In this document: in pieces, positions 1 through 64,000 of the stretch
Numbering within the stretch: position 1 is the first letter of the stretch
Layout: each line of letters starts with the position of its first letter
Source: a virus
Taxonomy: Duplodnaviria; Caudoviricetes
Direction: 5' to 3' (one strand)
Length of the DNA: 64,000 nucleotides
IMG/VR virus record: IMGVR_UViG_3300039452_000187
Location: 1 to 64,000 of that record
The notes under the pieces: model-generated
Seen by the model: the letters and a program-made list of their open reading frames with translations, nothing else
Database searches by the model: none
Told to the model about the DNA's origin: nothing
Made by a program: the position numbers and the translations under genes

Positions 1-118
1 GGCCAGGCCGTTGATAGCCTCGGCCAGGCGGTCCACGGCACGCCACAACTTGCGGAATGGGTTCACGAGAAAACTCCTTTTCTAGGGTCTGAGTCAGTCA
101 GCATGGGCAACCGCTGCC

Positions 119-346
119 TTAACTGCTGACTCCTGAGTCCACGTTGACCTTGGCGGCGGTCTGAGCCGGACTTGGCCGCTCACGACTTCCATCCACCAAC
201 TCCTGCCGGAAGATCGGAATACTCTTGTCCGCCTGAATCCCAATCCTGACCTTGCCGCGCTCGATCTGCACCACCGTGAGTACCACCTTGGTGGGGCCGT
301 CGCCGATGACAAACGACTCGTTCTCCTTGCGTGAAAACACCAGCAT
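119..346 (-). CDS. csrA: Carbon storage regulator CsrA/RsmA-family RNA-binding protein
   Basis: MLVFSRKENESFVIG...VVQIERGKVRIGIQADKSIPIFRQEL matches the CsrA consensus; GGAGG RBS. Confidence 0.93.
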   Translation of the reverse strand: MLVFSRKENESFVIGDGPTKVVLTVVQIERGKVRIGIQADKSIPIFRQELVDGSRERPSPAQTAAKVNVDSGVSS

Positions 347-386
347 GGAATTACCCTCCGTGTGAAAGAATCAATGGGTCCGTCTT

Positions 387-1346
387 TCAAGCCGGTACTT
401 CTTGCAGCGAAGCACCGGGATAATTCGCCGCCACAATCGCCTCTGCTACGTCTGGCGGCACGCTGTTACCGATCCGATGCACCTGGCTGCTGAGTGTTCC
501 AGTTAGCACGTAGCTTTCCGGGAACCCCTGCGCCCTGGCCAATTCGCGCGGCGTCAGCATGCGCATCCCGATATCGACGATGGCGAAGACTTCACCGTGG
601 ATGGTGACTGTGACGAGGCCGAAGCGGTCGTTGGCCGGCGCCGTGTGCAACGGCTCATGCAGGCTCTGACCGATCGCGGTACCGTTGTACTTGGTCAAGA
701 AGCTGTACACGAGCGCCGCGTGGTTGCCCGTGGCCGACACGGCGCCGTCACCGCGATTGAGGTAGGCCAGGTTCGCGACGACCAGGGCGTGCTTCTGACC
801 GTTGACGCAGGTGCCCAACGGCTTCTTCAGTCCGGGGACGCGCGGCTTCTGGCCGGGGCGTTCGCTGTAACCGGTTTGGATCAGCGTCGGACAGACCAGC
901 AAGTGCTCATTCTTCGACACGATGGTGGTCAGCGGTTCGCTGGCGCCGTTGCAATGCTTGCCGTTGCTGCCCGTCTGACCGATCCGCGCCAGGAATGCCG
1001 TCATCAGGGCGTAGTCTTTCGAGCCAAGAACCGTAGGTAGCGGAGCGGTGACCCGTTCCGAACCTTTGCCCCAGCGGCCTTCGCCGTGGGCGCAGCGAAC
1101 CAGCATGGGCGCCACCAGTCCGGTCGCATCTCGGCTGGCCGTGATGGTTGCCATCGGCTCGTTGAGGGACTGGCCGCGAAACTCCTTGCCGCCGTGGTTG
1201 CAGAGCATCTCGATGGCATCGCGGTTGTGGTTGATCGCGATGTGCGGACTGCGGCCCGTTGCTCGCGTGATGCCGTGCGACGCACCACCGCCGCCTGCGA
1301 AACTGTCAATGACGAGAGGTTGACGAGTCGCCGTCTTGGTTGTCAT
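387..1346 (-). pseudogene. Phage C5 DNA cytosine methyltransferase with internal deletion of the catalytic core
   Basis: Motif I (DSFAGGGG), AINHN and C-terminal motifs IX/X (RMLTPRELARAQGFP...IGNSVPP) are present; motif IV (PC) and motif VI (ENV) are absent. Confidence 0.75.
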
Positions 1347-1393
1347 GGCTTTATCCAGACTTATTTATACTCAACTACACTTACCACGACATT

Positions 1394-1484
1394 AATTTAC
1401 CGACATACACTTACAATGTCAACCATAGTTGTTGCACGATCCGTGAGAAAAGCCAATTGACGCATACCAAAACCGTGGTACAAT
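1394..1484. promoter_or_regulatory. Divergent sigma70-type promoters
   Basis: Minus strand TTGACA(1422-1417)-N17-TAAATT(1399-1394); plus strand TTGACG(1457-1462)-N16-TACAAT(1479-1484) with extended -10 TG. Confidence 0.6.
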
Positions 1485-1594
1485 GACGGTTGACGCAACC
1501 CGGCTTGGCATTTACTTCTTTTTGGGAGACCGGTACCTTGGGCGCAACAGCAACACTGATCGATGTCGACAAGGTTCGCAGCGGAGGGCTGCCG

Positions 1595-1804
1595 GTGACC
1601 AAGAAGCGACCGGGAGGGACCCCGGAGAACAAACAGGTTTCGTTTCGTCTGCCGACTAGCCTGGTTGATCGCGCGGAAACTACTGCGGGTAAACTCGGGC
1701 TGGATTTGAGCAACTTTTTCCGCATGATGCTGGTCGAGAACATTGGCACCTATGAAGAGCGTGTTCGCCAGATCGAAAAGAGGCAGAGTCACGAGCAGGG
1801 TTAG
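1595..1804 (+). CDS. Ribbon-helix-helix (CopG/RelB-like) DNA-binding protein
   Basis: KQVSFRLPTSLVDRAETTAGKLGLDLSNFFRMML; GGAGG RBS upstream of the GTG. Confidence 0.75.
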   Translation: MTKKRPGGTPENKQVSFRLPTSLVDRAETTAGKLGLDLSNFFRMMLVENIGTYEERVRQIEKRQSHEQG

Positions 1805-1897
1805 CACCATTTCATTGTCCTCAAAACCAGGCGCCCTTGGCCCTTGTCACGGACGGCACACGCTCTCACGGACGGGTCACTACCCCAGGGGCGCCTG

Positions 1898-2359
1898 TTA
1901 AGTCTCTACCTTGTCCCGCTCCCGATTGACAATCCATTCCAGGTGCCGCTGCTCCTCCGGGAACTTGCGGTTTAGATGCGGGCACATTCTTCGCTCGATG
2001 CGCCGAATCTCAATAACCCGCCACCGCAGCGGCCAGCGCCTGAGCCACCAGCCGGGAAACCACCGTTGCCGCAGCGCTTGCCACCAGTCGGCCGGCACGC
2101 GCTCGGTTGCGTCCACGTAGGACGTGTCCTTGCCGAGCACGTAGGACTGCAGCCGGAACACCAGGTTCTGCGCGACCGGATCAAGTGCCACCGTCAGGTT
2201 TAGGTGGTTGCGGAGGCAATCCAGGTGATGGCGGTCCCACCGGTGCGTCACTTCGACGCGAATCTTGTCTACGAGGATCCGTTCCAGCTCAACCATGCTG
2301 AGGTCGTGGCGGGCTGGCCCGAATGGCTCGAAGAAGCGCGGCTGGTTCTGGCTGCTCAT
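1898..2359 (-). CDS. Phage hypothetical protein (Trp-rich C-terminus)
   Basis: ORF in the leftward operon; PADWWQALRQRWFPGWWLRRWP motif. Confidence 0.6.
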   Translation of the reverse strand: MSSQNQPRFFEPFGPARHDLSMVELERILVDKIRVEVTHRWDRHHLDCLRNHLNLTVALDPVAQNLVFRLQSYVLGKDTSYVDATERVPADWWQALRQRWFPGWWLRRWPLRWRVIEIRRIERRMCPHLNRKFPEEQRHLEWIVNRERDKVET

Positions 2360-2385
2360 GCAAGGATGGTCCGTGCGATCATGTC

Positions 2386-2709
2386 TTAGGTTCGACTGGC
2401 GGACGCCAGCTTGCCTTCCGGCCCATAAAACGCCGTTCCGGCAAAGCGCGAGCGTGGCTGCCGCGGCTGGCGCGACCGTGGTGGCGGCAACGTGGCGTTA
2501 CTTCTGGCGGCCTTGAACTCGTCCAGGTGCTTGCGTTCGATCACCCATCGCGGCTGGCCGCCCAGGCACGTCGCCACATTGATTGCCTTGAGTGCGCCGG
2601 AGCGAATCCAGCCGTGAATCTTTTCGACGGCACAGCGTAATTCCCTGGCTGCCTCAGGCGGGGTCAGGTTGGTATGGGCCTCATGCTGCTGATAGCGTCG
2701 ACGTCCCAT
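2386..2709 (-). CDS. Excisionase-like HTH_17 DNA-binding protein
   Basis: LTPPEAARELRCAVEKIHGWIRSGALKAINV...RWVIERKHLDEF. Confidence 0.8.
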   Translation of the reverse strand: MGRRRYQQHEAHTNLTPPEAARELRCAVEKIHGWIRSGALKAINVATCLGGQPRWVIERKHLDEFKAARSNATLPPPRSRQPRQPRSRFAGTAFYGPEGKLASASRT

Positions 2710-2729
2710 TGGTGTGTCCTTATGGCTAG

Positions 2730-2993
2730 CTAGTTATCCGCCGGCACTGGCTTCCCTTCGAGCCAAGCAATGAGCCACGAGCCCTTGTAATGCCGGTTGC
2801 CCTTGATGATCTCCCGGGAACGTAGCCGGCCCTGGTAGCGAGCTTTCCTGAGTTGGTTGAAAGTAAAGAACCTCTTGGCCACCAGGAATTCTTCGGGGTA
2901 AAACTCATTGGGCTCGGGCAGGAACGGCTGCCGCACATGGGGCGGTGCCGTGCTGGGCGCCGGGCCAGTTTCAGGCGTCTGAGTCTGCATCAT
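2730..2993 (-). CDS. Small winged-helix/excisionase-like protein
   Basis: LRKARYQGRLRSREIIKGNRHYKGSWLIAWLE; GGAGG RBS. Confidence 0.55.
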   Translation of the reverse strand: MMQTQTPETGPAPSTAPPHVRQPFLPEPNEFYPEEFLVAKRFFTFNQLRKARYQGRLRSREIIKGNRHYKGSWLIAWLEGKPVPADN

Positions 2994-3139
2994 CGTGAGC
3001 CTCCCTCCACTGACAACCTGGTGTCAGTTATCTCTGTCCGCGGCGATTCTAACACCGAAAATTTTGGTTGTCCTAGTATCGCCCTATATCGCCCTATTTA
3101 GCCGTACCCTGGCGCTGGCTGACGGCCGGTTGTCACTAT

Positions 3140-3481
3140 TTAGTTGTTTGCCTTTTCGTCAACTGTTTCGCAGTCGTCAAACTTCTCCCCAGCCAAGGGT
3201 GGCAGCATTTCCGGCAGTCCCGGCATGTCGAAACGAACAACCAACCAGGGTCTAATGGTCGGCCAGTACCACAAGTGCTTGCGCTTGCCCCGGCCGGCCC
3301 GGAGCACCGGCGCCCCAGCCAGCAGGGCTTGCAGGTGCCGCCGCCGCATCGAGGCCAGGCTCATCTGGCACAGGGCCGCGACCTGGTCCAGGTCCACGAT
3401 TTGGGCCGGATCAAGGCGCACGGGCGTGCTGTGCGCCTTGTGCGCGTGCGACTCGGGCGGCCGGTTGGGTTCGGTGACCAT
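3140..3481 (-). CDS. AlpA/excisionase-like HTH protein
   Basis: IVDLDQVAALCQMSLASMRR...KHLWYWPTIRPWL. Confidence 0.55.
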   Translation of the reverse strand: MVTEPNRPPESHAHKAHSTPVRLDPAQIVDLDQVAALCQMSLASMRRRHLQALLAGAPVLRAGRGKRKHLWYWPTIRPWLVVRFDMPGLPEMLPPLAGEKFDDCETVDEKANN

Positions 3482-3795
3482 TAACCACTCTCCGACGCGG
3501 GCGCACCGTCGGCGCGAACGCCTGGCGCGGGGTGGCGCAGGCGCAGCACAGAGGACAGGGACCCGGAAGTAAGTTGTGAGTGGGGCCGGCGGGCGGAACG
3601 GCTGCCGCGCCGGTCAGGTCACTCTACCTTACCACGCTTCGCGGACCGGTCCAGGTTAATGGTGACAAGTCACTGTCAAAAGCGACGCAGCGATGTCAGT
3701 ACGTGCGGCACAGGGCGCACCGTGAGCGCAAGCGGCACGTGTGACGATGTAGTGACGGTCGCATGACAGTAGATGATTGGCCGGCGCAGGTGGCT

Positions 3796-3999
3796 TTAAC
3801 CCGTCTTGCGCCGGCGGCTCTTGCGGGTGAGCGAGATTTCCTTGTCAGCAATCTCAATGGCGGCAGCGGCGGCGTCATTGAGCGAGTGGGGGCGGCCCGT
3901 CTCCTCGGTGAGCTGAGCCGCGAGGGCTGCCAGGGCTGTCATAGCCTCGGCGTCGAGATAGATTTCCAACTGCTGGGATCGTGCAGCGGATTTTGCCAT
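3796..3999 (-). CDS. Small RHH-like regulator
   Basis: QLEIYLDAEAMTALAALAAQLTEETGRPHSLNDAAAAAI: beta strand plus two helices. Confidence 0.5.
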   Translation of the reverse strand: MAKSAARSQQLEIYLDAEAMTALAALAAQLTEETGRPHSLNDAAAAAIEIADKEISLTRKSRRRKTG

Positions 4000-4199
4000 G
4001 AGACTCTTCCTTGTGATGGGGCCAGCGCGATCTGGCCAGTACACGGGCACCAATAGCCTGGGCCGGGATGGCTCCCGCTTGGGCACATGACACTGTCATG
4101 ATAATGTATGCAAGCCCCGCGCGGGAACCCAAGCTGACAATAGGAAGAATCTTAAGGTGGGAGATTGGGCAAAACAAGCAAAAAGACAAGGAGAAAGGT

Positions 4200-4493
4200 T
4201 CAATCCGATTTGCGGCGCTCTTTTTCGCGTGCTTTCCTGCGCTCTTCGCGGCGCTCTTTTCGACGATCAACGACGTTGGACGCAAGATAAACTGCATATC
4301 TGAGCGCGTCGCTGAGATTGTGTTCGTAACCTTTGGTTTCTTCCAATTCCGCCTTGATGTTGGCAAGTCGCTTTCGCTCATCGGCCGTGTTACGAAACTG
4401 AATGAAATCGTTCTTGGCGGTCTTCTTTCGCCGACGTTCCGGTTCGGGCTCCGACGGCGGCGGTGTTTTTGGTGGTTTCTTAGCCATCATCAT
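4200..4493 (-). CDS. Small RHH-like regulator
   Basis: FIQFRNTADERKRLANIKAELEETKGYEHNLSDALRYAV; similar layout to 3796-3999. Confidence 0.5.
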   Translation of the reverse strand: MMMAKKPPKTPPPSEPEPERRRKKTAKNDFIQFRNTADERKRLANIKAELEETKGYEHNLSDALRYAVYLASNVVDRRKERREERRKAREKERRKSD

Positions 4494-4715
4494 TGATGCC
4501 CGGGGCACCCCTCCTGCCAGGGCGAGAGCCTCTCAGAAGACCGACTCAAGACCATTGAAAATGTTAGAAATAGGCTGGTCGTGTGTCCAGAGAAAAACCG
4601 CGGCAGAGGGGGGGGTAGCGGCAAAAACAGGGTCCAGGATGGGAGAGGCGGTGGGATTTTGGCACAGGCTTTAGATCTAGTGGGGCCCGGCATCGGCCCA
4701 GCTTTCTGGGAAGGC

Positions 4716-5927
4716 TCAGGAGCCAAAAAGCCAGCGATGGACATGGGCGGCGACGTTTTCCAGGCGTTCGTCAAAAACGGCTTCCCGGTAGACGCTCGCC
4801 ATGTCATCCTTGGCATGACCCATGATGTAGTCGACCGCGACTTGGTCTTTAATGGACAGTCCCCCGCCGCTATAGGACGCATCGCCGCCGACGGTCTCAA
4901 AGGTGTGGCGCAGCGAATAGAACGAGAGTCCCTGCTTATACAGGCCGGTCGCGTCGAGGAGCTTGCGCGTGGCCTGCGAAATGGTAGCAAAACTTTTGGT
5001 GGTGGCCCAGGGTCGGCCGAACCGGGTGAGGAAGACGAGCGGCTCATGCTCGGGCTGGCGCGGACGCGGGCGGCGGGCGATCGCTTCCTCCAGGGCCGCG
5101 ACGGTTTCGGGCCAGAGCTTGGCCCGGCGCCCGATCCCGGTCTTGGGACGGTGGTAATGGTGCCAACCCTTGGCCAGGTCAAGACGGTCGCGCGGCAATT
5201 GCACGCAATCCTCGTTGCCGAAGCCGCAGTTGATGCCCAGAAGCAACATGGCCGTCAGGGGCGGCTCGGCGGCGGCAAGGAGTTGCCGCAAACACTCGGG
5301 CTCAAAGAAGCGCGGGTTCTTGGCAGCGCGCTCAAGCCGGAGGGTCTTCTTGCTGGGTCGCTTGAAGCCCGTGCCGAAACGGACCGTCTTGGTGAGCAGT
5401 CCGGAGGCGTCCTCGCCGCCGTGCCGAAAGAGGATACGGATGCGGTTGATTTCATTGCCGAGCCGGACGGGTCCCCACCGCCGGGCCAGCTCATCGCGCA
5501 GGTCGGCGAAGTCCTTGGGGGTCAGATCCTCCACGGCCCGGTTCAGACCGAACTGCTGGCCCACCAGGTCACAGGTCGCTTCATAGTCGGCCAGGGTGCG
5601 CTGGCCGATTTCGCCGGTGTCAAAGAGCCGGCGCTTCTCGGCCAGGAAGGAGTTGTTGAGTTCGTAGAGGCGCACGCTGACACCCGTTGACACCCGCGGT
5701 GTGCGGCCGGCGTAGAGGTCGTCTTTTTGCTCCAGGTAGCGGTTGAGCGCCCCCTGCCAGTCCTCCCAGGGACCGAAGTAGTGCATCTTGCCGCGGATCT
5801 TCTTGGCCCAGCGGCGGGTGGCGTGCGGGAAGAGGGGAAAGTCAGGATAGGGCTTGGCTGGTTTGGCGTGGCCGGTGACGCCGGTGACGCCGTTGACGCT
5901 CTCGGCCGATTGCCTATGGTGACTCAT
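4716..5927 (-). CDS. int: Tyrosine recombinase / phage integrase
   Basis: RPKTG (catalytic K), FYSLRHTFET, IMGH...MASVYRE (catalytic Y); N-terminal arm-binding domain; adjacent to tRNA fragment. Confidence 0.93.
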   Translation of the reverse strand: MSHHRQSAESVNGVTGVTGHAKPAKPYPDFPLFPHATRRWAKKIRGKMHYFGPWEDWQGALNRYLEQKDDLYAGRTPRVSTGVSVRLYELNNSFLAEKRRLFDTGEIGQRTLADYEATCDLVGQQFGLNRAVEDLTPKDFADLRDELARRWGPVRLGNEINRIRILFRHGGEDASGLLTKTVRFGTGFKRPSKKTLRLERAAKNPRFFEPECLRQLLAAAEPPLTAMLLLGINCGFGNEDCVQLPRDRLDLAKGWHHYHRPKTGIGRRAKLWPETVAALEEAIARRPRPRQPEHEPLVFLTRFGRPWATTKSFATISQATRKLLDATGLYKQGLSFYSLRHTFETVGGDASYSGGGLSIKDQVAVDYIMGHAKDDMASVYREAVFDERLENVAAHVHRWLFGS

Positions 5928-5968
5928 AGCGTGGCCCTCCGTGGCGTGTGAACTGAGGCAACCATCCT

Positions 5969-6341
5969 GGTGTCAGTATGCTAACAGATCTTGCGAGCGC
6001 TGCCAGTCGTTTCGCGGGGACGGCAGGGCAGGTCGGTACTGAACAGGTGTCAAAACTGGTGTCAGCCTGGTTTGGTCAGGAGCAACAGGCGATACTTAAC
6101 TCGTGACAGTGGACAGGTTTGGAGGCGTAGCTCAGTCGGTAGAGCAACGGACTTTTAATCCAACAGTAAGACACTCAAGCAGTCGCAAAAACGTCGAGAA
6201 AACAGCACAAAACAAGCCACTTCCTGAAAAACACGTCGTCCGAAGAGTTCCGTAAAGATCCGCGAAAAGTAGTGTACGCGGGTGTCAGTGACACCAGCTC
6301 TGACACCCGCTGACACCCGCTGAGACCAAGGGCTGGTGTCA
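5969..6341. repeat. Integrase arm-type binding repeats GGTGTCA/TGACACC
   Basis: Copies at 5969, 6046, 6058 (left of core) and 6281, 6289, 6301, 6311, 6321 (TGAGACC), 6335 (right); further copies at 5678, 5688 and 3020. Confidence 0.75.
6121..6161 (+). other. attP core: 5' half of tRNA-Lys(UUU)
   Basis: GGAGGCG-TA-GCTC-AGTCGGTA-GAGC-A-ACGGA-CTTTTAA-TCC, then tRNA similarity stops; no T arm or 3' acceptor strand. Confidence 0.85.
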
Positions 6342-6362
6342 CGGCCGACGCTTGGTTGGATG

Positions 6363-6866
6363 TCAGGACGGGCCGCGATTTCGGCGACGATTTGGGCCTC
6401 GGTCTGGAGGCAGATTCTTGGCCGCGGCGATGGCCTGCCACGCCTGGCTGGAGCGGTCGAGAGCGCAACTGTTGAGAAGGTCGATCAGGCCGTTGATGGT
6501 AGCAAAGCTCGAACTGTCGGGCGGCTGACAATTCGGGAAGTTGGTGAGTAGCCGCCGGAGTGCTGTCGCGCAGTTGCTCGCGTCCTTGCCGCGCAGGAAT
6601 ACGCCGGGCCAGTCGCCGACGCCGAACTGGAGTGGGCCAGTCTCGGCACGCGATCGAAGACCGCAGAGGCGGCGGACGCGGGAGTGATCCGCTTCCAGGG
6701 CGTCCTTCTGGGTGACGTACCTTGCCAGGGCTTCGTCAGGATCTTCCCACCGGCCGAAATAGTAGATCCTGCCGCGAATCTTCTTGCACCAGTAGCCGGC
6801 CGGGTGGGCGGTCAGTGGAAAAGACGGGTAGGGCTTCTGGGGCTTGGTACGCTTGGGGGCGGGCAT
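6363..6866 (-). CDS. Stand-alone paralogue of the integrase N-terminal arm-binding domain
   Basis: KPQKPYPSFPLTAHPAGYWCKKIRGRIYYFGRWED..ALARY..QKD aligns with the integrase KPAKPYPDFPLFPHATRRWAKKIRGKMHYFGPWED..ALNRY..QKD. Confidence 0.8.
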   Translation of the reverse strand: MPAPKRTKPQKPYPSFPLTAHPAGYWCKKIRGRIYYFGRWEDPDEALARYVTQKDALEADHSRVRRLCGLRSRAETGPLQFGVGDWPGVFLRGKDASNCATALRRLLTNFPNCQPPDSSSFATINGLIDLLNSCALDRSSQAWQAIAAAKNLPPDRGPNRRRNRGPS

Positions 6867-6931
6867 GAGGGCGTCCTTGCTCGTGTTGTCGGGTGAAGGA
6901 AGGGCAGGGGCTATGATACCGTGCCCGGCAC

Positions 6932-9925
6932 TTACTGTCGCTCCTGCAGGGCGGGCCGGATGACGTTGAGGTATTCCCAGATGTAGATGCCGTAGAACTC
7001 GGCGGCCTCGTGGTAGCCCAGCGTGCGAATCCTCTTGTTCGGCCGCCAGCCGGAACGAATCCTGGCCAACCATTGCTGCAGGCGCGGCGAGGGTGTGGGT
7101 GGCGGTTCTGTCCAGTATTCGGTGATGTCGATAGCCATGCCGCCACTCGTTCCCTTTTCTCACGCCAGAATCGCTTCGCCGCACTCCGGGCACTCAAAGC
7201 ACCCCGGGTGCTCGTTGCCGTCGCGCCGGATCGATCGGCCTTCGCAGTTGGGGCAGACCAGTTTTGACAGGGGCTGATTCAGGTTGGCTCGGTTGAGCTG
7301 CAGAAAGCGAACCGAGTCGCGGTGGTTCCAGGGCTGGACGCGGACCCAATGCGGCACAGGCGGTTCCCAGGAAATCCCCAGGGCAACTTTTTGAGCCATG
7401 AACGCCAGATCGATACGGCGGTTGTCGGTGCGCGGACAATCCTTCCAGAGTCGTCGGCAGCGCTCGCGGTTGATGCGCTGCCGCTTCGTCGTCCTGGACT
7501 TAATTGTCATAGCGGAATCCTTGACTCTGAATGGCTGCCGGCAAGCCTCGCACTTGCTACGGTCTGACCGGCCGGGCGCTGTTCTGCTGCGAATCCTGGA
7601 GCGGCCCCGGCCAATACTCGACAGCCACGTGATGGGGGACTTGGCGGACGGATTGAGTAATCCTCCCCACAATCACAATTCTCTCCTGAACAGGTATAGA
7701 AAAGTGGGCACGGTAGCCTCTGTCCGAAACCGCCGCGCCCCGACACCTACCCGCAGGTGCCGTTATTCACAGCATCACCGCCTCATCCCCGACCACCAAA
7801 AATAAGCAACTCTCCCTCCCCTGCAGCTTCGGCTTCGTCCCCTTCTTGAGTTCTTCCTTGATTGCTTCCAACTTCTCCGCCGGCCGCCACTGGAGCGCCC
7901 GCATGATGGCCTCGGGCAGCTGCCCCTTGACGTCCTGTTCCACCAAGGCAGCGATTTCCTCGGCCAGCTTTGTCTTGAGATTGAGGACCCCTTCGTCCGG
8001 CGCATCCTCAATCATGACCTTGCTCCAGGCCCGAAACGCCGTGTGCAAGAAGAAGGGAATCCGGCGGTCGGCCTCCAGCCGCTTTGCTAGTTCCGTCCAG
8101 AACAGCCGGATTTGCCTGACGGGTGCGGCCAACAAGGGCGTCAGCAACTCCTCAATGACAAACTCCCACCGGTCCACTTCGTCCTTGGAGTGGGCCAAGG
8201 TCATACCGGCCACGGCGTCCACCCACTTCCCAACCATCGCATCCACGTCCATTGGCGTTCTCCGACTCCGGCCAGGGTGAGCTTCGATGTAACCGAACAG
8301 ACCTGCGTATTGGTTGAGTTTCCTGCCCGGTCCGGTATAGGTACCGAACCAACGGCCGATATCGTACATCATGAGCGAAGCTGAACGGATGCCGATGCTG
8401 CTCACGGGTGCGGTCCCCCGGACTGGTGCTGCGGGTGCAACTTGAACTTGCCGCGGAGCTGCTTGCGGCAGTCCTCGCACAGCGTCCGCTCGCCGTGATC
8501 GCGGCTGTCACCGGAGCCGGTTGGTGCGGCTGCCGCGATGATGTAGTTGTGGTCTATGACCACGGTGGCGCAGCGCGGCCGAAAGCGGCGGCACTGGTCA
8601 CAGGTCGAGTTGAAGAGGGCTTTCATGAGTCCATTCCTTTCTCAGAATCGCCGGGTCCCGTCCGGCCGGAAAATCTGCAACTCCAATTGTGGAACCTCTC
8701 GGTCCACTTGCCGCACAATAAAGGTGACGCGGACGCCAGAGCATTGCGACTGCCCGAGCGCTCGCGGTGCCAGGTCGCAGGATTCCAGGATGTTCCGTAG
8801 CCAAATCGGTAACACGACTTGGCCGGTTTCGCCGGTTTCTTCCTTGAGGGTGCCGCAACGTGGACACCACCAAATGCGGCGCGAAGGGCTGCCAAGATTC
8901 TCCATCGTGTGCTGACAGATCGGACAGGCCATGCCGTTGCTCCCTCCGCGCCGTTCTACCTTGGGACTTTGCGCCCGCAGCCCCGGCAGTGGTCCCCGAA
9001 GAATGGCTGCCGGCACAGTTCGCAAAAGTACAGCTGCCCCAGACTCTCCAGCGCTGCCTCTTCCGCCTCGGTCAGTTCCGGACTGTTAATGGCGAAGTCC
9101 AGGATCTCTTGCATTCGTTCCTCGGACAGCGGTACTGGCTCCATCGCATCAAGCTCCGCTTCCAACTCGGCTTCAAAGGCAGCGATCTCCTCTGGGGTCG
9201 CGGGCCGGATTGGTGCCGGTGGCTGACAGACTTCGGCCAAGAGATGAGCCAGTTCCTCGTCACTGTCCGGCACCTTCAAGCCGCGCTGCCGCATTTTCTC
9301 CCGAATGGTCCGGTATGCGGCCCGGCGCTCGGCTACCACCTGGTCCGGGGTCAACTCGATGCCCTGGTCGTGGCAGTGGCGGGCCACGCGGCGGTTGTGT
9401 TCAGCGCTGAACGACATAATCCGGCCCCTCCCTCGGCGCTTCCTTGTCCGGTACAGCAGCGTTTTTGTCGCGCACGCATGCTTCTCGGAACCGATCCTCT
9501 TCTGCCCAAAGCGTCTTCCCTGACTCGTCTTCCATTTGGATCAGGCCAAGACCAAAGTCGAGGCATGTCACACGAAGGCGCATCCGGGCATGGTCCTTGT
9601 ACGGCTCCCAGACGAACCGCTCACCAACCCTGATCGGTCCTTCCAGCGGCGGAAACCCTGGATCGCTGCCGACACTATCTACCCGCCGCATATCCAGAAT
9701 GTCCAGGTACCGGACGCGCTGGCCGCAAAGCGTGCAATGGTCAAACTCGTATAGGTCCAGAGTCTCACTGTGTCGAAAGATATTCAGGGCACCCTGGCGG
9801 CAGACCGGGCACGCTCGCTTCCAGCCGTCTTCCTGGTTGGGCAGCCGTGCGAGGTCCACGTAGCGCACGTCCAGGATGGGTGCGAACAGGTTAGCCCCGG
9901 GACTGACATGGCATGGTCTTGTCAT
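6932..9925 (-). CDS. Cluster of small phage early hypothetical genes (6932-7138, 7160-~7510, 7767-8252, 8402-8626, 8642-8932, 8956-9417, 9401-9925), several with CxxC Zn-ribbon pairs
   Basis: Tightly packed co-oriented ORFs, several with RBSs; CPNC/CPEC, CPIC/CPRC, CELC/CRGC and CPVC/CTLC motifs. Confidence 0.6.
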
Positions 9926-10025
9926 GGTTGCCGAACCTTTTCCTTTGGAGAACCGGGCGCCGGCCCAACGGTGTAGCCGCAACACCACGCCGCTGGCCAG
10001 CCGTCCCGGCTCTCAGGGCACTGGC

Positions 10026-10193
10026 CTAGCGCCTGCCCCTTGGCGGGGCTGGCCGTTTGGCGCGGCCGTACCCTGGACGGGCCGCGTCCACAGCGCGGCG
10101 AATCAATTCTGCCACAGATAAGCCAGTCCTCTTGGACTCGTCTTTAAGATCCTGAATTTGCTGATCGGTTAAATGGTACGTGCAGCGTGTCAT
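10026..10193 (-). CDS. CopG-family RHH regulator
   Basis: MTRCTYHLTDQQIQDLKDESKRTGLSVAELIRRAVD; TTGACA(10230-10225)-N18-TATTGT promoter directly upstream. Confidence 0.8.
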   Translation of the reverse strand: MTRCTYHLTDQQIQDLKDESKRTGLSVAELIRRAVDAARPGYGRAKRPAPPRGRR

Positions 10194-10793
10194 GGTATGA
10201 ACAATAAACACACTGGCATGGTGTTGTCAAGACAGAAGCATGAATAATTCATGCTGTCGTCAGCGCGGGGAAGGGTCGGATGGGAAGTGCCAGGCGGGGA
10301 CAGGCGGCGGCAGGCGGCCGGCCTGGTACGCTTCTTCGCCTATAAGTGTCCGCAAACGACGCAGGGAGTAGAGCCAGTAGTCCGGCCCGCGCCCTTCCCC
10401 TTGCTGCGCCGCATGCAGCCAATCCCAGCAGTCGAAGCACCAGCGAGCATCCCGGCCGCATTCGCGCCACTCGCACAGGCGCCAGGTGGCGAGTGGGAAT
10501 TGCTGCTCGTGCCAGCGACGGTGCTCGCGAGCCAGCTGCAGGCCAGCGTAGGCTTCTGCGCGCGAGGGGAAACGCTCCCGATCTTCAAGGCGACAATCCG
10601 GCGGCGTCAGGGCGGCGACAAAGAGGAGACAGGAGAAGGCGTTGGTGGGGAAGGGCATCGCTAGCGCTCTCGCAAGAGACGGATAGCGGTCTGCAGTTCT
10701 GCGAAGTGCTCGGTGTAAGACGGGTCCGTGGGATCCTGGAGGATTTGGCGGCGGCGGAATTCGCAAAGCTGGGCAGCGGCTTCGATAGGCATG

Positions 10794-11051
10794 TCAACAT
10801 TCCTCCCACACGCCGCGCTTCAGGTAGCCGTGCCAACTGGCTTGACCTTCGCCAACATCCTTATAGCCACTGGTTGCAATCGATGGAGCCGCTGTAATTG
10901 TTCCGTCTTCGTGCTCTGTAATCGAATGACCGGCCAGATTCGCCAGTAGGCCGTTGGGAGTCACGGCATACCAGAATCCCTCTTTAGCCTTCCAGTAGTC
11001 GCCGGGCTGGAAATTCAATCCTTCCGGCTCAGGAATGCGGCGGCCCTGCAT
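10794..11051 (-). CDS. DUF6527-like small protein
   Basis: HSITEHEDGTITAAPSI...WHGYLKRGVW resembles the T-x-x-PSI...H-x-x-x-x-x-G family pattern. Confidence 0.5.
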   Translation of the reverse strand: MQGRRIPEPEGLNFQPGDYWKAKEGFWYAVTPNGLLANLAGHSITEHEDGTITAAPSIATSGYKDVGEGQASWHGYLKRGVWEEC

Positions 11052-11087
11052 CGTGTCTCTTCCTCCGCGTCACTCGGTCCCGCTCGT

Positions 11088-11321
11088 TCAGATCGTGAAT
11101 TCCTTGCCGCAGCGCTCGCACGTCGAAATTGTGAAGTGCCACGGCTCCCCGTCTGCGCTGTCGTGGTAATCGTGGTAGCAGTCAAACAGGTTGCGGCCCA
11201 CCGACAGTTGGCAGACCGCTTCATCGCTCAAATGGAAGTACGCCAGAAACCAGAGCCGCCACGGCGCCAGGAACCGACGCAGACGAACAATACCAGGTAG
11301 GTGCAGCAAGCGCGACAGCAT
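11088..11321 (-). CDS. Phage hypothetical protein (HDYHD, CxxC)
   Basis: ORF with VC..S....YHDYHDS...P.HF...CERCGK.F. Confidence 0.55.
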   Translation of the reverse strand: MLSRLLHLPGIVRLRRFLAPWRLWFLAYFHLSDEAVCQLSVGRNLFDCYHDYHDSADGEPWHFTISTCERCGKEFTI

Positions 11322-11496
11322 AATGAATCCTTCGGCACCAGTGACAATTGGCTGTCACTATCCTAATGCTCGCTACAGGCGGTCGTCAAATGCGGAATTT
11401 CGGCGGCGTCTGCAAATGATCCTGGCTGGAAATCCCGGCGGCGGCGAGTAGCTTGGCAGAAGCAGCGCGACAACCTTTGCAAGAGAGGAACCATTC

Positions 11497-11916
11497 ATGA
11501 GAAGGACAGGAACGGCGGCGGCAGTGGTGGTTGGGTTGTTCTGTGCTGGCTGGTTGCTGGTGCCGACAGTTCAGGCCCACTATCCCCGGGTCTGGCACCC
11601 GCATGTTGCTGTGGTCTCGGCGGTCGTGTCGCCGGTCGTGGCCGTCTCGGTCGCCCCGGCGGTTCCGGTGGTTCCGGCTCCCACGGTGCCGGTTCCAATC
11701 GTCAACCCCGGCGCTGGTCCCGGCACGGCCACGGGAGTCAACCCGCCTTCGATCCCAACCGGCCAGCCCGGGACACTCGGCCAACTGGCCGCCACGGCGC
11801 CGGCCCTCACCGTCAGCCCGGCCACTTTGCAGGCGCTCAACCGTGTCGATGCGGCCACCGCCGCGCTGGACGGTAAGAGTGCCGATCTGCTTGCTGGCGT
11901 CCGGCTCGCGCGTTAG
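11497..11916 (+). CDS. Secreted Pro/Val-rich protein (moron)
   Basis: Signal peptide MRRTGTAAAVVVGLFCAGWLLVPTVQA; GAGGA RBS. Confidence 0.65.
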   Translation: MRRTGTAAAVVVGLFCAGWLLVPTVQAHYPRVWHPHVAVVSAVVSPVVAVSVAPAVPVVPAPTVPVPIVNPGAGPGTATGVNPPSIPTGQPGTLGQLAATAPALTVSPATLQALNRVDAATAALDGKSADLLAGVRLAR

Positions 11917-12128
11917 CCTTGATCGTTGACTCCCATCACGGATCCGCACCCTTGGCCCCGGCGGAAGGTGCGGGTTGTGTCGTCATGTTGGTGTCATGTT
12001 CTTGTGAGACGGCCAGAGCGGCTCAGCTGCGCGGCTGGTCGCTGCCGATAGCGAGGATAGCCGGCCGGCGCGGGCGGGTGGCGCTCACGCATGGTGTCCG
12101 GCACTGTTGGCCAAACAGAGGATCCTCT

Positions 12129-12797
12129 ATGTTCCGTCGTTCCCTTCCAGCCGTGATGCTGGGCTTGATTATCCTGCCGCCCTCAGCCGGCTTCGCTGGC
12201 GAACCGTGCCAGGCGTGTCAAAAACCGATCGTGGTGAACGTCCCGGCCCCGGAAATCACCATCCGCCAGGAAGCCGCGCCCGTGGTGGTGGAGCGGGCCG
12301 GGCTGCTCCGGTGCAGCTGGCCCCACCGGACGCACGCCTACGTGGTTCCGGCCGTGGCTCAGCCGATCGCGGCACCGGTGGCCGCTGCCAGCCTGATGCC
12401 AGCCGCGACTTTCATGCCGGCGGCTCCAATAGCCTCATTCGCGGCCATGCCGAGCTATGGTGCCCTGAACTATGGTGCCCTGGCGGCTCCGTTCTCCCTG
12501 CAACCCGCCGGCCCGGCCATGCTCCACCTGTCCCTTGCCGCTCCGGTCGCCGCGCCGGCTGCCTCCACGCCGACAGCCTCGGCGCCAACGCTGGCCGCAT
12601 CCGTACCGGGCGGCGACATCAACCAGGCCCTTCAGCGGATCACCGGCCAGATGGAGACGCTCACACGCATTATCGACCGCCACACCACCGTCCTGACCGC
12701 GCACGAGACGCGCCTGCAGCGGATGGAGGATTACCTGGCCAAGCCGATCTCGGAGCGGGACAAGGCGGCGCTGCCGCTGCCGAAAGCTCAGCCCTAG
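12129..12797 (+). CDS. Secreted Ala/Pro-rich protein with C-terminal coiled coil (moron)
   Basis: Signal peptide ending SAGFA, CQAC, coiled coil INQALQRITGQMETLTRII...LQRMEDYL. Confidence 0.7.
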   Translation: MFRRSLPAVMLGLIILPPSAGFAGEPCQACQKPIVVNVPAPEITIRQEAAPVVVERAGLLRCSWPHRTHAYVVPAVAQPIAAPVAAASLMPAATFMPAAPIASFAAMPSYGALNYGALAAPFSLQPAGPAMLHLSLAAPVAAPAASTPTASAPTLAASVPGGDINQALQRITGQMETLTRIIDRHTTVLTAHETRLQRMEDYLAKPISERDKAALPLPKAQP

Positions 12798-12836
12798 TCT
12801 GTCCCATCTCGTCTTTCGCTCTTCCCCTTGAGCGGA

Positions 12837-12877
12837 AAAGCGGCCCCCTCGAAGCCAAGAGCGCGGGCCGCTTTTTG
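12837..12877. terminator. Probable bidirectional intrinsic terminator
   Basis: AAAAGCGGCCC...GGGCCGCTTTTT hairpin downstream of 12797. Confidence 0.65.
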
Positions 12878-13002
12878 TTGCGCCCGTCCGCTTACGCCAG
12901 TTTGCGGCTGTCATGTTGTCATCATGCTGTTGTTAAGTTTTGTCATGCGTGCGGCCGATACCAGAAAGGAGGAGATTTCTACAGATTCGGAAGGGGTGGC
13001 TT

Positions 13003-13980
13003 ATGAAACGGATCTTGTTTTTCGCGTGTCTCCTGGCTATAGCCCTGTCCGCTTGCTCGACGACGCCTTGCTGTCCACAAAAGACAACAAGCGTGGCCTG
13101 CGAACCGTGTCCGGCAAGCGCGGGAGCGAAACCGGTGGCGGAACCGACGTGTCCCGTAGCGCCGCCCGCGGCTGCCACCCCGGCCGCGGCGGCGCCCGTT
13201 CCCTGCCCCCCGCCGCCGCCGCCCGTGGTGGAAGTGCGGCAGCAGCCCCAGCAGCAACAGGACATTCAGGTGCAGATGCCGGCTCCCAAAATCATCATCA
13301 ACACGCCGGCGCCGCAGACGATCACTCTGCCCGCTCAGCAGCCGGTATTGACTCAGCCGCCACAGATGCCGCAGCTGGCGTCCTACGGGATGCAAGCGAT
13401 ACCGGCTGGCGCCCAGGTGACGCAGATTCCGACCGGGCGGGCGCGGCTCGACCTGACGCTCGATTTGATTCGGATTCCGATTCCTATTCCCAGGTTCATC
13501 GCGGTTCCGACCACGCCGGAAGTTGTGCTGCCCGCCGTCGTGGGCGCGTACGGGGCGACACCGGCGGCTTTCCCGACGATGCCGATGGCGGCCGCACCGA
13601 TGATGCAGGCGGCTTACGCTCAGCCGGTGCAGCCGATGATGATGCAGCCCCAAATGATGCAACCCCAGATGATGGCCGCCGCCTACCAGCAGCCCGTGCA
13701 GACCATGCAGCCCATGATGATGCCGGCTCCGATGGTAGCACCGGCCGCGCCGCCCGCGATGCTGCCCGTCCAGGGCCAGTTAACGGTGCCTGTTGCTGGT
13801 CAGGTCCCGGCTCACCTACTTGGTCAAGCGGCCGTCGCTCCCACATTAGGGGCGGTACCCCCGGCCGCGCCAGCCGTCGCCCTCGATCCGCGCACCGCCG
13901 CCGAGTATTGCCGACAGGTGGAAGCTCTCAAGGCGGCTCTTGATGCTAGCGCCAAAGCGATGGGCTGTCAGCCCAAGTAA
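13003..13980 (+). CDS. Pro/Gln/Met-rich lipoprotein (moron)
   Basis: MKRILFFACLLAIALSA-C lipobox; low-complexity body. Confidence 0.75.
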   Translation: MKRILFFACLLAIALSACSTTPCCPQKTTSVACEPCPASAGAKPVAEPTCPVAPPAAATPAAAAPVPCPPPPPPVVEVRQQPQQQQDIQVQMPAPKIIINTPAPQTITLPAQQPVLTQPPQMPQLASYGMQAIPAGAQVTQIPTGRARLDLTLDLIRIPIPIPRFIAVPTTPEVVLPAVVGAYGATPAAFPTMPMAAAPMMQAAYAQPVQPMMMQPQMMQPQMMAAAYQQPVQTMQPMMMPAPMVAPAAPPAMLPVQGQLTVPVAGQVPAHLLGQAAVAPTLGAVPPAAPAVALDPRTAAEYCRQVEALKAALDASAKAMGCQPK

Positions 13981-14129
13981 GTGGCGTCCGTGACCCTGGC
14001 TGCCGCCCGGAGTGGCTCAACTACCCTTGATCGTTCTCCCGACTCCGGGCGGCGCTTTCTCCCTGCCGGTCTTTTCGTTACATCCTGCGAACCCGTCTTC
14101 TCTTCTTACTGTCCTGCCAACAGAATCTC

Positions 14130-14169
14130 TTGACGCTGGCTTGATCTTGCGCGTCAAGCTGCGTATTCT
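14130..14169 (+). promoter_or_regulatory. Sigma70 promoter of the RNA array with overlapping palindromic operator
   Basis: TTGATC(14141-46)-N17-TATTCT(14164-69); TTGACGC-N14-GCGTCAA (14130-14157) straddles the -35; predicted start ~14175 coincides with the first RNA stem. Confidence 0.7.
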
Positions 14170-14174
14170 GGATA

Positions 14175-14310
14175 AAAAGGATCGTTCCCAACGGCTGGAG
14201 CGTACAAACAAAAGATGCTTCGTAGTGGAGCGTCAGCCTTATAAGCTGAAAGGACGGGTGCGACTCCCGTTCTTTTGTTACCTCGCTTGAGCGACTTGAA
14301 CGGTCCTTTT
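14175..14310 (+). ncRNA. Y-like RNA 1 enclosing a whole tRNA-like cloverleaf (anticodon UAU)
   Basis: Outer stem AAAAGGATCGTTC/GAACGGTCCTTTT, CCAAC/GACTT internal loop, second stem, TACAAAC; cloverleaf 14207-14279 with TCAGC-CTTATAA-GCTGA and ACGGG-TGCGACT-CCCGT. Confidence 0.75.
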
Positions 14311-14317
14311 CTTACTT

Positions 14318-14394
14318 CGCGGGGTGGACTGGAGCCAGGTTTCCAGCACGGTCTCATAAGCCGTCTCACGCAGGTTCAAATCCTGCTCCCGCGA
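14318..14394 (+). tRNA. tRNA with CAU anticodon (Met or Ile2), atypical D arm, no encoded CCA
   Basis: CGCGGGG/TCCCGCG acceptor, ACGGT-CTCATAA-GCCGT, GCAGG-TTCAAAT-CCTGC. Confidence 0.85.
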
Positions 14395-14396
14395 CT

Positions 14397-14535
14397 GTCC
14401 GTGCCCGACAGTGAGAACGTACAAACTGCATGTGGGTTCGACTCCCATCTTCTTCGCAAGGAGAAGTAGCCTAACGGTAAGGCAAACCTCTGATAAAGGT
14501 TGATAGTGATTCCCGTTTTCATGACTTGCACGGAC
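14397..14535 (+). ncRNA. YrlA-like Y RNA with circularly permuted tRNA domain (anticodon GAU)
   Basis: GTCCGTGC/GCACGGAC outer stem, CCGAC/GACTT loop; T arm (GTGGG-TTCGACT-CCCAT), acceptor stem closed by GCAA, D arm (GCCT-AACGGTA-AGGC), anticodon arm (AACCT-CTGATAA-AGGTT). Confidence 0.85.
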
Positions 14536-14540
14536 GATTT

Positions 14541-14660
14541 TCCAGGAGTAGCAGATCAGGTTTGCTTTTGCGACTTGGATGCTCGGCGTCCTCAATGGCA
14601 GAAGCTTACATGCGTCAGCCCGCAAAGCTGAAGAAGCTGGTGCGATTCCAGCCTCCTGGA
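14541..14660 (+). ncRNA. tRNA-like RNA (anticodon GCA) with the Y-like module inserted in the D loop
   Basis: TCCAGGAG/CTCCTGGA acceptor, TCAGC-CCGCAAA-GCTGA, GCTGG-TGCGATT-CCAGC; insert GCTTTTGC-GACTT-GGATGC-tcg-GCGTCC-TCAAT-G-GCAGAAGC. Confidence 0.75.
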
Positions 14661-14695
14661 CTCTCCTTTTGGGTTGTTGCCTAAAGGGACATTGA

Positions 14696-14780
14696 TGGGG
14701 GAGTAGGCTTCATTCTGTTCCGGTGACTTGGACGCTTGGCGTCCCCAACGGTCGAAACATACAAACTCCTACCCACCCCA
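14696..14780 (+). ncRNA. Stand-alone permuted Y-like module RNA
   Basis: TGGGG..GTAGG/CCTAC..CCCCA outer stem; TGTTCCGGT-GACTT-GGACGC-ttg-GCGTCC-CCAAC-GGTCGAAACA-TACAAACT. Confidence 0.7.
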
Positions 14781-14794
14781 CCCGACTGTTTCGA

Positions 14795-14831
14795 GCGGTG
14801 CCGGCTTGATCGCGACCGGCACCGCCTTTTT
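14795..14831 (+). terminator. Intrinsic terminator between RNA array and protein genes
   Basis: GCGGTGCCGG/CCGGCACCGC 10-bp stem followed by CTTTTT. Confidence 0.7.
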
Positions 14832-14864
14832 CTATCCATCGCCACCTGTTCTGGAGGTCATGCG

Positions 14865-15188
14865 ATGCAGCAGCAACAGTTCAACCATCCCCATCAGCAG
14901 CAGCCAGGCGGCATCTTGGACGAGACGCTTGCCGCTACGGCCCACGCGCAAGCCCAGCAGCCCAACGGCGCCGCCACGCCTGTGCGGCTGCTCCATGCCC
15001 GGTTCGGCGGGCGCTCGCACGATATTCCGCTGAGCGTGCTCGATCTCGGGGACCAATCCGCCGACGCGCAGGTGATTGCCGCGCTCGCCAACCATCTGGA
15101 CGTGCCGCGCGAGAAGTTCGCCGCCTACGCGGTCGATCGCTCGCCCAACGGCAACTTCACCGTCCGGCCCGAAGCGGTGTTCGGGTGA
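14865..15188 (+). CDS. Ubiquitin-like (beta-grasp) small protein ending in Gly
   Basis: LHARFGGRSHDIPL (beta hairpin), helix DAQVIAALANHLDVP, terminal strand FTVRPEAVFG*; GGAGG RBS; E1 and JAB in the same operon. Confidence 0.7.
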   Translation: MQQQQFNHPHQQQPGGILDETLAATAHAQAQQPNGAATPVRLLHARFGGRSHDIPLSVLDLGDQSADAQVIAALANHLDVPREKFAAYAVDRSPNGNFTVRPEAVFG

Positions 15189-15439
15189 GCGACCGTTGCC
15201 GCATTGACGAGCATTGCGACTGCTGCGGTGACAAAAGACTGACGCGCGAAGTCCACTTACTTTTCCCAAGCGGCTATGGGGGCCACGTGACCCAACCGGT
15301 CCTGGCCTGTCACGAGTGCGCCTGCCGACAGCTTTACCTGATCGGCTTGAAGCTGACGCCAGAGCAGCTGTGTGAGCTTCGTCGCCAGTTAATGACCGCC
15401 AGAATCGATGCGGAAGATAGCTACACCGGGGGCGAATGA
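15185..15439 (+). CDS. Small Cys-rich Zn-binding protein
   Basis: CDCCG...CHECAC; GTGA overlap with the Ubl gene. Confidence 0.55.
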   Translation: MSDRCRIDEHCDCCGDKRLTREVHLLFPSGYGGHVTQPVLACHECACRQLYLIGLKLTPEQLCELRRQLMTARIDAEDSYTGGE

Positions 15440-15443
15440 AGCC

Positions 15444-17332
<1,889 letters not shown>

Positions 17333-17344
17333 GGATGGTGCCCC

Positions 17345-18259
17345 ATGCCGCGCCTGCGCACCCTCCCTCCTGGCTTTGACCGCCTCGCGGCCGCCGAGTC
17401 CGACTTTTTGCGCCAGCAGTTCCTCGCCCCGCGCCTGGCCAACCAACCCGTCCGCGTCCGCCTCGCCGGGGTGGTCTGTACGCTTCGCGTCGAGCCGGCC
17501 GCCTTCCAGGGCTGGGGCGTCTTCCAGCCTGTGACCTTGGCTCAGGCCCGGCTGGTGCGCCTCGCCTCGCTCCGGGAACGCACCGCCTATCTTTCGCTCT
17601 TCCCGCGCGTCCGCTTTGTCCTCTGTCGTCGCACTAACGACCAGTGGTACGGCTTGCTGGCCGGCGCCGACAGCCGGTTCCACCTGGTTGCGGCCGGCCC
17701 GGTGCCGTTGCAACTGGTGGATTGTCGGCAGTTGTTCGACACGGTTGTCTGTCGATTTGACGGCAGCCAGTTCTGGTGGGAACAGCCCGAGCCGCGCCGG
17801 GCCAAGCCCGCCGAGCAGCTGCGAGAGGCGCTGGCCGGGCTCCGCGAGCCGGAGGCGCTAGAGGTTTTGGGACTGACGCCGGTGGAACAGGCGGTTTACG
17901 AGGCCCATTATCGGGTGCGGCAGGCAGAGATCGCCGACTCGCTCCGCGACCGCACCGAGGAGCGGTTGGCGGCCGCGCTCGAGCATGCCGGGGCCACGTT
18001 GCAGGGGTACCGGGAACGAGAGGATGCGTTTACGGTGGAATACCTTGTGGACGGCGAGCGGCACACGTCGGTGCTCAGGAAGGACGATCTGCAAGTGCAG
18101 GCGGCCGGGATTTGTTTACGCGGCACTGATGGGCGGTTTGATCTGCAGTCGCTTGTGGGTGTTATCCGCGAGGCGAAGGACGGGCACCGGTTGGTGCGGG
18201 TCGGGATCGACAACCCGCATCAGTACCATGAGGACGAAGACCACGGAGACGAGCCATGA
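17345..18259 (+). CDS. Conserved-looking hypothetical protein, candidate divergent E2-like enzyme
   Basis: C-terminal helix plus beta meander ending AAGICLRGTDGRFDLQSLVGVIRE (Cys257); sits between TROVE and JAB/E1. Confidence 0.5.
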   Translation: MPRLRTLPPGFDRLAAAESDFLRQQFLAPRLANQPVRVRLAGVVCTLRVEPAAFQGWGVFQPVTLAQARLVRLASLRERTAYLSLFPRVRFVLCRRTNDQWYGLLAGADSRFHLVAAGPVPLQLVDCRQLFDTVVCRFDGSQFWWEQPEPRRAKPAEQLREALAGLREPEALEVLGLTPVEQAVYEAHYRVRQAEIADSLRDRTEERLAAALEHAGATLQGYREREDAFTVEYLVDGERHTSVLRKDDLQVQAAGICLRGTDGRFDLQSLVGVIREAKDGHRLVRVGIDNPHQYHEDEDHGDEP

Positions 18260-18431
18260 GTTGGGGTGAGAGCGACGACGAAAAATTCGGGCCGGAAGGC
18301 CGCTATGGGCGCTGGCTCTACGAGGACCACGCCACGGGCAAGTTCGCTGCTATGCGCCGTCGGCCCCGGCTTGTCCTTGGAGGAAGCCGAGCGGCGGGCT
18401 GGCACAGTGAACGCAGACCAAGGGGGCGGCG

Positions 18432-18686
18432 ATGCCTGACGAGCAGCAGATCGGTTATTTGTTGGACCGCTGGAAAGAACAGCTGCTGGACGCGGTGCGG
18501 CAAGGTTGCGTGGTCGCCTTTCGGCTGGAGCACGATGGTGGGGAGTTGCTGTTCGGCTATGACGACGAGCCACCGTTCTACGGTCCGATTGAGGGTTGCC
18601 GGTTGACGATCGAGATCGGTCGCTCGGCCATGAAGACGATTCACCGGGCACTGATAGCCGGGAAGACGGAGAGAAAAGCCACGTGA
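18432..18686 (+). CDS. Hypothetical protein
   Basis: ORF with RBS and GTGA overlap with the JAB gene. Confidence 0.5.
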   Translation: MPDEQQIGYLLDRWKEQLLDAVRQGCVVAFRLEHDGGELLFGYDDEPPFYGPIEGCRLTIEIGRSAMKTIHRALIAGKTERKAT

Positions 18687-19120
18687 GCACGACACCAAAA
18701 CCGACGCGAAAGCACAAGCGGAAGAAGAGTGGCGAGAACGAGGTCGCCAGTGTTCTGTTAGGGCGCCGCGCCGGCCGTCTCTGGCTCTGTCGAGCGTGTT
18801 GGGAGTGGACCGGGACTCCCGTCTCGGTGGAGTTTGCCGCCCAGCGTGTCCTCGAGGAAGAAGGCTATTTCGGGGACGTGATGGGCTTCTACCACACGCA
18901 CCCCAACATGCCGGCCCGGCCGAGTGAGCGTGACATCCGCACCATGCAAGCCTGGGTGGGCTGCCTGGGCAAGCCACTGTTGTGTCTTATCAGGGGCCGG
19001 GACGGTTTGCGTGGTTGGGTGTTCCGCGATGATGAGGACAAGGGCCAACCTCTCGTCGCGCTACTTTGGCAGGAGTCCTTTCAACCCGTGCCCATCTTCG
19101 CTGCCCTGACAAAGGAGTAG
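18683..19120 (+). CDS. JAB/MPN metallopeptidase
   Basis: NEVASVLLG...GFYHTHPNMPARPSERD gives the E...HxH..(7)..S..D JAMM motif. Confidence 0.88.
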   Translation: MSTTPKPTRKHKRKKSGENEVASVLLGRRAGRLWLCRACWEWTGTPVSVEFAAQRVLEEEGYFGDVMGFYHTHPNMPARPSERDIRTMQAWVGCLGKPLLCLIRGRDGLRGWVFRDDEDKGQPLVALLWQESFQPVPIFAALTKE

Positions 19121-19124
19121 CACT

Positions 19125-19778
19125 GTGAAACTCTACCGACACGAAGAAGCCTACCGTGGAGCCGCCGGCCTGGCCAAGCTTGCCAGCGCTAGGGTTGTCC
19201 TGTGCGGCGCCGGAGCGATCGGCAGCAACCTGGCCGATCAGCTGGCCCGCCAGGGCTGCTCCAACCTGGCCGCCATCGACCACGACCGCGTCGAGGAACA
19301 CAACATCGGTACCCAGCGCTATGCCCGGCACGATATCGGCAGTCTCAAGGCGCAGGCTCTGCAAGCCGCCGTGTTCGCGGCCACGGGCGCCGAGCTGGAA
19401 GCGGTGGACAAGCACCTGACGGAGAAGAATGCCCGGAAGCTGTTGCGGGCGGCGGACCTGGTGGTCGAGAGTTTCGATAACGCGAGGTCACGCCGGTTGG
19501 TCCAGGATACCTGCCGGGCATTGCCCAAACAGTGCCTGCACGTCGGTTTATTCGAGGGCTACGCGGAGGTTGTCTGGGATGACCGTTACCGCATCCCCAA
19601 GGATCCTCTGCGTGCCGGTACCGGCACCGCTGTGGACGTGTGCGACCTGCCCTTGGCTCGCAACCTCATCATGCTGGCCGTTACGGTCGCCGCCGAAGCT
19701 GTGGTGAGTTATCTGCTTTTCGGCCGGCACCGCTCCTTCACTATCACCTTGGACGATCTGCGCATCAGCGAAAGCTGA
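19125..19778 (+). CDS. ThiF/E1-like adenylyltransferase
   Basis: VVLCGAGAIGS, IDHDRVEEHNIGTQ, K, ESFDNARSR; candidate thioester Cys173 in DVCDLP. Confidence 0.92.
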   Translation: MKLYRHEEAYRGAAGLAKLASARVVLCGAGAIGSNLADQLARQGCSNLAAIDHDRVEEHNIGTQRYARHDIGSLKAQALQAAVFAATGAELEAVDKHLTEKNARKLLRAADLVVESFDNARSRRLVQDTCRALPKQCLHVGLFEGYAEVVWDDRYRIPKDPLRAGTGTAVDVCDLPLARNLIMLAVTVAAEAVVSYLLFGRHRSFTITLDDLRISES

Positions 19779-19807
19779 GCCACTGCTGCGCCGTACGGCG
19801 CAGCGTG

Positions 19808-20449
19808 CTAATGAGACTCTTCTTCGCGCCGCACCTGCGCTTCAAGCGACGACCGCAATTCGGCCCACGAGCGCACCGCGGCAAGGATGGGCTCGTACTG
19901 GTCCGGCCCTTCTACCTCGTCCGCATGTAGGCTGTTCCAGCGGCGCGGCACCAAAATGGCGTCGCCGTGGGCCGCCCGGAATTTCGTCACCGTCTCTTCG
20001 CGGTCATCAATCAGCAAGGCGCCGGGTCCGGCCAATAGCTCCTTGTGACGAGCCAGAACGCACATACCGCTGCCCGTACCACGGCCGAAGCGCGATTGCA
20101 GCCAACGCACCTTGCCGGAGAGCGAATTGGGGTCCAAGGTCGGCGCCGTCAGGAAATAGGTATCAGCAATGTCCTGACAGCCAAGTACCAGGTCAAGGAT
20201 GCCGGGGTACGGCTCCAGGTGTTGCCAGAATCGCTCCCCTTGGGCTTCCAGGACACCATAGAAGTCATTGGGGGTCAGCCCCATTGCGGTCCAGAAGTTC
20301 CAGGACGGCTCACCTGGCTCGAGCCGAGCCCAGACCGCCGAAGGCTCGTGGCCACAGGCGCGAATTGCCGCACTGGCGAAATCGCACAGGACCCCGTCGA
20401 GGTCGAGAAAGATGCGGCGCGGCAGCGGCAACAGTGGCGGCAAAGACAT
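19808..20449 (-). CDS. HAD-family 5'(3')-nucleotidase (NT5C-like)
   Basis: IFLDLDGVLCDF, FLTAP, K..WL, LLIDDR motifs. Confidence 0.85.
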   Translation of the reverse strand: MSLPPLLPLPRRIFLDLDGVLCDFASAAIRACGHEPSAVWARLEPGEPSWNFWTAMGLTPNDFYGVLEAQGERFWQHLEPYPGILDLVLGCQDIADTYFLTAPTLDPNSLSGKVRWLQSRFGRGTGSGMCVLARHKELLAGPGALLIDDREETVTKFRAAHGDAILVPRRWNSLHADEVEGPDQYEPILAAVRSWAELRSSLEAQVRREEESH

Positions 20450-20578
20450 GACAGACACCAGAGTGTTGACCAGGGAAGAATAGGGCCGGTCCCGAAGGGT
20501 CATCCGGGACCGGCCAGGGCGAAACGCGCGGGCCAACTCCGGCCCTTCCAAGGAGATCCTTCCGCAACAACAGGCAGC

Positions 20579-21217
20579 TCAATCGACGGCGGCCGGCACC
20601 GGGCTGCAGCGCGGCGTAGCCGTCAACGGTCGCACCGGTTCAGCAACCGGCAACCGCTCGGATACGAGCCGCAGCGTGATAACGGTTTCGCCGTCGGGGT
20701 CGTAGTCGAGGGCGGGCACATCACGGAACGTCTGCCTGGACTGGCCAGTCAACCCGGTGATGCCGGAGGACAAGTTTTTGGGTGCGTCGGCATTGCAACT
20801 CCGCATCAAAAACTGTGGCTGGTCAACCGAGATGTGCGACTCGAAAATCTCTCTTGGCAATGGCCCTGAGCGCTTCTCTTCGCGGCACAGTTCCGGCCGG
20901 AACACCACATGCACCAATCCGCGATCTTCCTGCTTCACCGCCCCTACTCCAGCCGTTGCCGCTTCAGCCGAATCGCTGCGGAAGAACGTGAACCGGCCGG
21001 TATCATGGGCGGGCCGTTCGATGGTCCAGATCTGCCCGGCGCTCAGCCGGAAGCAGCCGACTTCCTTGCCGTCGACGAATACTGTCGCATCGCAGCGGCG
21101 CCGGTAGCAGTGGTTGCCCAGGCGCAGCGTGTACATCTGGCCGTGAGAGAGGACCACGTGGCCGCTGTCGCGCTCGCGGCCTTCGGGGATCATGAGGGAG
21201 AAGTTGCCAAAACGCAT
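20579..21217 (-). CDS. Conserved-looking beta-rich hypothetical protein
   Basis: YTLRLGN...VFVDGKEVG...IERP...RFTF...GLVHVVFRPE. Confidence 0.6.
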   Translation of the reverse strand: MRFGNFSLMIPEGRERDSGHVVLSHGQMYTLRLGNHCYRRRCDATVFVDGKEVGCFRLSAGQIWTIERPAHDTGRFTFFRSDSAEAATAGVGAVKQEDRGLVHVVFRPELCREEKRSGPLPREIFESHISVDQPQFLMRSCNADAPKNLSSGITGLTGQSRQTFRDVPALDYDPDGETVITLRLVSERLPVAEPVRPLTATPRCSPVPAAVD

Positions 21218-21281
21218 GGGAGAAACTCCATTGGGCGCACAGAAGGGAAAGAGCCAAGAAACTCAAGAAGGAATGGCCGGA

Positions 21282-21629
21282 TCAGTGGCCGCGAATCCAG
21301 CCATAGACGAACATGCCGAACAAACTGGCCGCTGCCACAAAAAGAAAGATGCCGACCGAAAACACGATTTCCGCCACGGACTTGGCTAACGATTCCGCCC
21401 GCTGCTCTTTCTTTTGGCTGACGTACCAATGTTCGCGCGGTTCACAGTATTTGCGCGGATCCTCGTAACAACCGGCGCACAGACTCAAAAAGCCGCCTCG
21501 CCCGCCGCTACGCTCTCGCGGCAACAGCCAGGTGGTAGCCTTGCAGCCGTCGCAGACATCTGTGACGGCAGCCACAGTCACCGTTGACTCAAGGGTAAAC
21601 TCGGCGGGGGTAGTTGGGGTGGTTGGCAC
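21282..21629 (-). CDS. Zn-ribbon membrane protein
   Basis: CDGC/CAGC plus C-terminal transmembrane segment. Confidence 0.45.
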   Translation of the reverse strand: MPTTPTTPAEFTLESTVTVAAVTDVCDGCKATTWLLPRERSGGRGGFLSLCAGCYEDPRKYCEPREHWYVSQKKEQRAESLAKSVAEIVFSVGIFLFVAAASLFGMFVYGWIRGH

Positions 21630-21880
21630 GGTACGCCTGTCGCCTTTGGCCGCGCTTCACCCTGGCGGCCTTAACGCGAATGATTTTGTTGTCGAGCTGG
21701 CTGAGCCGCCGCCGCAGCCGCTGGAGCTTCACGAATAGATTGTCGCGGCGGCGAACGAGGTCGCACAGACGCATACGCGGACTCGTGGACCAGGAAAGAG
21801 AGAACAGGCAGGGGCTACCACGGTTGGCTAAACCGAGGCCGGAACAGCGCCCCTGCCGACTGAACCAACAATGGCTCGCA

Positions 21881-22492
21881 TCAGGTGCCACTGGCGGCCG
21901 GCGGCGTCGGAGCCGGAGCCGGTGTGGGCGCCGGAGTTGGACTTGGGGGCGGCGTGGCGGCCGGGGTGTTCGCCACGACAGCAGCGGCCAGCCCATCATC
22001 ATCCGCCTTGATGGCGGTGCTCAGGTCAGTCAGCGACTGCAGCTGGGCATCGGTCGCGCCGGCCGCCTTTGCTGCAGCCGTGGCCGCGTCGAGACGGGCG
22101 CCAAACCCGTTGATGAGATCCTTGGCGCTGTCGATCGCCGACTTGTTCGCCGCGACTTGGGCCTTCAACTGGTTGATTGCATCTTGGAGGGTTGCCATTG
22201 CCTGTGCTCCTTGGTGGAAATAGGTGGTTTGCTGGGACAGTAACTGGTCGATCTTGCCGGCAAGCTGACCCCAAGGGCATGTGCGGTTCGCGTCCGCATC
22301 GGGCGCCGGGCGGCTGATGGTCGCCTGGTAGCGGCAACAAAACGGCACGCTCGTCTTTTGGCGCGCAACCTTGGTGACTACGTACCCTTGCTGCAAGTAC
22401 GTCTGCACGAGGTCCAGGAGGGCCGCCGCGCTAGTGGCTTCCAGGTTGTGCTGCTGGACGGAAGGGAGCATGCCGAGTCCCGCGCCTGCCAT
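21881..22492 (-). CDS. Ala-rich coiled-coil phage protein (start uncertain)
   Basis: MATLQDAINQLKAQVAANKSAIDSA...LAAAVVANTP with PT/PA tail. Confidence 0.6.
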   Translation of the reverse strand: MAGAGLGMLPSVQQHNLEATSAAALLDLVQTYLQQGYVVTKVARQKTSVPFCCRYQATISRPAPDADANRTCPWGQLAGKIDQLLSQQTTYFHQGAQAMATLQDAINQLKAQVAANKSAIDSAKDLINGFGARLDAATAAAKAAGATDAQLQSLTDLSTAIKADDDGLAAAVVANTPAATPPPSPTPAPTPAPAPTPPAASGT

Positions 22493-22548
22493 TGCTGCCG
22501 TTCAGGATCGTTCTACGGGCATATTAACCGACTGACAGCACGTTGTCA

Positions 22549-23364
22549 CTAGCCCGCCGCAACGATTTTCTGGCCGGTGCGCGGCCGCGCTCGTTTGGGC
22601 CGGCTTTTCCGGTAGTCCCGGATAGGCAGCGGCCGGAGCCGCATGCGCGGGTGGGCCGCCGCGTTGTAGCGCTTCGCCGCCTTCTTCGAGCCGAAGATCT
22701 GCGTCCAGACGCCGCCTTGCTTGACGGGCAGATAACCCCCGGGGAGGATCTGAAAGGGCCGGCGGCAGCGCCCGAGGTAGTCGTAGCGCGGTCGGGGGAA
22801 CGGCTCGAACCAGGCAGGCAGCACGAAATTGCTCACCGGGATGCCGTCGATGAGGAAGCTGTCGCGTTCCACGGCGTCAGCAGTCTCGTAAGCCCCGGTG
22901 GTCCCGTCCGGCATCTCAAAGGTGAGGTTGCAGCAAGGGTCGCCCAAGGCTTCGGCCAACTCGTGCGAGGCGGTGACGCTGGGCACATCGCCGTCCGTAA
23001 GGCTCGTTTGCACAAACACATGGAGCAGCGGGTAGCCGTCAGGGGTCGTATCGTGATAACCAAGGGCACCGGCCACATCCGCGTTGTCGGTGAAGACCAT
23101 TGCCCAGCAGCCCTGCTGGAACCGATCCCCAACGACCACGGTACAGGGAATGTGCCAGTATTCGGCGAACACGGCCGCGTACTTTTGCAGCACCGTGATC
23201 AGGTCCTGAAAGGACTTGGCGGCCTTCCATTGCTCGTAGGGGATGGTGGACTGGTTGATGGCCACAATCGTGACCGCTTCACCTTGGTTGAAGGCTGCCA
23301 GGGGCGGGCGGCGCACCGAGGGGGCACCAGTTTTGGATTTCCGAGTCGCTTTGGTTTTGGCCAC
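22549..23364 (-). CDS. Putative zincin-like metallopeptidase
   Basis: ALGYHD...TASHELAEALGDP...YETADAVE (HExxE variant). Confidence 0.65.
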   Translation of the reverse strand: MAKTKATRKSKTGAPSVRRPPLAAFNQGEAVTIVAINQSTIPYEQWKAAKSFQDLITVLQKYAAVFAEYWHIPCTVVVGDRFQQGCWAMVFTDNADVAGALGYHDTTPDGYPLLHVFVQTSLTDGDVPSVTASHELAEALGDPCCNLTFEMPDGTTGAYETADAVERDSFLIDGIPVSNFVLPAWFEPFPRPRYDYLGRCRRPFQILPGGYLPVKQGGVWTQIFGSKKAAKRYNAAAHPRMRLRPLPIRDYRKSRPKRARPRTGQKIVAAG

Positions 23365-23422
23365 AAGATGCCTGCGAAAAAAGTTGGGGCTGAGGGTTAG
23401 GGGCGACAGGCAGCGCTCGCGG

Positions 23423-23869
23423 TCAACTCGTCCGCGACTCCGGCTCGTCGTTGAGTTCCACGTCGAGCCGTTGCGGCTTGGGCAGGTTCATCGCCACCAG
23501 GACTGTTTGCAGCTTGAGAAGAACGCGCTGGAGCGTGTTGGCGTTCTGGTGGTTGCTGCTGTGCAAGTAGTCATCAAGCTTCTCCATCTTGTCCGTCAGG
23601 TCCGTTTCGAGCCGGTCGACGCGCGTGCCCAGATCGATCTTGAGCGAGTCCATCTTGCGGTCCAGGCTGTTAATGGCGTCGGTCAATTCTTGCTTGGTGA
23701 CGTACTGTTCTTGCCGCGACACCTGGGGGTAGAACAGCTTTTTGCCGGCCAGGAGCGTGCCGAGGATGGAGCCGACAATCGCTGTGATGGCGGCCACCCC
23801 CAGCAGCACCGTCACAATCTGGGTGTCGGTCGCGGCCGGAACCTGGCTCAAGAGCGAAGCACTGAACAT
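23423..23869 (-). CDS. Holin-like single-TM coiled-coil protein
   Basis: Hydrophobic IVTVLLGVAAITAIVGSILGTLLAG followed by a coiled coil. Confidence 0.45.
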   Translation of the reverse strand: MFSASLLSQVPAATDTQIVTVLLGVAAITAIVGSILGTLLAGKKLFYPQVSRQEQYVTKQELTDAINSLDRKMDSLKIDLGTRVDRLETDLTDKMEKLDDYLHSSNHQNANTLQRVLLKLQTVLVAMNLPKPQRLDVELNDEPESRTS

Positions 23870-23941
23870 TGCGACTCCACAAGGTTCATAAGTGGGCGAG
23901 GAGAAACACGGACACAGCAAGGCGCCGGCGGTGGCAGCTGC

Positions 23942-24319
23942 TCATGCGGCCACCAGTGCTCCCTGCACCACCTTCCACACCAAGGGCAGGATAACACCCC
24001 AGGGGAGGGACTTGATAAAGCTGCCATCGCCGAGCCGGGCCGTGTGCAGGGGCTGCAGGTGCTGGGCCAGCTCGGCACGAGCCTGGTCCAGGGTCATGTT
24101 GTCGGGCAGACGGGCCAGGGTTGGCCGGCTGGCCAAGGTAGCGGCGGGCGGGCTGTCGGTGTCGGGCAGAACGCGCGACAGGCCATAGCTCAAGACGATG
24201 ACGCCAGCGTGAACCGCTTTCGGCAGCGGCGGGCGGTTGCCGGTGAGTTCGGCCATGAGCACCGGCAGGGCACTCATGACGTCGGTTTCGTTCGGGTACG
24301 GGGGGAGGGTCGGGAACAT
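23942..24319 (-). CDS. Hypothetical protein with amphipathic C-terminus
   Basis: LPWGVILPLVWKVVQGALVAA. Confidence 0.5.
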   Translation of the reverse strand: MFPTLPPYPNETDVMSALPVLMAELTGNRPPLPKAVHAGVIVLSYGLSRVLPDTDSPPAATLASRPTLARLPDNMTLDQARAELAQHLQPLHTARLGDGSFIKSLPWGVILPLVWKVVQGALVAA

Positions 24320-24638
24320 GCGTCGGGATCCTTTCGGGCCAATGAAAAAGAAAGTGCGCTGGGTGGAAGGAATCAAAAGCGTCTCGTTGCTGGTACTGCC
24401 GGTGCTGATTGTCGCCACGGCCGGAGCGGTTGCTTCTGGCCGATCGCCTTGATACTCACCACGAGGCCACGGCGGCGGAGTTTCTGGAGTTCGGCCACAG
24501 GGACTTTGACGGCGCTGGTCTGACTGCGCAGCATGACCCGGTAAAGCTGGGGCGGCGCCAGGGCTGATTCGGTTGCGGCTTCAGCCTGGACATGCAGGCC
24601 GTTGCAGCTGGGCATCATTCTGTACGTTGTTGCCATTG

Positions 24639-26624
24639 TTATGACCCGATAATGGCCGCGCCGGCGGGGCTGAGTTTCTGTTGCACTGCCTGCACCAGGT
24701 GGGCCTTCAGCAAATCCGTCCCATAGCGGTCGGTGTGGTTTCCGTCGGTCGTGAGGTACGTTGCCGAGCTATTGTTGATGTCTAGGGCACTGATTTCGCT
24801 GGCCGACAGTCCCAAATTGAGCGGCAGCAGATAGCAGGCTCCGTCCGGGGTTGCCAACTGGTAAGCGGACCAGGCGTTCAACCAAGCGGTCGCCTGGTAG
24901 CCGTCGACGGAGCCTTGCATGGCGATGATCTTCGCGCTCGGGGCCGCCGCGCGCAAGGCCGTCAGGAATCCTTGCGCCGCCGCCTGGTAGGTCCCCTGGG
25001 CCACGGCCCGGCCGTTGACCCCCATATCCAAAATGAAAATGTAGTCCGGCGGCGTCGGGAACTGGCCGTTGACCAAGAGATTCTGACCGCTGAAATACTT
25101 GTTCCAGCTCGAGTCGGCGTCATCGTTGGGAATATAGACGCCGGGAATGTTGGTCGTCCCCACGGTCGTCAAATCCGAGCCCGGGAACGCTTTCACACCG
25201 AGTTCGGCATTGAATGCCTGTGCGAGCGCAAACGCCAAGGCGCTGGTGGCGTCTTGCGCTGCCGCTGTCGACGCATTGGACAGAATGTTCCAGCCGCACA
25301 CCCGGCTATCGCCATAGACCAGCATGTTTTTGCTCTTGGTCGCCGGAGCGGCCGTCGTGGCGCCGCTGCTCATCTGCATCCCGGTGATTTTCAGACCAAT
25401 CGTGGGCGTATTCCAGCCGTCGACGGTGGCGGTGGAACCCCGGTAGTAACAGACAATCGTGTGCGCGGTGTTGGCCAGCCCGGAGCAGAGGGACAGGCTG
25501 GACGTGCCGCTGATATTGGTGTCGACGAACGCGCCACCGTCGACAGATACTCGCAAGTAAAGTGCGTTACTGCCGAGGGCGGATGTATCAAAGAGCAGCG
25601 TCGCCGAGGTGCCGGTGAACTGGAAAATGAAATAAGCGCCAACGCAGTTGGTGAGTGCGTAACTGGAGCCGTTCAAATACCAGTTGTTCGGGGACCAGTA
25701 AAATCCCTGATCGTTGACCGCCGCCGCGACTACAAATGAGGCTGTCAGCGCGTCGGTGCTATCCCCAATTGTCAGTGTGCCGCTGGCGGTGCCGGTGTGA
25801 ATTGTGATGTTGGCCGTCTGGGCACCGACGTTGACCGAATTCGTATCGACCGAGGCTCCGGTGCCGCCGGTCGCGCTGAACGTAGTCCCGCTTGTCCACG
25901 AGGTCCCGAAGCCGGTCGCCGTGACCGCAACCGCGCTGTTGAATTCGCCCTGCGTCGGGCTGAGGGTCAACGACTGCGGCTTGTAGGTCTGCACCCGGGA
26001 CGCTTCCACGTGCGTCCCCGCCGTGCCGCCGGAGTTGGCATAGCCGATCGCGAGGCCCTGCTGACCGCTCGCATAAGTCGCGTCCGTTTGCGTGTAGTTG
26101 TTGACCACCACGCTGGAGCCGGTCACGTCAGTGACGGTCACTGCCAGGGTTGTCCCCGTGATGCTCGCATCGAGGCTGTACGAATGGCTGTTGTTATAGC
26201 TGAACGTTTGCGTCGAACCGAGCTGGTGAAGCCCATTGTTGGCATCCAGCCGGTAGAGAATCACATTCGGGGTCGCTTGGTAGTCGAGATAAACGAGGTA
26301 GCCTGTCAGTGAATTGCCGCCCTGGCCGCTACAGCGAAGCAGCGCAATGATGCTCACGCTGGTGCCGGTAGACAGTGCCCCGGCCGGCAAGGTAATGAGC
26401 ATGCGCTGGTCAGTTGTGGACTCGCCGCTGGGCCGGACCAGGAGGCTGTTGACGTAGGCGGGTGAACCGGTGCCAATGGCCTGGAGATTGCCCGAGGCAG
26501 TGCTCCAGATGTTGCCGCTGACGTCCTTCCAGCCGTTGACCAGGATTTGGCCAGCGCCCACCGGCCCGGCCGTGGGGGCAAAATCGGAGCCGGTGTTGGA
26601 GTCGTAGACGACCGCCCAGGTCAC
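24639..26624 (-). CDS. Tail-associated SGNH/GDSL esterase with lectin/Ig-like N-terminal domains
   Basis: LVYGDSRVCG, AFPGS, DMGVNG, TTDGNH blocks; Ser/Thr/Gly-rich beta domains. Confidence 0.75.
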   Translation of the reverse strand: MTWAVVYDSNTGSDFAPTAGPVGAGQILVNGWKDVSGNIWSTASGNLQAIGTGSPAYVNSLLVRPSGESTTDQRMLITLPAGALSTGTSVSIIALLRCSGQGGNSLTGYLVYLDYQATPNVILYRLDANNGLHQLGSTQTFSYNNSHSYSLDASITGTTLAVTVTDVTGSSVVVNNYTQTDATYASGQQGLAIGYANSGGTAGTHVEASRVQTYKPQSLTLSPTQGEFNSAVAVTATGFGTSWTSGTTFSATGGTGASVDTNSVNVGAQTANITIHTGTASGTLTIGDSTDALTASFVVAAAVNDQGFYWSPNNWYLNGSSYALTNCVGAYFIFQFTGTSATLLFDTSALGSNALYLRVSVDGGAFVDTNISGTSSLSLCSGLANTAHTIVCYYRGSTATVDGWNTPTIGLKITGMQMSSGATTAAPATKSKNMLVYGDSRVCGWNILSNASTAAAQDATSALAFALAQAFNAELGVKAFPGSDLTTVGTTNIPGVYIPNDDADSSWNKYFSGQNLLVNGQFPTPPDYIFILDMGVNGRAVAQGTYQAAAQGFLTALRAAAPSAKIIAMQGSVDGYQATAWLNAWSAYQLATPDGACYLLPLNLGLSASEISALDINNSSATYLTTDGNHTDRYGTDLLKAHLVQAVQQKLSPAGAAIIGS

Positions 26625-26638
26625 GGCGCGACCCTCAC

Positions 26639-27358
26639 TTAGACGTAATCCAGGTTGAGAACCAGGTCGCCGCCGGAGATGGGGCCGCTGTCGCTATCGG
26701 ACATGCCGGTGGTAAGCGCGAACGCCAACCCAGCGCGGAAGGCCACGCCGACCGGGTAGGAGCGCACGAGGCCGGTGCCGGTGCCGCCGCTGTCGCCGGG
26801 GACCATGAGCGTCTTCACCGGGACGTCGGTACCGGGGACGGGCGTGCGGGCCAGATCATAGAGATGGATAAAGCGCGCCGAAAGGTTGCGATTGAAGACT
26901 TCCAGGTCGTAGAGGGTCGCCGGCGCGGCTTTCACGACGACCGAGTTGGTCGAGAGGTTGCCGAAATAGTGATAAGGGGTGGCGCCGCTACCGACCGCCG
27001 CTGCCGGAGTGACCGTGAAACCGTCGATGCCGGGCGCGACAATCAAGGCGCCGTGCGCGGTCGCCTGGAAGTCGGTGCGCTGGCCGTCGCCATAGGTCGG
27101 TGGATTGGCGTGGTAAACCGCCCCACCCTTGACCGGGTTGCCGGTATCGGGCTGGCCGCCAGCGGTGGTGCCGCTCATTTGCGAGGGCAAGGGATTGGCC
27201 AAGCTGACGGGCACGAGGGAGGAGCCGTCGGCGGCGCCAAAGTGCAGATGCAGCACCGGCCAGTCGACGCGGACGCCGTTCACCAAGGTGCGGGTGGCGG
27301 CCACCACGAGCGAACCGGTGGGCCACGCAGCGGCGTCAGCCTGGAAGTTGTAGGACAT
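26639..27358 (-). CDS. Virion-associated protein, paralogue of the 39618-40553 C-terminal domain
   Basis: VKAAPATLYDLEVFN...FIHLYDLA..PVPGT..P...LMVP...GVAFRAGLAFA. Confidence 0.65.
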   Translation of the reverse strand: MSYNFQADAAAWPTGSLVVAATRTLVNGVRVDWPVLHLHFGAADGSSLVPVSLANPLPSQMSGTTAGGQPDTGNPVKGGAVYHANPPTYGDGQRTDFQATAHGALIVAPGIDGFTVTPAAAVGSGATPYHYFGNLSTNSVVVKAAPATLYDLEVFNRNLSARFIHLYDLARTPVPGTDVPVKTLMVPGDSGGTGTGLVRSYPVGVAFRAGLAFALTTGMSDSDSGPISGGDLVLNLDYV

Positions 27359-28297
27359 GCCGCCAGCGTAAGGCGGCTAGGAATAGAGAGGCAAAAATCA
27401 GCGAGAGGTTGTTATTTGAAGACTTACCGGCCAACCGGATCAACCCAGAATCCAAGGCCCTCGTTGACGCAGACGATGCAGGGGTAAGTACACCACCAGC
27501 AGAGCGACCGAAAGCGGCGCTCATGTTGCTGGCGGTTGGCGTCCGTAGTCATTTCTTGCCAGGCGCGATCCATCACGTAGCAGACGGTTTGCCCGAACCA
27601 AACAAAGTCAAGACGTCGAATACCACCCGGAACAGAGGGATCGAGCGCGGCCACTGGACGCCAGCAGCAGGGACAGGGAATTTCACCGACCACGGTTAAG
27701 ACAGGGTGCGACTCAGACAGCACCTGAGAGAGGACCTGCTCGGATTCCGACAGCGGCCGGCTCGCGACCCGCCGCACCTGATGGCGAATGCGGAGCAACG
27801 GACTGAACTGATCTTTGTTGCTCATTCTGTGGCCCGTGGTCGCCAGGACCGCAGCAAGCGTTCCTCAAAGATGCGCTGCCGCTTCCTGATAGTCCCGACG
27901 AGGAACCGTTCGGCCCGGTTGATACGCCAGAGCACCAGGAGCCCGACAATCCAGGAGAACCACAACAGGACGATGATCCAGGCCGGCACCCAGGCAAGGG
28001 GAATGGCGCCGGTGCAAGCCAGGTAGAACTGCGAGACGAGCAGGAGCAGCATGAGGAGCAGATAGAGCCGGATCAATCGCCGTCGGACTTGTCGCCTCAT
28101 GGGGACAGAGTGACTGTGGCGGCGTGCCGGTACTGGGGATGGGTTGTGCAATCTGTCAGAGCCACAGCCGAAGCAACAGGACTCCGGCCGCAACATCGAT
28201 CACGCCGAATCGATGCGGGTTAGTCTAGTTAACGATCGCTGAAGGGGCAAGCGAAAAAGCAGCGTTGCAAGACCCGGCAAGGCAATGACCGAAAAAG

Positions 28298-28459
28298 CTA
28301 TTTCTTTTCGGCCGGCAGTTCCCGCTTGGCCAACAAACGCAAGGCGTGCTCTAAGACAGCCGCCTGGCTGAGTCCCATCGCCGCCGCCAACTCAGCCAAA
28401 AGCTGCTTGGCCTTCTCTGAGAGCCGGAAGCTCGTCGGGTTGTTTTTGTGGTTTGACAT
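28298..28459 (-). CDS. 53-aa RHH repressor (missing from the ORF track)
   Basis: MSNHKNNPTSFRLSEKAKQLLAELAAAMGLSQAAVLEHALRLLAKRELPAEKK; AGGAGG RBS. Confidence 0.85.
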   Translation of the reverse strand: MSNHKNNPTSFRLSEKAKQLLAELAAAMGLSQAAVLEHALRLLAKRELPAEKK

Positions 28460-28478
28460 TGCCTACCTCCTGTCAGCA

Positions 28479-28561
28479 AGTGTAGTGCATTTAACGCTAT
28501 ACGTCAATCTGGAAAAATCTGCAAAACGGGGCTTGACGTGTAGTGCGTTATACGCTACATA
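28479..28561. promoter_or_regulatory. Divergent promoters, each overlapped by a 23-bp imperfect palindromic operator
   Basis: GTGTAGTGCATTTAACGCTATAC (28480-28502) and GTGTAGTGCGTTATACGCTACAT (28538-28560); TTGACG-N17-TACACT leftward, TTGACG-N17-TACATA rightward. Confidence 0.75.
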
Positions 28562-28609
28562 TAAATAGAGTGACAATGACGACCGCGAATCAAGCAAAGG
28601 AGCAACGCA

Positions 28610-28948
28610 ATGGCCCGCAAGACTCAACTTTACAAACTGGTTGCGGATATCTGCCTGTACGGCAATCACACGATCGGCGCCGGCTACCTGGTACAGTTGA
28701 CCGACGGCCGCTTGCTGGGCGACGGCGAGCCGAAAGCCGGCCGCAGCTTCACCGAGGCTGTGTGGCTGGCCTGCCGCGACGTATGCGAAGCCGGAATCAG
28801 TGCGGGTTTGGTCCGCGTGTTCGCTCCGGGCGGCCAGCGCATGGCCGACACCGATCTCAACCACCCTGGCTACTTCGGCAATCTCAAGTGGCAGCCGGCC
28901 ATCCAGTACGTGCTGAGCGTCGATGAACTGGTGGACGCGGCCAAGTAA
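28610..28948 (+). CDS. Hypothetical protein
   Basis: First gene of the rightward insert; AAGGAG RBS. Confidence 0.7.
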   Translation: MARKTQLYKLVADICLYGNHTIGAGYLVQLTDGRLLGDGEPKAGRSFTEAVWLACRDVCEAGISAGLVRVFAPGGQRMADTDLNHPGYFGNLKWQPAIQYVLSVDELVDAAK

Positions 28949-28977
28949 CCACGAGTTGCCCGTTAAGGAGAACCCTC

Positions 28978-29346
28978 ATGACCGCTATCACGACCGCCAC
29001 CGTGGCCCGCGTCCTCAGTGGGATCAAGACCACCCCACCGGCCCAGCCTGGCAACCGCTGCCGCTGGCTGGTCTCCCTGTCCGGCCGCCTTCCCGGCGTC
29101 CTGTCCATCAACGGCACCCCGTACACCGTCCTGCCCTTGGACAGCGGCTATCGCCTCAAGAACCACGCAAGCGGGGCCGAGTACGACATCGACACCGAAT
29201 GGGGCGAAGGGCAGTGGGAATGCAGCTGCCCGGATTTCCTCTACCGGCGGCAGTGGAAGGATCAGTTGGGCTGCAAGCACTGCCGGGCCTTGCGGGCGGG
29301 GCTGGCCGCCCTCAACCAAGCCGCCGCCACCAACGCGAACGCCTAA
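28978..29346 (+). CDS. SWIM zinc-finger protein
   Basis: YDID...WECSCPDFLYRR...GCKHCRAL (CxC...CxH). Confidence 0.85.
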   Translation: MTAITTATVARVLSGIKTTPPAQPGNRCRWLVSLSGRLPGVLSINGTPYTVLPLDSGYRLKNHASGAEYDIDTEWGEGQWECSCPDFLYRRQWKDQLGCKHCRALRAGLAALNQAAATNANA

Positions 29347-29360
29347 CGGAGCAAGCAACC

Positions 29361-31097
29361 ATGTGTGACCAGAAGCCGAGCGACGACTTGACCTGCATTC
29401 ACGCGGAACGCGGTTTGTGCCCGGATTGCCAGGAAGAGTTCGACGAAGATCCGGCAGCCTGGTTCGAATTCGGCCAGCACGCCGCCGGACTGGAGAACTG
29501 GCGCCGGCTCGAAGCCGAGATGGAAGAGGAGCGGTTGGCCGAAGAGGAAAGTAAGCCATTGCCGACGTGCGGCGATGATGAGATTCCCTTTTAAGGAGCG
29601 GTCCAATGGCAGACGCAACGATGGCACCGACGATGGCACCGGCCACTACTCGCGGCCTCAGTTTGCCCTGTCCCCTGTGCGGGGAAGCGGACGCGGACAT
29701 CTACTTGTCGCTGGCGGATGGCGACACCTGCAGATGCGGCTCGTGTGACAACGAGTTTACGCTGACTGACGTCCGCAACCTGATGGCCAAGTGGCAGAAA
29801 GTGCTGACCTGGATGGACACGATGCCAAGCTAACACAGGAGATCGATCATGAAAGCCGGCTGGCTGCAACTGGACGGGTGGCACGGCCGGACCCAGCAAG
29901 AGGTTGAGATCGTCGGGGAAACATCCCAGCGAGTGCGGATTCGTGCCCTGACCAAGACGATGTTGGCGGGCCGGCGCGGCTACCTCGCGGTGGGCGCCGT
30001 CGCCTTGGTGCCGTGCCACGCCGTTCGGGCGGAGCAAGTGCCTGGTGTAGCAGTCGTAGAGTTTTAGCGGCGAAAACCAACGAAACGGGGCCGGTCCGGC
30101 TGCAACCCGGCAACTGGCCCCTGGTACCCCTGGATCGGAGGCAGCATAATGGGTAGTTTAGCGGTCGTTACAGTCGTCTGTGGCGAGTGCGGCGGCAATG
30201 GGTACGTCCCCGACTATTTCGCCACCGGGGCCGCTGGCCAGTGCGTGGAACTGGTGCCGTGCCAGGGCTGCGGCGGCGTGGGCAAGGTGCCACAGGAAAC
30301 GGAATTGCCGGCGGGACTCGCGGCGGATGGGCCGAACCTGCGCACGGTCGATCTGGGGGCATTCACGGCCCTGCTCTTAGCGCAGGCGGATCAGGCGGAA
30401 GCCGAAACGGAGCAGCGGCAGACCGGTTCAGAATGGGGGCATTGCCAGGGGATGGCGGCGGGGATTCGGCACACGTTGCAACTGCTGCGGGAATGGACGA
30501 GCGGCAGCAGCGGGAACAATGGTAGCAATTCGGCAACGTAGATGGGTGCTTCGATGATTTTCACCGACAACGATCTGCAGCTACTTCTCCGTTGCCTCAG
30601 CGATGGCATTGACCAGAAAAGTGGGATGCTGCGCTGGCTCAAGCAAACGGTCAAAGAGAAGCGATTTAGCGGTAGCGAGCGCGAGCCGTGGGAAACGCTG
30701 GCCGGGCAGATCGAGAGAGACCGGGCGGCAATGGAAGCATTGATCGTTCGGATTGTGGATTGGCAGGCTCAAGAAGAGAGAAACCGCCATGAGTGAGCAT
30801 GTAACGGGCACCGGCCTGCAGCCCCGCGTCGGCGACGAGTGCTGGTTCGTCGAGTGGTGCGTGGCGCTGGCCTTCGATTCGGTGGGCGACGTGGACCGTG
30901 ACGGCTGCACGATGGAGCGCCGTCAGGTTGCCACGGAGGCTGAAGCGGAGCAGCTGGCTCGGGAAATCTGGCCACAAACGCACGGGATCTTCGGCATCGT
31001 CAACTACTGGCCGGCGCGGTTCGTGGCCTACGAAGAGCGGTACCCGTGGGCCGGCTACTGGCAGCACGGTGAATCCAAGGTGTACGAAGGGGAGTGA
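29361..31097 (+). CDS. Run of small hypothetical/Zn-ribbon genes (29361-29594, 29606-29833, 29849-30067, 30149-30541, ~30542-30796, 30789-31097)
   Basis: Co-oriented with RBSs; CPLC/CGSC and DnaJ-like CGECGGNG/CQGCGGVG motifs. Confidence 0.65.
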
Positions 31098-32107
31098 CAA
31101 TCATGTGTCAGCCGTCCTTGTTTGATTCGGCTGCGACGTCGAAGCACTCGTTGCTGCCGCTCTCCGAATACCGCAAAATCATCATTTCCTTCAGCGGCGG
31201 CAAGGACTCCACAGCCTGTGTGCTCCGTTGCCTGGATCTTGGCGTCCGCCCGGACCAGTTGGAACTCTGGCACCAGGACGTGGACGGCCGCGAAGAACCC
31301 TTCATGGACTGGCCGGTGACACCGGCTTACTGCCGCGCCTTCGCCGCTGCCTTCGGCTTGCCCCTCCGTTTCCAGTGGCGCGTCGGCGGCTTTGTTCGGG
31401 AGATGTTCCGCGAGCAGACCAAGACCGCACCCGTCCGCTTCGAGCGGGCTGATGGGACCATCGGGGAAGCGGGCGGCGAAGGTCCCCTGGTAACGCGGTT
31501 ACTCTGGCCGCAAGTGGCCGGGATTCGCAACGGCCGCTGGTGTACTCCCAAGCTCAAAATCGACGTAGCCGCCGTCGCCCTCAACAACGACCCCGCCTAT
31601 GCGGAAGGGCCGCTGTTGTTCGTGACCGGCGAGCGTTGGGACGAGAGTACGCCGCGCTCCAAGATCCCAGCTGCCGAACCCCACCGCTGCCACACGAGCC
31701 GCCGTCGGGTGGATCACTGGCACGGCGCCTGCGACTTGAAGGAAGCGGACGTGTGGGAGTTGATCCGCCGCCATCGCGTCCGGGTGCATCCGGCCTACTA
31801 TCTCGGCTGGGGCCGGGTGAGTTGTCTGGCCTGCATCTTTGGCGACTATAACCAATGGGCCAGCGTGCGGGAGTTGGTGCCGGCTCTCTTCGACCGGATT
31901 GCCGGCTACGAGCAGCGATTTGGCAAAACGATCAAGCAGCGACTCTCGGTTGTGAACCAGGCCGATCGGGGAGAGGCGTTCGCCATGCCGGTCGAGTTGC
32001 GGGCCAAGGCCCTGTCCACCGACTACACTGATCCGATTCTCTTGCCGGATGGGGAAGAGTGGGTGTTGCCGCCGGGCGCGTTTCGGCGCTGCGGCGGGCC
32101 AACATAG
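31094..32107 (+). CDS. PAPS-reductase-family (PP-loop) protein
   Basis: ISFSGGKDSTAC, RWCTPKLKI, GERWDES..R, HPAYYLGWGRVSCLACIF. Confidence 0.88.
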   Translation: MTIMCQPSLFDSAATSKHSLLPLSEYRKIIISFSGGKDSTACVLRCLDLGVRPDQLELWHQDVDGREEPFMDWPVTPAYCRAFAAAFGLPLRFQWRVGGFVREMFREQTKTAPVRFERADGTIGEAGGEGPLVTRLLWPQVAGIRNGRWCTPKLKIDVAAVALNNDPAYAEGPLLFVTGERWDESTPRSKIPAAEPHRCHTSRRRVDHWHGACDLKEADVWELIRRHRVRVHPAYYLGWGRVSCLACIFGDYNQWASVRELVPALFDRIAGYEQRFGKTIKQRLSVVNQADRGEAFAMPVELRAKALSTDYTDPILLPDGEEWVLPPGAFRRCGGPT

Positions 32108-32198
32108 CAACGGAGCAACGGAGCAAGACACCGACGTCCGCCGCGCTGTAAAGTAGAAGCCAAATCGCCCGCCCCACCCTCAAAGGATCGCCGCACCG

Positions 32199-33353
32199 AT
32201 GCCGCGCTACGATCTCTCCTACGAAACCTGTCCCGGCCGCTGTGCCTGGTGCTGGAAACCTCTCCCTGAAACCGACAGCCACGCCGTTGTCCGTTCCTTG
32301 CGTGCCCCACCTATAGAGCTCCGCTTCCACCACCCCTGCTGGGCCGCCTACCGCTCGCTCTCGGGTATCGAGGCCGGCGCGGTCGGGATGGGTGGCGACT
32401 GGACCCCGGAGCGCGTCGAGACGCTGCGACTGCACACCGGCCAGACCGTCCGCGCTTTTGCCCTGGCTCTCGGCGTCACCGAAAACAACTACCGCCGTCT
32501 GCTCAGCGGTGACACCACGGTGCTCGGTCCCGGGGTGCTCGCCCGCGTGAAATCCGTGGCCATGAACTCACGCTTTGAACGAACCGATCCTGTGGACTGG
32601 ACCGAGGGCCGCGCGGTCTTCTGCCTGCGCATGGAGCAAGGCTGGTCGCTCGGCGAATTGGCCCGCGAGATTGGGGCCAGCACCCAACAGGTGCAGCTGT
32701 GGCAGTGGCAGGGGGTGCCGGTGCGCTCGGTGCGGACGCACGGCCGGTTAAGCCAGGTCGCGCGGCGGGTGCGCTTTGACGCAGGTATGGTGGTCGACCA
32801 CTACCTGTGGACGCACGAGTACCTGACGGACCTGTTTACGGCTCACACTGCCAAGCATTCGGCCCAAGATTGGGCGCTCGCAGGCCGCACCGAACAGGGC
32901 ACCTTCCGCCAGTGGCTCCGAGGGACGCGCAAGATTGTCCCGGAATCCGCCTGGCACCTGACCCAGGCGGCGCTTCGGCTCGGGTTGCCGTTGCCGGCCA
33001 AGGGGTTGGTTCCGTTGCGCAAGTGTGCCTGGAGTGTGGAACGGAAGATGCCAGCCCCGGAAGACGAAACTCGGCGGCTGGAAGCCCTCCGCGAAGCGAA
33101 GTGGACCCTGGAGAACGTCCGCCAGCTCGGCACCGTCCCCGATCGCGTCTTGGCTCAGCGGCTGGGGCGAACGCGGAACAGTGTCGCCATCATGCGGCGG
33201 GAATTGGGCATTGCCACGGTCGACGTGCGGACCTGGGACGGCGTGGAGAGGCCACAGACCGTCCCAGATGAGGAACTGAACCGGCGCTGGGACGAGTTCC
33301 GGGAGCGGACCAAGGCGGCGAAGCGGCACGACCGCAAAGACGACGAAGTATAG
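32199..33353 (+). CDS. Multi-HTH DNA-binding protein with N-terminal Zn finger
   Basis: CAWC...FHHPCW; several XRE-like HTHs; WT...LGTVPDRVLAQRLGRT..SV...RRELGI. Confidence 0.7.
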   Translation: MPRYDLSYETCPGRCAWCWKPLPETDSHAVVRSLRAPPIELRFHHPCWAAYRSLSGIEAGAVGMGGDWTPERVETLRLHTGQTVRAFALALGVTENNYRRLLSGDTTVLGPGVLARVKSVAMNSRFERTDPVDWTEGRAVFCLRMEQGWSLGELAREIGASTQQVQLWQWQGVPVRSVRTHGRLSQVARRVRFDAGMVVDHYLWTHEYLTDLFTAHTAKHSAQDWALAGRTEQGTFRQWLRGTRKIVPESAWHLTQAALRLGLPLPAKGLVPLRKCAWSVERKMPAPEDETRRLEALREAKWTLENVRQLGTVPDRVLAQRLGRTRNSVAIMRRELGIATVDVRTWDGVERPQTVPDEELNRRWDEFRERTKAAKRHDRKDDEV

Positions 33354-33722
33354 CTACGTGGTTTCTGAAGCCACCGGTGCCGCCGCTTCCGAGGGCAGGG
33401 CCGCCGTCTCAAACAACCGACAGGCCCGGTACCCCGCCGGGACCATCGGGTACATGGTGTGCAGCTCGCCCGGCACACCGGTCGGAAAGCAGATGGGCGG
33501 CAGCGCCTGGCACTCCCCGTTGACCTGCTCCAGGCTAATCGCCCCCTCCTTGCCGTTGCGACCTTTCCGGCCGTTACTCGGCACCGGGTTGACTCCCATC
33601 AGCACCCAATTCTGACAGTCATTGCAGACCCGGCCGCGATAGCTCGGGATGAGCCGGTCCGGCGGTTGCGGGGTGGACTGGATGAGACAGACCTGGCTCA
33701 GGTTCAGTTGGCTGGTGTCCAT
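33354..33722 (-). CDS. Small four-Cys metal-binding protein
   Basis: CNDCQNW...GECQALPP...YPMV....ACRLF. Confidence 0.55.
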   Translation of the reverse strand: MDTSQLNLSQVCLIQSTPQPPDRLIPSYRGRVCNDCQNWVLMGVNPVPSNGRKGRNGKEGAISLEQVNGECQALPPICFPTGVPGELHTMYPMVPAGYRACRLFETAALPSEAAAPVASETT

Positions 33723-34014
33723 GCGACGTTGGTGGCTCCGGTAAAGGTTCCTGCGGCTGCGCTGGGTGGTTGGTTTGCTGCTTCGTTCTCGCTGATTCGT
33801 ACAGCGGACAGTCCCGGCAATACTGCACTGTGATCTCGTGGCCCGGCCCGCCGGGGTGCGTGCAGCGGAAGAGGAGCAGCTGCACCGCGAGCGAGCCTCA
33901 GCCACCGCTTCGGCCGGTCCTGCTACCACAGGCCGCACTGGCAGCTCGCTTGGGCTGGCCGCTCGGCAGTCGCACCGTGGGGCCGTGGTGGCGGCAGTCC
34001 TGTTTATGCTTCAT
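33619..34014 (-). CDS. Cys-rich protein with in-frame UGA at codon 39 (putative selenoprotein)
   Basis: ATG 1 nt after the upstream stop; frame continues through TGA (33898-33900) into FRCTH...YCRDCPLYE; downstream hairpin. Confidence 0.55.
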
Positions 34015-34015
34015 G

Positions 34016-35242
34016 TCAGGCAACCTTTACTGTGCCACCAGCTTTCCGCTTGACGATGATGTCTTGCGGTCCGCCATCGGGCAGGCTAAAAGGGTTACTC
34101 ATGACCACCTGGTTGTACGGATCAAGCAGCTGTCCACCCTTGTAGATCGTGCCATTGGTAAAGGTCACGGTCCCCATCGCCTGACTGCAATCCACCTGCC
34201 CCGTTGGCCCGATGATCGTGGTCGCATGGGTACTGGCGGTTCTCGTCACCGCCGTGCCGCTCCAGCAGTTCATGGTCGTCCAGACGCCGGCCGCCTGGGT
34301 ATAGACGCCGCCATTGACAGTGACCGTGGTCACATTGCTGTTGACCGTGACCTTGCCGCCGTTGACAGTGACCGTGGTCAGCGTCGCGCCGGCGCCACAG
34401 CGGAGGAGCGTGCCGTTACCGCCATTGACCGTGATGACGGGCACGGTGGCCGTCTCGCCCGAAAAGGACGCGATGGCAACGCTGCCGCTAGCGAGGTTGA
34501 AGACGTTGCTCGCGTGCGCTCCCAGGTAGAGGAAGGATTCAATGCCCGGCTCGACGGTCGTGCCCATGCCATAGACCGTGACGGTGGCCGCATTCGTGCC
34601 GGTGTTGAGCTTGATCCGGCCACTGCCGGCACCCGAACCGGCGCCGATATTGACCGTCGTTGCGGAAATCTTCAGGTACGTGGACCGGTCTTCCACGTAA
34701 GCGCCGCTGACGTTAATCCGGGGTAGCCCAATCGTGCCGCTGAAGGTGTAGGGGATGGTCAGGCTGTTGAGCGTGAGCGTGTGCTGGTCGATGCCATAGA
34801 GGATCGACTGGCTCGTGTTCTCGACCCACACATCGTCGCCGCCGGCCGGCAGGACGCCCGTGTCCCAATTAACCGCCGTGGCCCAATCGTTAGGCCCCGA
34901 GTAAGTGGTCGTCACCGAAAAGGTGCCGATCGTGCCGGCACCGCCCGAGACGCTGGAACTGAAGAGGGCTGCGGTGGGTAACCCGGCGGTCTTGCTCGTC
35001 GCCGTGATCGTGGAACTGTTGACGGTCCAGGTGACCTCCAAGAATTCAGGGATCGCACTGGCGGCGAGCAATGCTTGCAAGGCCGTGGCCGTCGTCGCCG
35101 TCGTGCCGCCGGTGCCCACGGTGCTGACCGTCTTGCCGTTGCGCGTGATCTTGTAGGTCGTGGTCGCGTCGTAGGCGGTCAGCGTCACCGTCGCCACGTC
35201 GGCCACGGCAGGAGCGCCGCCGATCCAGTTGACTCGTCCCAT
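34016..35242 (-). CDS. Tail/virion structural protein with beta-helix-like repeats
   Basis: Thr/Gly-rich; NDWATAVNWDTGVLPAGGDDV; TTVTVNGG repeats. Confidence 0.7.
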   Translation of the reverse strand: MGRVNWIGGAPAVADVATVTLTAYDATTTYKITRNGKTVSTVGTGGTTATTATALQALLAASAIPEFLEVTWTVNSSTITATSKTAGLPTAALFSSSVSGGAGTIGTFSVTTTYSGPNDWATAVNWDTGVLPAGGDDVWVENTSQSILYGIDQHTLTLNSLTIPYTFSGTIGLPRINVSGAYVEDRSTYLKISATTVNIGAGSGAGSGRIKLNTGTNAATVTVYGMGTTVEPGIESFLYLGAHASNVFNLASGSVAIASFSGETATVPVITVNGGNGTLLRCGAGATLTTVTVNGGKVTVNSNVTTVTVNGGVYTQAAGVWTTMNCWSGTAVTRTASTHATTIIGPTGQVDCSQAMGTVTFTNGTIYKGGQLLDPYNQVVMSNPFSLPDGGPQDIIVKRKAGGTVKVA

Positions 35243-35265
35243 GTGTCAATCTCCCGAAAAAGAAA

Positions 35266-35775
35266 TCAGCCGCCGCAGCCGCCGCAGCCGCCGCAACCGC
35301 CGCACGGCGTTCCCACGTAGCCACCCGCATAATTCCACCGAGGCTGGTTGAGTGGACACATCTGCGTCGCACAATCTAACTTGCCCATTGGTCTGGGAGG
35401 GAGCAGTCCCGCTTCGAGGTAGCAACCACACCGCTTGCACGAGTCTGTCTCCGGGTCGCGGTCGGGACACTGGTTGCACTGTTGTCGCCGAAACGCCTTC
35501 TCCTCCGGTAGAGGTCCACGATTGCCCGCCGCCCGCCATTTTGTCTCGGCCGCGATCGCCCGCACGAACCGCCCCACCAGTTCGGCCGCGGTCCATTGTC
35601 GCGGCGGTGGAGGCTCGCGCATGGGCGTCGTGTCCTCGTCAAAGGCCCGGCGATACCTTTCATCCGTGTGGTACAGGTGACAGGTCCAGCAGTGTGTTGT
35701 CACGTCAAACGGCTGTCCTTCCCCCCAGCGGTGGCAGGGTGTACCGCTCGGACCTTTGGTGCAGGGAATAGTCAT
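35266..35775 (-). CDS. Cys-rich DUF6171-like protein with (CGG)4 tail
   Basis: RRQQCNQCP...CKRCGCYL...K....QMCPL...W; ends PCGGCGGCGGCGG. Confidence 0.65.
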   Translation of the reverse strand: MTIPCTKGPSGTPCHRWGEGQPFDVTTHCWTCHLYHTDERYRRAFDEDTTPMREPPPPRQWTAAELVGRFVRAIAAETKWRAAGNRGPLPEEKAFRRQQCNQCPDRDPETDSCKRCGCYLEAGLLPPRPMGKLDCATQMCPLNQPRWNYAGGYVGTPCGGCGGCGGCGG

Positions 35776-36260
35776 GGGCTGGGAAGCAAGGTAATGGTCA
35801 CGGTCGGATTGTTGGTGCCGGTCCCGAGGACGCAAGGATTATCAAAACTGCAGCCACAATCACCGGCCAGTTCTAAGACGCACTCGAAGTAGAGGAACAG
35901 CGGGTTGCAGTTCTGCCTCGAAGGAGTTTCGGCGGCCTGGTTCTGGTTGACGAACAGATACCAGACGTTGCCGACGCAGCCCAGGCCCAGCGAGTATTTT
36001 CCCGAGTTGGGACAGGTTAGCCCAATCGGCGCATAGGTGATCCACTGCTGAAAGGTAGCATTCCAGTTGAGGGCATACTGACCCGCACAACTGCCGGTGA
36101 TGGTGGCCAGCAATGTCCCTGGCAGCGTTACGCCAGGGCAGCACGCATTTGGAGGGGGCGGCGGTCCGCCCCCTCCGCAGCAACAGGGGTAGGTAATGGG
36201 ACCGAGGCGACAGATCAGCGTCACCAGGAGCAGCCAGCCAAGCAGTTCCAGGAGGCTCAC
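35772..36260 (-). CDS. Cys-rich tail-associated protein
   Basis: PCCCGGG...CCPGVTLPGTLLATI; start overlaps the upstream stop. Confidence 0.6.
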   Translation of the reverse strand: MSLLELLGWLLLVTLICRLGPITYPCCCGGGGPPPPPNACCPGVTLPGTLLATITGSCAGQYALNWNATFQQWITYAPIGLTCPNSGKYSLGLGCVGNVWYLFVNQNQAAETPSRQNCNPLFLYFECVLELAGDCGCSFDNPCVLGTGTNNPTVTITLLPSP

Positions 36261-39031
36261 TAGTAACTCCCCGTGGGCAGCATCCCGTCCTGACGCCGGC
36301 CGTTCTTGTAGCCACGATAGTCCCAAATGGGTTGGCACTGCTGGTTAAAGCCCTCAAGAAACTGCTCGTTGCCAGTGATGCCGCCAGCGTCCGCGATAAT
36401 CGTCCAGTAACCACCCGAGTCGGGAAACCAGATATTCGGGTCGCGCCCCGGCATGTACCAAAGCCAGACGCCACAGCCAGGGTAGAGGTAAAACGGCAGG
36501 GCGCTGGGCGTGAAAAACGAACCATAGGGCCAGAGCGGATTCACCGGGTCAGCCCAGTTTTGCAACACGAGCGCGTAATCGGTTGCCGGCTGGTCCTGTG
36601 CCTCGCCGCTGTTAATGAGGAGAATGAGCTGGGGACCACTTTCCCCCTCACTGATGTCGTCGTCGCCAGCGTCGTTGTCCCAATCCCAATCCCAATTGGG
36701 CTGAATCGGCTGGCCGACGGGGATAAAGCCATTAATGGCAGTCAATTGAGTGGCTTTGATCCTGTAAACCGGGGTGCCGGCACCGTACTTGTTCAGATCC
36801 AGATAACCGCCATTGTTCTTGCCGGTGTTGGGGTCGATCCGCCAGCTTGCGTCGAGGTAAATCTCGGTAAAGCAGGCATAGAGCGGCCCACAAAACGCCT
36901 GTGGGTTGGTATAGACCGTGATCGGACCGCCGGGCGCGGCCGCGCCCGGCTGCGCCGTGGTGCTGATGAGCCGCCACTTGGCATTGCTGCTGCCGCTGCT
37001 ACAGATGTCATTCCAGAAGGTGGCACTGTCGCCAACGGCAAGGTTCAGCAGCGGTGCGAACGCGGGCGGCAGGCTAAACATGCTGCCGCCGATCTGGAGC
37101 GGCCCCGGACCGGTGTTGATGATCGAGGTCATCTGCGGCCCCAGGGCCGACGGGTCGAGTTGATCGGGGGCGTTAAAGTTCGCCGGGGTCAAGGTCGAGA
37201 GACTGAACGGGCTGGGGGAGGGGGTCGCTGTCAGTGTGACCGGCTTGACGACATTAAAGCCGCTGCCGCTGAGGTTGATGAGTTCGCAGCACATGAACAG
37301 GTAATCACAGATGAGGAACTGGTTGGCGAAGGCGCGCAACCGGGCTGTGCCAGCCGCCGGCCGGATCAAGTCCAGCACGAAGGTGGAACGGTCAACCTCA
37401 AACGTGGTGACATTCGGAATGGTCAGTGTCGTAGGGTAGACGTCCCGGACGGTAAGGCTGCCGCCCACGGCCGCCGCAAACTCGTACTCCTGCTTGGGGA
37501 CTCCCGCATTGTCATAACCGCGCCAGAGCCAGATAATCGTGCCGCTCGAAATGCCCGTCATTAAATTGAGATCGCGTGCCGGATGAACCGTCGTCGTACC
37601 GGACCGGCCGCCGGAGCGATCAGCCGTCGCTCCGTTCCCCGTGAACTCCTGTTCGACCCAGCTGTACGCGGTGCCGCTAGCCCCGATAATTTTGGCCGGA
37701 AACGGGTTCTCCGCGTACCCCGCCGCCGTCCCGGTCAGCTGGTGCTGAAACTCCGTCACCTCGAAATTCCACGGCTTCCGTTGCACGCGGGTGTAGGCGA
37801 TGGTGCCGTTGTAATACCACAGCACATCATTAGCCCCTTCGGGCACCCAGGCCCGAATCCCCGGATAGCTCTGGTCAATCCCGTTCAGTTTGCTGTCCCA
37901 GAAATCCTTGGCCAGCTGCACCGCCAGCGCATCCAGGGCCGTTTGATTGACCGGACTGGCATCGCCCGCGTTGTTGTACAGCGCCCACGCGGTACAGTGG
38001 AACGTCTTGTGCCCGTCCACTCCCTGGTAGTTCGCCGGCCCATAGGTGAGCAAATCGACGGGCTTGCCATAGACGTCCCCATACGAGCGCTTGTTCTTGT
38101 CCCGGATATCCCGCCCATCGACCATCGGCCCATTGATGACCACTTTGGGGAAGGTAACCGCTACGGTCGTCGGCAGGACAGCGTTGGCGGCCCGGGCGAC
38201 ATTGTTGGCCGTATCGTCGACCACGAACGCATCGCCGCCGGCCATGCTGAGCGGTGGATTGGGGCGGTTGCCCGTCGACGCTAAGTCGGCATCGTGGTAG
38301 GTCTGCAGCTGGTAGGTCCCATCCAGGTTCCGTACCACCACGCAGCCGATATTGGCCGCCGCCGCGTCGAGCAGGACGGCCGGGTTTTCGTAGTTGGAGT
38401 AGAACGCAGAATCTTCGCCGGGGACGCCGTAGACGCTGGGCACCGGAGAGGGGCCGGTCAGGGTAATACCCAGAACGTTTGCCAAATCATCCAGCAGGAC
38501 GTCCCAGGTCATGACATCGTCAGGATGCAACTCCCCCGCGTTCTCCCACTGCCAATAGAAGCGTTCGTCCACCAGGACGCACAAGTAGAGCTTGCCGAAG
38601 TCGCTGCCGAAGCTCGACAGCGGTTGCGGCGGCAACAGGTACAACTGTGTCTGGATGCCACCGTTGCTGGCCGCATCGGCGCCGAAGCCGTCGCCGACGT
38701 CGCATTGCAGCGTAAACGTACCAGGTTGGGCCGATTGACCCACCGGAAACGCCGCGTCCTCCATGGCGATCTTGGCGTCCTCGTGGATGACGCCGACGAA
38801 CTGACTCCAGCGCGAAGCCCCGGTGGGGTAGAAATACTGGCCCAACCGCACCTCCGGCGGCGCCGGCAGATAGGGGTAAGCGATATCCGCCAGGTTCTTG
38901 CCGGGGTAAGGCGACGCCGGCGGCAAGAGTAAGCGCAGGTCCCCCAGCGGCAGCCGGGCATCAACCCATTCGAGAAGGTCGGGGGTATCGAGCGGGAACG
39001 ACTGGTCGTTGAAGCGGATGCGGAAGGCCAT
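36260..39031 (-). CDS. Large tail tip/baseplate protein
   Basis: Position in the tail module; LVDERFYWQ and YSWVEQ motifs. Confidence 0.65.
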   Translation of the reverse strand: MAFRIRFNDQSFPLDTPDLLEWVDARLPLGDLRLLLPPASPYPGKNLADIAYPYLPAPPEVRLGQYFYPTGASRWSQFVGVIHEDAKIAMEDAAFPVGQSAQPGTFTLQCDVGDGFGADAASNGGIQTQLYLLPPQPLSSFGSDFGKLYLCVLVDERFYWQWENAGELHPDDVMTWDVLLDDLANVLGITLTGPSPVPSVYGVPGEDSAFYSNYENPAVLLDAAAANIGCVVVRNLDGTYQLQTYHDADLASTGNRPNPPLSMAGGDAFVVDDTANNVARAANAVLPTTVAVTFPKVVINGPMVDGRDIRDKNKRSYGDVYGKPVDLLTYGPANYQGVDGHKTFHCTAWALYNNAGDASPVNQTALDALAVQLAKDFWDSKLNGIDQSYPGIRAWVPEGANDVLWYYNGTIAYTRVQRKPWNFEVTEFQHQLTGTAAGYAENPFPAKIIGASGTAYSWVEQEFTGNGATADRSGGRSGTTTVHPARDLNLMTGISSGTIIWLWRGYDNAGVPKQEYEFAAAVGGSLTVRDVYPTTLTIPNVTTFEVDRSTFVLDLIRPAAGTARLRAFANQFLICDYLFMCCELINLSGSGFNVVKPVTLTATPSPSPFSLSTLTPANFNAPDQLDPSALGPQMTSIINTGPGPLQIGGSMFSLPPAFAPLLNLAVGDSATFWNDICSSGSSNAKWRLISTTAQPGAAAPGGPITVYTNPQAFCGPLYACFTEIYLDASWRIDPNTGKNNGGYLDLNKYGAGTPVYRIKATQLTAINGFIPVGQPIQPNWDWDWDNDAGDDDISEGESGPQLILLINSGEAQDQPATDYALVLQNWADPVNPLWPYGSFFTPSALPFYLYPGCGVWLWYMPGRDPNIWFPDSGGYWTIIADAGGITGNEQFLEGFNQQCQPIWDYRGYKNGRRQDGMLPTGSY

Positions 39032-39073
39032 GTCACACTCAGACGTAGACTCAGCCCGAATCAATCGAACCGA

Positions 39074-39592
39074 TCAGGACACCAGGTCCACGAAATACTT
39101 GCACTGCCACGTGGATGCCACGCAGCCCCAATTCGGCAGCGCCGGCCGGGGTTTCACCTGCCAGCCGCCATCACCCGGCCGCATCACGTCCGTCAGGTAA
39201 TAGTTGCTGTTGCTGTCGGTCGGATCGAACAGGTAAAGCGACTTGAGCACCTTGCGCAGCGCCTCCAATGCTCCCAGAGTCGCGTCCTTGAGGTACGAAT
39301 CGGCCCGTCCCGCCTGATCGAGGTAAAGCCGGTTCCACACCACCACGGCCAACTGCCCGTGGAATTCTGGGGTGTCGAGGCCGCCGCCGGTGATGAGCGG
39401 CTGGTCAGGCCGCTGCGGCCCGAGGACCACGGTGAGGTACAGGTCGGTATCCGGCGGGTTGGTCTGCTGATTTTCGTCGAGAGCGACGTAGACGTAGTTG
39501 GGGTCCACGATCTGGTCCGTGGTCCCGAGCTTGGTTCCCACCAGACTCAAGAGGGTCTCGGGTTTCACCAGCAGGTTGCGTAAGCCCGCCAT
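39074..39592 (-). CDS. Putative tail completion/terminator protein
   Basis: Size, position and alpha/beta pattern. Confidence 0.45.
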   Translation of the reverse strand: MAGLRNLLVKPETLLSLVGTKLGTTDQIVDPNYVYVALDENQQTNPPDTDLYLTVVLGPQRPDQPLITGGGLDTPEFHGQLAVVVWNRLYLDQAGRADSYLKDATLGALEALRKVLKSLYLFDPTDSNSNYYLTDVMRPGDGGWQVKPRPALPNWGCVASTWQCKYFVDLVS

Positions 39593-39617
39593 AATCCATC
39601 CTCAATCGCTGCGAGCG

Positions 39618-40553
39618 TTAGACGTAGGTGTAGAAGATCTCGACGCCCGCCGCGGAGCCTGTGTTGCCTTTTTCGGCGGTCGTCGAGGCAATCGAAATCG
39701 CAGTACCAAACGGCACACCTTGATTGGTCACGATCAGGTCTTTGGAGCTATTCGCCGGGACAAGCAGCTCCCAATCGGGGTTGGTGGTGCCCAGGGTGAC
39801 GCTGCCCGTCGCGAGGTCAAAGATCTGAATCCAGGCCGCCGCGCCCTGGTTATTCTCGATATGCAGCGAGTAGAGCGTACCGGCGCTCGCCTTGATCGCC
39901 TGGACGCTGCCGAGGTCGCGGAGTTTCCCCTTGGACATACCCGACGCGGCCGCCCCGGTCGGCACCTGGAAACCGGCCCGCGCGGCCACGTCGAGGGTGG
40001 GCATGGTGTTGGTGCCATCCGTGACCGAGACAAAGCCCTTCCGCCCCACGGCGTCCATCGTGGGGAGCGTGTTCGTTCCATCGGTCACTTTCACAAAAGC
40101 CGCCCGGCCAACCGCATCCATCGTCGGCAGCACATTGGTCCCGTCGGTGACCTTAACGAAGCCGGCCCGACCCACGACGTCCAGGCTCGGCATTTCATTG
40201 GCGCCGTTCCAGAGGCTCACGCGTAAATTTGGATGGGCCGTACTTTCGAGTTGGACCGGCACCAGCTGACTCCCCGCCGACGCCGCCGGGTCCAGGGCAA
40301 ACAAGCCGGCCGCCACCCGGAGCGAGGTCACCGCCGTTTCCGACAGGGCCGCATTGCAGGCCGCCACCACGATCGAATTAGTGCCGTCGGTGAGAAGCAC
40401 GAAGCCCTTACGGGCTACGGCGTCCATCGTCGGCATGAAGTTGGTGCCGTCGGTCAAGCGAATCTGCGGCGCCTGGACGCCGCCGCCGATGTCGGTGGAT
40501 GCGAAGGTCACCGTGACGGAATTGGCGTCCTTGGCAACGTAGTTATTAGCCAC
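39618..40553 (-). CDS. Virion protein with 21-aa TDGTNxxPTMDAVGRxGFVxV repeats
   Basis: About five repeat units plus a C-terminal domain shared with 26639-27358. Confidence 0.7.
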   Translation of the reverse strand: MANNYVAKDANSVTVTFASTDIGGGVQAPQIRLTDGTNFMPTMDAVARKGFVLLTDGTNSIVVAACNAALSETAVTSLRVAAGLFALDPAASAGSQLVPVQLESTAHPNLRVSLWNGANEMPSLDVVGRAGFVKVTDGTNVLPTMDAVGRAAFVKVTDGTNTLPTMDAVGRKGFVSVTDGTNTMPTLDVAARAGFQVPTGAAASGMSKGKLRDLGSVQAIKASAGTLYSLHIENNQGAAAWIQIFDLATGSVTLGTTNPDWELLVPANSSKDLIVTNQGVPFGTAISIASTTAEKGNTGSAAGVEIFYTYV

Positions 40554-40577
40554 TTATTGCATCTCCTGAAAAACCTG

Positions 40578-42014
40578 TCACGGTCGACCGGGCAGGTACA
40601 TCGAATTCGCCGCCAGCGAGAAATCGAGCGCCGGCCCCGCGGCGGTTATCAGCGTGTCGGGAATCGTCGGGGACAGACTGGACGGCAGCAGCAGTTCATT
40701 CGCCATCATCGGGAACCAGCGGGCGAAGAGCGTCTGAAACGTCGCGTTGAACGCGGAGCCGCCCCGGTCATTGGTGGTCGTGATGGTAAATTGGTCGTTC
40801 AAGAGGAACGGCGTGCTACCGCTGAAGGAGGCCAGAAACGGACCGCCGTTATACAGCTTGCTTGCCGCCCCAAACGCCAGATGATCGATGTAGAGGTTGC
40901 GGCCGTTCGACAGGGCGCCCGAGAGCCGCAGCCGGAGATTCTGCACCGCTGGTAGCAGGTTCGGAGTCCGAAAGACGCCACTGTAGTTGGTCCAGCTGCC
41001 GCTGACCTGGCTCAGGGTGACACTGAACGAGTTCTGCACCCCCTGCTGGTCCGCGATGACATTGCCGTTGCCGTCGATCAAATCGACCGTGAGTACCCCG
41101 GCGCCGGGCACCACGTCCACGGTGAGCCAGAGCGACAGCGCGTACACCGTCGCCGGCTGCAGCTTGCCGGCGGTCCCGGTGCTCGCATTATTGAACTGCT
41201 GCGTCAACGCAGTCTTGGTGCTGCCGTCGCCCACCAGGTTCAGCGAACCGATTCCGGTAAAGACCGGCGCCGTCCCTTGTTTGACTTGACTGCCGGCCGT
41301 GCCGGTGGCAATCGTCCAGTTGTTGGGAGTGTTGCTGGTCCAGGTCTCGAAATCGGAGTTGGTGAGCAGATTGCCGGTCGCATTGTTGCGGGTGGCGTCG
41401 ATGGCCGCCAGCGGAGCAGCCGAGCCGGAGCCCGCCGGCCAATCCGGCGAAAAGGCGTTCGCCTGGGAAGCTGTCCCGGCGAACCGAAACGATTCGTTGC
41501 CCGCCGAGCGGTTACCGCTCTGACTATCCGCCACACAGGTCAGGATCGCACTTTCAGCGTAGAGGTTCTCCTGGCTTAAGCCGTCGCCGCGTTTGGTCGA
41601 CCCGACGACGACGCCGTTGCCCGTGTTGCCGCTCGTTGCCTGCGCGGTCAGACCCACGAGGCACTGCTGCACCGTGGCCCCCTGGGCCTGCATGGCGGCA
41701 ATGACCGCTTCGAGGGCCTGCACCTGATCCGTCCGGGAGGGTTGCGGCGTGGCCGCGTTGACCATCGTAAGCAGGGTGGCTTGGGCCAGCGCCTGAAGAC
41801 TCGCCGCAATGGTGCCGATCGCGGTCTGGCCGCCCGCCACCGAGGTCGCGAAGTTGGCCGGCACGAGCGGGTTGGCCGTGAACTGCTGCAGGATATTGAG
41901 AACGTCGGAACGATAGTTGGCCTTCTGAAACAGGTTAACGTCGCGCAGCATCCGGCCCAGCAGCCCGAGCCGCTGAAAGAGGGATTGGTCGCCGGTGAGA
42001 GGGAGCAGACCCAT
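40578..42014 (-). CDS. Structural protein with carbohydrate-binding-module-like domain
   Basis: NLLTNSDFETW...LQPATVYALSLW...SWTNYSGVF...LYIDHL. Confidence 0.65.
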   Translation of the reverse strand: MGLLPLTGDQSLFQRLGLLGRMLRDVNLFQKANYRSDVLNILQQFTANPLVPANFATSVAGGQTAIGTIAASLQALAQATLLTMVNAATPQPSRTDQVQALEAVIAAMQAQGATVQQCLVGLTAQATSGNTGNGVVVGSTKRGDGLSQENLYAESAILTCVADSQSGNRSAGNESFRFAGTASQANAFSPDWPAGSGSAAPLAAIDATRNNATGNLLTNSDFETWTSNTPNNWTIATGTAGSQVKQGTAPVFTGIGSLNLVGDGSTKTALTQQFNNASTGTAGKLQPATVYALSLWLTVDVVPGAGVLTVDLIDGNGNVIADQQGVQNSFSVTLSQVSGSWTNYSGVFRTPNLLPAVQNLRLRLSGALSNGRNLYIDHLAFGAASKLYNGGPFLASFSGSTPFLLNDQFTITTTNDRGGSAFNATFQTLFARWFPMMANELLLPSSLSPTIPDTLITAAGPALDFSLAANSMYLPGRP

Positions 42015-42190
42015 AGGGGCGAGTATGCCGCCTCTGTGTCAGGAGAGAGAAAATGCGACGGCGCAATAATCGGCGGCACTGACTCTTGCGACGGTTCACC
42101 GGACCAGGCCGGCGCTTTTGGCTTGACCGGGAGCCGCGCGGCGCTGAGAATCATCCTTGGAGGGGAAGGGTCCGACAAGGAGTAGGGTCC

Positions 42191-42994
42191 ATGTCCATGC
42201 CTCTGTTCCGCTTTGCCTGTCCGGCCTGTCAAAAGATCCTCAAGACCAGCCCGACGAACGCCGGTCGCAAGTCGCACTGTCCACGGTGCGGCCAACGGCT
42301 CCAGGTCCCGGCCCCGCCGGCGCAGCGCAAACGGACGATGCTGGGGCGACTGCTGCCCGACCGGCCGGTGACCGCACAGGCCAGCGCAGCATCAACCATC
42401 ACGGAGATTGATCCGGGGCATAACGTCGCTGTGGCTTTGCCCCCCGCAGCAGTCCATGACACCGAAGTGATTCAGGTCAGTGAAGACGCAGGCCGCTCGA
42501 GGATTTTGCCCCCGCTACTCATCACGGTGAGTTGTGCCAGCATGGTTGCTGTGGCTGGCTGGTGGCTGCTCTCCGACCGGCCACAGCGATCCGGTACCCG
42601 GGCCGCTCCGGCGACTCCCGCCGCTGTGAAGGCCGAAGCGTGGACTGAACTGGAAATGATGCGATATCTGCACGACCACGAAATTCCGTTTCATTTCGTG
42701 GCCCACGAGTCGGACCGCACCACGTGGGTGCTGTATCAAAGCGATTCGTATTTTGAGCGGAATATCCAGGTGGGCCATGAAATGCTGCGGACCTACGGGC
42801 CGCGCAGTGCTCCGTGGAATGATGGCGTGGTCATCATGCAGGTATGCCCATCCGCCGCCGAAGCCAAGAGGCTGCTGGCACTCATGGAGCAGAACGGCCT
42901 GAAGGGCGACAATGAATTCGCCTGGAACCGCTTTCTCTTTGTCGGCAGCCGGCCCTTCATTGCCCAGATTCGCGGCGCCCTCGTCCAGCCTTAG
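42191..42994 (+). CDS. Zn-ribbon single-pass membrane protein (antisense moron in tail operon)
   Basis: FACPACQKILK...CPRCGQRLQVP, TM segment LLITVSCASMVAVAGWWLL. Confidence 0.75.
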   Translation: MSMPLFRFACPACQKILKTSPTNAGRKSHCPRCGQRLQVPAPPAQRKRTMLGRLLPDRPVTAQASAASTITEIDPGHNVAVALPPAAVHDTEVIQVSEDAGRSRILPPLLITVSCASMVAVAGWWLLSDRPQRSGTRAAPATPAAVKAEAWTELEMMRYLHDHEIPFHFVAHESDRTTWVLYQSDSYFERNIQVGHEMLRTYGPRSAPWNDGVVIMQVCPSAAEAKRLLALMEQNGLKGDNEFAWNRFLFVGSRPFIAQIRGALVQP

Positions 42995-44712
42995 TCCGGG
43001 AAATCCTCACTTAGATCCTCGCAACCGCCCGTGGTCCCAGGCAGCCCGGCATTCAAGATGCCAAACTGAAAATCCTCTGCCGCATAGCCCACGATCCCAG
43101 GGTCCAGGCTTGAGCTATCCATGGTCGGTGGCACCGCACTCACCAGTTTGGACGCCCGGTTCTGGTAGTTGTATTCGTACTTGCCGCTCACCCGGTACTT
43201 GAGCTGTGTCCCATCCCCGGTGGGCTCTATCTGATCGGTGATGATCTCCATTTTGCTCCGGACAATCGTGGGATCGCCGAGGCACGGGTGCGGCAGCTTG
43301 GGTTTGCCCCCTTCCCGTTCCGCGACCCACTCCACAAACAATTTCGAGGTCGTCTGGGCCAGCTTGATATTGACCGCGGCCACCGGCGACTGGTCATCGG
43401 CAATGGGCAGCTGGATGATATGGTCGTGGTGCCGCCAGATCATGCTGATGAGGTACGTGGTGTACAGGCCGAGATCAAGCGGAATCACCCACAGGCTGTT
43501 GAAGTCTGTCGGCAGGACCGGCACGAGCGAGATGGACGGTGGCGTACCCCCCGGCGGCGGCGCGTCCTCGCTCAACTGACCGGTCAGCACCGTCACCAGC
43601 GGCAGCACGTCCTGGCACGGGCTGGCAAAGCCAGGCGCATATTGTTTCATCCCCGCGCTACCGCGCGTCCCCGGATCAGGAGCTATGTCCGGGACTCCCG
43701 GAATCGCCGTGTTGAACCGAACGGGGTTGAGAGGCAGGGCCTTGAGTCGGGCCGGGTCGCCGACCAGTTGCGCCTTCACCATGACTTCGATGACGTTATC
43801 CGCCAGGTGCTCCGTGACCGCCGCCCCGCGCAGGACGACATCCTTGCCGAAGACCCCGGTAGGCCCGAGCACCTTGTTGACGCAGAGATCCACCGCTGTC
43901 GAAATCAGCGCCCCCTTGTCGCTGAGCTTCGGTCCTTCCAGGCGCACCCGGCATTCGGCCAGGCGCACACCGCCGCCGGGCGCCACCGTGGATTCGATAT
44001 ATTGGCCGTCCCATTTCGTGGCCGGCGCCGGCGCTTGCAAGTAAACTTCCTGGTCGATCACCGTATATTGCAAGGCCAAGCCGTCTTCCTGGACCACCCA
44101 ATCAATGCCGTCGCGGCGAAAACCGTAAGGGATGGGCGGCAGCACCAGACTTTTGCAGGAATCGGCGCTCAGGTTGTCAAACTCGGCATCCACATGCAGG
44201 CTGACCCGCCCTACCGTCGTCAGGGTGCTGTAGAAATTATGGTTGATGCGCACATTGGTGCGCCAGCGGTGGGAAGCAATCTGCTGCAGCACATCGCCGG
44301 CATCGGGACACTCCACGAGGTTGAACTCCACCGAATAGTCGATAATAAACGTCTCGGTGCCGGCAATCTTGACGACGGAATGAACCCTGGGAAACGGCCC
44401 GTTCTTGACGTCGGGTGCTTTCACGTTAAACAAGGTATGGTTGGAATCGCTGCCGCCCACGGTGAAGGTCAAGTCCTGCCGGGGCTGAGCCAGGAGGTGG
44501 CGGATACTTTTCTCGATGGTCGATGGGCTGGTATTGTCGACGCCGCCCTGACCGGCCGGGAGCAGTTCGGAATTGATGCTGGCACGCACGTTCAGACGGA
44601 AACGGGTGTGGGAGTAATCCAGGTGCGCGAGGTCATCATAGACCGGTTCTTGCTCGATGCCATGCGTCAGAATGTGATCCAGGGTCAAGTCGCCAATGGT
44701 CAGCACAGACAT
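42991..44712 (-). CDS. Tail protein downstream of the tape measure
   Basis: Long ORF in expected synteny. Confidence 0.6.
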   Translation of the reverse strand: MSVLTIGDLTLDHILTHGIEQEPVYDDLAHLDYSHTRFRLNVRASINSELLPAGQGGVDNTSPSTIEKSIRHLLAQPRQDLTFTVGGSDSNHTLFNVKAPDVKNGPFPRVHSVVKIAGTETFIIDYSVEFNLVECPDAGDVLQQIASHRWRTNVRINHNFYSTLTTVGRVSLHVDAEFDNLSADSCKSLVLPPIPYGFRRDGIDWVVQEDGLALQYTVIDQEVYLQAPAPATKWDGQYIESTVAPGGGVRLAECRVRLEGPKLSDKGALISTAVDLCVNKVLGPTGVFGKDVVLRGAAVTEHLADNVIEVMVKAQLVGDPARLKALPLNPVRFNTAIPGVPDIAPDPGTRGSAGMKQYAPGFASPCQDVLPLVTVLTGQLSEDAPPPGGTPPSISLVPVLPTDFNSLWVIPLDLGLYTTYLISMIWRHHDHIIQLPIADDQSPVAAVNIKLAQTTSKLFVEWVAEREGGKPKLPHPCLGDPTIVRSKMEIITDQIEPTGDGTQLKYRVSGKYEYNYQNRASKLVSAVPPTMDSSSLDPGIVGYAAEDFQFGILNAGLPGTTGGCEDLSEDFPD

Positions 44713-44736
44713 GGTTGCTGCTTTCTTAGGGTTGGC

Positions 44737-46116
44737 CTACCAGTTGGGCATGCGCGGGCGCTGAAAACGCCAATCATTCTGCTGCCGCTTCTGCCGCGCG
44801 TCCTGAGCCGTCTCGTTGAGCCAGGTGCCCATGTCGGTGCCGTCCTGGCGCTCGGCAATGCCAAGAATGCGGTTGACGCCGTTGGCGATGTCGCGGAGAC
44901 TGCCGTGAATCTCGTTGCCGTTGCCGAAATTGCGGCTGAGCCAGTTGGCAATGGCCAAAGGCGTCAGGTTGGACAGGTCGAAATTGACAATGCCGCTGCC
45001 GATGTTGGCGAGTTTTTCACCGATCCAGTTGATGAGGGCCTGGAAGGCAATGGAGAGTTCGGCCGTGTCGTCGGCAAGCTGGTTATAGGCCCGCGACAGC
45101 TGCCGGGTGCTATCGGCCAACCGATCGCCCATCTGCATCTCACGCATGGCCCGCCGCGCATCGCTCTCGGCAAAGACCGCCGCCATGTTGCCGGAGAAGT
45201 TGGCGAGGCCACGCTGGGCTTCCAGGAGGCCGCCGGCAAAATCGCGTAGCAGCCCCGGCAAGGCGACGAACGCAACGCCGACCGCCAGGGCAGCGCTGGC
45301 CACACCCAGCAGACTCACCGTGGCCCCACCAGCCCCAGCGGCACCCGCCGCACCTGCGGCTCCCCCGCCGCCACCAGCCCCAGCGGCACCCGCCGCACCT
45401 GCGGCTCCCCCGGCCCCACCAGCCCCAGCGGCACCCGCCGCACCTGCGGCTCCCCCGGCGCCAGCGGCAAACGCCCGGCCGCCGCCAAAGAGGTTACTGA
45501 CAATGTTGCCGAGCCCACCCAGGCCGCTCCGCACAATCCGGCCGCCCGTGGGGCCAAACTGGCGGCGCGCCGCCCGGCCGGCACGGGTACGAAAGCGCCG
45601 GAAGCCGCCGCGGAGTTGCTGGGAGCCGCCCGTGGCTCGCATGAAATTCCCGATGGAACTTCCCACGGGTTGCCAGAGACCGCGCAACTGGTTCAAAAAG
45701 CGTTGGGCATCGGGCGGTAGCACCTGTTGCCAGATGCTGGGACCGTGGGCGGGCCGGGGCGGGCCGGCTGGTCCGGGTGGCGTACCTGGCGGCGGTGGCG
45801 GTGCGACTCCCGGGCCAGGCTGCACGTCCACATGGCCGGCGTGCAGCGTCAAGGTGGACAGGTTGGCGGTAAGCGCCAGCTGTAAAGGCGAGCCGAGGGA
45901 CTGAAAGGCCGCCTGGACCGCAGCACCGATCTGGGACACCAGGGCACCGGCAATGTTAGTGGCGAGAGCCGCGATATCAATGGGCGGGACGGGTGGTGGC
46001 GGCGGTGAGCCACCAGGAGGGCCACCGCCCGGTGGTGGCGGTGGGGGGGGCGGTGGAGGGGGAGGAAGGGGAGGAGGGGGTGGTGGTGGCGGGCTGCCTC
46101 CAGGAAATGCTGACAT
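44737..46116 (-). CDS. Short tape-measure-like protein with polyproline and Gly/Ala repeats
   Basis: Follows the frameshifted chaperone pair; Ala/Gly-rich with a hydrophobic segment and helical C-terminus. Confidence 0.65.
   Translation of the reverse strand: MSAFPGGSPPPPPPPPLPPPPPPPPPPPPGGGPPGGSPPPPPVPPIDIAALATNIAGALVSQIGAAVQAAFQSLGSPLQLALTANLSTLTLHAGHVDVQPGPGVAPPPPPGTPPGPAGPPRPAHGPSIWQQVLPPDAQRFLNQLRGLWQPVGSSIGNFMRATGGSQQLRGGFRRFRTRAGRAARRQFGPTGGRIVRSGLGGLGNIVSNLFGGGRAFAAGAGGAAGAAGAAGAGGAGGAAGAAGAAGAGGGGGAAGAAGAAGAGGATVSLLGVASAALAVGVAFVALPGLLRDFAGGLLEAQRGLANFSGNMAAVFAESDARRAMREMQMGDRLADSTRQLSRAYNQLADDTAELSIAFQALINWIGEKLANIGSGIVNFDLSNLTPLAIANWLSRNFGNGNEIHGSLRDIANGVNRILGIAERQDGTDMGTWLNETAQDARQKRQQNDWRFQRPRMPNW
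45326..45457. repeat. 3 x 45-bp near-identical tandem repeat
   Basis: CCACCAGCCCCAGCGGCACCCGCCGCACCTGCGGCTCCCCCG starting at 45326, 45371 and 45416. Confidence 0.9.
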
Positions 46117-46134
46117 CGTTGCTCCCCTGTCTTC

Positions 46135-46877
46135 CTACCAGTCTCCGTTCGCGCTCCCAAACCGTTGCGTCCCACCACTGCCCCGCGGTTGCCGCTGTTG
46201 CGCTTCCCGCAGCGCTTCGGCCTGCGCTCGCGTCGCTGCCGCCTGCCCTTCCGAGTCCGTGACCGCCTCGTAGAAGCCCGGTGGCGGCTTGTTGCCCAGG
46301 ATTAGGCTGATGGCGATGGCGAGGGGGAGGGACTGGCGGTACGTGAGCCGTTCGCGGTTGAGGATGATGCTGACGTGCTCGGCGTAGCTGAGGGGCCGGC
46401 CGAAGCTGCCGAGGCTGCCGCACTCGGCGGCGTCAACGAGTCCGCTATCCCGGCCTTTTTTTTTAACTCGCCCATGAACTGCGAGTAGTGCGACAGGAGC
46501 GCCAGGCACTCCGCATCCGTGAGGCCCCGGCGCCGGCTGGCCTCGTCGGTGTTGAACTCCTCCACCCCGAACGAGCGCCGGATCGTCGCCGTCAGGGACA
46601 AGAAGGCTTGCCGGGCTTGCGCCTGCGCGCCCGGGTGCTCCACCGTCAGTGTGGCCAGCTTCAGGTTGTGGTCAAACTCGGGATCCTCATAGAGCAGCAC
46701 CTGGACGCGCAGAGGGTCCACTTCGCGCCAGCGGCTACCGTCGTGGAAGCGGTAGATGCAGCGCTCCGACTCGTTCCAGGGGCCGAAGTCGGGGAAGGCA
46801 CCCGTGGCGGTGCGGCGGGGTGGCTTTGGGGGCTGACGGCGGGCAGCGGCTCGGGCTCTGGCAGAATGCTTGCTCAT
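46135..46877 (-). CDS. Tail assembly chaperone G (46302-46877) and -1 frameshift product GT (to 46135)
   Basis: Slippery A AAA AAG in GAG TTA AAA AAA AAG (46455-46469); open -1 frame KKKGRDSG...; located between tail tube and tape measure. Confidence 0.85.
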
Positions 46878-46927
46878 GGCGTCAAGTAGACAGCCGGCGC
46901 GACGGGAAAGGCAAGAATGAGCAGAGA

Positions 46928-47446
46928 TCAGGTCGTTGTGCGATTGTAAAGCACATTGCTCGCGGTGGACCCCGAACTCCCGCTGTAGGGTAAGGCGAAG
47001 AAACTGAGGTTCCACACGCTTTGCCGGACGCCAATCTTGACGCGCTTGCTGCCAGTCATGCGTGCTTTCAAAAAATTCCAGGGCACCCCATCGGTCGGGG
47101 AGAGGACCAGGAGCCGGAAATACTTGCTCCCGGCGCCGAAGAGGGTGCCGGCCACGTCCTGCAAGCCTTCGCTACCGCCCACGAACGTGGGCCGCAGCTT
47201 GGCGAGGATCGTTTCGTCATAGAACACGAGCTGCGCCCGGATGTTGGCCGTCTGGCCATAGCCCATCTCATCGAACGGAATTCGCCCCTCCGGGCCGCCG
47301 TTGGTGTCCGTGTAGATGGGCGAGACGTGGTCCTCGATCTCGATATCCACGCCATCGACGCTGACACCCAGGATTTCCAGGGCTTGCGCGGAACCGGTGC
47401 CAGTCTTAATCTGGCTCTCGCCGCCGACGTGAATGGATTGAGACAT
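46928..47446 (-). CDS. Major tail (tube) protein
   Basis: LGVSVDGVDIEIE...IYTD..GG; size and synteny. Confidence 0.7.
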   Translation of the reverse strand: MSQSIHVGGESQIKTGTGSAQALEILGVSVDGVDIEIEDHVSPIYTDTNGGPEGRIPFDEMGYGQTANIRAQLVFYDETILAKLRPTFVGGSEGLQDVAGTLFGAGSKYFRLLVLSPTDGVPWNFLKARMTGSKRVKIGVRQSVWNLSFFALPYSGSSGSTASNVLYNRTTT

Positions 47447-47453
47447 GCTTCAC

Positions 47454-47987
47454 TCACGGCGCCAGCCGCCGCTCCTTACCGCGCACACCGAAAAACCGCC
47501 GGGCAATCGTCGTGTTCAGGTTGAGCTGGTCAATATCCGCCTGGCTCACAAACTGGTCCTTGGGCAGTCCCGCGTTGGCCTGATCCAGCAAGCCGAAGAT
47601 CATCTCGCCTAAGCGCAGTCTGTGAAGTTTCTCCTGCGTGGACCGGTACAGTTCCGTGATCTTGGCCGCCGAGTCGCGCCGGGTGAGCAGAAACCACATG
47701 GCGATATCGGACACCAGCCGCTGCAGGAACACCGCCGAGACACCTGTGAGGGCCTGCAAATCGGTCGGCGTGTACTTCCCGCCCACCAGACAGGCTGCTT
47801 CGACTTCCCCCGAGGCCGCACTCAGGGCCGCCGCCAGGTTGCCGTCCGTGAGCAGGTCCGTGGGGCTGAGGCGGGTGCCCGTGTCCGAGCACAGGTCGCC
47901 GATCTGGCGCGCATCATGAAACGTGAGGCACTGGGCCGGGCTACAGTAACTGGTCGCACTGGACAGCGGCGTGGACACCAGCACCAC
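47454..47987 (-). CDS. Mu gp36-like (DUF1320) head-tail connector
   Basis: SYCSP...ALSAASGEVEAA...KYTP..L...LQRLVSDIAMWFL..RR...Y......L..L..G. Confidence 0.8.
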   Translation of the reverse strand: MVLVSTPLSSATSYCSPAQCLTFHDARQIGDLCSDTGTRLSPTDLLTDGNLAAALSAASGEVEAACLVGGKYTPTDLQALTGVSAVFLQRLVSDIAMWFLLTRRDSAAKITELYRSTQEKLHRLRLGEMIFGLLDQANAGLPKDQFVSQADIDQLNLNTTIARRFFGVRGKERRLAP

Positions 47988-48043
47988 TCCTCACGTCAGG
48001 GCCGAGACAGTGACATACTGTTGTCACCGTTTTCGAGGTCGTG

Positions 48044-49087
48044 TTAGCTGGTGCAGCTCGTAACATAATAACCAGCCGCCGGCGCCACCACGGCCGTGGC
48101 CACGTCATCGACGCACCGGCCCAGCGTGCGGCGGTTGTCGACATCTACCTTGGATTCGACGGTCATTTCCTCGTAGCAGAACACCTGCGCCGTCGAGAAC
48201 TCGGGGATACCCTCCATGCCGACCAGTCCGCCCGGCCGCGCCAGGAACACCGCCGTCTGGTTGGGCAGCACGTAACTCGTGGTCTTGCTGGTCGCGCCCT
48301 TTTTGCTGGTGACCTTCACCGCATCTTCCACAACCACCTTGATGCCGAAGAGGGTGGGCGGGAGCATCCAGCTTTCCCAATTGCCCGTCTCCTTGTCGTC
48401 GCCCCGGATAATGCCCAGAGCGTAAGGCGACTGCTTGAGCACGTCGCGCAGCTCTTCCGTCTCGCTCATGAGCCGGGCCGTGTGCGGGTTGATGACGCAC
48501 ACGAGATCCTTGCGCTGGACCACCCCGAGCGTGGCCTGGATGATGTTCTCCGCAACCTGGTTAAAGGACTTGCGGATAAACTTGTCGGTCGCGCCCGAGA
48601 CGTCCCAGAGGCCACCGCCGAGCGCGGTCGCGGTGCCGGTGTTGCCGGCCCAATTCCCGGAGGTCGTGAGCTGGTTCCACACATTCTGGGTGCGGATCGT
48701 CATCATCTTGGCCGCCGAAATCCCGGCGTGGACTTGCAGGATGGGCCAGTCGGCCTGGTTGACGGCCTTTTGCCCCAGGTTGAATGGGGTCGCAAACCTC
48801 TGCGTCAAGAACTTCACGTACTGGAACGATTCCAGGTTCTGATTGCCCATCGGGGCTTCGGCGCCGTCGGCCCAGACGAAATCCTGGAGATTGGCGTTGA
48901 TGACGCGCGCCGCCTCTTCGGCGGTGATTTGCAGGTAGTAGCCCGCCGACTTCGACACCGGGACCAGCTTGATGTACTGGTTGAGCTTGAAGTCCTTGAT
49001 GTTGCGGCTGAAAGCCACAATCAGGCCACCGCTGGCCTCGTGACTTGGAACGTAGGTATTACTCGACGCGGGGTAGCCGGCAGCCAT
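48044..49087 (-). CDS. Major capsid protein
   Basis: 347 aa between cement and gp36-like genes; VPVSKSAGYY, LVCVINP, LPPTLFGIKVVV, VVAPAAGYYV. Confidence 0.8.
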   Translation of the reverse strand: MAAGYPASSNTYVPSHEASGGLIVAFSRNIKDFKLNQYIKLVPVSKSAGYYLQITAEEAARVINANLQDFVWADGAEAPMGNQNLESFQYVKFLTQRFATPFNLGQKAVNQADWPILQVHAGISAAKMMTIRTQNVWNQLTTSGNWAGNTGTATALGGGLWDVSGATDKFIRKSFNQVAENIIQATLGVVQRKDLVCVINPHTARLMSETEELRDVLKQSPYALGIIRGDDKETGNWESWMLPPTLFGIKVVVEDAVKVTSKKGATSKTTSYVLPNQTAVFLARPGGLVGMEGIPEFSTAQVFCYEEMTVESKVDVDNRRTLGRCVDDVATAVVAPAAGYYVTSCTS

Positions 49088-49241
49088 CGTTTATCTCCTG
49101 CACAAATCGGGCATGGATGCTGCCCGGATCAAGTCGTCTGCTCCCACTCTTCGCCGTTCCTGCGGCCAGCCCATCCGGCCGCACTGACAATGGATTGTCA
49201 CTAACCGCCGTTACCATCTGCCCCCTGCTCCTGCGGCCGCG

Positions 49242-51053
49242 TTAGATCGGCACGAGGCCCACCTGGATGCAGGCGCCGGCCAGACCGGTCAGCGTGCCGC
49301 CCAGGGTGAGCGACAGCCGATCACCGGCCGCCAGCTGCAAGGTCGCCGCCGTGGCGATCAGTGTGCCACTCACCACCGTGTTGGCCGTGCCCGCCAGGGA
49401 GACCGTGCCCGTGAGCAGAGCCGTGCCGCCGCCCGGCGCAGTCGTCCCGGTATCCTTGTTGACTGTGACGGTGCCGGAGGAACTGGCCGTGCTGAAGACC
49501 GCTTTGAGGCTCTTGACCCGGTAAGCGCGGGTCGCCAGGAAGATCGTAAAGCTGCCCGCCGACGGAGCTGCCCCTTGGGTCTGAGCCCAGTTGGCCCAAG
49601 TGAGGCCATCCGAGACGCTGTTGATTTGGACTTCGCCGGCCGCCCCGGCTGTCCCGCCGGACGTGGTGCCGCCTGCACCGGGGACGAGGTTGATGTTGCC
49701 GCCTGCGCCACCGGTCCCGGCGCCGCTGGCATTGCCGCCCGCCCCGGCGGTCAAGGTGAGGGTGCCGCCGTTGCCGCCCGTGCCCGTGGCCGTGCCGCCA
49801 CCGCCTGCACCGGTGAGGGCCAGCGCGCCGCCATTGCCACCCGTGCCCGCGCCGCTGGCCGCGATCCCCGCGCCGGAGACGAGGCTCGCCGCGCCGCCCG
49901 CCGCCCCGCCGCCCGTGCCCGCACCGGCGGTAATCGTGACCGCGCCACCGGTACCGGAGGTTGCCCCGCCGGCCCCACCGGTAATCGTGACCGCGCCGCC
50001 ACCGCCTGTGGCCCCGCCCGCGCCGCCAATGAGGCTCGCCGCTCCACCGGCCTGCGAACCGGACCCGGCGCCACCGGTCAAACTGGCCGCGCCACCGACA
50101 GAGTTGCCCGCCGTGCCCGCACCGCCCGTAATCGCCACGGCACCACCGGCGCCACTCGTGGCCCCACCGGCACCACCCGTGAGCGTCAAGGCGCCACCAC
50201 CCCCGGTCGCGCCACCGGCCCCGCCGATGAGGCTGGCAGCACCACCGTTGCCCGTGCCCGCCCCAGCACCACCGGTCATGCTGACCGCGCCACCGGCGTC
50301 ATTGGTCGCCAGCGAGGCACCGCCCGTGATGGTGACCGCACCACCCGGACCCGTGGCCCCACCGTTGCCGCCCGCCCCGCCGGTAATAATCGTCGCGCCA
50401 CCGGTCCCGGTCCCGGTTGCCGCACCGCCGATAAGGCTGGCCGCCCCGCCGTTGGAGTTGCCGGCCGTGGCCGCCCCACCGGTCATGCTGACCGCGCCAC
50501 CGGCGCCGCTGCTGGAGCCGCCAGCCCCGCCTGCGATCGCGATAGCGCCGCCGTTGGCCGTGCTGTTGGCTGCGGCCTGGCCGGTGAAGGGGAAGGGAGT
50601 CGCCGCCGCTGTCAGCGAGGAGAATTGCCCCGCTGGGCCGGCGTAGCTGTTCATGAGCACCACCTGGACCAGGCCGTACTGACCGGCCGGGGTGCTTTCG
50701 AGGGCGATGGCGCCCACATTTTGCGTCGTGCCGCCGCCGGGGGCTGTGACACCCGCGCCGTTGGCGTCGGATTTGAGGTAATCGCCGCGGGTAAAGCCGC
50801 CCGAGCCCGCGAGCAGATCGCAGATGTCGCCCAGGCCGAAGAGTTCCACCAGGTCGCCCTGCGCGGCCGCCAGCGTGGCGTTGCTGCCGGAGAGGCCGGG
50901 GGCATCGCGCGGACCCGCCTGGCTGATGCCGATGATGGCGCTGTTGGCGGTCGACTGGATGCACATATTGTCGGCCGTCACGTCGATTTGCACGAACGTC
51001 GACACGCTGATGTTGCCGTTGGCGCGGAGTTGAGGTACTTGATTTCTGCTCAT
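49242..51053 (-). CDS. Capsid cement/decoration domain fused to long Gly-rich repeat region
   Basis: N-terminal DUF2190-like pattern (IIGIS...GD.L.SDANG.GVTA...GAIALE); repeated GGAVTITGGAGG/GGAASLIGGAGG units. Confidence 0.7.
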   Translation of the reverse strand: MSRNQVPQLRANGNISVSTFVQIDVTADNMCIQSTANSAIIGISQAGPRDAPGLSGSNATLAAAQGDLVELFGLGDICDLLAGSGGFTRGDYLKSDANGAGVTAPGGGTTQNVGAIALESTPAGQYGLVQVVLMNSYAGPAGQFSSLTAAATPFPFTGQAAANSTANGGAIAIAGGAGGSSSGAGGAVSMTGGAATAGNSNGGAASLIGGAATGTGTGGATIITGGAGGNGGATGPGGAVTITGGASLATNDAGGAVSMTGGAGAGTGNGGAASLIGGAGGATGGGGALTLTGGAGGATSGAGGAVAITGGAGTAGNSVGGAASLTGGAGSGSQAGGAASLIGGAGGATGGGGAVTITGGAGGATSGTGGAVTITAGAGTGGGAAGGAASLVSGAGIAASGAGTGGNGGALALTGAGGGGTATGTGGNGGTLTLTAGAGGNASGAGTGGAGGNINLVPGAGGTTSGGTAGAAGEVQINSVSDGLTWANWAQTQGAAPSAGSFTIFLATRAYRVKSLKAVFSTASSSGTVTVNKDTGTTAPGGGTALLTGTVSLAGTANTVVSGTLIATAATLQLAAGDRLSLTLGGTLTGLAGACIQVGLVPI

Positions 51054-51072
51054 CGCGGTTTACCCGTCCTGC

Positions 51073-51129
51073 AAAAGAAAAAGGGCCGTGCGGATTGATC
51101 GCACAGCCCCCAGAACAGGCCGCGAATGG
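51073..51129 (-). terminator. Terminator-like hairpin, copy 1 of a repeat flanking the HNH gene
   Basis: Minus strand GCCTGTTCTGG-GGGCTGTGCG...CGCACGGCCC-TTTTTCTTTT. Confidence 0.6.
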
Positions 51130-51182
51130 CGAGTCAGTTACTGGTGATCTAAGCCAGTTCGACTCGAAAACGTAAGCTCGCC

Positions 51183-51926
51183 TCAATCGGCGTGGCCCTT
51201 TTTGGTGGAACTAGAACCCCTCTGCCGCGCCTCCCTCATCACTTGATGCGGACATGGGCCGAAGCGCTTAGCCCAATTACAATTCATGCACAACACCTGA
51301 AAACCGGGCGGATATCCATTCCTGTGCAGCCAGCGGCAAATGTTATAAGCTGCCCGACCGACTTCCTTGCGATGCTTAGCTCCGTCGTTGTTGGTGTGGT
51401 CGATCGTCAGAAAGACGAAAATTGTCTCGCCACAACAGGCACACTTCGCTCCCCCGTAACGCTCGAAAACTTTCCGTCGAAAATCGTCGTGTCGTCTCTT
51501 CGCACGTTCCTTACAGGCACGACACATCGCCATACCGTTTTCCGCCGGCTTATAGCAGCGAAGGCATTGCCCTGCAGCCCGCAACCGGCGAATCTTGGCT
51601 TTGATGAGTTTGAGGCATCGCTGGCAATTCTTGCGTCCCTTGGGATCGTCATTTATGCCACCGCACGATATACACTGGCCAGCAGCGGCCCGTTGTCGCA
51701 AAACCTTCAAAGCATAGAGCCGCGCCGTTTCCTTACATTGCTGGCATTGGGCATATCCTTGATCGGTTGGCTTTCCGCAGTTACAAAGTCCTTTTGCCTT
51801 CCTGTCTCGGTATGCCTGTTTTGCTTTTTCGCTGCATCCTTGGCACCGGCTTTTTATTGCCGGCTCGCCACATTCAACACACAAACCTGCTTCACGCCGC
51901 CGCCGATAAAACTCCTTGTTCGTCAT
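51183..51926 (-). CDS. HNH-type endonuclease with tandem Zn-finger repeats
   Basis: Four G.C..CG...C..C repeats; CACCG..LTIDH.NNDG..HR...FQVLCMNCNWAK; visibly AT-richer than flanks. Confidence 0.8.
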   Translation of the reverse strand: MTNKEFYRRRREAGLCVECGEPAIKSRCQGCSEKAKQAYRDRKAKGLCNCGKPTDQGYAQCQQCKETARLYALKVLRQRAAAGQCISCGGINDDPKGRKNCQRCLKLIKAKIRRLRAAGQCLRCYKPAENGMAMCRACKERAKRRHDDFRRKVFERYGGAKCACCGETIFVFLTIDHTNNDGAKHRKEVGRAAYNICRWLHRNGYPPGFQVLCMNCNWAKRFGPCPHQVMREARQRGSSSTKKGHAD

Positions 51927-52029
51927 GACTGACTCCAGTTTCAGTGAGAAAGGATCGTTTAAGTGATTCTCACGAATCTGTTGTCAGTTTTCTATGTCGG
52001 TTGCGTTTGTTAAGCTCCCTGCCTGCTCC

Positions 52030-52085
52030 AAAGAAAAAGGGGACCGTGCGCGGTGGCGCGGCCCCCAGAACAGGCTGCGTATGGG
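52030..52085 (-). terminator. Terminator-like hairpin, copy 2
   Basis: Minus strand GCCTGTTCTGGGGGCCGCGC...GCACGGTCCCC-TTTTTCTTT. Confidence 0.6.
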
Positions 52086-52205
52086 TTATGGCCAAACTCC
52101 CCGGGAGATCAGGCCCGGTTTGGCCTGTTAGCACAGAGCCGCGCGACACGCGCCGGCCCCCGAAACACTTCCAAAGACTCCTACAAAGGCACTGTCACCA
52201 GCGGT

Positions 52206-53756
52206 CTACGATGCCGCCGTGGAGAATTTTTTCACGATCTCCGGCCACTGCTCGTCAGGATGGTCCTGAGCATATTGCAGGGCCTTCTGTTGCTGCTCGC
52301 GGCCGAATTGGGTGGGCTGCTCGCGGCCGGCTCGCTTTTCCGGCCGCTGCCGCTGCATCTGCAGCACTTCGGCGTCCGGGCGCGGGTTGCCGCCAACCAT
52401 GCCGGCCAGGTCGGCGCCCACGGGTGCCCGGCTGTAGCACTGGCGGATTTCCTGCTCGCGCTCGCCGCGCTGCTCGTCGCTCATGCGGGCCATGCGCTCG
52501 ACTTCCTTGCCGATATCCGGGATCCTGTACCCTTCCGCTTCGAGGGCATAACAGACCCGCTCGGAGCGCTCGCGGTCGCGCTCGTACTTCAGCTGCACGT
52601 TCTCCTGCTGCGCCGCCGCCAGGCCCTGCTCCAGGCTCTGCAGGCGGGTTTCCACGGTGCGCTCCTCGCGCACCTGGCGAATCTGTTGCTGCGTGCGCTG
52701 CATCCGCGCCGGCTCCTCTTTACGACCGCCCCCCAGACCGGGAACGAAGGTGTTGCCACCCGCAGCCGCACCGGCACCCGCTTGATACGGGGCACCGGAA
52801 GCCGGGGGCGTGCTCGGGGCGGCTGGAGGCGGTGTGCCGGCCCCTTCAGCGGGCGGCTCGGCGGCCTGCTCGGCGGAATATTTGGCGTGGCAGTCGTGGA
52901 GGTACTTGAGCGGGCCGTAGCTCTTGCTGGCGTGCTTCATCGAGTGCATGAAGCGGGCGTGGAACTCCGGGTCCGGTTCCGGCTCCGCTTCGGCTCCGGG
53001 CTGCTGACCAGCGGCCGGCTCCATCGGCTGTTCGTCCTGCTCGTAGCGACTCGGCTGCTGCCGGGAAGTGTGAGGCTGGTTGGCGTTGGCTTGGGTCATG
53101 GTGTCCTCATTTCCGAGGGTGAAATCATCAATCGAGTACCGCAGCCGGTCCTTGGCGCGGCTGTAGGTCGCTGGCAAGGCTGCTCCGTCGCCGCCATAGA
53201 GCCGAACCGTGCCGGGCGGCAGGTAGGCCGGGGGCGTGGCGGGATCTGTGAAATCGTCGGTGAGCACTCCCAAATCGCGCTGCGGGGTCCGCCGCAGCAA
53301 GGCAATGGGGTCCAGGATCTTGTCGCGGAAATACAGCTCGACACTCCGGCGCGGAAAACTCATCGCGACCTTATACCGGTCGGGATAGAAGTAGAAATCC
53401 GCTAGGATTCCAAGCTTCTGCGCCGCCCCGAATCGCCCCACGTGGAAATTCCGTGCGTACCCGAGAATCTCCGGCTGCTGGTCCTCTGGTGCCCCCTGGA
53501 TCGTGTGCCCCTTGGTCAGCGGGCAGACGTCGCCCGTGTCCCGCTCCCGCCGGTTGCAACTGTCGGCAATCTCTTGCAACTCTTGCGGCCCGAACCGTCG
53601 CTGCAGCCGCCCATCCTTGCCGTACTCGTCGTGCTCGTCGAACACCGGCACCGACCGGCGAATCTTCCAGCGCGACGGCTGGTTGAGCTGGTCGATCAGG
53701 CTTTGGGTCGGGTCGGCTGATGCTACTGCCGCCGCCGCCGCCGGGGCCGTACTCAT
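52206..53756 (-). CDS. Mu-like prohead protease / scaffold
   Basis: KGHT, ILGYA, ILADF, FPRRSVEL, IALL..TP; coiled-coil C-terminus; upstream of capsid genes. Confidence 0.75.
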   Translation of the reverse strand: MSTAPAAAAAVASADPTQSLIDQLNQPSRWKIRRSVPVFDEHDEYGKDGRLQRRFGPQELQEIADSCNRRERDTGDVCPLTKGHTIQGAPEDQQPEILGYARNFHVGRFGAAQKLGILADFYFYPDRYKVAMSFPRRSVELYFRDKILDPIALLRRTPQRDLGVLTDDFTDPATPPAYLPPGTVRLYGGDGAALPATYSRAKDRLRYSIDDFTLGNEDTMTQANANQPHTSRQQPSRYEQDEQPMEPAAGQQPGAEAEPEPDPEFHARFMHSMKHASKSYGPLKYLHDCHAKYSAEQAAEPPAEGAGTPPPAAPSTPPASGAPYQAGAGAAAGGNTFVPGLGGGRKEEPARMQRTQQQIRQVREERTVETRLQSLEQGLAAAQQENVQLKYERDRERSERVCYALEAEGYRIPDIGKEVERMARMSDEQRGEREQEIRQCYSRAPVGADLAGMVGGNPRPDAEVLQMQRQRPEKRAGREQPTQFGREQQQKALQYAQDHPDEQWPEIVKKFSTAAS

Positions 53757-53931
53757 GGGGTCGAATGTGACACAGGGGGAAACAGAGATGCAAAAATCGG
53801 CGTGTCAAGAACAAACCCGACGCCGGCAACAAGAATCCGCGCCGGGAACAGTGGGTCGCATTGACCGCACCAGCGGCGGCGTGGTCCAATCCAGGCAGAC
53901 CAAAGAGAAAGGAACCAAAGGAGATCGTCGT

Positions 53932-54699
53932 ATGTCAACCGAAACTGAGGCCGCCGGCTTGCTGCCCGTCCCGTCCCTATGCGGCGTCTCGCCCACCTAC
54001 GCCAGCGATGATTTCCGGGATGATGGCTGGGTCTACCGGCCCGACGGTTCCCGGCGCTGCAAATGGTTCGGCTGGCTGCCGCACACACGCCACCCCGAGC
54101 GCGGCCGCGTCCGGTTCTGGGAAGCGAAGTTGCAGTTGGAGTATTTGCCGGTGCTGGAAGCGAAGCGGTGGAAGTGGGAGCAGCGGCGCCGCAAGTACCT
54201 GGCAACCTCGTGGACCAGGGACGGTTTCGAGGAACGGTTGAAGGCGATGCTGCCGTGCGGCGGCTGGAGGGATAATGGCCGGAAGGCCCAAGGATGGGTG
54301 CTCCTGGAGTTGGCCAGAGGGAGCCAGGGGCAGGAGTGGATTAGCTGGAGCTGGCAGCCGGACCGGTTCAAGGACAAGCCGGAGCGAATCGAACAGGACA
54401 TGGTGGACGAGTTTTTCCGGCGTTACCGCGCGGATATGTGGTGCAACTGGCGGGCAGCCCTGTTCCAGGCCGCCTTTTGCTACGCGATCGATACTAATTA
54501 CGCAGGGCGAGAGCAGTTCCAGGGCAAGCGGGCAACGGCGACGCTGCACCTGGTCCTCAATGGCCGGGACTACTGGTTTAGGCGGGCCGAAACGCCGTCC
54601 CCGTGGTTCTTCGAGGCGCTGAGCTTGCCGGAAGATACCGTGACCGAGCGGTTCACCGTGGAACTGCCGCCGGCGTCGGGCTGGGGCATCAGGGATTAG
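53932..54699 (+). CDS. Trp-rich hypothetical protein (antisense insert)
   Basis: AAGGAG RBS, 255-aa ORF. Confidence 0.6.
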   Translation: MSTETEAAGLLPVPSLCGVSPTYASDDFRDDGWVYRPDGSRRCKWFGWLPHTRHPERGRVRFWEAKLQLEYLPVLEAKRWKWEQRRRKYLATSWTRDGFEERLKAMLPCGGWRDNGRKAQGWVLLELARGSQGQEWISWSWQPDRFKDKPERIEQDMVDEFFRRYRADMWCNWRAALFQAAFCYAIDTNYAGREQFQGKRATATLHLVLNGRDYWFRRAETPSPWFFEALSLPEDTVTERFTVELPPASGWGIRD

Positions 54700-54973
54700 C
54701 CAGCAGTAAGAGCAAGGTGGGCAGCGCTGCCGGTTCGACCAGGCGGCGAACGGTGAGCCAGGCCGTCCCGTCCATCCTGGTTGCGCTCCGGCGAACCCCG
54801 GCGGCTCAGTAAGGGTCCACGGTGCCGAGGTTGTGGCGCTGCTACTGCGAACGCCAGGGTCAGGGCTTTACATTCGGGGCGCCAGACGGATTGGATACCG
54901 CGACAGAAGCCGACCGAACTTCATCGCCCTGGAGCCCGGCTCGGATACGATCGGCGTGCGAGGCCGAACAGGC

Positions 54974-55357
54974 TCAATGGGAAACCACCTGGGTCTCGCC
55001 GGGTCGATAACTCCCGACGCCACCGGTATCCGTTGGTTCCTTGGTGTACTGATTGCGGCCGGCATGCCCGGCCGCGTTGCGATTCCCCGGCGGGGCACCG
55101 ACGCGGCGCCGCGTGGTGGCTGCCCGCCGCAACCAGAAGAACTCCGTGACCCAGACCCGGCGGCCGCGCTCGGAAATCCGCCGGTAGCCGAGGTCGTGGG
55201 CCAACCGCTCTAGCTCCCTGGTCGCGTTGCGCTGGGCGTCACCCTCCACCAGTTCCCCGAGATAGACGCACTGGCGGAAATCCTGGGGTGCCGTGCGAAA
55301 GAGGAAGGCATAGCGGCAGCGGAGGATGTAGAGCAGGCGGCTGTGGTGCTCGAACAT
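54974..55357 (-). CDS. Hypothetical protein
   Basis: ORF with RBS downstream of the HTH gene. Confidence 0.5.
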   Translation of the reverse strand: MFEHHSRLLYILRCRYAFLFRTAPQDFRQCVYLGELVEGDAQRNATRELERLAHDLGYRRISERGRRVWVTEFFWLRRAATTRRRVGAPPGNRNAAGHAGRNQYTKEPTDTGGVGSYRPGETQVVSH

Positions 55358-55387
55358 GACGGCTGATCCTTCAGGGTTCCTGTCTGT

Positions 55388-55612
55388 CTATTCGTTCGGA
55401 CTGCGAAAATCTTCGGTCGAAATGTCCAGGGTGTCCGCCAAGCGGCAGACCGTCTCCCAGAGCGGCTTGCCTTCGCCACGTTCCAGGGTGCTGAGGGTCT
55501 GCTTGGAAACGCCGGAGCGGCGGGCCAGCTCGTAGGCGGACAGACCCGCCTGGGTGCGCAGGGCACGGAGGCGGGCGGCGAAGGAAGCGGGGGCGGGTTT
55601 TTTCTTGGCCAT
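55388..55612 (-). CDS. XRE-family HTH regulator
   Basis: RLRALRTQAGLSAYELARRSGVSKQTLSTLERGEGKPLWETVCRLADTL. Confidence 0.92.
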   Translation of the reverse strand: MAKKKPAPASFAARLRALRTQAGLSAYELARRSGVSKQTLSTLERGEGKPLWETVCRLADTLDISTEDFRSPNE

Positions 55613-55641
55613 AACTCGTCACCTATCCAGTTGGCCGAACA

Positions 55642-56379
55642 TCACGATACGCGAACACGTTCCGCCATGCTCCATCGTCCGTAGTAGTCGTTGCGATCCT
55701 CAATCCGAAACGTCCAGCGCGAGCCATCGGCATCATAGCCCAGCGCACCGTCGGGATAAACGGTAATCGCCAGCGTCTCCAGTCCCAGAATTGCGAGCAA
55801 TTCCATGCCGACCAGCGTGAGACGCTGCATTCCCGCCGCGTCAATCGAAAAGCCATCCTCTAAGGCTGTTGTGGCGCACGGCTTGTAGAGGCCACTAGAG
55901 CCGCTGATCGGCGATTCACAGGCCAGCACGTCCTCGACCTTCTTGGGCAGCGCTTTCTGTCGCTGCTTGACCAGCTTGGCGAGGGTCTGCTGACCAGCCC
56001 ACACCTTGAGCGCTGGCACGCGGTCGGCCCACATGATCCGCACGCCACCGATTTCGCACCCGTGACGATTGGGAATGGCCGTCACTTCGGCCTCGCGTAA
56101 CCAGTCTGCCACCCGCTGATGGTCTACTCGCCGCGCGGCCAGAAACTTTTCCCGGTCGTCCTCGTCGCCACCATCCTCCGACCAGTCATGGTCAGGCTCA
56201 CTGCGGCCAATCCGGTCAAGGAGCCAGAGAAAACCGACCTGAGCAAAATACTGCGCTGGCTCGTGCCGGTCGCCCAATTCCATGTCGGGAATGCCGGCCT
56301 CGCGGTTCCGCTCGCGATCCCTGGTGCGAAAGCGGGCCACTCGCTCCAGCCGGGCGGCTTCATCGTGCATGCTGCTCAT
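55642..56379 (-). CDS. Orphan type I-G (I-U) Cas8/Csb3-like protein
   Basis: Ordered motifs PAQYFAQVGFLWL, LKVWAGQQT, ALEDGFSID, ELLAILGLE, FRIEDRNDYYGRWSMAE match my recollection of the GSU0052/Csb3 family. Confidence 0.65.
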   Translation of the reverse strand: MSSMHDEAARLERVARFRTRDRERNREAGIPDMELGDRHEPAQYFAQVGFLWLLDRIGRSEPDHDWSEDGGDEDDREKFLAARRVDHQRVADWLREAEVTAIPNRHGCEIGGVRIMWADRVPALKVWAGQQTLAKLVKQRQKALPKKVEDVLACESPISGSSGLYKPCATTALEDGFSIDAAGMQRLTLVGMELLAILGLETLAITVYPDGALGYDADGSRWTFRIEDRNDYYGRWSMAERVRVS

Positions 56380-56384
56380 AGGTC

Positions 56385-59300
56385 TTACTCCTTGACTGAG
56401 AGGTTGTGCTGTTCGCGGTAGGCCGCTTCGGGATCCTGGCGGTATTTTTCCAGCCAGCGCTTGGCCTCATCGCGCTGCTCATTAGTCATGTAGCCGGACA
56501 CGTTGTAGTCATCATAAGGCTTCGCCTGCGCTTCGAGCGCCTTGATAGCCGCCGGGATCTTGGAGGTAATGACTTCCTCCGGCGTTGCCGGTCGGACCAG
56601 CACATGCTGCATGCGTCCTAGCCCACCAATCTCCGGGTCGCGCAACTCAAAGACGTCGCTGCCGGCCAGGACGGTGTAATCCTTGCCGCGTACCTGGATG
56701 ACCGCCCCCTTTTTCTTGGGCGGAAAGCCACCGGTTCCGCCCACCCCCAGATCCTGCTGCGCCTTGATGCGCCAGACTAGGGCATCGGCCGGAGGATTTT
56801 TCGGCAGGTCGCGCTTGGTCATGCCGAAATCCTTGGGCTTGTCGTAGAGCTTGCCAACCTTGCCCCGCGCCGCGTCGTAGACCTTTCGCGTGAACGCCGG
56901 CTTCAGCGCCTTCTCCATCACGTCGGAGAGGACGTAGGACAAACCTCGATTCGGATCATCGGCTTTGATGCCCAGATCGCTGGCCAATCGCTCCAGTCGT
57001 GGCCGGCTCAGGCTGTAAATGCTATCTCGCCACTCTTTTTGGACGCGCTCAGGGTCATTTGTCGTGGCCGCCTGCGCCAGCAGATCCTTGGCGCGAGCAG
57101 CCCGTTCGGCGCGTCCGTGTTCGGCGGTCGCGGCCTCGTAGCGATCCTGCGCCGCCTTGAAAATATGCGTGTTGGGGTAAGTTCGATCCCGCTTCGCCGG
57201 ATCGGCGCCCACGATTCGCTCTGCTTCCTCGCGCTCTTCGGCCGACAGATCGTTGAGCGTCGGCGCCATGTCAATCCAGCCCTGCACCGCCGCCGGATTG
57301 GCCACAAAGCGGCGCAAGAAGTCGAGCGCCGGTTCCCCTGGCTGCCGCTTCAGTGGGCCACCCTGTTGCGTTGCAGTCGGAGTAACTGCCGATACGGCTG
57401 GCTGGGACACGTCTGGCTGCTTGACCGACTCGGGCTTCGGTGCCGCTGCAGCCGGTGGCGCCAGGGCCGCCTTGGCATCCTCATAGCCTCGCCGCCAGCG
57501 ATTGACTTTGCCGCCACTCCAGCCCCGCTCCTTCCATGATTCCTCCGTCTTGCCCGCCAGGGCATCGACGAATCCAGCTCGGAACTCGTCGGCCGGAGGC
57601 GTGCCCGCCTGAAGATTCCGTTTCGCCAGAGCTTCCGCCAACGCGACCTCGTGCCCCGCTGCCACCGTGTCAGATTGTGCCCCTGTCATTGCTGCCGTGC
57701 CGACCATCGCATTCCCCTCCGCAGGCTTCCCCGGTGTCGCGCCCGTCGCGTCACCTGCAGAGATCATAGTCTGTTGGACCGGACTAGTCAAGTCTTCCTG
57801 ACTAGAATTCGCGGAAGTTTTTTCGGGCGGGCTTGGGACCGGTGCCGGTTCGGTTTCCGGCGGCTCACTGGCCGATTGCTGGGCCGTTGCCGGTTGGTTC
57901 TCCTTCAAGCGGTACAGCGGCCCGCCGTATCGCCGTGCCACCTTCTCGACATGCCCGCTCCGTTCCAACTCTTCCAGGTGCCGTTGCAGCTCGGCGCTTG
58001 GCTTACCTGTCGCATCGGCCAGTTCATCGACCGACGCAATGCCGTGCTCGGAGAGGACCGCCAAGGTTGAGTGGTCGGCGCCGGAAATATTGGAGGGTTG
58101 TTCCACTGCCGGTGCCGGCGCCGGTGCCTGTGACTGTTTCCCTTTCAGTGCCTGTTCCACCACATCGGCGCCATTGCGGTAGTAGCCCGCCAACTCCTTA
58201 TGCCCGGCCTTTTCCAGGGCGGGAATGAGCGTCTCGCGAATGCGCTGGACCACATTCGCCAGCCCCTTCTCGCCTTGCCGCCGGTAGCCCGGATCGGCCG
58301 AGGTCATAAAGCGGTTCCAATTGGACGCTGCCGATCTCAGCCATTCGTTCGTATGAAGTCCGAGCTGGGCATGAAGTTTGTCCAGGTGGCGTGTGTCCGC
58401 GTTGGCCAGTGCTTCCAACTTCTGGCCGATGTCGCGCGTAGGGTCGATCAAGATAGCCCGATCGCGTGCGGAAAGGACATCAGTTTCGGCCGCAGCCTTC
58501 ATCGGATCAGCGGTAGCCAGTGCGGACTGCGCGGTCTGCGGCTGGTTGGCCTGGTTGGCCTGGTTGCTCGGTGCTTGTTTCGACGACCGCTCAGCATCCG
58601 TCAACATCGCCGCAATCTCGTGCAGGCCGTTGACGCCAGCTTTTTCCATCGCGGATTGCAGCAGCTGCCGCGCCAAGAAGCTACTCGGCAGCGCTGCAAG
58701 ATGTTTCCTGGCGCCAAACGTCATCACGTCTTGTTCGGCCATATGCCTTGGGATACCTTTCTCCCAGGCAATGCCATCCTCTGGAACTTCCTTGCCGTTG
58801 GCGCGTTCCTCGGCCACTTCACGCTCGATCCGATCGAGATACCTCTTCTCCAACTGCTGGGCCAAGTTTTTTAATCTGCCTTCACCGATCGCTTCGGCAA
58901 ACTCCTTCCACTCTTTCATGTTGATCGTGCTCCGCTGCATCGCCTTGTAATTGGGATGCTCGCCAAACCACTTGAGTCGCCCCAGGGGACTGGCATTGAT
59001 GTCATTCCACTTGACCTGCTGCTCCTGCCGCTCTTTCTCGTCCTGGATTTGTTCTGGCGTCATTGGCTCGCGCGGCTGCTTTTGCTTGGCATTTTCGCTG
59101 GGCGGCTTGCCCATCTCGCCGCCTTGCGGTTCTTTAGTCTGGGGCTTCTGGTCAGGTTTCACCGAGAGTCCGTGAATCGGCATCCACCGGCCGCCCTTGT
59201 AGAACTCACCGTTAACCGGGGACGTTTCGCCGCCAGCTTTCGCCTTCACCCAGGTTGTCCCTTTACTGTCCTTGAACTTGTTTGCATCGGCTGGAGGTTT

Positions 59301-62300
59301 TTCGGCTGGTTGCTCCGCGCCATCGGCGCCGCTTGTCTTCTCCGTTGCCGCGTCAATCTGCCCCGTGATGCCGTGCTCCTTGGCCCACTCCAGCATGTGC
59401 TTGTACGCCTTGAGTCGTTTGCCGAACTGCTCCCGCAACCCTTCCGCGTTGGGGTGCTCGGGCGGAATCCCGTCCAGGAACTTCTGATGCTCCTGGATCA
59501 GTTCTTCCAGCCGATGTACCGTGAGTTCGCCGTGGTGCGAGCGGAGCCCGGCGAAGCTGGCCTTAGCCCGGCGCAATTCCAGTTCTGACAACTCATGGCG
59601 GGTGTGTGGCTCGAGCTGCTCGTGCAACTTGGCGACGTCGATACTACCACGCGACCGGCGCCGCTCGGTCTGCTCCTCCTTGGCCTTGTCAATCTTGGCC
59701 TTTTCGCTGGCCGGCAACTTTTCGACTTCCTTGGCCGGAATCCACTGCCCGCCTTTGTAGTGCCTGCCGTTGGCGCCAACGATGCCACCCTTCGGGGCGC
59801 GCTCCGCAGCGTATTGGTCCGCCTCCTCGCCCTGCTTAATGTCCCACTTCTTCCGTTCTTCATCCCAGGCCACGTACCAGCCCGTCCCTTCCAATTCCTC
59901 TGCCGCCGCCGCAAACTCGCTCTCGGGAATCTCCAGCCCGGCGTCGTCCAGGGCGTTCCAGCCGTCGGCATACCAGCGGGCCAGCTCCCGAGCTTGCACC
60001 GAAGAATCTGGGTCCGCTGCTTCCCGGTCATAGCGCTCCTGCGCGGGCGGCCCCACCGCGATGCCGAAGTGGACGAACTTGCGGCCCTGGTCGTCCTGGT
60101 CGTGCCAGATTTGCTCGAAGCGCTCCACGGGGATCATGACCCGGCCGGGCGTGCGCTCCACATCTCGATCGTTGGTCACGTTGTCAATCGAACTGTCCTG
60201 GCAGAATACCTGCCCGAGCCCTACGCCAATGACCGTGAGATAGTGCCCGTAGTTAAACGAAGCCCCGGCGCTCCTTCTGTGCCCGTAATCTTGCACCGGG
60301 GTAATGACCGGCCAGCCGCGCCCGAAGTAGTCGGCCAAATCGTCCACGGCCATTCCATTCCGGGCTTCCACCTGCAAACCGAGCGAGCGCAGGTAATCAA
60401 TGATGGCGTAGGGGTGCGTAGATTTGGCCAGCGTCGTGCCGAGCGCCTGCTTCCACTCCGCCAGGCGCTCGGGGCCGACGCCGAAATACCGCCCCGTGGT
60501 CATCGAGGCACAGGCGCCGCAGCTGTAGTGATCGCGCTGGCGTATGTCCTGGACCGGCAGCAGTTCACTGCCAGGCGCGGCCGCAGTGAGAGCGTCGGTA
60601 CGGTCATAGCGGGCGGGCTGGTCGGCGCGGGCCAGGTCGATCTTCGGGTTGCTGGGATCAAAGGTGCCCGCGTTGTCCACAGCCTTGATTTGGTGAGGCT
60701 CGAAGGCAATCCAGACCCGGTGCTGCTGAACCCCTTCGATTTTTTTGCCGCGGCGAGACCCATAATGACCCACATGGGTAATCCCGTCATACCCTTGTGC
60801 GGCTAAATGCTTCTGGAGTCCCGACTTACTCAAGCCTCCTTGACGGACAACCTCTTCATAACTCGCGTGGGGTCGCTGAACCTCGTGGACATCGGGCTGA
60901 AAACTGATGTTGTAAGGCCGCAGGGCCTTGCGAAATTCCGGGTGGGATTGATAGAGGCCCCAGAGCCGTTGCGGTTCGGCCGTCATCATTTGCTTCATTT
61001 GTTGCCAGGTGAAATTCATCGACACGTTCGGTAACGATTCAAGCGCCGCGTGCATCTGTTGCCAGTGCTGATCGGTCGGCGTGACTGCCTCATCACTGAC
61101 CAGCAGAATGGGCCGTGTCTGTTTGATGCGAAACCGACTGCGCGCCGGCTCGGGAAGGTCTGCTGTAGCAATCTTGCCACGGTCAATGTCAAACGGCTTG
61201 CGGATGTTGAGGTACACGCTAAAAACGTGTCCCTTGGGCCGTTCCACCCAGCCGGCAAACTGGTTGCCGAACTCTGCATTGAGAATGTGCTCACCCTTGG
61301 CAACGGCGACACCGACGTTGCTCTCTGTTGAGTCAAGAATCATCGCTTCCAGCTGATGCAACTGGTATTGGCGAGACTCCAAATCTTCAGCCTGCCGCTG
61401 GAGCGATCGTTGAGCGACACGGTCCTGAGTCAACCTCAATTCCTTCACTGTGTACTGCAGATCGGCCGCCACCTTCGCGGCTTTTTGCTTGAGCGCCGGC
61501 AGTAACTCGCGGCGCACTCGTTCCACCGGCACGGCGAGTTTACCGCCAGCCCTGTCGACCAGGCCACTCCCGTGCTGCTTGTAGTCCTCCGCGATCGCCG
61601 CCGCGTCCGTAAAATAGAACCCTGGTCCATAGAACAGCTTTTCGCCCTTGGCGAGTTTGCTTTTCAAGAACTCGTCAAAGCGGTCCCAAGGGGTGCCGTG
61701 GTACACCACCTTGGGCATCAGGTTCTCAACGACGACCGAATGTTCCACCGGTGCCTGCTGCTGCGGCTCACCCGTTTCCGGGTCGATGACTTTGGACGCA
61801 TGGGCCGCATCGTGCTCCCAATCGCCGAACCAGGCACGAAACGCGGGAGCGCGGGTGCCAAGCTCCTGATACTCCTTGCGCAGCCGGGCTGCTTTCGCTT
61901 CCGGCGTCTCTGGCGCCGCTGCGGCCGGAGCTTGCTTGCCTTGTGCATCCTGACCTGGTTCCGGGCGCGGCCCCGGATCGTCCTCATGCTCGCCCTCGTG
62001 CTCGTGCCCGCCCGGCATTTCGTCCCGGTACAACACTCTCCCCGTGCGGTTGCTCTTCCAGCCCTTACCGCCGCGCGGTCCCGTGTACGGCGTCCACTCC
62101 CCGCCCGCGCTGCCGCCGCCCTGCGGGTCCAGGAAATTGGTTTGCCCGGCCGCGTCCTTTTTCTTCCGCGCGTACTGGTCCGCCTCTGGCTGGTAGGTGC
62201 CGTCCCACTCCAGCACCAACTCCCGCAGCTGCTCGGGATCCTTCACCGGCTCGGCCTCGCTCAGACTGAACGGGCCGCCGCCGCGATGGTAGTACAGGTC

Positions 62301-62681
62301 ATGCCCGGGACTATCATTCCGGTCGTCCACCACCACGACATGCTCCGCGATCTCTGGGGCCTCCACCTGGTCTGTCGTGCCGCCCTGCGGCAGCGTCACC
62401 AGGCAGATCCGGTGCAAAGAATCGTCATGCGGATCGGTGAGGTAGAGCCAGCCGCCGCGCGGCACCGCCCCCAGCACGTCCGCCAGGACGGCCGCGTTCT
62501 GGACGTTGACGGGATCAGGCGGCGGCAAAGGCTCGGTCAGCTCGTTTGTGTTGTCCGATTCGGCCGCGTACTTCCCGACTGAGGCTGCCGCCAAGACTTC
62601 TTCCAGTTCGGCGTCGGTCACTGCCGTAGCATCCGTCAGACCGCTGAGAAAGGACCGAAACTCCTGCACTAGCGCTGTCAC
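56385..62681 (-). CDS. Giant polyvalent protein: ART-like domain, C39 peptidase, wHTH and others
   Basis: FRAWFGDW..VYHGT..GFYFTD..VYLNIRKP..GYDGI..FEPHQIK (ART-PolyVal-like, ~60640-61850); Q...YSCGAC..GHY...QD (C39, ~60050-60565); wHTH ~57900-58070. Confidence 0.85.
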   Translation of the reverse strand: MTALVQEFRSFLSGLTDATAVTDAELEEVLAAASVGKYAAESDNTNELTEPLPPPDPVNVQNAAVLADVLGAVPRGGWLYLTDPHDDSLHRICLVTLPQGGTTDQVEAPEIAEHVVVVDDRNDSPGHDLYYHRGGGPFSLSEAEPVKDPEQLRELVLEWDGTYQPEADQYARKKKDAAGQTNFLDPQGGGSAGGEWTPYTGPRGGKGWKSNRTGRVLYRDEMPGGHEHEGEHEDDPGPRPEPGQDAQGKQAPAAAAPETPEAKAARLRKEYQELGTRAPAFRAWFGDWEHDAAHASKVIDPETGEPQQQAPVEHSVVVENLMPKVVYHGTPWDRFDEFLKSKLAKGEKLFYGPGFYFTDAAAIAEDYKQHGSGLVDRAGGKLAVPVERVRRELLPALKQKAAKVAADLQYTVKELRLTQDRVAQRSLQRQAEDLESRQYQLHQLEAMILDSTESNVGVAVAKGEHILNAEFGNQFAGWVERPKGHVFSVYLNIRKPFDIDRGKIATADLPEPARSRFRIKQTRPILLVSDEAVTPTDQHWQQMHAALESLPNVSMNFTWQQMKQMMTAEPQRLWGLYQSHPEFRKALRPYNISFQPDVHEVQRPHASYEEVVRQGGLSKSGLQKHLAAQGYDGITHVGHYGSRRGKKIEGVQQHRVWIAFEPHQIKAVDNAGTFDPSNPKIDLARADQPARYDRTDALTAAAPGSELLPVQDIRQRDHYSCGACASMTTGRYFGVGPERLAEWKQALGTTLAKSTHPYAIIDYLRSLGLQVEARNGMAVDDLADYFGRGWPVITPVQDYGHRRSAGASFNYGHYLTVIGVGLGQVFCQDSSIDNVTNDRDVERTPGRVMIPVERFEQIWHDQDDQGRKFVHFGIAVGPPAQERYDREAADPDSSVQARELARWYADGWNALDDAGLEIPESEFAAAAEELEGTGWYVAWDEERKKWDIKQGEEADQYAAERAPKGGIVGANGRHYKGGQWIPAKEVEKLPASEKAKIDKAKEEQTERRRSRGSIDVAKLHEQLEPHTRHELSELELRRAKASFAGLRSHHGELTVHRLEELIQEHQKFLDGIPPEHPNAEGLREQFGKRLKAYKHMLEWAKEHGITGQIDAATEKTSGADGAEQPAEKPPADANKFKDSKGTTWVKAKAGGETSPVNGEFYKGGRWMPIHGLSVKPDQKPQTKEPQGGEMGKPPSENAKQKQPREPMTPEQIQDEKERQEQQVKWNDINASPLGRLKWFGEHPNYKAMQRSTINMKEWKEFAEAIGEGRLKNLAQQLEKRYLDRIEREVAEERANGKEVPEDGIAWEKGIPRHMAEQDVMTFGARKHLAALPSSFLARQLLQSAMEKAGVNGLHEIAAMLTDAERSSKQAPSNQANQANQPQTAQSALATADPMKAAAETDVLSARDRAILIDPTRDIGQKLEALANADTRHLDKLHAQLGLHTNEWLRSAASNWNRFMTSADPGYRRQGEKGLANVVQRIRETLIPALEKAGHKELAGYYRNGADVVEQALKGKQSQAPAPAPAVEQPSNISGADHSTLAVLSEHGIASVDELADATGKPSAELQRHLEELERSGHVEKVARRYGGPLYRLKENQPATAQQSASEPPETEPAPVPSPPEKTSANSSQEDLTSPVQQTMISAGDATGATPGKPAEGNAMVGTAAMTGAQSDTVAAGHEVALAEALAKRNLQAGTPPADEFRAGFVDALAGKTEESWKERGWSGGKVNRWRRGYEDAKAALAPPAAAAPKPESVKQPDVSQPAVSAVTPTATQQGGPLKRQPGEPALDFLRRFVANPAAVQGWIDMAPTLNDLSAEEREEAERIVGADPAKRDRTYPNTHIFKAAQDRYEAATAEHGRAERAARAKDLLAQAATTNDPERVQKEWRDSIYSLSRPRLERLASDLGIKADDPNRGLSYVLSDVMEKALKPAFTRKVYDAARGKVGKLYDKPKDFGMTKRDLPKNPPADALVWRIKAQQDLGVGGTGGFPPKKKGAVIQVRGKDYTVLAGSDVFELRDPEIGGLGRMQHVLVRPATPEEVITSKIPAAIKALEAQAKPYDDYNVSGYMTNEQRDEAKRWLEKYRQDPEAAYREQHNLSVKE

Positions 62682-62692
62682 ACTCGCACCCC

Positions 62693-64000
62693 TTAACTGT
62701 GCCGTGAATAAATGGACAAGAATTTTTGAGCCAGCAACTCCATCTCCGATGCCAACCGCTCGTACTGCTTGGCGAGTTCGCTCCGTCTGAACGGTACTTC
62801 CTCCCCTTGCTCAACCCGATGTTGCTTCCATTCGCGCCGGTCCCGCTCGGCCGCCCCAAAGCCGGTCGTCGCCGGCACACGCTTCCTTCGTTCCTCTTCC
62901 CGCTGGTGCTCCGTCAACCGGTCGAACGCCTCGCTATACGCCTCATCTTCCGACAGCGGTTCTGGGTTGCCGCCGAGCAACAAGTCATACAGCCGGCCGG
63001 GTAAATCGTCTTCGTGCCCGTTGAATTCCTCCGGATACTTCGCCGCCACGCTCTGGGCCACGTCGTCCAGCCCGCGCACCGCGTCCGCATCAATGCCCCG
63101 GCTGGCGCGGGCCTTCAAGGTGTCCAGGCTGCCGTACCCCTGGCTCTCCGACAGCTGCCGCGCATCCTTGAGGAGCCGCGTCCGGTCCTTCTTGAACTCG
63201 CGATCGTGGGCCAAAATCTCCGCCGCCAACTGGTGTAGGTGCTCGCCCTTCAGCCCCGACTTCCTTGCTTTCTTCGCCCAGATGGCCCGTTCATAAGCCC
63301 GGCTCTGGGCCAGCTGCTGCCGGTGCGACGGCTCCGGGGACTCGGCTTCCGACTCCGGCTCATCGAACACTTTGCCGGTATGGGCTACCACCGCCGGCCC
63401 GTGCCGTGGCTGGTGGAGGTTGACGTGCCCGGATTGCTGCAATTCGTGCAATGCCTCGTGCAAGGGCGAGCCCGGCTCGTGCTTGTCGCCGGTCAGGCGC
63501 TGCAAGGTGCCCACGTCAGCCTCGCCCGTGTCCAGGTGCTGTAGCAGTTGCTTTTTCAGGTGATGGTGCTGGGACGGCTTGGACCGTGCGTCGCCCTTCT
63601 CCGACAACGCAGCGATTTTCTTCCCGGTGAACTTAGGGTGCCCCTTGGCAATCCTTCCGTCCTTGCCGATACATACAGGACTGCCGCCGCTGCGCTTGCC
63701 GCCGTGGCCCTCGTGGGCACCGATCGTGATCCAGGTACACGAACCGGAACCACTGGACTTGCTCCGCTCATAACCCTCTGGATCTTCACGCCGCCCAAAC
63801 CGGTCAAACAGGCCGCGATTGGGGACCGTGTTACCGCCGAAGAAGCCCGGCGCGGATACCGGGGGCTTAGGCTTGACGGGCACAGCTTCCCCTGGGTCCG
63901 GCTGTGCCTGGTCGGTCGGTTGTCGGTCGAACCACTCGGCGAAGCTCAGGCCGTGTTTCGGACCGCCCAGCGTGCGCGACTCGTTCCATTCCTTCTGCCA
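62693..64000 (-). CDS. Head-associated hypothetical protein, 5' end outside the window
   Basis: Frame is open from 64000; WITIG...GSPVCIGKDGRIAKG motif; wHTH-like segment. Confidence 0.65.
   Translation of the reverse strand, partial: WQKEWNESRTLGGPKHGLSFAEWFDRQPTDQAQPDPGEAVPVKPKPPVSAPGFFGGNTVPNRGLFDRFGRREDPEGYERSKSSGSGSCTWITIGAHEGHGGKRSGGSPVCIGKDGRIAKGHPKFTGKKIAALSEKGDARSKPSQHHHLKKQLLQHLDTGEADVGTLQRLTGDKHEPGSPLHEALHELQQSGHVNLHQPRHGPAVVAHTGKVFDEPESEAESPEPSHRQQLAQSRAYERAIWAKKARKSGLKGEHLHQLAAEILAHDREFKKDRTRLLKDARQLSESQGYGSLDTLKARASRGIDADAVRGLDDVAQSVAAKYPEEFNGHEDDLPGRLYDLLLGGNPEPLSEDEAYSEAFDRLTEHQREEERRKRVPATTGFGAAERDRREWKQHRVEQGEEVPFRRSELAKQYERLASEMELLAQKFLSIYSRHS

What the first reader, a model, noticed from the sequence alone, without database searches (positions are those of the whole stretch)
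14130..19778. Phage-borne Ro60/Y-RNA ribonucleoprotein locus coupled to a ubiquitin-like conjugation pathway
Seen: one promoter, five structured RNAs, then co-oriented, largely translationally coupled genes for a Gly-terminated Ubl (..RPEAVFG*), a TROVE-like/vWA protein, a Cys-bearing E2 candidate, a JAB peptidase and a ThiF/E1 with a candidate thioester Cys. Established: bacterial Ro60 (Rsr) is encoded beside Y RNAs and is often linked to RtcB RNA repair; Ubl+E1+E2+JAB sets define prokaryotic conjugation systems such as Bil and CBASS Cap2/Cap3. Inference: a Ro60 RNP is either the substrate or the RNA-directed specificity factor (E3-like) for Ubl conjugation, with exchangeable tRNA-mimic Y RNAs selecting targets such as anticodon nucleases, synthetases or stalled-translation factors. 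No RtcB, rhodanese or cysteine desulfurase is present in the window, which favours protein conjugation over RNA ligation or sulfur relay. The Ubl has no residues after Gly, so JAB would act as a deconjugase. I cannot confirm that the combination is unpublished.
Basis: partly seen in the sequence, partly recalled or inferred. Interest (0 to 1): 0.95.

Follow-up and report, generated by a model that had tools for sequence, protein, structure and literature searches.

The report
Phage Ro60-Y RNA cassette with ubiquitin-like module
A complete temperate phage carries a gene set, shared with many bacteria and huge phages, that joins a Ro60-type RNA-binding ring and its own tRNA-shaped small RNAs to a tiny ubiquitin-like protein with its activating enzyme, a trimming protease and a new cysteine protein; I found no paper describing this link between RNA surveillance and protein tagging.

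Summary
At 14175-19778 (+ strand) there are five structured tRNA-like RNAs closed by a strong terminator. After them come genes for a 66-residue-core ubiquitin-like protein that ends in a free Gly, a divergent Ro60 (TROVE ring plus vWA), a 304-aa protein with an invariant Cys, an active-site-complete JAB peptidase and a minimal ThiF-type E1 with an invariant Cys.

The contig is a complete phage: 97.5 kb, terminal repeat, large terminase, integrase.

The same set recurs around Ro-like genes in 45-49 of 80 bacterial loci from at least five phyla, and in 9 of 11 viral contigs. Four of the window's RNAs share a bulged clamp helix (CCCAAC opposite GCGACUUG). This helix covaries strongly across 63 RNAs and surrounds a tRNA or YrlA-like core, so these are a new subclass of Y RNA.

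Three things are not supported. The single promoter could not be verified. The E2 label on the 304-aa protein fails on fold searches, the HPN motif and a profile comparison. Any mechanism remains inference.

My best reading is a Ro-like/Y-RNA particle functionally coupled to Ubl activation and conjugation. A sulfur-carrier role is the main rival.

This scan has already noted the same cassette on other DNA, in at least 32 genomes. Neither those notes nor my searches found a paper describing it.

The parts
14175..14310 (+). RNA module M1. A clamp helix (5' strand with CCCAAC..UACAAAC, 3' strand with GCGACUUG) encloses a complete tRNA-Ile(UAU)-like cloverleaf at 14208-14279.
   Evidence: ARAGORN; tRNA model 46.6 bits; fold dG -57.9, z -6.0; clamp motifs.
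14317..14394 (+). Free-standing tRNA-like cloverleaf with a CAU anticodon loop and no clamp helix.
   Evidence: tRNA model 29.7 bits, against a gathering score of 29; cloverleaf fold, z -2.4. ARAGORN did not call it.
14396..14536 (+). RNA module M3. A clamp helix encloses a rearranged tRNA-like core: T-arm, closed hairpin, D-arm and an anticodon-like arm (GAU).
   Evidence: Fold z -3.8; weak YrlA match at 14431-14483, 26 bits; tRNA model 29.8 bits.
14541..14660 (+). RNA module M4. A cloverleaf with a 7-bp acceptor stem, an anticodon-like arm (GCA) and a T-arm. The clamp helix, closed as a hairpin, takes the place of the D-arm.
   Evidence: Fold; tRNA model 27 bits over 14596-14652; hairpin-type clamp shared with phage loci L083, L085, L089 and L093.
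14686..14792 (+). RNA module M5. A long hairpin tipped by the closed clamp helix, followed by UACAAAC.
   Evidence: Repeat family D1/D2; fold (z only -0.7, so support comes from motif conservation).
14795..14833 (+). Intrinsic terminator: a 10-bp G+C-rich stem followed by a U tract.
   Evidence: Fold dG -23.6, z -4.4. The simple scan missed it.
14865..15188 (+). Ubiquitin-like protein of 107 aa. It has a Q-rich N-terminal tail and a conserved 66-aa core, and ends ..RPEAVFG with a free Gly.
   Evidence: 49 homologues beside Ro-like genes; alignment A3; Atlas structural neighbours are Prok_Ub, Ufm1, ubiquitin, BilA_UBL_2 and RnfH at TM 0.51-0.61.
15185..15692 (+). Two small overlapping ORFs: a Cys-rich 84-aa ORF (15185-15439) and a 94-aa ORF with a hydrophobic segment (15408-15692). 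They are specific to this phage and may not be real genes. Bacterial loci hold the Y-like RNA array at this position.
   Evidence: Translations; no homologue in 91 related loci; weak HNH PHROG hit, E 4e-4.
15689..17332 (+). Divergent Ro60-like protein of 547 aa: TROVE-type helical ring plus a vWA domain with an intact MIDAS motif (DxSxS..T..D).
   Evidence: AF2 pLDDT 84; Foldseek hits to Ro60 entries 9nfa, 9nen, 2nvo, 1yvp and phage phiLo 9l5y at E 1e-11 to 5e-8, TM 0.54-0.66; profile against PDB finds RO60 at E 2.8e-4; invariant residues.
17345..18259 (+). p304, a protein from a family with no name. It has N-terminal tandem OB-like barrels, a long helix, and a C-terminal four-strand sheet followed by a loop with invariant Cys257 (motif AGICLxGxDxxFDLxSLVGV).
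18256..18686 (+). Small phage-specific ORFs between p304 and JAB. One is a 57-116 aa ORF of uncertain frame starting at 18256 or 18266. The other is an 84-aa ORF (18432-18686) with a good RBS and high GC3, whose stop overlaps the JAB start (GTGA).
   Evidence: Frame and GC3 analysis; sequence; no homologues in related loci.
18683..19120 (+). JAB/JAMM metallopeptidase of about 145 aa. The start is inferred from the lengths of homologues.
   Evidence: PF14464 E 1e-10; PADLOC JAB models; invariant E20, H71, H73, S81 and D84 in A7.
19125..19778 (+). Minimal E1-like adenylating enzyme of the ThiF family (217 aa). It has GxGxxG, a DN motif and an invariant Cys173, but no CxxC zinc motifs and no UFD or rhodanese domain.
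   Evidence: PF00899 at 102 bits; NCBIfam ThiF/MoeB below cut-offs; alignment A4; profile matches the Uba1/Uba6 adenylation domain at 1e-19 and TcdA at 3e-18.

Best explanation
This is a phage copy of a conserved bacterial cassette with two halves that work together. The first half is a ribonucleoprotein: a divergent Ro60-like ring and an array of tRNA-mimicking Y-like RNAs. The second half is a ubiquitin-like module: Ubl, minimal E1, JAB and the Cys protein p304.

Shown here:
- the identities and folds of the parts;
- the covarying clamp helix;
- the conserved gene order in bacteria of several phyla and in phages.

Inferred:
1. The Ro-like ring binds the clamp helix (CCCAAC bulge opposite GCGACUUG), which stands in for the Ro-binding stem of Y RNAs. 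This displays the tRNA-shaped module as bait or scaffold.
2. The E1 adenylates the free C-terminal Gly of the Ubl. The Ubl then passes through the invariant Cys173 of E1 and/or Cys257 of p304. The OB-like barrels of p304 would dock it on the RNA or the RNP.
3. The Ubl is attached to a protein held on the particle. That could be a tRNA-binding enzyme caught by the mimic, or a part of the particle itself.
4. JAB removes the Ubl again.

In the phage, the cassette most plausibly protects or re-tunes the tRNA and translation machinery during infection, for example against tRNA-targeting host defences.
For: - Ro60 fold over the full length, with an intact MIDAS motif.
- Clamp helix across 63 RNAs: 88.5% of cells paired against 77.3% in shuffles, 184 double-change cells against 71, and 46% or less when the partner is slid (raw counts).
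- The RNA cores match tRNA and YrlA models.
- The Ubl always ends in Gly and has beta-grasp structural neighbours.
- The E1 adenylation domain is conserved, with an invariant Cys173.
- p304 Cys257 is invariant in 29 sequences from five phyla, and its domain occurs only in this architecture.
- JAB has a complete catalytic motif.
- Co-occurrence around Ro-like genes: Ubl 49, p304 49, ThiF 45 and JAB 21 of 80 bacterial loci, many of them truncated. In viral loci all of Ubl, p304 and JAB occur in 9 of 11.
- Clustering of all neighbouring ORFs found no other conserved partner family.
- The phage has no sulfur-relay or RNA-ligase genes.
Against: - There is no experimental or expression evidence.
- p304 is not recognisably an E2, so the transfer step is conjecture.
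- The Ubl ends in FG, not GG.
- I did not model the Ubl's beta-grasp fold. It rests on the Atlas model, whose mean pLDDT for the whole protein is 0.58.
- About 20 of roughly 55 sufficiently long bacterial loci carry the Ro-like gene without the Ubl module nearby, so the RNP can exist alone.
- A terminator separates the RNAs from the genes.
- The E1 is as similar to TcdA (which acts on tRNA) and to ThiF/MoeB as it is to Uba1.
- An earlier report on the same cassette carries the flag 'part of it fell' on a later check. I do not know which part.
Confidence: 0.45

Rival explanations
1. Sulfur-carrier pathway. The E1 adenylates the Ubl, which becomes a thiocarboxylate using host sulfur donors. p304 (an RNA-binding OB module plus a catalytic Cys) then thiolates the tRNA-like RNAs or host tRNAs, as TtuB/TtuC/TtuA or Urm1/Uba4 do. 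JAB plays a side role.
For: - The best NCBIfam matches of the E1 are ThiF and MoeB, and the enzyme is minimal in size.
- The Ubl core of 66 aa is the size of ThiS or TtuB.
- The partner RNAs have T-arms and anticodon-like arms.
- p304 has OB-like barrels and an invariant Cys, and does not look like an E2.
Against: - The C-terminus is FG in every homologue, not the GG of known sulfur carriers (the GG rule is from established knowledge).
- No rhodanese, cysteine desulfurase or PP-loop ATPase is found in the phage or among the conserved neighbours in 80 loci.
- All E1 scores fall below the ThiF and MoeB equivalog cut-offs.
- JAB is kept in 9 of 9 phage cassettes even though the Ubl needs no C-terminal trimming.
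Confidence: 0.2
2. The E1 or the Ubl acts on RNA rather than on protein. Either the E1 adenylates a carboxyl group on a modified base of the tRNA-like RNA, as TcdA does on t6A, or the Ubl is esterified to an RNA end to give a protein-RNA conjugate that the Ro-like ring holds.
For: - TcdA structures are among the best E1 profile matches, at 3e-18.
- All conserved partners other than the Ubl and JAB are RNA-related: the Ro-like protein, OB-like p304 and the tRNA mimics.
Against: - A strictly conserved Ubl with a free Gly and a JAB isopeptidase are the hallmarks of protein-linked chemistry.
- No precedent for a Ubl-RNA conjugate appeared in the papers I searched.
Confidence: 0.1
3. The cassette is at root a bacterial immune or abortive-infection system. 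The temperate phage carries it as cargo for superinfection exclusion or lysogen benefit, not as a counter-defence. The chemistry would be the same as in the best explanation, but the biological role would be the opposite.
For: - The cassette lies in chromosomes of many phyla.
- The phage has an integrase.
- Ubl/E1/JAB sets are known defence modules: PADLOC E1-E2 and JAB models match, and Bil and CBASS papers are in the library.
Against: - No PADLOC system is matched beyond the generic E1 and JAB domains.
- The cassette is common in huge, presumably lytic, phages next to tRNA arrays. This fits a role in phage translation support or counter-defence.
Confidence: 0.15
4. There is no functional coupling. 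A Ro/Y-RNA locus and a Ubl/E1/JAB locus simply sit side by side.
For: - Some Ro-like loci lack the Ubl module.
- In one cyanobacterial locus (L073) the Ubl-p304-E1 trio lies 3 kb from the Ro-like gene.
Against: The same order (Ubl, RNAs, Ro, p304, then JAB where present, and E1) recurs in Planctomycetota, Chloroflexota, Cyanobacteriota, Abditibacteriota, Myxococcota and phages at 40-60% protein identity. In bacteria the RNAs are wedged between the Ubl and Ro genes.
Confidence: 0.05

Closest known systems
Bacterial and phage Ro60 (Rsr) with Y RNAs: Deinococcus Rsr/Yrn1/PNPase, Salmonella and Mycobacterium YrlA (Rfam RF02553; PMC4201824), Thermus phage phiLo Ro60 with Yrl1/Yrl2 (PMC12135203; PDB 9kop, 9l5y)
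   Same: - A ring-shaped TROVE plus vWA protein.
- It is encoded beside several small RNAs with a terminal stem-bulge-stem and a tRNA-like domain.
- It occurs in phages as well as in bacteria.
   Different: - Only 13-17% identity to solved Ro60s, and no Pfam TROVE hit.
- The RNAs score far below the YrlA gathering score, at 26-36 against 69 bits.
- The conserved bulge reads CCCAAC opposite GCGACUUG, rather than the CGAA / GNCGAAN0-1G motif.
- The locus is linked to Ubl, E1, JAB and p304 rather than to RtcB/RtcA or PNPase.
Prokaryotic Ubl-E1-JAB systems without a canonical E2: archaeal SAMP/UbaA/HvJAMM1 (PMC4443979, PMC4895103) and Thermus TtuB/TtuC (from my own knowledge)
   Same: - A small beta-grasp protein with a free C-terminal Gly.
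- A single ThiF-type E1.
- A JAMM peptidase.
- A possible dual link to tRNA biology.
   Different: - The Ubl ends in FG, not GG.
- The E1 is shorter, at 217 aa, with no zinc CxxC motifs and no rhodanese domain.
- An extra conserved Cys protein (p304) is always present.
- The system is embedded in a Ro/Y-RNA locus.
Bacterial Ubl conjugation in defence: Bil (BilABCD), CBASS Cap2/Cap3 and Bub operons (PMC10097602, PMC10557695, PMC11601596)
   Same: A Ubl, an E1, a JAB-type peptidase and a Cys-bearing partner in one operon. PADLOC E1-E2 and JAB models match the E1 and JAB.
   Different: - There is no UBC-fold E2. Fold searches list none (inconclusive), and the HPN motif and profile test are not met.
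- There is no CD-NTase or other effector.
- The matches to Cap2 models cover the E1 half only.
- The partner is an RNP.
Operon types of Iyer, Burroughs and Aravind 2006 (PMC1779556), which combine Ubl, E2-like, E1 and JAB
   Same: The same general grammar of Ubl plus E1 plus JAB in one operon.
   Different: That paper mentions neither vWA nor TROVE. p304 has no Prok-E2 or other Pfam match.

Membership tests
Ro60/TROVE (Rsr) | Helical-repeat ring followed by a vWA domain (overall Ro60 fold) | tested here: met
   AF2 model with pLDDT 84. The eleven best Foldseek hits are Ro60/TROVE structures aligned over about 530-590 columns, at E 1e-11 to 5e-8 and TM 0.54-0.66.
Ro60/TROVE (Rsr) | Sequence match to the family models (Pfam TROVE or vWA_Ro60) | tested here: inconclusive
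   The window protein shows only vWA_Ro60 at E 0.084, below the cut-off. Many 58%-identical homologues carry a precomputed PF25045 hit. The family profile finds human RO60 at E 2.8e-4.
Ro60/TROVE (Rsr) | Intact MIDAS motif in the vWA domain | tested here: met
   D360, S362, S364, T423 and D447 are invariant in 30 sequences.
Ro60/TROVE (Rsr) | Binds Y RNA and misfolded RNA | not testable with these tools
   Needs EMSA or RIP-seq.
Y RNA / YrlA (RF02553) | Reaches the Rfam gathering score | tested here: not met
   26.2 bits in the window and 36.4 bits in L001, against a gathering score of 69. Only the T-arm, hairpin and D-arm core aligns.
Y RNA / YrlA (RF02553) | Stem-bulge-stem formed by the 5' and 3' ends, supported by covariation | tested here: met
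   21-pair helix: 88.5% of cells paired, 13 pairs with changes on both sides, 0 of 500 shuffles reach the observed score, and slid controls give 46% or less.
Y RNA / YrlA (RF02553) | Conserved CGAA / GNCGAAN0-1G motif in the bulge | tested here: not met
   The invariant bulge reads CCCAAC (C8, C9 and A11 in 72 of 72) opposite GCGACUUG. The known motif is taken from PMC4201824 and PMC12135203.
Y RNA / YrlA (RF02553) | tRNA-like domain, and a position next to a Ro60 gene | tested here: met
   tRNA model hits. The RNAs lie in the Ubl-Ro spacer of many bacterial loci and upstream of the cassette in phages.
Ubiquitin-like beta-grasp modifiers | Beta-grasp fold | tested here: inconclusive
   For residues 38-107, the structural neighbours of the Atlas model outside its own family are Prok_Ub, Ufm1, ubiquitin, BilA_UBL_2, RnfH and FERM_N, at TM 0.51-0.61. 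The profile against PDB shows only L23 at E 0.03.
Ubiquitin-like beta-grasp modifiers | Exposed C-terminal Gly (usually GG), and a gene beside an E1 | tested here: met
   A single terminal Gly (..VFG* or ..VYG*) in 48 of 49 homologues, with no residues after it. A GG pair is not present. The E1 lies in the same cassette.
E1 / ThiF superfamily | ThiF adenylation domain above the Pfam cut-off, with nucleotide-binding motifs | tested here: met
   PF00899 at 102.1 bits against a cut-off of 28.1. G28, G30, G33, R42, D52, D54, D118, N119 and R123 are invariant. The profile matches Uba1 at 1e-19.
E1 / ThiF superfamily | Catalytic Cys that forms the Ubl thioester | tested here: inconclusive
   Cys173 is invariant. 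Profile alignments to solved E1s end near residue 142, so equivalence to the crossover-loop Cys was not shown.
E1 / ThiF superfamily | Zinc CxxC pairs, UFD or rhodanese accessory domains | tested here: not met
   The protein has 217 aa, no CxxC motif and no extra domain.
JAB/JAMM peptidases | Pfam match and the E..HxH..S..D metal site | tested here: met
   PF14464 at 41.9 bits against a cut-off of 25. E20, H71, H73, S81 and D84 are invariant in 17 sequences.
E2 / UBC superfamily (p304) | UBC fold | tested here: inconclusive
E2 / UBC superfamily (p304) | HPN motif upstream of the catalytic Cys, and profile similarity to UBC domains | tested here: not met
   No HPN motif in 29 sequences. hhalign of the Cys domain against 18 planctomycete UQ_con domains gives probability 1.2%. 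No Pfam UQ_con or Prok-E2 hit in any member.
E2 / UBC superfamily (p304) | Invariant Cys in the loop after a four-strand meander | tested here: met
   Cys257 sits in AGICL after strands 218-253 and before helix 267-280.
Sulfur-carrier systems (ThiS/ThiF, MoaD/MoeB, TtuB/TtuC) | GG terminus, equivalog-level E1, and a sulfur donor or PP-loop partner | tested here: not met
   The terminus is FG. The E1 scores 94.5 bits against a cut-off of 159 for ThiF, and lower for MoeB. No rhodanese, Aminotran_5 or ATP_bind_3 in the phage or among conserved neighbours. Host-encoded partners cannot be excluded.
CBASS Cap2/Cap3 or Bil defence systems | Fused or separate UBC-type E2, plus the system's signature genes | tested here: not met
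   PADLOC E1-E2 models match only through their E1 half, and no other PADLOC protein is hit.

The most novel reading that the evidence does not exclude
An RNA-programmed ubiquitin-like tagging machine. Interchangeable tRNA-mimic Y RNAs, held by a Ro60-like ring, choose which tRNA-binding protein (or which RNA) receives the Ubl. Transfer goes through a new, non-UBC cysteine enzyme (p304). This would be an RNP acting as the specificity factor (E3) of a prokaryotic and phage conjugation pathway.
Probability: 0.25. Interest if true: 0.95.

Novelty: new variant of a known kind. Interest (0 to 1): 0.8.

Why it matters
Ro60/Y-RNA particles and ubiquitin-like conjugation are both ancient and widely studied, and both are medically relevant in eukaryotes. 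No known system ties them together.

Here the linkage is conserved across at least five bacterial phyla and many phages. It includes a protein family of more than 1000 members with an invariant cysteine and no name, and a new covarying subclass of Y RNA.

If the coupling is functional, it would show how an RNA particle can direct, or be controlled by, protein tagging. It would give a tractable bacterial and phage model for Ro60 function. It may also reveal a new layer of the conflict over tRNAs between phages and hosts.

The predictions are directly testable with a handful of recombinant proteins and RNAs.

Tried and rejected
- E2 identity of p304. I tried Foldseek against PDB, VIA-align wide and its second look, the Atlas search on the C-terminal domain, Pfam on 29 members, the profile against PDB and hhalign against planctomycete UBC domains. 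None supports an E2. Only the topology and a GICL-like motif echo UBC.
- Other architectures of the Cys domain. A profile search of 1.84 billion representatives found none among the best 150.
- Other conserved partners such as RtcB, PNPase, KptA or sulfur enzymes. All-against-all clustering of ORFs in 80 loci found none shared by more than about 10 loci. The large 'p304' cluster of that run was inflated by alternative-frame ORFs over the Ro gene and should be ignored.
- Sigma-70 promoter. No + strand site was found.
- PHROGs on ten large ORFs of the window gave only an integrase. The large terminase lies outside the window.
- Nucleotide search of GenBank phages gave a single weak hit, to a 595-kb uncultured phage.
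- Literature. Six successful searches and five papers read turned up no description of a Ro60-Ubl link. The Burroughs and Aravind 2016 RNA-repair survey and the Sim et al. 2020 review are not held, so prior mention there cannot be excluded.
- The loop survey of anticodon-like hairpins was noisy, picking up T-loops in many cases. I use it only qualitatively.

Full report
**Setting.** The window is the first 64 kb of a 97,554-bp contig of 63% G+C. Its ends repeat over 147 bp. The genome tool calls it an IMG/VR virus record with direct terminal repeats and 100% CheckV completeness.
- A large terminase lies at genome position 77858-79345 (phrog_2, E 7.8e-34).
- A tyrosine integrase lies at 4716-5927.
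- A 2098-aa polyvalent protein with an ART domain lies at 56385-62681.

So the locus sits in a complete temperate phage. The closest relatives of its cassette proteins are in Planctomycetota, which points to the likely host.

**The RNAs.** The stretch 14150-14860 folds far better than shuffles (z -5.7). Folded piece by piece it gives five modules and a terminator.
- M1 (14175-14310) is a long irregular helix around a complete tRNA-Ile(UAU)-like cloverleaf (ARAGORN; 46.6 bits).
- 14317-14394 is a free-standing cloverleaf with a CAU loop (29.7 bits).
- M3 (14396-14536) has the same helix around a rearranged core: T-arm, closed hairpin, D-arm, then a GAU anticodon-like arm. It gives a weak YrlA hit.
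- M4 (14541-14660) is a cloverleaf in which the helix, closed by a triloop, replaces the D-arm.
- M5 (14686-14792) is a hairpin tipped by the same closed helix.
- A G+C-rich hairpin with a U tract follows at 14795-14833 (dG -23.6).

The shared helix shows up as two repeated motifs. CGUyCCCAAyGGnnGrArCnUACAAAC occurs at 14183, 14400, 14587 and 14740. GCGACUUG occurs at 14290, 14520, 14569 and 14722.

The terminator means the RNAs may be transcribed separately from the genes.

**The helix is conserved and covaries.**
- The same two motifs occur in tandem, about 120-200 nt apart, in the spacer between the Ubl and Ro-like genes of many bacterial loci.
- In 72 non-identical instances C8, C9 and A11 of CCCAAC and A10, C11 and U12 of GCGACUUG never vary, while the flanking stems change in step. 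For example, pair a5-b16 is U-A 51, C-G 18 and U-G 3.
- On a MAFFT alignment of 63 RNAs, the 21-pair helix is 88.5% paired against 77.3% in shuffles. It has 184 double-change cells against 71. It falls to 46% or less when the partner is slid by 1-3 columns.
- The cores of the bacterial RNAs match the T-arm, hairpin and D-arm core of Rfam YrlA at E 4.7e-6, but at 36 bits against a gathering score of 69.
- Closed-hairpin versions of the helix, as in M4 and M5, turned up only in phage loci, again with compensating changes.
- Known Y RNAs carry a CGAA / GNCGAAN0-1G bulge (PMC4201824, PMC12135203). Here the bulge reads CCCAAC.

I therefore call these RNAs a new subclass of Y RNA, not members of RF02553.

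**The Ro-like protein.** The ORF starts at ATG 15689 behind a good ribosome-binding site.
- Pfam sees only weak vWA matches.
- About 2000 homologues exist. The closest are about 58% identical, and many carry PF25045.
- A profile of 30 of them finds human RO60 at E 2.8e-4.
- The AF2 model (pLDDT 84) matches human, Xenopus, Deinococcus and phage phiLo Ro60 over its full length at E 1e-11 to 5e-8, before any generic vWA protein.
- The MIDAS residues are invariant.

**The Ubl.** The 107-aa ORF has a Q-rich tail and a 66-aa core. The core is kept in 49 of the 80 bacterial loci and ends in ..RPEAVFG* or ..VYG* in 48 of them. No sequence search names it. For residues 38-107, the structural neighbours of the ESM Atlas model outside its own family are all beta-grasp families: Prok_Ub, Ufm1, ubiquitin, BilA_UBL_2, RnfH and FERM_N, at TM 0.51-0.61. 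This is a good lead, not a proof, because both AF2 jobs went to other proteins.

**E1 and JAB.** The 217-aa ThiF protein scores 102 bits on PF00899. It matches the active adenylation domain of Uba1/Uba6 at 1e-19, and TcdA, Uba4, MoeB and ThiF nearly as well. It stays below every NCBIfam equivalog cut-off. Its family keeps the nucleotide-binding motifs and an invariant Cys173 in DVCDYPLARN, but has no CxxC pairs and no accessory domain.

JAB most likely starts at GTG 18683, overlapping the stop of an 84-aa ORF. It keeps E..HxH..S..D invariant.

**p304.** The family has more than 1000 members. All are labelled hypothetical and none has a Pfam domain.
- The AF2 model is confident (pLDDT 88.7).
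- A long helix (179-214) leads to four strands, then a loop with invariant Cys257 in AGICLxGxDxxFDLxSLVGV, then a helix.
- There is no HPN motif.
- hhalign against 18 canonical UBC domains taken from planctomycete genomes gives probability 1.2%.
- The Cys domain occurs only in this architecture.

I therefore treat p304 as a new cysteine protein with an RNA-binding-type front end, not as an established E2.

**Conservation of the set.** tblastn of the window proteins was run against 80 genome loci centred on Ro-like genes. It finds Ubl in 49, p304 in 49, ThiF in 45 and JAB in 21. The order is almost always Ubl, RNAs, Ro, p304, (JAB), E1. The loci come from Planctomycetota, Chloroflexota, Cyanobacteriota, Abditibacteriota, Myxococcota and others.
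- Many loci are cut by contig ends.
- Among roughly 55 loci with at least 4 kb downstream, about 35 have the module. Most exceptions are Gemmataceae.
- In IMG/VR, 9 of 11 viral loci with a Ro-like gene have Ubl, p304 and JAB, and seven of these also have ThiF within the fetched stretch. Several are huge phages of 240-570 kb, and one sits beside a 16-tRNA array.
- No other gene family is widely shared in these neighbourhoods.
- The phage has no RtcB, rhodanese, cysteine desulfurase or PP-loop ATPase.

**How it most likely works.** What is shown: the parts, their folds or motifs, the covarying RNA helix and the conserved linkage.

What is inferred:
- the Ro-like ring binds the clamp helix and presents the tRNA mimic;
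- the E1 adenylates the Ubl Gly;
- the Ubl moves through Cys173 and/or Cys257 to a protein on the particle;
- JAB reverses this.

I give this reading 0.45. The sulfur-carrier reading (0.2) is weakened by three things: the FG terminus, the lack of any sulfur enzyme, and the universal JAB in phages even though no trimming is needed. Action on RNA itself (0.1) and an immune rather than counter-immune role (0.15) remain open. Chance adjacency is very unlikely (0.05).

**Known or new.** Phage Ro60 with Y-like RNAs is published (PMC4201824, PMC12135203), and so are bacterial Ubl/E1/JAB systems. Six successful searches and five papers read turned up no text linking the two. Two relevant papers are not held.

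This scan's earlier notes describe the same cassette in at least 32 other genomes. They also found no paper. One of them carries a later flag that part of it fell, without saying which part.

I file the finding as a new variant of known kinds: a Ro/Y-RNA particle wired to a Ubl module through a new cysteine protein. It is of high interest because the linkage is deep and directly testable.

Noticed in passing
window 14208-14660: Three of the four anticodon-like loops in the array read as the three isoleucine isoacceptor types: UAU in M1, CAU in the free cloverleaf and GAU in M3. M4 reads GCA (Cys). In bacterial arrays the hairpin right after UACAAAC carries varied 7-nt loops with U at position 2.
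   Followed up: partly
L083, L085, L089, L093 and window 14569-14598, 14722-14751: Clamp helices closed into a hairpin (GCGACUUG, stem, 3-4 nt loop, stem, CCCAAC) were found only in phage loci. Bacterial arrays use the open form, which encloses a tRNA-like core.
   Followed up: partly
L001-L093: JAB is present in 9 of 9 phage cassettes but in only 21 of 49 bacterial ones, even though the Ubl never needs C-terminal trimming.
   Followed up: no
window 15185-15692: Between the Ubl and Ro genes the phage has two small overlapping ORFs: one Cys-rich with a weak HNH-like hit, one with a hydrophobic segment. Bacteria hold the RNA array at this position. In the phage the array sits upstream of the Ubl gene.
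   Followed up: partly
window 18256-18686: One or two small phage-specific ORFs lie between p304 and JAB. The frame of the first (start 18256 or 18266) is ambiguous by GC3. The second (18432-18686) has a strong RBS and its stop overlaps the JAB start.
   Followed up: partly
window 56385-62681 (-) and 62693 onwards (-): A 2098-aa polyvalent protein with an ART-PolyVal ADP-ribosyltransferase domain and a winged-helix region is followed by a 1935-aa ORF that runs out of the window.
   Followed up: no
window 4716-5927 (-); genome 77858-79345, 80395-81414, 89865-93882: The phage also encodes an integrase, a large terminase, two DNA methyltransferases and an exonuclease V / Dda-like helicase. Most large ORFs of the window match no PHROG or Pfam family.
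   Followed up: partly
window 19808-20551 (-): An NT5C-type 5'-deoxynucleotidase gene converges on the end of the cassette.
   Followed up: no
L094-L120: Canonical UBC-type E2 domains with HPN and the catalytic Cys occur in 38 of 301 sampled genomes of the phylum of G001 (the genome of locus L010, an Isosphaeraceae MAG, hence Planctomycetota), inside proteins of 166-1067 aa. They are unrelated to the cassette.
   Followed up: no
window 15761-16818: The only GenBank phage with nucleotide similarity to the cassette is the 595-kb uncultured phage LR756511.1. It is 66% identical over about 1 kb of the Ro-like gene.
   Followed up: no

What the first reader, a model, noticed from the sequence alone, without database searches (positions are those of the whole stretch)
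14175..14780. One Y-like module attached to tRNA bodies in three different topologies, plus a stand-alone copy
Four RNAs share the same element: stem, YCRAY/GACTT internal loop, stem, then TACA(AAC). In RNA1 (14175-14310) it closes a complete cloverleaf at the acceptor end. In RNA3 (14397-14535) it replaces the variable loop, giving a circularly permuted T-acceptor-D-anticodon order as in YrlA but retaining a full anticodon arm. In RNA4 (14541-14660) it is itself permuted and inserted in the D loop, leaving free acceptor ends. RNA5 (14696-14780) has the permuted module with no tRNA. Stem sequences differ while pairing is kept, which argues for real structure. RNA1 and RNA4 share GCGTCAGCC...AAGCTGAA and an atypical TGCGA T-loop, indicating common descent. 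Inference: the module is the binding site for this Ro60 subfamily, and each topology presents a different tRNA face.
Basis: partly seen in the sequence, partly recalled or inferred. Interest (0 to 1): 0.9.

Follow-up and report, generated by a model that had tools for sequence, protein, structure and literature searches.

The report
Phage Ro60-type RNAs built on tRNAs
A complete 97-kb phage genome carries, just upstream of a very divergent Ro60-like ring protein, four small RNAs in which one conserved "handle" is joined to tRNA-shaped bodies at three different points (or stands alone); the same designs recur beside the same gene in dozens of bacteria and phages, so this is an undescribed, many-shaped branch of the known Ro60/Y-RNA system.

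Summary
RNA1 and RNA3 have outer stem, CCNAY/GACUU internal loop, 8-bp inner stem, then UACAAAC. RNA4 and RNA5 carry the same element circularly permuted and closed by a hairpin.

It is not chance. A fixed-register scan of the window plus 91 related loci finds 169 modules on the gene strand and 0 on the other. A covariance model of the permuted module gives 121 hits, all on the gene strand. The stems covary. In whole genomes the 5' motif is almost confined to the Ro60 locus.

All three topologies recur elsewhere:
- cloverleaf closed by the handle: about 17 cases with 11 different anticodons
- handle at the variable-loop site, with closed acceptor and full anticodon arm: 5 loci
- permuted handle in the D loop of tRNAs with perfect 7-bp acceptor stems: 26 cases

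The neighbouring protein has no Pfam TROVE hit, but its model matches solved Ro60 structures over its full length.

Best reading: these are Y-RNA-type partners of a divergent phage Ro60, a new variant of the known Rsr/YrlA kind. Binding and function are inferred, not shown. This scan had already noted the same protein family and similar tRNA-handle chimeras on other DNA. I found no published description.

The parts
14175..14310 (+). RNA1: handle (outer stem, CCAAC/GACUU loop, inner stem, UACAAAC) closing a complete cloverleaf at the acceptor end. Anticodon UAU, T loop UGCGACU.
14320..14394 (+). RNA2: tRNA-like cloverleaf (anticodon CAU) without a handle, between RNA1 and RNA3. Not part of the finding, but part of the cluster.
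   Evidence: (29.7 bits)
14397..14535 (+). RNA3: handle at the variable-loop position. Order is T arm, acceptor closed by a GCAA loop, D arm, full anticodon arm (GAU).
14542..14660 (+). RNA4: tRNA with a free 7-bp acceptor stem and discriminator A. The permuted handle (14563-14613) is inserted in the D loop. T loop UGCGAUU.
14697..14779 (+). RNA5: permuted handle (14716-14766) inside a short closing helix, with no tRNA body.
14795..14832 (+). GC-rich hairpin followed by a U run: the likely intrinsic terminator of the RNA cluster.
   Evidence: -24.4 kcal/mol, z -4.2
14865..15188 (+). Small protein ending in Gly, conserved in 59 related loci among or beside the RNAs. Likely ubiquitin-like.
15689..17332 (+). 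Ro60-like protein (HEAT-repeat ring plus vWA domain), very divergent in sequence.
17345..18259 (+). Conserved 304-aa protein of unknown fold, found downstream of the Ro60-like gene in 59 loci.
18596..19120 (+). JAB/MPN-type isopeptidase.
19125..19778 (+). ThiF/E1-like adenylating enzyme.

Best explanation
The four RNAs are Y-RNA-type partner RNAs of the phage's divergent Ro60 protein.

The conserved element is a constant handle, most likely gripped by the Ro60 ring as canonical Y-RNA stems are. It consists of an outer helix, the CCNAY/RACUY internal loop, an 8-bp inner helix of fixed length ending in AGC/GCU or AAC/GUU, and single-stranded UACAAAC.

The variable part is a folded tRNA body. The handle joins it at sites where the tRNA fold tolerates extensions: the acceptor end (RNA1), the variable-arm site (RNA3) and the D loop after G18G19 (RNA4). 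In the cellular relatives it replaces the anticodon stem, as in classic YrlA. Each particle therefore holds a tRNA shape with a different part left free:
- RNA1: anticodon and elbow.
- RNA3: anticodon, with the acceptor closed.
- RNA4: acceptor end and anticodon.

The cluster is probably one transcript ending at the hairpin near 14795-14832 and cut into units.

The likely role is tRNA-centred RNA surveillance or counter-defence during infection: the tRNA body recruits or baits tRNA-binding enzymes onto the Ro60 particle.

Shown: the structures, their conservation, covariation, locus specificity and the Ro60 fold. Inferred: Ro60 binding, processing and biological role.
For: - The sequence and folds match the described anatomy.
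- Strand control: 169 modules on the gene strand against 0 on the other, in 92 sequences. All 121 hits of model R1 are on the gene strand.
- Covariation: outer-stem pairs 7 and 8, which were not used to select modules, are paired in 88% and 83% of cases against 57% and 42% after shuffling. In alignment A2, 90% of cells are paired, 11 of 14 pairs show double changes, and 0 of 500 shuffles reach the observed values.
- Consensus folds have compensatory changes in 26 of 30 pairs (RNA1 type), 14 of 18 (RNA4 type) and 22 of 36 (RNA3 type).
- 26 of 33 compact permuted modules sit in tRNA frames with 7/7 acceptor pairs.
- 12 RNA1-type RNAs are called tRNAs by ARAGORN, with 11 different anticodons.
- In four whole genomes, 20 of 26 matches to the 5' motif lie inside the Ro60 locus on the gene strand.
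- The AF2 model (pLDDT 81) has Ro60 structures as its top 12 PDB matches, E 4e-12 to 4e-8, TM about 0.6.
- Nine module-bearing loci with full flanks lack a detectable p17345 and E1, and seven of them also lack the Ubl.
- The handle's 3' strand aligns to the 3' end of the YrlA model, and cellular relatives score 34-41 bits on YrlA.
- Tertiary covariation: T-loop G55 goes with a D loop that has AG instead of GG (9/11 against 10/176), which argues for a real tRNA-like elbow.
- Established knowledge: bacterial and phage Ro60 proteins bind adjacent Y RNAs that carry tRNA-like domains (PMC4201824, PMC12135203).
Against: - There is no expression, end-mapping or binding evidence for any member.
- The canonical Ro-binding motif GNCGAA is absent.
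- Rfam YrlA scores only 26 bits here, against a gathering score of 69.
- The protein has no TROVE signal by sequence.
- Several RNA1-type relatives encode CC or CCA after the acceptor stem and score like real tRNAs. They could be tRNA precursors rather than stable chimeras.
- Most loci also hold a ubiquitin-like protein, an E1-like enzyme, a JAB peptidase and a 304-aa unknown. Any of these might be the true handle binder.
- The covariation shuffles do not correct for phylogeny.
Confidence: 0.6

Rival explanations
1. The handle is a maturation or stabilisation scaffold for phage tRNAs, not a lasting part of the RNA. RNase P and 3' trimming would release working tRNAs from RNA1-type precursors, and RNA4-type molecules would be decoding tRNAs with an enlarged D loop. 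Ro60 or a nuclease such as RNase III would act only on the precursor.
For: - RNA1-type relatives score 44-66 bits as tRNA directly after UACAAAC.
- AAAC of the motif forms the start of the acceptor stem, and many relatives have CC(A) after the discriminator.
- Anticodons are diverse and the anticodon loops are normal.
- Related loci often adjoin arrays of 10-25 tRNA genes.
- Mycobacterium smegmatis YrlA is cut by RNase P and receives CCA in vivo (PMC4201824).
Against: - The same handle is attached to cargoes that cannot become tRNAs: closed acceptor stems (RNA3 and about 80 classic YrlA-like RNAs), plain hairpins, a 23S rRNA-like segment, and RNA5.
- The window's tRNA bodies are weak (27-47 bits) and have non-canonical elbow nucleotides.
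- The uniform A/U-rich acceptor starts are unlike identity-bearing tRNAs.
- The loop sequences and the fixed 10-nt spacing are conserved across phyla, unlike generic RNase III stems.
- Ordinary tRNAs in the adjacent arrays lack the handle.
Confidence: 0.2
2. The handle is recognised by another product of the conserved cassette, not by Ro60. Candidates are the 304-aa protein, the E1-like enzyme or the ubiquitin-like protein.
For: - The ubiquitin-like gene lies among the RNAs in many loci.
- The ubiquitin-like protein, p17345 and E1 co-occur with the Ro60-like gene in most full loci.
Against: - Nine module-bearing loci with complete flanks have the Ro60-like gene but no detectable p17345 or E1.
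- The handle resembles the canonical Ro-binding stem of YrlA on its 3' strand.
- Ro60 is the only cassette protein with a known RNA-binding fold.
Confidence: 0.12
3. The cluster is a decaying remnant of a tRNA array, and the shared stems are chance or simple sequence duplication.
For: Low tRNA scores for three of the four bodies. RNA5 alone folds no better than shuffles (z -0.6).
Against: - Strand asymmetry of 169 to 0.
- Compensatory changes in the stems.
- Each topology recurs in distant loci and phyla.
- The motif is specific to the Ro60 locus in whole genomes.
Confidence: 0.02

Closest known systems
Bacterial YrlA Y RNAs bound by Rsr/Ro60 (Rfam RF02553; Chen et al. 2014, PMC4201824; Wang et al. 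2018, 10.1101/312249)
   Same: - Encoded next to and on the strand of a Ro60-type gene.
- The 5' and 3' ends pair into a stem with an internal loop.
- The cargo is a tRNA-like domain. RNA3 has the same T arm, closed acceptor and D arm order, matching model positions 30-81.
- ACUUG plus stem on the 3' strand.
- A UAC that may correspond to the YUAY that opens the V loop in YrlA.
- Several Y RNAs per locus.
   Different: - The 5' strand has CCNAY instead of GNCGAA.
- UACAAAC is invariant and the inner helix has a fixed length.
- Scores are far below the Rfam gathering score (26-41 bits against 69).
- RNA3 keeps a full anticodon arm.
- The RNA1, RNA4 and RNA5 topologies are not described for YrlA.
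- There are up to 10 handle-bearing RNAs per locus.
- The partner protein is silent to the Pfam TROVE model and usually sits in an operon with ubiquitin-like, E1-like and JAB genes rather than RtcB/RtcA.
Phage Ro60 with Y-RNA-like partners (Thermus phage phiLo Ro60 with Yrl1/Yrl2, PMC12135203; mycobacteriophage YrlA, PMC4201824)
   Same: A phage-encoded Ro60 ring with Y-like RNAs just upstream. phiLo Ro60 structures (9kop, 9l5y) are among the fold matches.
   Different: The phiLo RNAs were identified by the CGAA motif and are plain stem-bulge-stem RNAs. No tRNA cloverleaf, D-loop insertion or permuted handle is reported there.
Ordinary tRNA (RF00005) and phage tRNA arrays
   Same: RNA1 passes the Rfam tRNA threshold and ARAGORN calls it tRNA-Ile (UAU). 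RNA4 has acceptor, anticodon and T arms. Relatives lie beside long tRNA arrays.
   Different: - The bodies are embedded in or interrupted by a roughly 50-nt protein-type handle.
- The elbow nucleotides are non-canonical (G55, no GG in RNA1).
- RNA3's acceptor stem is closed.
- The whole phage genome holds no tRNA genes outside this cluster; the only other match to the tRNA model is a sub-threshold one at 6121-6225.

Membership tests
YrlA / bacterial Y RNA (RF02553) | Reaches the Rfam gathering score (69 bits) | tested here: not met
   Best hit is 26.2 bits over model positions 30-81, in RNA3 only. Cellular relatives reach 34-41 bits. None of 10 loci reaches the gathering score.
YrlA / bacterial Y RNA (RF02553) | Encoded within a few kb of a Ro60 orthologue, on the same strand | tested here: met
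   The RNAs end 0.9 kb upstream of the Ro60-fold gene. Modules occur only on the gene strand. Genome-wide motif hits concentrate in the locus.
YrlA / bacterial Y RNA (RF02553) | GNCGAAN0-1G motif near the 5' end within the terminal stem (PMC4201824) | tested here: not met
   The 5' strand carries CCAAC, CCGAC or UCAAU instead. Only the 3' strand ACUUG is shared.
YrlA / bacterial Y RNA (RF02553) | tRNA-like domain in the order T arm, closed acceptor-like stem, D arm | tested here: met
   Met for RNA3. RNA1, RNA4 and RNA5 have other arrangements.
YrlA / bacterial Y RNA (RF02553) | Bound by and stabilised by Ro60 | not testable with these tools
   Needs immunoprecipitation or gel shift.
Ro60 / TROVE protein (window 15689-17332) | Pfam TROVE domain (PF05731) detectable by sequence | tested here: not met
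   No TROVE hit even at E up to 10. vWA_Ro60 scores 13.5 bits here and 25 bits in homologues, against a cut-off of 27.7. No PDB sequence match.
Ro60 / TROVE protein (window 15689-17332) | HEAT-repeat ring plus C-terminal vWA domain, Ro60 fold | tested here: met
   The AF2 model has pLDDT 81. The top 12 Foldseek matches are all Ro60/TROVE structures over the full length, TM 0.51-0.66.
tRNA (RF00005) | Cloverleaf scoring above the gathering score | tested here: met
   RNA1 scores 46.6 bits and ARAGORN calls it tRNA-Ile (UAU). The RNA3 body scores 29.8 and RNA2 29.7. RNA4 scores 27, below the threshold of 29.
tRNA (RF00005) | Free, mature 5' and CCA 3' ends; aminoacylation and decoding | not testable with these tools
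   In RNA1 the ends are buried in the handle. In RNA3 the acceptor is closed by a loop. RNA4 has free ends but no encoded CCA.

The most novel reading that the evidence does not exclude
The handle is a universal adaptor. With it, phages and mobile elements display a library of interchangeable RNA baits on a Ro60 ring: four different faces of the tRNA fold, and in relatives an exact copy of a 23S rRNA segment. The baits would capture or sense host enzymes that attack tRNA and rRNA. The adjoining ubiquitin-like/E1/JAB cascade would then act on what is caught. In the boldest form, it would load the ubiquitin-like protein's activated C-terminal glycine onto the free acceptor end of the RNA4-type tRNA.
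Probability: 0.1. Interest if true: 0.92.

Novelty: new variant of a known kind. Interest (0 to 1): 0.72.

Why it matters
Why bacterial Y RNAs imitate tRNA has been open since 2014. This family is a natural experiment. The same protein handle is grafted onto the tRNA fold at the acceptor end, the variable-arm site, the D loop and, in relatives, the anticodon stem. Anticodon loops are kept and vary between copies. That makes it testable which face of the tRNA matters, and to whom.

The family also enlarges the Ro60 world: about 2,000 homologues that sequence models do not recognise as TROVE, mainly in Planctomycetota and their phages. It links Ro60 to a prokaryotic ubiquitin-like cascade. The compact, transplantable 50-nt handle could also serve as a tool for tethering RNAs to a protein.

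Tried and rejected
- Rfam at gathering thresholds found only tRNA hits and no YrlA, in the window and in 10 loci.
- Pfam, NCBIfam, PHROGs and a PDB sequence search gave nothing diagnostic for the Ro60-like protein. The fold search was needed.
- My first scanner, which used a rigid inner-stem register, was too strict and found only 18 hits. I replaced it with a duplex-energy version and then a corrected-register version.
- The sigma-70 promoter scan found no promoter on the RNA strand. The simple terminator scan missed the long-loop hairpin after RNA5, which I then folded separately.
- The Atlas search gave nothing for the 304-aa protein.
- The idea from earlier scan notes that such handles match Dictyostelium Class I RNAs is weak here. 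[quoted passage not shown] I do not rely on it.
- Rfam gave no LSU rRNA hit for the rRNA-like cargo. An exact 16-mer check settled that point instead.
- Burroughs and Aravind 2016 and the 2020 Annual Review on bacterial Ro60 could not be opened. My statement that no published description exists rests on five full-text searches only.

Full report
**Setting.** The window is the first 64 kb of a 97,554-bp virus record with direct terminal repeats, rated complete. The region 14175-14780 lies 0.9 kb upstream of an ORF at 15689-17332. The nearest relatives of that ORF's product (about 58-60% identity) come mostly from Planctomycetota, so the host is probably a planctomycete. That is an inference.

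**The observation.**
- RNA1 (14175-14310) has a 13-bp terminal stem, a CCAAC/GACUU internal loop, an inner helix, UACAAAC, and then a cloverleaf. Rfam scores the cloverleaf at 46.6 bits and ARAGORN calls it tRNA-Ile (UAU).
- RNA3 (14397-14535) has the same handle. It is followed by a T arm, an acceptor stem closed by a GCAA loop, a D arm and a complete anticodon arm. Rfam's YrlA model matches the T, acceptor and D part (26 bits, model positions 30-81) and the tRNA model matches the D, anticodon and acceptor part.
- RNA4 (14542-14660) has a 7-bp acceptor stem, anticodon and T arms. In its D loop, after a GG, sits the handle in permuted order, closed by a 6-bp hairpin.
- RNA5 (14697-14779) is the permuted handle inside a short closing helix.
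- Minimum-energy folds reproduce RNA1 and RNA3 (z -5.5 and -3.6). RNA5 alone is not exceptional thermodynamically.
- A GC-rich hairpin with a U run follows RNA5, so the five RNAs look like one transcription unit.
- The phage genome has no tRNA genes outside this cluster; apart from the cluster, the tRNA model gives only one match, below its cut-off, at 6121-6225.

**The protein.** Pfam, NCBIfam, PHROGs and a PDB sequence search give no TROVE signal. There is only a weak vWA_Ro60 match, which reaches 25 bits in homologues against a cut-off of 27.7. An AlphaFold model built from 25 homologues (pLDDT 81) has Ro60 structures as its 12 best PDB matches. These include human, Xenopus, Deinococcus Rsr and Thermus phage phiLo, over the full length, at E 4e-12 to 4e-8. 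It is a Ro60-fold protein of a branch that sequence models miss. About 2,000 homologues were found.

**More than chance.** I fetched 80 genomic and 11 viral loci encoding relatives.
- UACAAA clusters in 2-9 copies just upstream of the gene, on its strand.
- A scanner with a fixed register looked for outer stem, YYNAY, 10 nt and UACA, with a partner of 11 nt, RACUY and outer stem. It finds 155 standard and 14 compact permuted modules on the gene strand and none on the other strand. All four window copies are among them.
- Outer-stem pairs 7 and 8 were not used for selection. They are paired in 88% and 83% of modules, against 57% and 42% after shuffling. Pair 2 is A-U in 80 modules, G-C in 46, C-G in 17 and U-A in 5.
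- An alignment of 15 permuted modules is 90% paired, with double changes in 11 of 14 pairs and 0 of 500 shuffles as good.
- The covariance model built from that alignment gives 121 hits, all on the gene strand.
- In four large genomes, the 5' half of the handle occurs almost only inside the Ro60 locus: 4/5, 6/7, 3/3 and 7/11 matches.

**The topologies recur.**
- RNA1 type: 17 RNAs from 14 loci share a consensus of outer stem, inner stem, D, anticodon and T stems, with compensatory changes in 26 of 30 pairs. Twelve are called tRNAs, with 11 different anticodons. AAAC of the motif forms the start of the acceptor stem, and many have CC(A) after the discriminator.
- RNA4 type: 26 of 33 compact permuted modules lie in tRNA frames with perfect 7-bp acceptor stems of varied sequence, a normal anticodon arm and a T arm. 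Some of these share the window's UGCGA T loop.
- RNA3 type: four further loci have the same order including the anticodon arm, with compensatory changes in 22 of 36 pairs.
- The commonest form in cellular loci (about 80 copies) is the classic YrlA design, in which the handle replaces the anticodon stem.
- The same handle also carries plain hairpins, a form with V stem, T arm and acceptor but no D arm, and an rRNA-like cargo.

The handle is therefore a constant adaptor and the cargo is variable.

**A real tRNA-like fold.** Where T-loop position 55 is G instead of U, the D loop has AG instead of the universal GG in 9 of 11 cases. Where position 55 is U, this happens in 10 of 176 cases (not corrected for phylogeny). 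This looks like a compensated elbow contact. Window RNA1 follows it (UAG in the D loop, UGCGA in the T loop).

**Who binds the handle.** This step is inferred.
- For Ro60: the locus and strand specificity, and the likeness of the 3' strand (ACUUG plus stem) to the 3' end of the Rfam YrlA consensus. Also, nine module-bearing loci with complete flanks have no detectable p17345 or E1, and seven of them also lack the Ubl, yet all keep the Ro60-like gene.
- Against certainty: the canonical GNCGAA motif is absent. Most loci also carry a conserved cassette: a small protein ending in Gly whose Atlas model resembles ubiquitin-fold proteins, the Ro60-like gene, a 304-aa unknown, a JAB peptidase and an E1-like enzyme.

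**Mechanism.** The most likely reading is that Ro60 holds the handle and the tRNA body projects from it. Which part is free depends on the attachment site. All the sites are places where the tRNA fold naturally tolerates extensions: the terminus, the variable arm and the D-loop variable region.

Known biology links Rsr/YrlA operons to tRNA damage and repair (PMC7790460) and phage Ro60 to host PNPase (PMC12135203). M. smegmatis YrlA is cut by RNase P and receives CCA (PMC4201824). A role in tRNA-centred surveillance or counter-defence is plausible but untested. The main rival is that the handle is only a precursor scaffold and that RNA1 and RNA4 types mature into working tRNAs. The many cargoes that cannot become tRNAs argue against this as the general rule.

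**Origin of the permuted form.** The long hits of the permuted-module model are junctions between tandem standard RNAs. The 3' half-handle of one RNA and the 5' half-handle of the next share complementary outer strands. Loss of the spacer would create the compact permuted module.

**Comparison and novelty.** The closest known system is Rsr/Ro60 with YrlA. This family shares the neighbourhood, the terminal stem, the tRNA mimicry and the multiplicity of RNAs. It fails the Rfam threshold and the 5' motif test. It adds an invariant UACAAAC, three further topologies, retained anticodon arms and a different operon partner set. Full-text searches found no description.

Earlier notes of this scan had already recorded the same protein family in a Gemmata genome. 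They had also recorded Ro60-like genes with tRNA-handle chimeras and a ubiquitin-like cascade in other phages. Those are unpublished AI notes, not independent evidence. I saw the cassette in my own tblastn before reading them.

**Verdict.** This is a real, conserved RNA family: a new variant of a known kind. The structure is firmly established and the function is inferred.

Noticed in passing
window 14865-19778; related loci L001-L092: The Ro60-like gene belongs to a conserved cassette. It holds a small protein ending in Gly with a ubiquitin-like predicted fold (59 loci), the Ro60-like gene (91), a 304-aa unknown (59), a JAB peptidase (27) and a ThiF/E1-like enzyme (51). This links a Ro60 particle to a ubiquitin-like cascade.
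   Followed up: partly
L023:3477-3664 (also L020:3285, L021:5722, L025:5737, L039:3773, L090:1413): Some handle-bearing RNAs carry a cargo that copies a 23S rRNA segment. In the genome of L023, a 16-mer occurs only twice: once inside the 23S gene and once inside this Y-like RNA.
   Followed up: partly
L004, L010, L013, L029, L035, L055, L059 (upstream 3 kb): Arrays of 10-25 ordinary tRNA genes lie directly upstream of the handle RNAs and the Ro60-like gene in many related loci. The window's phage has no such array.
   Followed up: no
window 14209-14278 and 14636-14652; L065, L075, L080, L086, L090: A T loop with G at position 55 (UGCRA) goes with a D loop that has AG instead of GG: 9/11 against 10/176. 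This is a possible alternative elbow contact in tRNA-like RNAs.
   Followed up: partly
window 14320-14394: RNA2 is a handle-free tRNA-like cloverleaf (29.7 bits) with anticodon CAU. Together with RNA1 (UAU) and RNA3 (GAU), the first three bodies carry the three isoleucine-type anticodons.
   Followed up: no
window 14129-14160: An 8-nt inverted repeat (CTTGACGC / GCGTCAAG) lies just upstream of RNA1. It could be an operator or a transcript-end hairpin. No sigma-70-like promoter was found on this strand.
   Followed up: partly
L010:5634, L014:5583, L021:5569, L025:5581, L026:5542, L029:5576: Short hairpin-cargo RNAs with the same handle lie immediately after the stop codon of the Ro60-like gene in several cellular loci.
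   Followed up: no
L065, L075, L078, L080 (Abditibacteriota); L042, L043, L052, L063 (Chloroflexota): These relatives of the Ro60-like gene lack the UACAAAC handle by my scan. The Abditibacteriota loci instead have YrlA-like T/D arms downstream of the gene, so the handle sequence probably differs by lineage.
   Followed up: no
window 6121-6225: A weak tRNA-model match (25.5 bits, below the cut-off) lies far from the cluster.
   Followed up: no

Follow-up and report, generated by a model that had tools for sequence, protein, structure and literature searches.

The gene at positions 17345-18259 raises the question of whether a phage operon that encodes a ubiquitin-like protein (Ubl), a ThiF-type E1 and a JAB peptidase also encodes the E2 that such a set would need. 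The original prediction, made from the sequence, took the gene product to be a candidate new E2-like family with an AGICL active-site motif. The DNA analysed here, called the window below, is a stretch of 64,000 nucleotides from a virus record that is complete at 97.5 kb and has direct terminal repeats. As discussed below, the observation behind the prediction is confirmed and its E2-like interpretation is partly supported, and the more surprising result is the wider module, in which a Ubl cascade is linked with tRNA arrays and with what is predicted to be a Ro60-like RNA particle in phages.

The gene, its family and its module

It is noted that the plus-strand reading frame at 17345-18259 is stop-free and translates into 304 aa, while the strand opposite it carries many stops; the ORF is a real gene. 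A word-indexed search gave 471 relatives of the protein, every one of them unnamed or called hypothetical, and an exhaustive HMMER scan with a cut-off of E<=0.001 gave 758 matching clusters at 50% identity. Relatives are encoded at 505 loci of species-representative genomes, mostly those of Planctomycetota, Cyanobacteriota, Chloroflexota and Abditibacteriota with scattered others, and the viral relatives lie on 11 IMG/VR contigs of 23-572 kb and in one 595-kb GenBank phage. Zero matches were obtained for the whole protein in Pfam, NCBIfam, PADLOC and PHROGs, zero for its two halves searched separately against Pfam at E<=10, and no recurrent family appeared in a Pfam scan of all 123 aligned members. 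The search for fusions found no longer form of the domain with the cysteine discussed below, and the only candidates for a stand-alone form are six short proteins, which are probably fragments. An apparent fusion of the protein with JAB in one locus (L018) was rejected, its Arg-rich, out-of-frame-looking linker marking it as a frameshift or read-through artefact.

The features of the region to which we refer below are as follows.

14209-14278, plus strand: tRNA-Ile (anticodon TAT), Rfam tRNA 46.6 bits, also called by ARAGORN; first of a run just upstream of the Ubl gene
14320-14394, 14460-14521 and 14596-14652, plus strand: three weak tRNA-like elements, Rfam tRNA 29.7, 29.8 and 27 bits
14431-14483, plus strand: weak match to YrlA (Y RNA-like), 26.2 bits where the gathering score is 69; like the three elements above, it is taken as a lead only
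14736-15188, plus strand: Ubl gene, from translation; its conserved part of about 69 aa is 14979-15185, ending ...RPEAVFG before the stop
15185-15439: Cys-rich 84-aa ORF with a weak HNH PHROG match
15689-17332 (longest ORF from 15515), plus strand: predicted Ro60-like protein, with a TROVE-like helical ring and a C-terminal vWA domain bearing a DxSxS MIDAS motif
17345-18259, plus strand: the 304-aa protein under study
17345-17788, plus strand: its N-terminal region (residues 1-148), predicted as one helix followed by two small beta-barrels of OB-like type; FxGWGxFxP and RFDG are its conserved motifs
17870-18214, plus strand: its C-terminal domain (residues 176-290), predicted as a long helix, four-strand meander, Cys loop, 3-10 turn and helix
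18113-18115, plus strand: TGT codon of its invariant Cys257
18432-18686: ORF of 84 aa that overlaps the JAB gene at its annotated 5' end
18596-19120, plus strand: JAB/JAMM metallopeptidase, Prok-JAB 1e-10, with an H-x-H-x(7)-S-x(2)-D motif
19125-19778, plus strand: short ThiF-type E1 of 217 aa, ThiF 3.6e-29, with a GxGxxG motif
19641-19643: TGC codon of the E1 Cys173

The gene order in the window is thus tRNA-Ile with the tRNA-like elements, Ubl, the small Cys-rich ORF, the vWA protein, the 304-aa protein, JAB and E1. The claim that the gene occupies a slot in a Ubl/E1/JAB operon therefore holds, the two downstream neighbours matching Prok-JAB and ThiF and the upstream Ubl ending in Gly. With profile HMMs built from the first-round matches, a census of the module was made over the 54 loci having enough flank. 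The Ubl, the vWA protein, JAB and E1 are all present in 28 of the 54, and the same set minus JAB (Ubl, vWA protein and E1) in a further 15. The E1 gene adjoins the gene under study in 52/54 loci. JAB is present in 29 of the 54, being missing in about a third of the otherwise full sets, and all 12 viral loci have the full set. The gene under study is a core part of a conserved module in which JAB is optional.

The C-terminal Gly of the Ubl is invariant in 50 sequences, and in 41 of 44 loci the protein ends exactly in FG or YG followed by the stop. Its size, its beta-beta-alpha-beta-beta pattern and its context suggest a beta-grasp fold; no match to it was found among the PDB sequences. In one locus (L066) the Ubl appears to end in Gly-Ser. 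In another single case, to be taken with caution, the reading frame of the Ubl apparently continues into that of the Ro60-like protein in a Chloroflexia MAG (L047 4992-6803), an arrangement in which JAB cleavage after the Gly would be required. As to the JAB gene itself, its start probably lies downstream of 18596, because the ORF that overlaps its annotated 5' end has no homologues in other loci; the Cys-rich ORF at 15185-15439 likewise has none. In the E1, residues R11, G28, G30, G33 and C173 are invariant; Cys173, which the original prediction had named as the E1 cysteine, is invariant in 65 sequences.

The invariant cysteine and the predicted fold

The proposed AGICL motif is present in the translation as A254-G255-I256-C257-L258. 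It had been stated that loss of Cys257 from relatives would refute the E2-like reading. The cysteine proved to be invariant in 30 close homologues and in 145 of the 145 representatives (31-55% identity) of 50%-identity clusters that cover the column, a conservation which, as judged from the alignments, is far beyond chance. In these 145 representatives G255, L258, D262, D266 and S269 are nearly invariant, and in the 123-sequence alignment invariance is confined to G255, C257 and D266. The signature block of the family reads a-G-x-C-L-x-G-x-D-x-x-F-D-L-x-S-L.

The full-length AF2 model (pLDDT 83) has, in order, an N-terminal helix, barrels at 26-73 and 88-148, helices at 150-214, a meander at 218-254, the Cys loop, which is poorly defined in this model, and the last helix. 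The domain-only AF2 model of residues 176-290, with the 123 sequences as input, has a pLDDT of 94. The layout that had been read from the sequence, with a helix, a beta meander and a final helix, is reproduced by the predictions, with helix 179-214, strands 218-224, 228-235, 238-245 and 250-254, the Cys loop and helix 267-278. In the domain-only model Cys257 is located four residues past strand 4 and is followed by a 3-10 turn and then by helix 267-278, after which there is no other helix and the tail has pLDDT below 50. The disordered tail, residues 283-304, is acidic here (HEDEDHGDEP), and runs of D/E are present in many relatives.

The proposed resemblance to the UBC layout stands in part. 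The domain model has the element order of a minimal UBC core, with Cys257 placed, at the pLDDT of 94 given above, in the loop between meander strand 4 and the crossover helix; however, the HPN flap and the C-terminal helices 3 and 4 that should follow the crossover helix are missing, and the homology is unproven. The HPN motif had been described as absent, and indeed only Q-A-A-G-I lies between strand 4 and Cys257. Since this motif is also absent from UFC1, Atg3 and Atg10, its absence leaves an E2-like mechanism possible.

In a fold search with the model of the C-terminal domain, proteins of the UBC superfold make up 10 of the top 50, an enrichment that is suggestive. The scores are 4.7 for FANCL DRWD, 4.6 for Ubc9, 4.4 for a Cap2 E2 domain, 4.3 for the Tsg101 UEV and for a BRISC subunit, and 3.8-4.3 for the RWD chains of KNL1, Ctf19-Mcm21, KMN and the SEA complex. 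These UBC-type scores, however, fall in the range that the tool terms a common arrangement, and scores as high are obtained by hibernation factors and by NTF2-like and cystatin-like folds. A second look with VIA-align gave the same weak picture for the domain (UFC1 3.4, VPS37A UEV 3.3, Csm1 3.3). Foldseek against PDB and BFVD gave no match at E<=0.001, the best E for the C-terminal domain being not below 0.19, and the ESM Atlas held nothing usable for the protein. No E2-family match (UQ_con, Prok-E2_A to E, UFC1, Atg3/10, RWD, UEV) was found in Pfam for the C-terminal domain at E<=10 or for the 123 members, and the family profile against the PDB sequences gave no E2, its sole match being a chance-level one to L14 in the N-terminal domain. 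Moreover, when six Prok-E2_B (Cap2-type) E2 domains were fetched from 702 cyanobacterial and gammaproteobacterial genomes and compared with the C-terminal domain profile in HHalign, the probability was 0.2%, which is weak negative evidence because the template alignment is shallow.

It is seen that, compared with the HPN-less E2s UFC1, Atg3 and Atg10 and with CBASS Cap2 and the Bil E2, the protein has no detectable sequence homology, its position for the cysteine goes without an HPN flap and with one helix after it, and its C-terminal domain is in every case preceded, in the same chain, by two OB-like barrels and long helices. The retrieved Cap2 E2 domains keep P-H...G-x-x-C, a motif that the family does not have. 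With fold scores in the common range, and with no link from Foldseek or from the sequence methods, we refrain from placing the protein among the UBC proteins. That it is E2-like by position, chemistry and topology, though not demonstrably a member of the UBC family, is a description to which we give about as much credence as doubt.

The upstream vWA protein and the tRNA genes

The vWA protein encoded directly upstream, 547-605 aa long, is the most conserved gene product of the module, with homologues in other loci at E from 1e-87 to 1e-189, between phyla. It has a weak VWA_CoxE match in Pfam and no match to the Pfam TROVE model. Based on its ESM Atlas model and on a feature search, it is predicted to be Ro60-shaped: the model aligns with clusters of TROVE/Ro60-vWA proteins, many of them viral, at TM 0.64-0.70 across some 440-470 residues, and the feature scores are 0.94-0.95. 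With this prediction, the module resembles the Ro60 (Rsr)-Y RNA particles, such as that of Salmonella rsr-yrlBA-rtcBA and the Ro60 of Thermus phage phiLo (PMC12135203), in having a protein with TROVE and vWA domains, and as the Y RNAs adjoin rsr, so the genes of tRNAs and tRNA-like RNAs lie in the operon here. By contrast with the Salmonella operon, no RtcB or RNA-repair genes are seen among the neighbours in the window. No canonical YrlA was found at threshold in the window or in 8 loci, and the elements at 14209-14652 could be the RNA partners of the Ro60-like protein.

The association with tRNA genes is general. Across 51 non-redundant loci, amounting to 778 kb, there are 326 tRNA genes, 325 of them on the strand of the module; 27 of the 51 loci have a same-strand tRNA either in the 600 nt that precede the Ubl gene or in the interval from Ubl to E1, and 15 loci have ten or more tRNAs. 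From these counts the module is apparently co-transcribed with the tRNAs. In loci L002-L095, large same-strand arrays of up to 25 tRNA genes abut or interleave with the module, for example at L024 14-2661, L011 45-3514 and L049 3077-6270. Several Phycisphaerales and Tepidisphaerales loci have tRNA-His as the last tRNA of the array, a few dozen bases before the Ubl gene. On two huge-phage contigs (L002 6264-6337 and L090 6886-6957) a tRNA with anticodon TCA lies between the Ubl and the Ro60-like genes; it reads UGA, is called SeC by ARAGORN, and may be a suppressor tRNA. Note also that a group I intron (67 bits) is located inside a phage tRNA array (L088 438-625) and that a viral contig has a tmRNA gene near the module (L094 10686-11097).

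A putative Ubl transfer pathway and its alternatives

The composition of the module, its invariant residues, the topology predicted for the 304-aa protein and the linkage of the genes, those of tRNAs among them, lead us to infer a pathway in which each chemical step and the identity of the substrate are conditional. The short ThiF-type E1 would adenylate the C-terminal Gly of the 69-aa Ubl and may hold the Ubl on the invariant Cys173. The Ubl would then be passed to Cys257 of the 304-aa protein as a thioester, which would be an E2-like step. The two OB-like barrels, and possibly the acidic tail, would bring the loaded Cys257 near a substrate in or near the Ro60-like RNA-binding particle, where the Ubl would be joined to that substrate. 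The JAB peptidase, where present, would reverse the mark or trim fused Ubl precursors. Selection of the substrate on an RNA particle, or close to one, is suggested by the OB-like barrels and by the neighbouring Ro60-like and tRNA genes, and the acidic tail could, quite speculatively, dock to the vWA domain of the Ro60-like protein at its MIDAS site.

The protein would thus be the Cys-bearing transfer subunit of a phage Ubl module, E2-like in role and layout, an assignment that we hold to have an even chance of being correct, and it is the best candidate for the missing E2 carrier of the module. The assignment is made because the cysteine is lone and invariant, with invariant acidic residues nearby and no partner His, because the pairing with E1 is near-obligate, because the order of the elements is UBC-like, and because the Ubl has no need of trimming yet is often accompanied by JAB. 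It is this frequent presence of JAB beside a Ubl that needs no trimming that suggests reversible conjugation.

Another explanation is that the module works without an E2, as do the SAMP/UbaA and TtuB/TtuC systems, which we consider rather unlikely. The 304-aa protein would then serve as an adaptor with no catalytic role, or would be the main substrate; RNA or the Ro60-like ring would be bound by its OB barrels, its C-terminal domain would be an RWD/UEV-like module for Ubl binding or docking, and Cys257 would be structural, redox-sensing or itself the attachment site. This would be consistent with the non-catalytic RWD and UEV proteins matching the C-terminal domain no worse than true E2s do, with the finding of no E2 family signal, and with the OB-like barrels and the tRNA/Ro60-like context, which point to RNA binding; moreover, an E1 alone could conjugate, as UbaA reportedly does. 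Haloferax SAMP/UbaA/HvJAMM1 and Thermus TtuB/TtuC with its JAMM peptidase are, like the module here, made of a small Ubl, a MoeB/ThiF-type E1 and a JAMM peptidase, and the link to tRNA is common to the Thermus and archaeal E2-less systems and to this module. By contrast, those systems have no dedicated Cys protein, whereas here the Cys protein is co-inherited with E1 at nearly all loci of the census. Cys257, flanked by the invariant G255 and the near-invariant D262 and D266, is the single most conserved position across the 145 clusters, a rank that a cysteine with a purely structural role seldom has. The RWD and UEV domains, such as FANCL DRWD, the Tsg101 UEV and the kinetochore RWD proteins, are non-catalytic and, to our knowledge, typically do without an invariant cysteine of this kind.

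If instead the Ubl is turned into a thiocarboxylate carrier, Cys257 would bear a persulfide that attacks the Ubl adenylate, as the persulfide-bearing cysteine of ThiI or a rhodanese attacks the ThiS adenylate. The tRNA genes of the operon would be explained, because the sulfur would end in tRNA, and their interleaving with the module on the same strand, the best NCBIfam scores of the E1, which are to short ThiF models (6.8e-27, below the cut-off), and the Ubl/E1/JAMM sets that are said to serve tRNA thiolation in Thermus all favour this sulfur relay. However, the tail of the Ubl is Phe-Gly or Tyr-Gly and not the Gly-Gly in which the sulfur carriers known to us end, among them SAMP and TtuB, Ubls that double as such carriers; no PP-loop thiolase, rhodanese or cysteine desulfurase is seen among the conserved genes or the neighbours in the window; the E1 profile compared with PDB sequences scores higher for the adenylation domains of ubiquitin E1s (Uba1 5.6e-21, 78 bits) than for MoeB (5e-16, 62 bits) and ThiF (1e-14, 58 bits); and the frequent JAB with a Ubl that needs no trimming fits the removal of conjugates better. 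We therefore regard sulfur relay as distinctly unlikely. It would be very unlikely that the C-terminal domain is an enzyme or RNA binder unrelated to Ubl transfer, for example a dsRBD- or hibernation-factor-like binder of the tRNA-like RNAs of the module, with the linkage to E1 reflecting shared regulation only: the fold matches of this kind, while present, are no better than the UBC-type ones, the tightest linkage is with E1 rather than with the RNAs or the Ro60-like gene, and a lone cysteine in such a motif is foreign to RNA enzymes, since we know of no family of them that uses one. Even if the cysteine has another role, the family is a large, uncharacterised and strictly conserved partner of E1.

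It is conceivable, with the slimmest chance among the possibilities given here, that the module tags RNA and not protein: the Ubl, its carboxylate activated by the E1, would pass via Cys257 to a tRNA or tRNA-like RNA and form an ester with the 3' end of that RNA, which the OB barrels would hold together with the Ro60-like ring at its central hole. The protein-RNA conjugate so made would mark, protect or disable particular tRNAs during phage infection. In a weaker variant, the Ro60-like protein may itself be the acceptor of the Ubl, on condition that RNA is bound.

If Cys257 does carry the Ubl, the protein would be a new structural solution for the E2 step, namely a pared-down core of UBC type, or a product of convergence resembling one, joined to barrels that bind nucleic acids, in a family found in hundreds of bacterial species and in phages with genomes of up to about 600 kb. 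A Ubl tagging cascade would then be physically tied to RNA surveillance by a Ro60-type particle and to the tRNA arrays of phages, and two questions would become directly testable, that of how phages manage or protect their own tRNAs and that of how ubiquitin-like chemistry was recruited before eukaryotes. The connection of a Ubl cascade, Ro60 and tRNA arrays is in no paper found by our literature search. The searchable Ro60 literature nowhere mentions a Ubl, an E1, JAB or this Cys protein, and the structure paper on the phage Ro60 (PMC12135203) mentions no Ubl link. The operon types 6a-6e catalogued by Iyer et al. 2006 (PMC1779556) differ, the present gene set being absent from them, and the literature searches, which had the 2009 E1-superfamily survey outside their scope, found no description of this gene set. 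A full-text search of the Bub and Bil preprints gave no mention of a vWA domain. A jumbo-phage survey mentions a ROT/TROVE protein without linking it to Ubl, JAB or ThiF, and an Asgard-virus preprint has Ro60 and ThiF genes in one virus, unconnected.

Finally, we note that the same phage also encodes an integrase, a C5 DNA methylase and an NT5C nucleotidase, that the ORF at 12940-13980, for which there is no family match, encodes 346 aa that are very rich in Pro, Gln, Met and Ala behind a signal-like N-terminus, and that the largest ORF of the window, of 2098 aa, is located on the minus strand at 56385-62681.

Follow-up and report, generated by a model that had tools for sequence, protein, structure and literature searches.

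Of the type I CRISPR-Cas subtypes, type I-G (formerly I-U) is understood least, and it has yet to be settled how its large subunit, Cas8g, achieves PAM reading and Cas3 retention. The N-terminal domain of Cas8g touches Cas7.1, Cas7.2 and the crRNA, and Cas8g is the sole means by which Cas3 enters the complex (PMC9638904). Cas8g2 (Csb3/Csx14; TIGR04106, GSU0052), the short large subunit of the I-G Cascade, is about 255 aa long and sits in a cas3-cas8g2-cas7-csb2 operon. We know of no anti-CRISPR directed against type I-G, and a literature search for such an inhibitor found none.

Phage-borne relatives of Cascade subunits are known from other subtypes. AcrIB3, a Cas5 homologue, and AcrIB4, a homologue of the Cas8b C-terminal domain, assemble into a defective Cascade and form clades apart from the true Cas proteins (Katz et al., bioRxiv 10.1101/2023.06.24.545427). 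Both are confined to Listeria and show 38% identity to the Cas proteins from which they derive, and AcrIB4 copies only the last 90 residues of its parent. The same study listed 358 orphan viral cas genes, only two of which are I-U cas8u1 (neither is in the phage record described below), and one Listeria Cas3 homologue was found to inhibit a different CRISPR type (bioRxiv 10.1101/2023.06.24.545427). A large subunit can also be imitated without detectable sequence homology, as in AcrIF3, which is a structural mimic of the Cas8f C-terminal helical bundle and binds Cas2/3. In acr-aca operons, a small HTH gene comes after the Acr gene; in AcrIIA1, anti-CRISPR and HTH are fused into one self-regulating protein.

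Here, we describe a phage gene encoding a 245-aa homologue of Cas8g2. The window, i.e., the whole stretch of DNA analyzed, covers positions 1 to 64,000 of a 97,554-bp IMG/VR virus record that has 147-bp direct terminal repeats and is rated complete. A first-pass annotation had placed three ORFs in a putative acr-aca cassette, and all three were recovered at those positions, closely packed on the minus strand. Together with the two genes upstream, they are:

54974..55357, minus strand: 127-aa ORF (GC3 0.81, coding-like; C-terminal half basic)
55388..55612, minus strand: XRE-family HTH protein, 74 aa (HTH_31 1e-15, HTH_3 7e-14)
55642..56379, minus strand: Cas8g2/Csb3-like protein, 245 aa (full-length Cas8g2 homology)
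56385..62681, minus strand: polyvalent protein, 2098 aa (ART-PolyVal ADP-ribosyltransferase domain and winged-helix region)
62693..64000, minus strand: 3' part of a 1935-aa Mu-type portal fusion (Portal_Mu 1.4e-38, with a long extension)

An AAGGAG Shine-Dalgarno sequence lies 8 nt upstream of the Cas8g2-like gene and shares bases with the stop codon of the 2098-aa gene in front of it. The HTH ORF follows 29 nt downstream of the 245-aa ORF, and the 127-aa ORF lies 30 nt beyond the HTH ORF; a family search assigned the 127-aa ORF to none, giving only a weak TerS-like match (E = 0.015), and this ORF is not kept beside the Cas8g2-like gene in other phages. The portal ORF extends to genome position 68500, and the order on the minus strand is TerL, further genes, portal fusion, ART-PolyVal gene, Cas8g2-like gene, HTH gene and 127-aa ORF. 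Because the 1935-aa ORF carries a Mu-type portal domain, the cassette lies inside a head-morphogenesis module. Scaffold/protease or capsid identity was sought for the downstream 516-aa and 347-aa ORFs and was not found. Around the Cas8g2-like gene, including the junction that would separate it from the upstream 2098-aa gene, we detected no sigma-70-like promoter, no terminator and no operator-like inverted repeat, with the caveat that the promoter type of the host may differ. The gene looks co-transcribed with the head-module genes, unlike an early acr operon. The annotated acr-aca layout stands as regards the HTH gene directly downstream, but the cassette forms the tail of a long head-module string rather than a free-standing unit.

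In Mu-like Pseudomonas phages, the anti-CRISPR region is flanked by gene G and the protease/scaffold gene (PMC3993853). The locus described here resembles that region in combining an accessory cassette with a terminal HTH gene with a head module and a Mu-type portal, but the flanks differ, being the portal fusion and the polyvalent ART protein, and the comparison is only an analogy. A gene that starts 5 nt after the ART-PolyVal gene, itself placed after the portal fusion, with no promoter or terminator detected in between, could also encode a virion-associated or head-module protein that accompanies the polyvalent ART protein through packaging and ejection or aids its assembly, a role that could coexist with an anti-defense function. 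We consider this quite unlikely, since the flanks of the gene in other phages are unrelated and include no portal or polyvalent neighbor, which argues against a conserved structural role.

The 245-aa protein is a real, distant, full-length homologue of type I-G Cas8g2/Csb3. The five type I-G Cas8 motifs named at first pass are all present and in order, namely EPAQYFAQVG (residues 41-49), LKVWAGQQT (124-132), ALEDGFS (172-178), ELLAILGLE (193-201) and FRIEDRNDYYGRWSMAE (224-240), and hhalign pairs each of them with its counterpart in the Cas8g2 consensus (NPGQFFACCG, LKLWAGQQTS, ALDVGFS, VELLAAIGLQ and YRFRI..RGSYKG, respectively). In this comparison, a profile of the close phage family aligned with a profile of 28 operon-encoded Cas8g2/Csb3/Csx14 proteins over 197 columns (99.5% probability, E = 2.6e-23), residues 37-242 being matched to Cas8g2 columns 14-252 of 263. 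Judged from sequence, the likeness of the phage family to Cas8g2 is far beyond chance, at an identity of about 25-28%. TIGR04106 (NCBIfam 'type I-G Cas8g2') matched residues 120-201 at model positions 129-220 with 21.3 bits (E = 1.7e-4), and the equivalent PADLOC model gave E = 4.5e-5. The HMM search against Csb3 suggested in the annotation thus returned a match, but one that falls short of the curated 125-bit cut-off of TIGR04106, which is an equivalog model. The same model matched 23 of 25 close homologues (best E = 5.6e-7) and 65 of 76 family representatives (50% identity), each on its own. An exhaustive phmmer search reached an operon-encoded Cas8g2 (P0107) directly; the 245-aa protein scored 54 bits against the Cas8g2 HMM, and Cas8g2 proteins scored 26-60 bits against the phage-family HMM. 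Pfam and PHROGs gave no match to the 245-aa protein, a PDB sequence search with the family profile returned noise only, and the ESM Atlas yielded low-score leads only, one of them a type I-U Cas8c-named cluster.

Structure prediction gave a similar picture. The AF2 model of the 245-aa protein (pLDDT 89) was compared exhaustively with VIA-align, and the best match was 8b2x_M, the large subunit of a type I-G effector (Z 7.5; rmsd 4.2 over 171 residues); next came 7r2k_Y (I-A Cas8, Z 4.8), 8fcj_I (I-B, Z 4.2), and then I-C and I-B Cas8. As a control, the model of a true Cas8g2 (pLDDT 90) retrieved the same three top chains in the same order (Z 11.3, 7.9 and 4.0). That target and control match the same top chains confirms the likeness to Cas8g, and the 245-aa protein is accordingly predicted to have the fold of the Cas8g N-terminal domain. 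The structural detection of Cas8g came from the exhaustive VIA-align search only; Foldseek against PDB and BFVD returned nothing for the 245-aa model at E <= 0.001.

The protein belongs to a large phage-borne family. It has 27 close relatives (51-85% identical), and 84 representatives were collected in all, none of them named and most 190-260 aa long; the phage-type family forms about 75 clusters at 50% identity. Two HMMs separate the groups cleanly, phage-type members scoring 70-440 bits against their own HMM and 15-70 bits against the Cas8g2 HMM, and true Cas8g2 showing the reverse. A quick ML tree likewise places the ~75 solitary-type representatives opposite all operon-type Cas8g2 across a branch with 97% SH-aLRT support. 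Genomic context agrees with this split. On the Cas8g2 side, three contexts were checked (n = 3): P0107 and P0218 lie in cas3-cas8g2-cas7g-csb2 operons, and in P0100, on a short contig, cas7g and then csb2 follow. On the solitary side, all eight contexts examined, the window included, are phage- or MGE-like and have no cas neighbors, carrying instead integrases, ParB, CsrA, terminase-like genes and many small ORFs. The homology to Cas8g/Csb3 proposed at first pass is therefore upheld by profile, phylogenetic and structural evidence alike.

Within the phage family, the Cas8g2-like gene is the sole gene common to the window and the other carrier phages; the exception concerns two relatives (L004 and L005), which also have in common a small ORF and an ISL3 transposase downstream. 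We observed that it behaves as an accessory gene and is under strong purifying selection (dN/dS 0.08-0.18). Scans of 185,579 representative bacterial genomes with the family pattern and a back-translated WPDR.P.L..W.G pattern gave chance matches only and no member, tblastn against INPHARED phages gave no match, and a scan of metagenome contigs added only four short loci. A TerL search in the Atlas returned viruses only. We show that this is an old, widely diversified phage family and not a recent capture, so that the annotated 'captured Cas8 subunit' keeps its Cas8g2 ancestry but loses its implied recency.

Comparison with true Cas8g2 shows what the phage family has kept and what it has changed. 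The two share near-full collinearity, the five motifs, and a predicted fold matching the N-terminal domain of 8b2x. The phage protein differs in carrying one more helix at its N-terminus (residues 1-36), in replacing the beta-hairpin of Cas8g2 by an acidic loop plus a lengthened helix (about 58-96), and in lacking the ~20-aa helix near the C-terminus of Cas8g2; its gene, moreover, lies outside any cas3-cas8g2-cas7-csb2 operon. Several residues that are invariant in Cas8g2 (D13, N16, C23, C24, W157, Y206 and W209; P0107 numbering) are replaced or deleted in the phage family, whereas P17, G25, W97, G150, D152, G163, S165, E180, G186 and R241 are retained. The loss of invariant residues is compatible with a decoy and also with a wholly new function. 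A neofunctionalized Cas8-fold protein, for example a nucleic-acid-binding accessory protein, a regulator or a superinfection-exclusion protein that acts together with the HTH protein, is a possible though somewhat doubtful explanation. It would account for the deep divergence and the lost residues, for the high diversity of the family (branch lengths 0.5-1.5), for its lineage-specific N-terminal extensions, in which no Pfam domain was found among the longer members, and for the frequent location of the gene near integrase, repressor or ParB regions, which are home to many accessory genes. Yet the best-conserved Cas8g2 motifs (PxQFFA, LKxWAGQQT, ALDxGFS, ELLAxIGL and FRIxxR) are exactly those that the phage family retains, as expected if the surfaces and core that serve within Cascade still matter. 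Furthermore, no other domain or enzymatic motif was found in the phage protein, and the viral Cas homologues tested so far are anti-CRISPRs (bioRxiv 10.1101/2023.06.24.545427).

The complete 97,554-bp phage contains no Cas7g/Csb1, Csb2, Cas3 or Cas1, and hence no I-G system in this genome uses the Cas8g2-like gene. The annotation had reported no cas7, cas5, cas3 or CRISPR array in the window, which is correct and, for the I-G genes, extends to the whole phage; beyond the window, however, the phage carries a CRISPR locus of its own. A CRISPR array of seven identical 37-nt repeats and six spacers with a 72-nt period (genome positions 74,804-75,274) adjoins a 678-aa gene. Cas12u1/Cas12f models match this gene at E = 1e-76 to 1e-77 and a solved Cas12m does so at 1.3e-53, identifying the effector, by these matches, as Cas12m, a single-protein type V-M effector. 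The annotation had also asked that the remaining genome be checked for cas genes, and no I-G operon is there; neither of the two findings that it had named as counting against its reading, a missing profile or structure match to Cas8g and an I-G operon elsewhere in the phage that uses the gene, was obtained.

The repeat on the cas12m strand ends with an 8-bp stem-loop followed by two bases, a Cas12-type 3' crRNA handle, and is unlike a true I-G repeat or the I-G ATTGAAGC handle. We considered whether the array might be a type I-G array served by the Cas8g2-like gene and rejected this candidate on the grounds of the non-I-G repeat, its Cas12-type handle and its position beside cas12m. An exact-match search of viral contigs with one phage spacer and with the repeat core found nothing; the phage spacers had no near match (up to 8 mismatches) in the rest of their own genome, and the 29 spacers of an I-G array (L014) matched neither this phage nor related loci.

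The co-occurrence of a seven-repeat array and an effector gene with a protein that keeps the conserved Cas8g2 motifs might suggest a functional large subunit, one that works with the CRISPR locus of the phage or redirects the host I-G Cascade by swapping in. This is very unlikely. The effector is a single-protein one, the repeat handle is not of the I-G kind, and the array, part of a locus at genome 74.8-77.5 kb, lies 19 kb from the Cas8g2-like gene. Another near-complete carrier phage (G001, 98% complete) lacks Cas12m, indicating that the Cas8g2-like gene and the Cas12m locus are independent.

In line with the annotation, the gene directly downstream of the Cas8g2-like gene and on the same strand is a small XRE HTH gene, the order seen in acr-aca operons, although no acr promoter or operator was found here. 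We regard the 74-aa protein as a candidate Aca-like regulator. Apart from its adjacent position in the window, an XRE HTH gene is found no more than three genes away in three further contexts: in L007 it is the next gene along and convergent, beside P0059 it comes three genes downstream, and in L003 it is divergent and two genes upstream. In one cluster of eight members (P0039/P0229), an XRE HTH is fused in-frame to the N-terminus of the Cas8g2-like domain and is 42% identical to the 74-aa HTH of the window over 40 aa. This fusion resembles AcrIF24, another self-regulating Acr-HTH fusion (PMC9001735). HTH proximity is weak evidence, since the early and accessory regions of phages often contain HTH genes.

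Considering these observations together, we hold with moderate confidence that the 245-aa protein is most likely a Cas-subunit-derived anti-CRISPR that acts against type I-G by subunit mimicry. The anti-CRISPR reading put forward at first pass fits, as an inference, the phage-only clade, the purifying selection, the HTH neighbors and fusion, and the AcrIB3/AcrIB4 precedent. Like those two proteins, this family consists of phage or MGE homologues of a Cascade subunit that are encoded outside the cognate cas operon and form a clade of their own. It differs from them in representing a whole large subunit of the N-terminal-domain type, in its lower identity to the Cas parent, in its relation to I-G, and in being known from metagenomes alone. 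With AcrIF3, the phage protein would share the property of a large-subunit look-alike that could block nuclease recruitment, although it shows demonstrable sequence homology and corresponds to an N-terminal-type domain.

Mechanistically, the phage protein would be a phage-adapted descendant of Cas8g2/Csb3 that occupies the Cas8g2 site on the Cas7g-crRNA backbone of a host presumed to carry a type I-G system; alternatively, it might bind or titrate Cas3. Such a decoy subunit would keep the docking core and lack the elements for target recognition or Cas3 handling, and the resulting complex could not recognize or destroy phage DNA, with interference inhibited as a result. The downstream XRE HTH would act as an Aca-type repressor. 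Since Cas8g contacts both Cas7 and the crRNA and is the only route by which Cas3 joins, a decoy shaped like Cas8g2 has obvious targets, and the conservation of Cas7g across phyla (57-60% identity) indicates that there is a conserved surface on which to dock. Type I-G is not necessarily the target, as the Listeria Cas3 homologue that acts on another CRISPR type illustrates. We give only a small chance to a variant in which the phage large subunit docks on host Cas7g-crRNA and uncouples Cas3 or alters PAM reading as a replacement subunit rather than a simple inhibitor, such that the host complex would be neutralized for this phage and still work against its competitors.

Cas-derived anti-CRISPRs and orphan viral cas genes are a known kind, to which this would add a new family of unusual size. 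If the decoy reading is true, the family would offer ready-made candidates for the first I-G inhibitors, as well as natural separation-of-function variants with which the surfaces of Cas8g2 that serve docking could be told apart from those that serve DNA recognition or Cas3 recruitment. The idea that viral cas genes become anti-CRISPRs, so far demonstrated for Listeria, would also reach a further subtype and phages of soil and wetland, and here a single virus would disarm the CRISPR system of its host and wield a Cas12m locus of its own.

An IS transposase lies within a few hundred bases after the Cas8g2-like gene in three of its four closest relatives, found on other phage- or MGE-like contigs (L003, L004 and L005). 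The transposase is of the IS1595 type in one relative and of the ISL3 type in two (L004 and L005), and both ISL3-type relatives share an 83/68-aa ORF between the Cas8g2-like gene and the transposase. Either the site is a hot spot for insertions, or the IS elements help the gene to move. On L005, a 95.7-kb contig, the gene is split between two frames, with residues 3-172 in one and 142-243 in the other; the split either stems from a frameshift or faulty assembly, or marks this copy as a pseudogene.

L003:7606-8569, IS transposase region
L004:3292-4590, IS transposase region
L005:11011-11403, IS transposase region
L005:9998-10719, split copy of the Cas8g2-like gene

Within the window, we noted two in-frame tandem repeats, both Gly/Pro/Thr-rich and each in a large minus-strand ORF. 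One of these ORFs has a weak tail-fibre PHROG match, and they are probably tail or fibre genes. Two giant genes, a portal and a polyvalent ORF, stand back-to-back. A tRNA-Ile(TAT) gene is followed ~180 nt downstream by a second, weak tRNA-like match, which scored 29.8 bits in Rfam against a gathering score of 29 and was not called by ARAGORN.

14208-14279, plus, tRNA-Ile(TAT) gene
14460-14521, plus, weak tRNA-like match
45322-45463, 45-nt tandem repeat, 3.2 copies
49913-50295, 198-nt tandem repeat, 1.9 copies
56385-62681, minus, polyvalent protein (2098 aa) carrying an ART-PolyVal ADP-ribosyltransferase domain plus a winged helix that resembles MarR/DprA
62693-64000, extending to genome position 68,500, minus, 1935-aa ORF, Mu-type portal domain at the N-terminus plus a long extension

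Beyond the window, the phage carries a CRISPR array and an adjoining Cas12m-type effector (L009 and L010 are stretches of the same genome).

L009:10804-11274 (genome 74,804-75,274), CRISPR array, seven repeats and six spacers
L009:11467-13503 (genome 75,467-77,503), minus, Cas12m-type effector, 678 aa
L009:13858-15345, minus, large terminase
L010:1395-2414 (genome 80,395-81,414), minus, D12-class N6-adenine DNA methyltransferase

The terminase and methyltransferase genes lie shortly past the Cas12m locus, with a gene for an HTH_Tnp_1_2 protein between them. All seven 37-nt repeats are identical (GTCTCAGTAACCAACCCACTGAGCAGGGTCTTCCAAC, plus strand), and the spacers measure 34-37 nt. No spacer had a near match (<=8 mismatches) elsewhere in the phage's own genome, and neither the one spacer searched nor the repeat core had an exact match in IMG/VR. 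The effector matched PADLOC Cas12u1 (4.5e-77) and the Cas12m structure PDB 23vw_A (1.3e-53); Pfam and NCBIfam searches returned no match. Array and effector together constitute a phage-carried type V-M locus, which has no cas1, cas2 or cas4 module and presumably serves to silence competitors or host genes by binding DNA.
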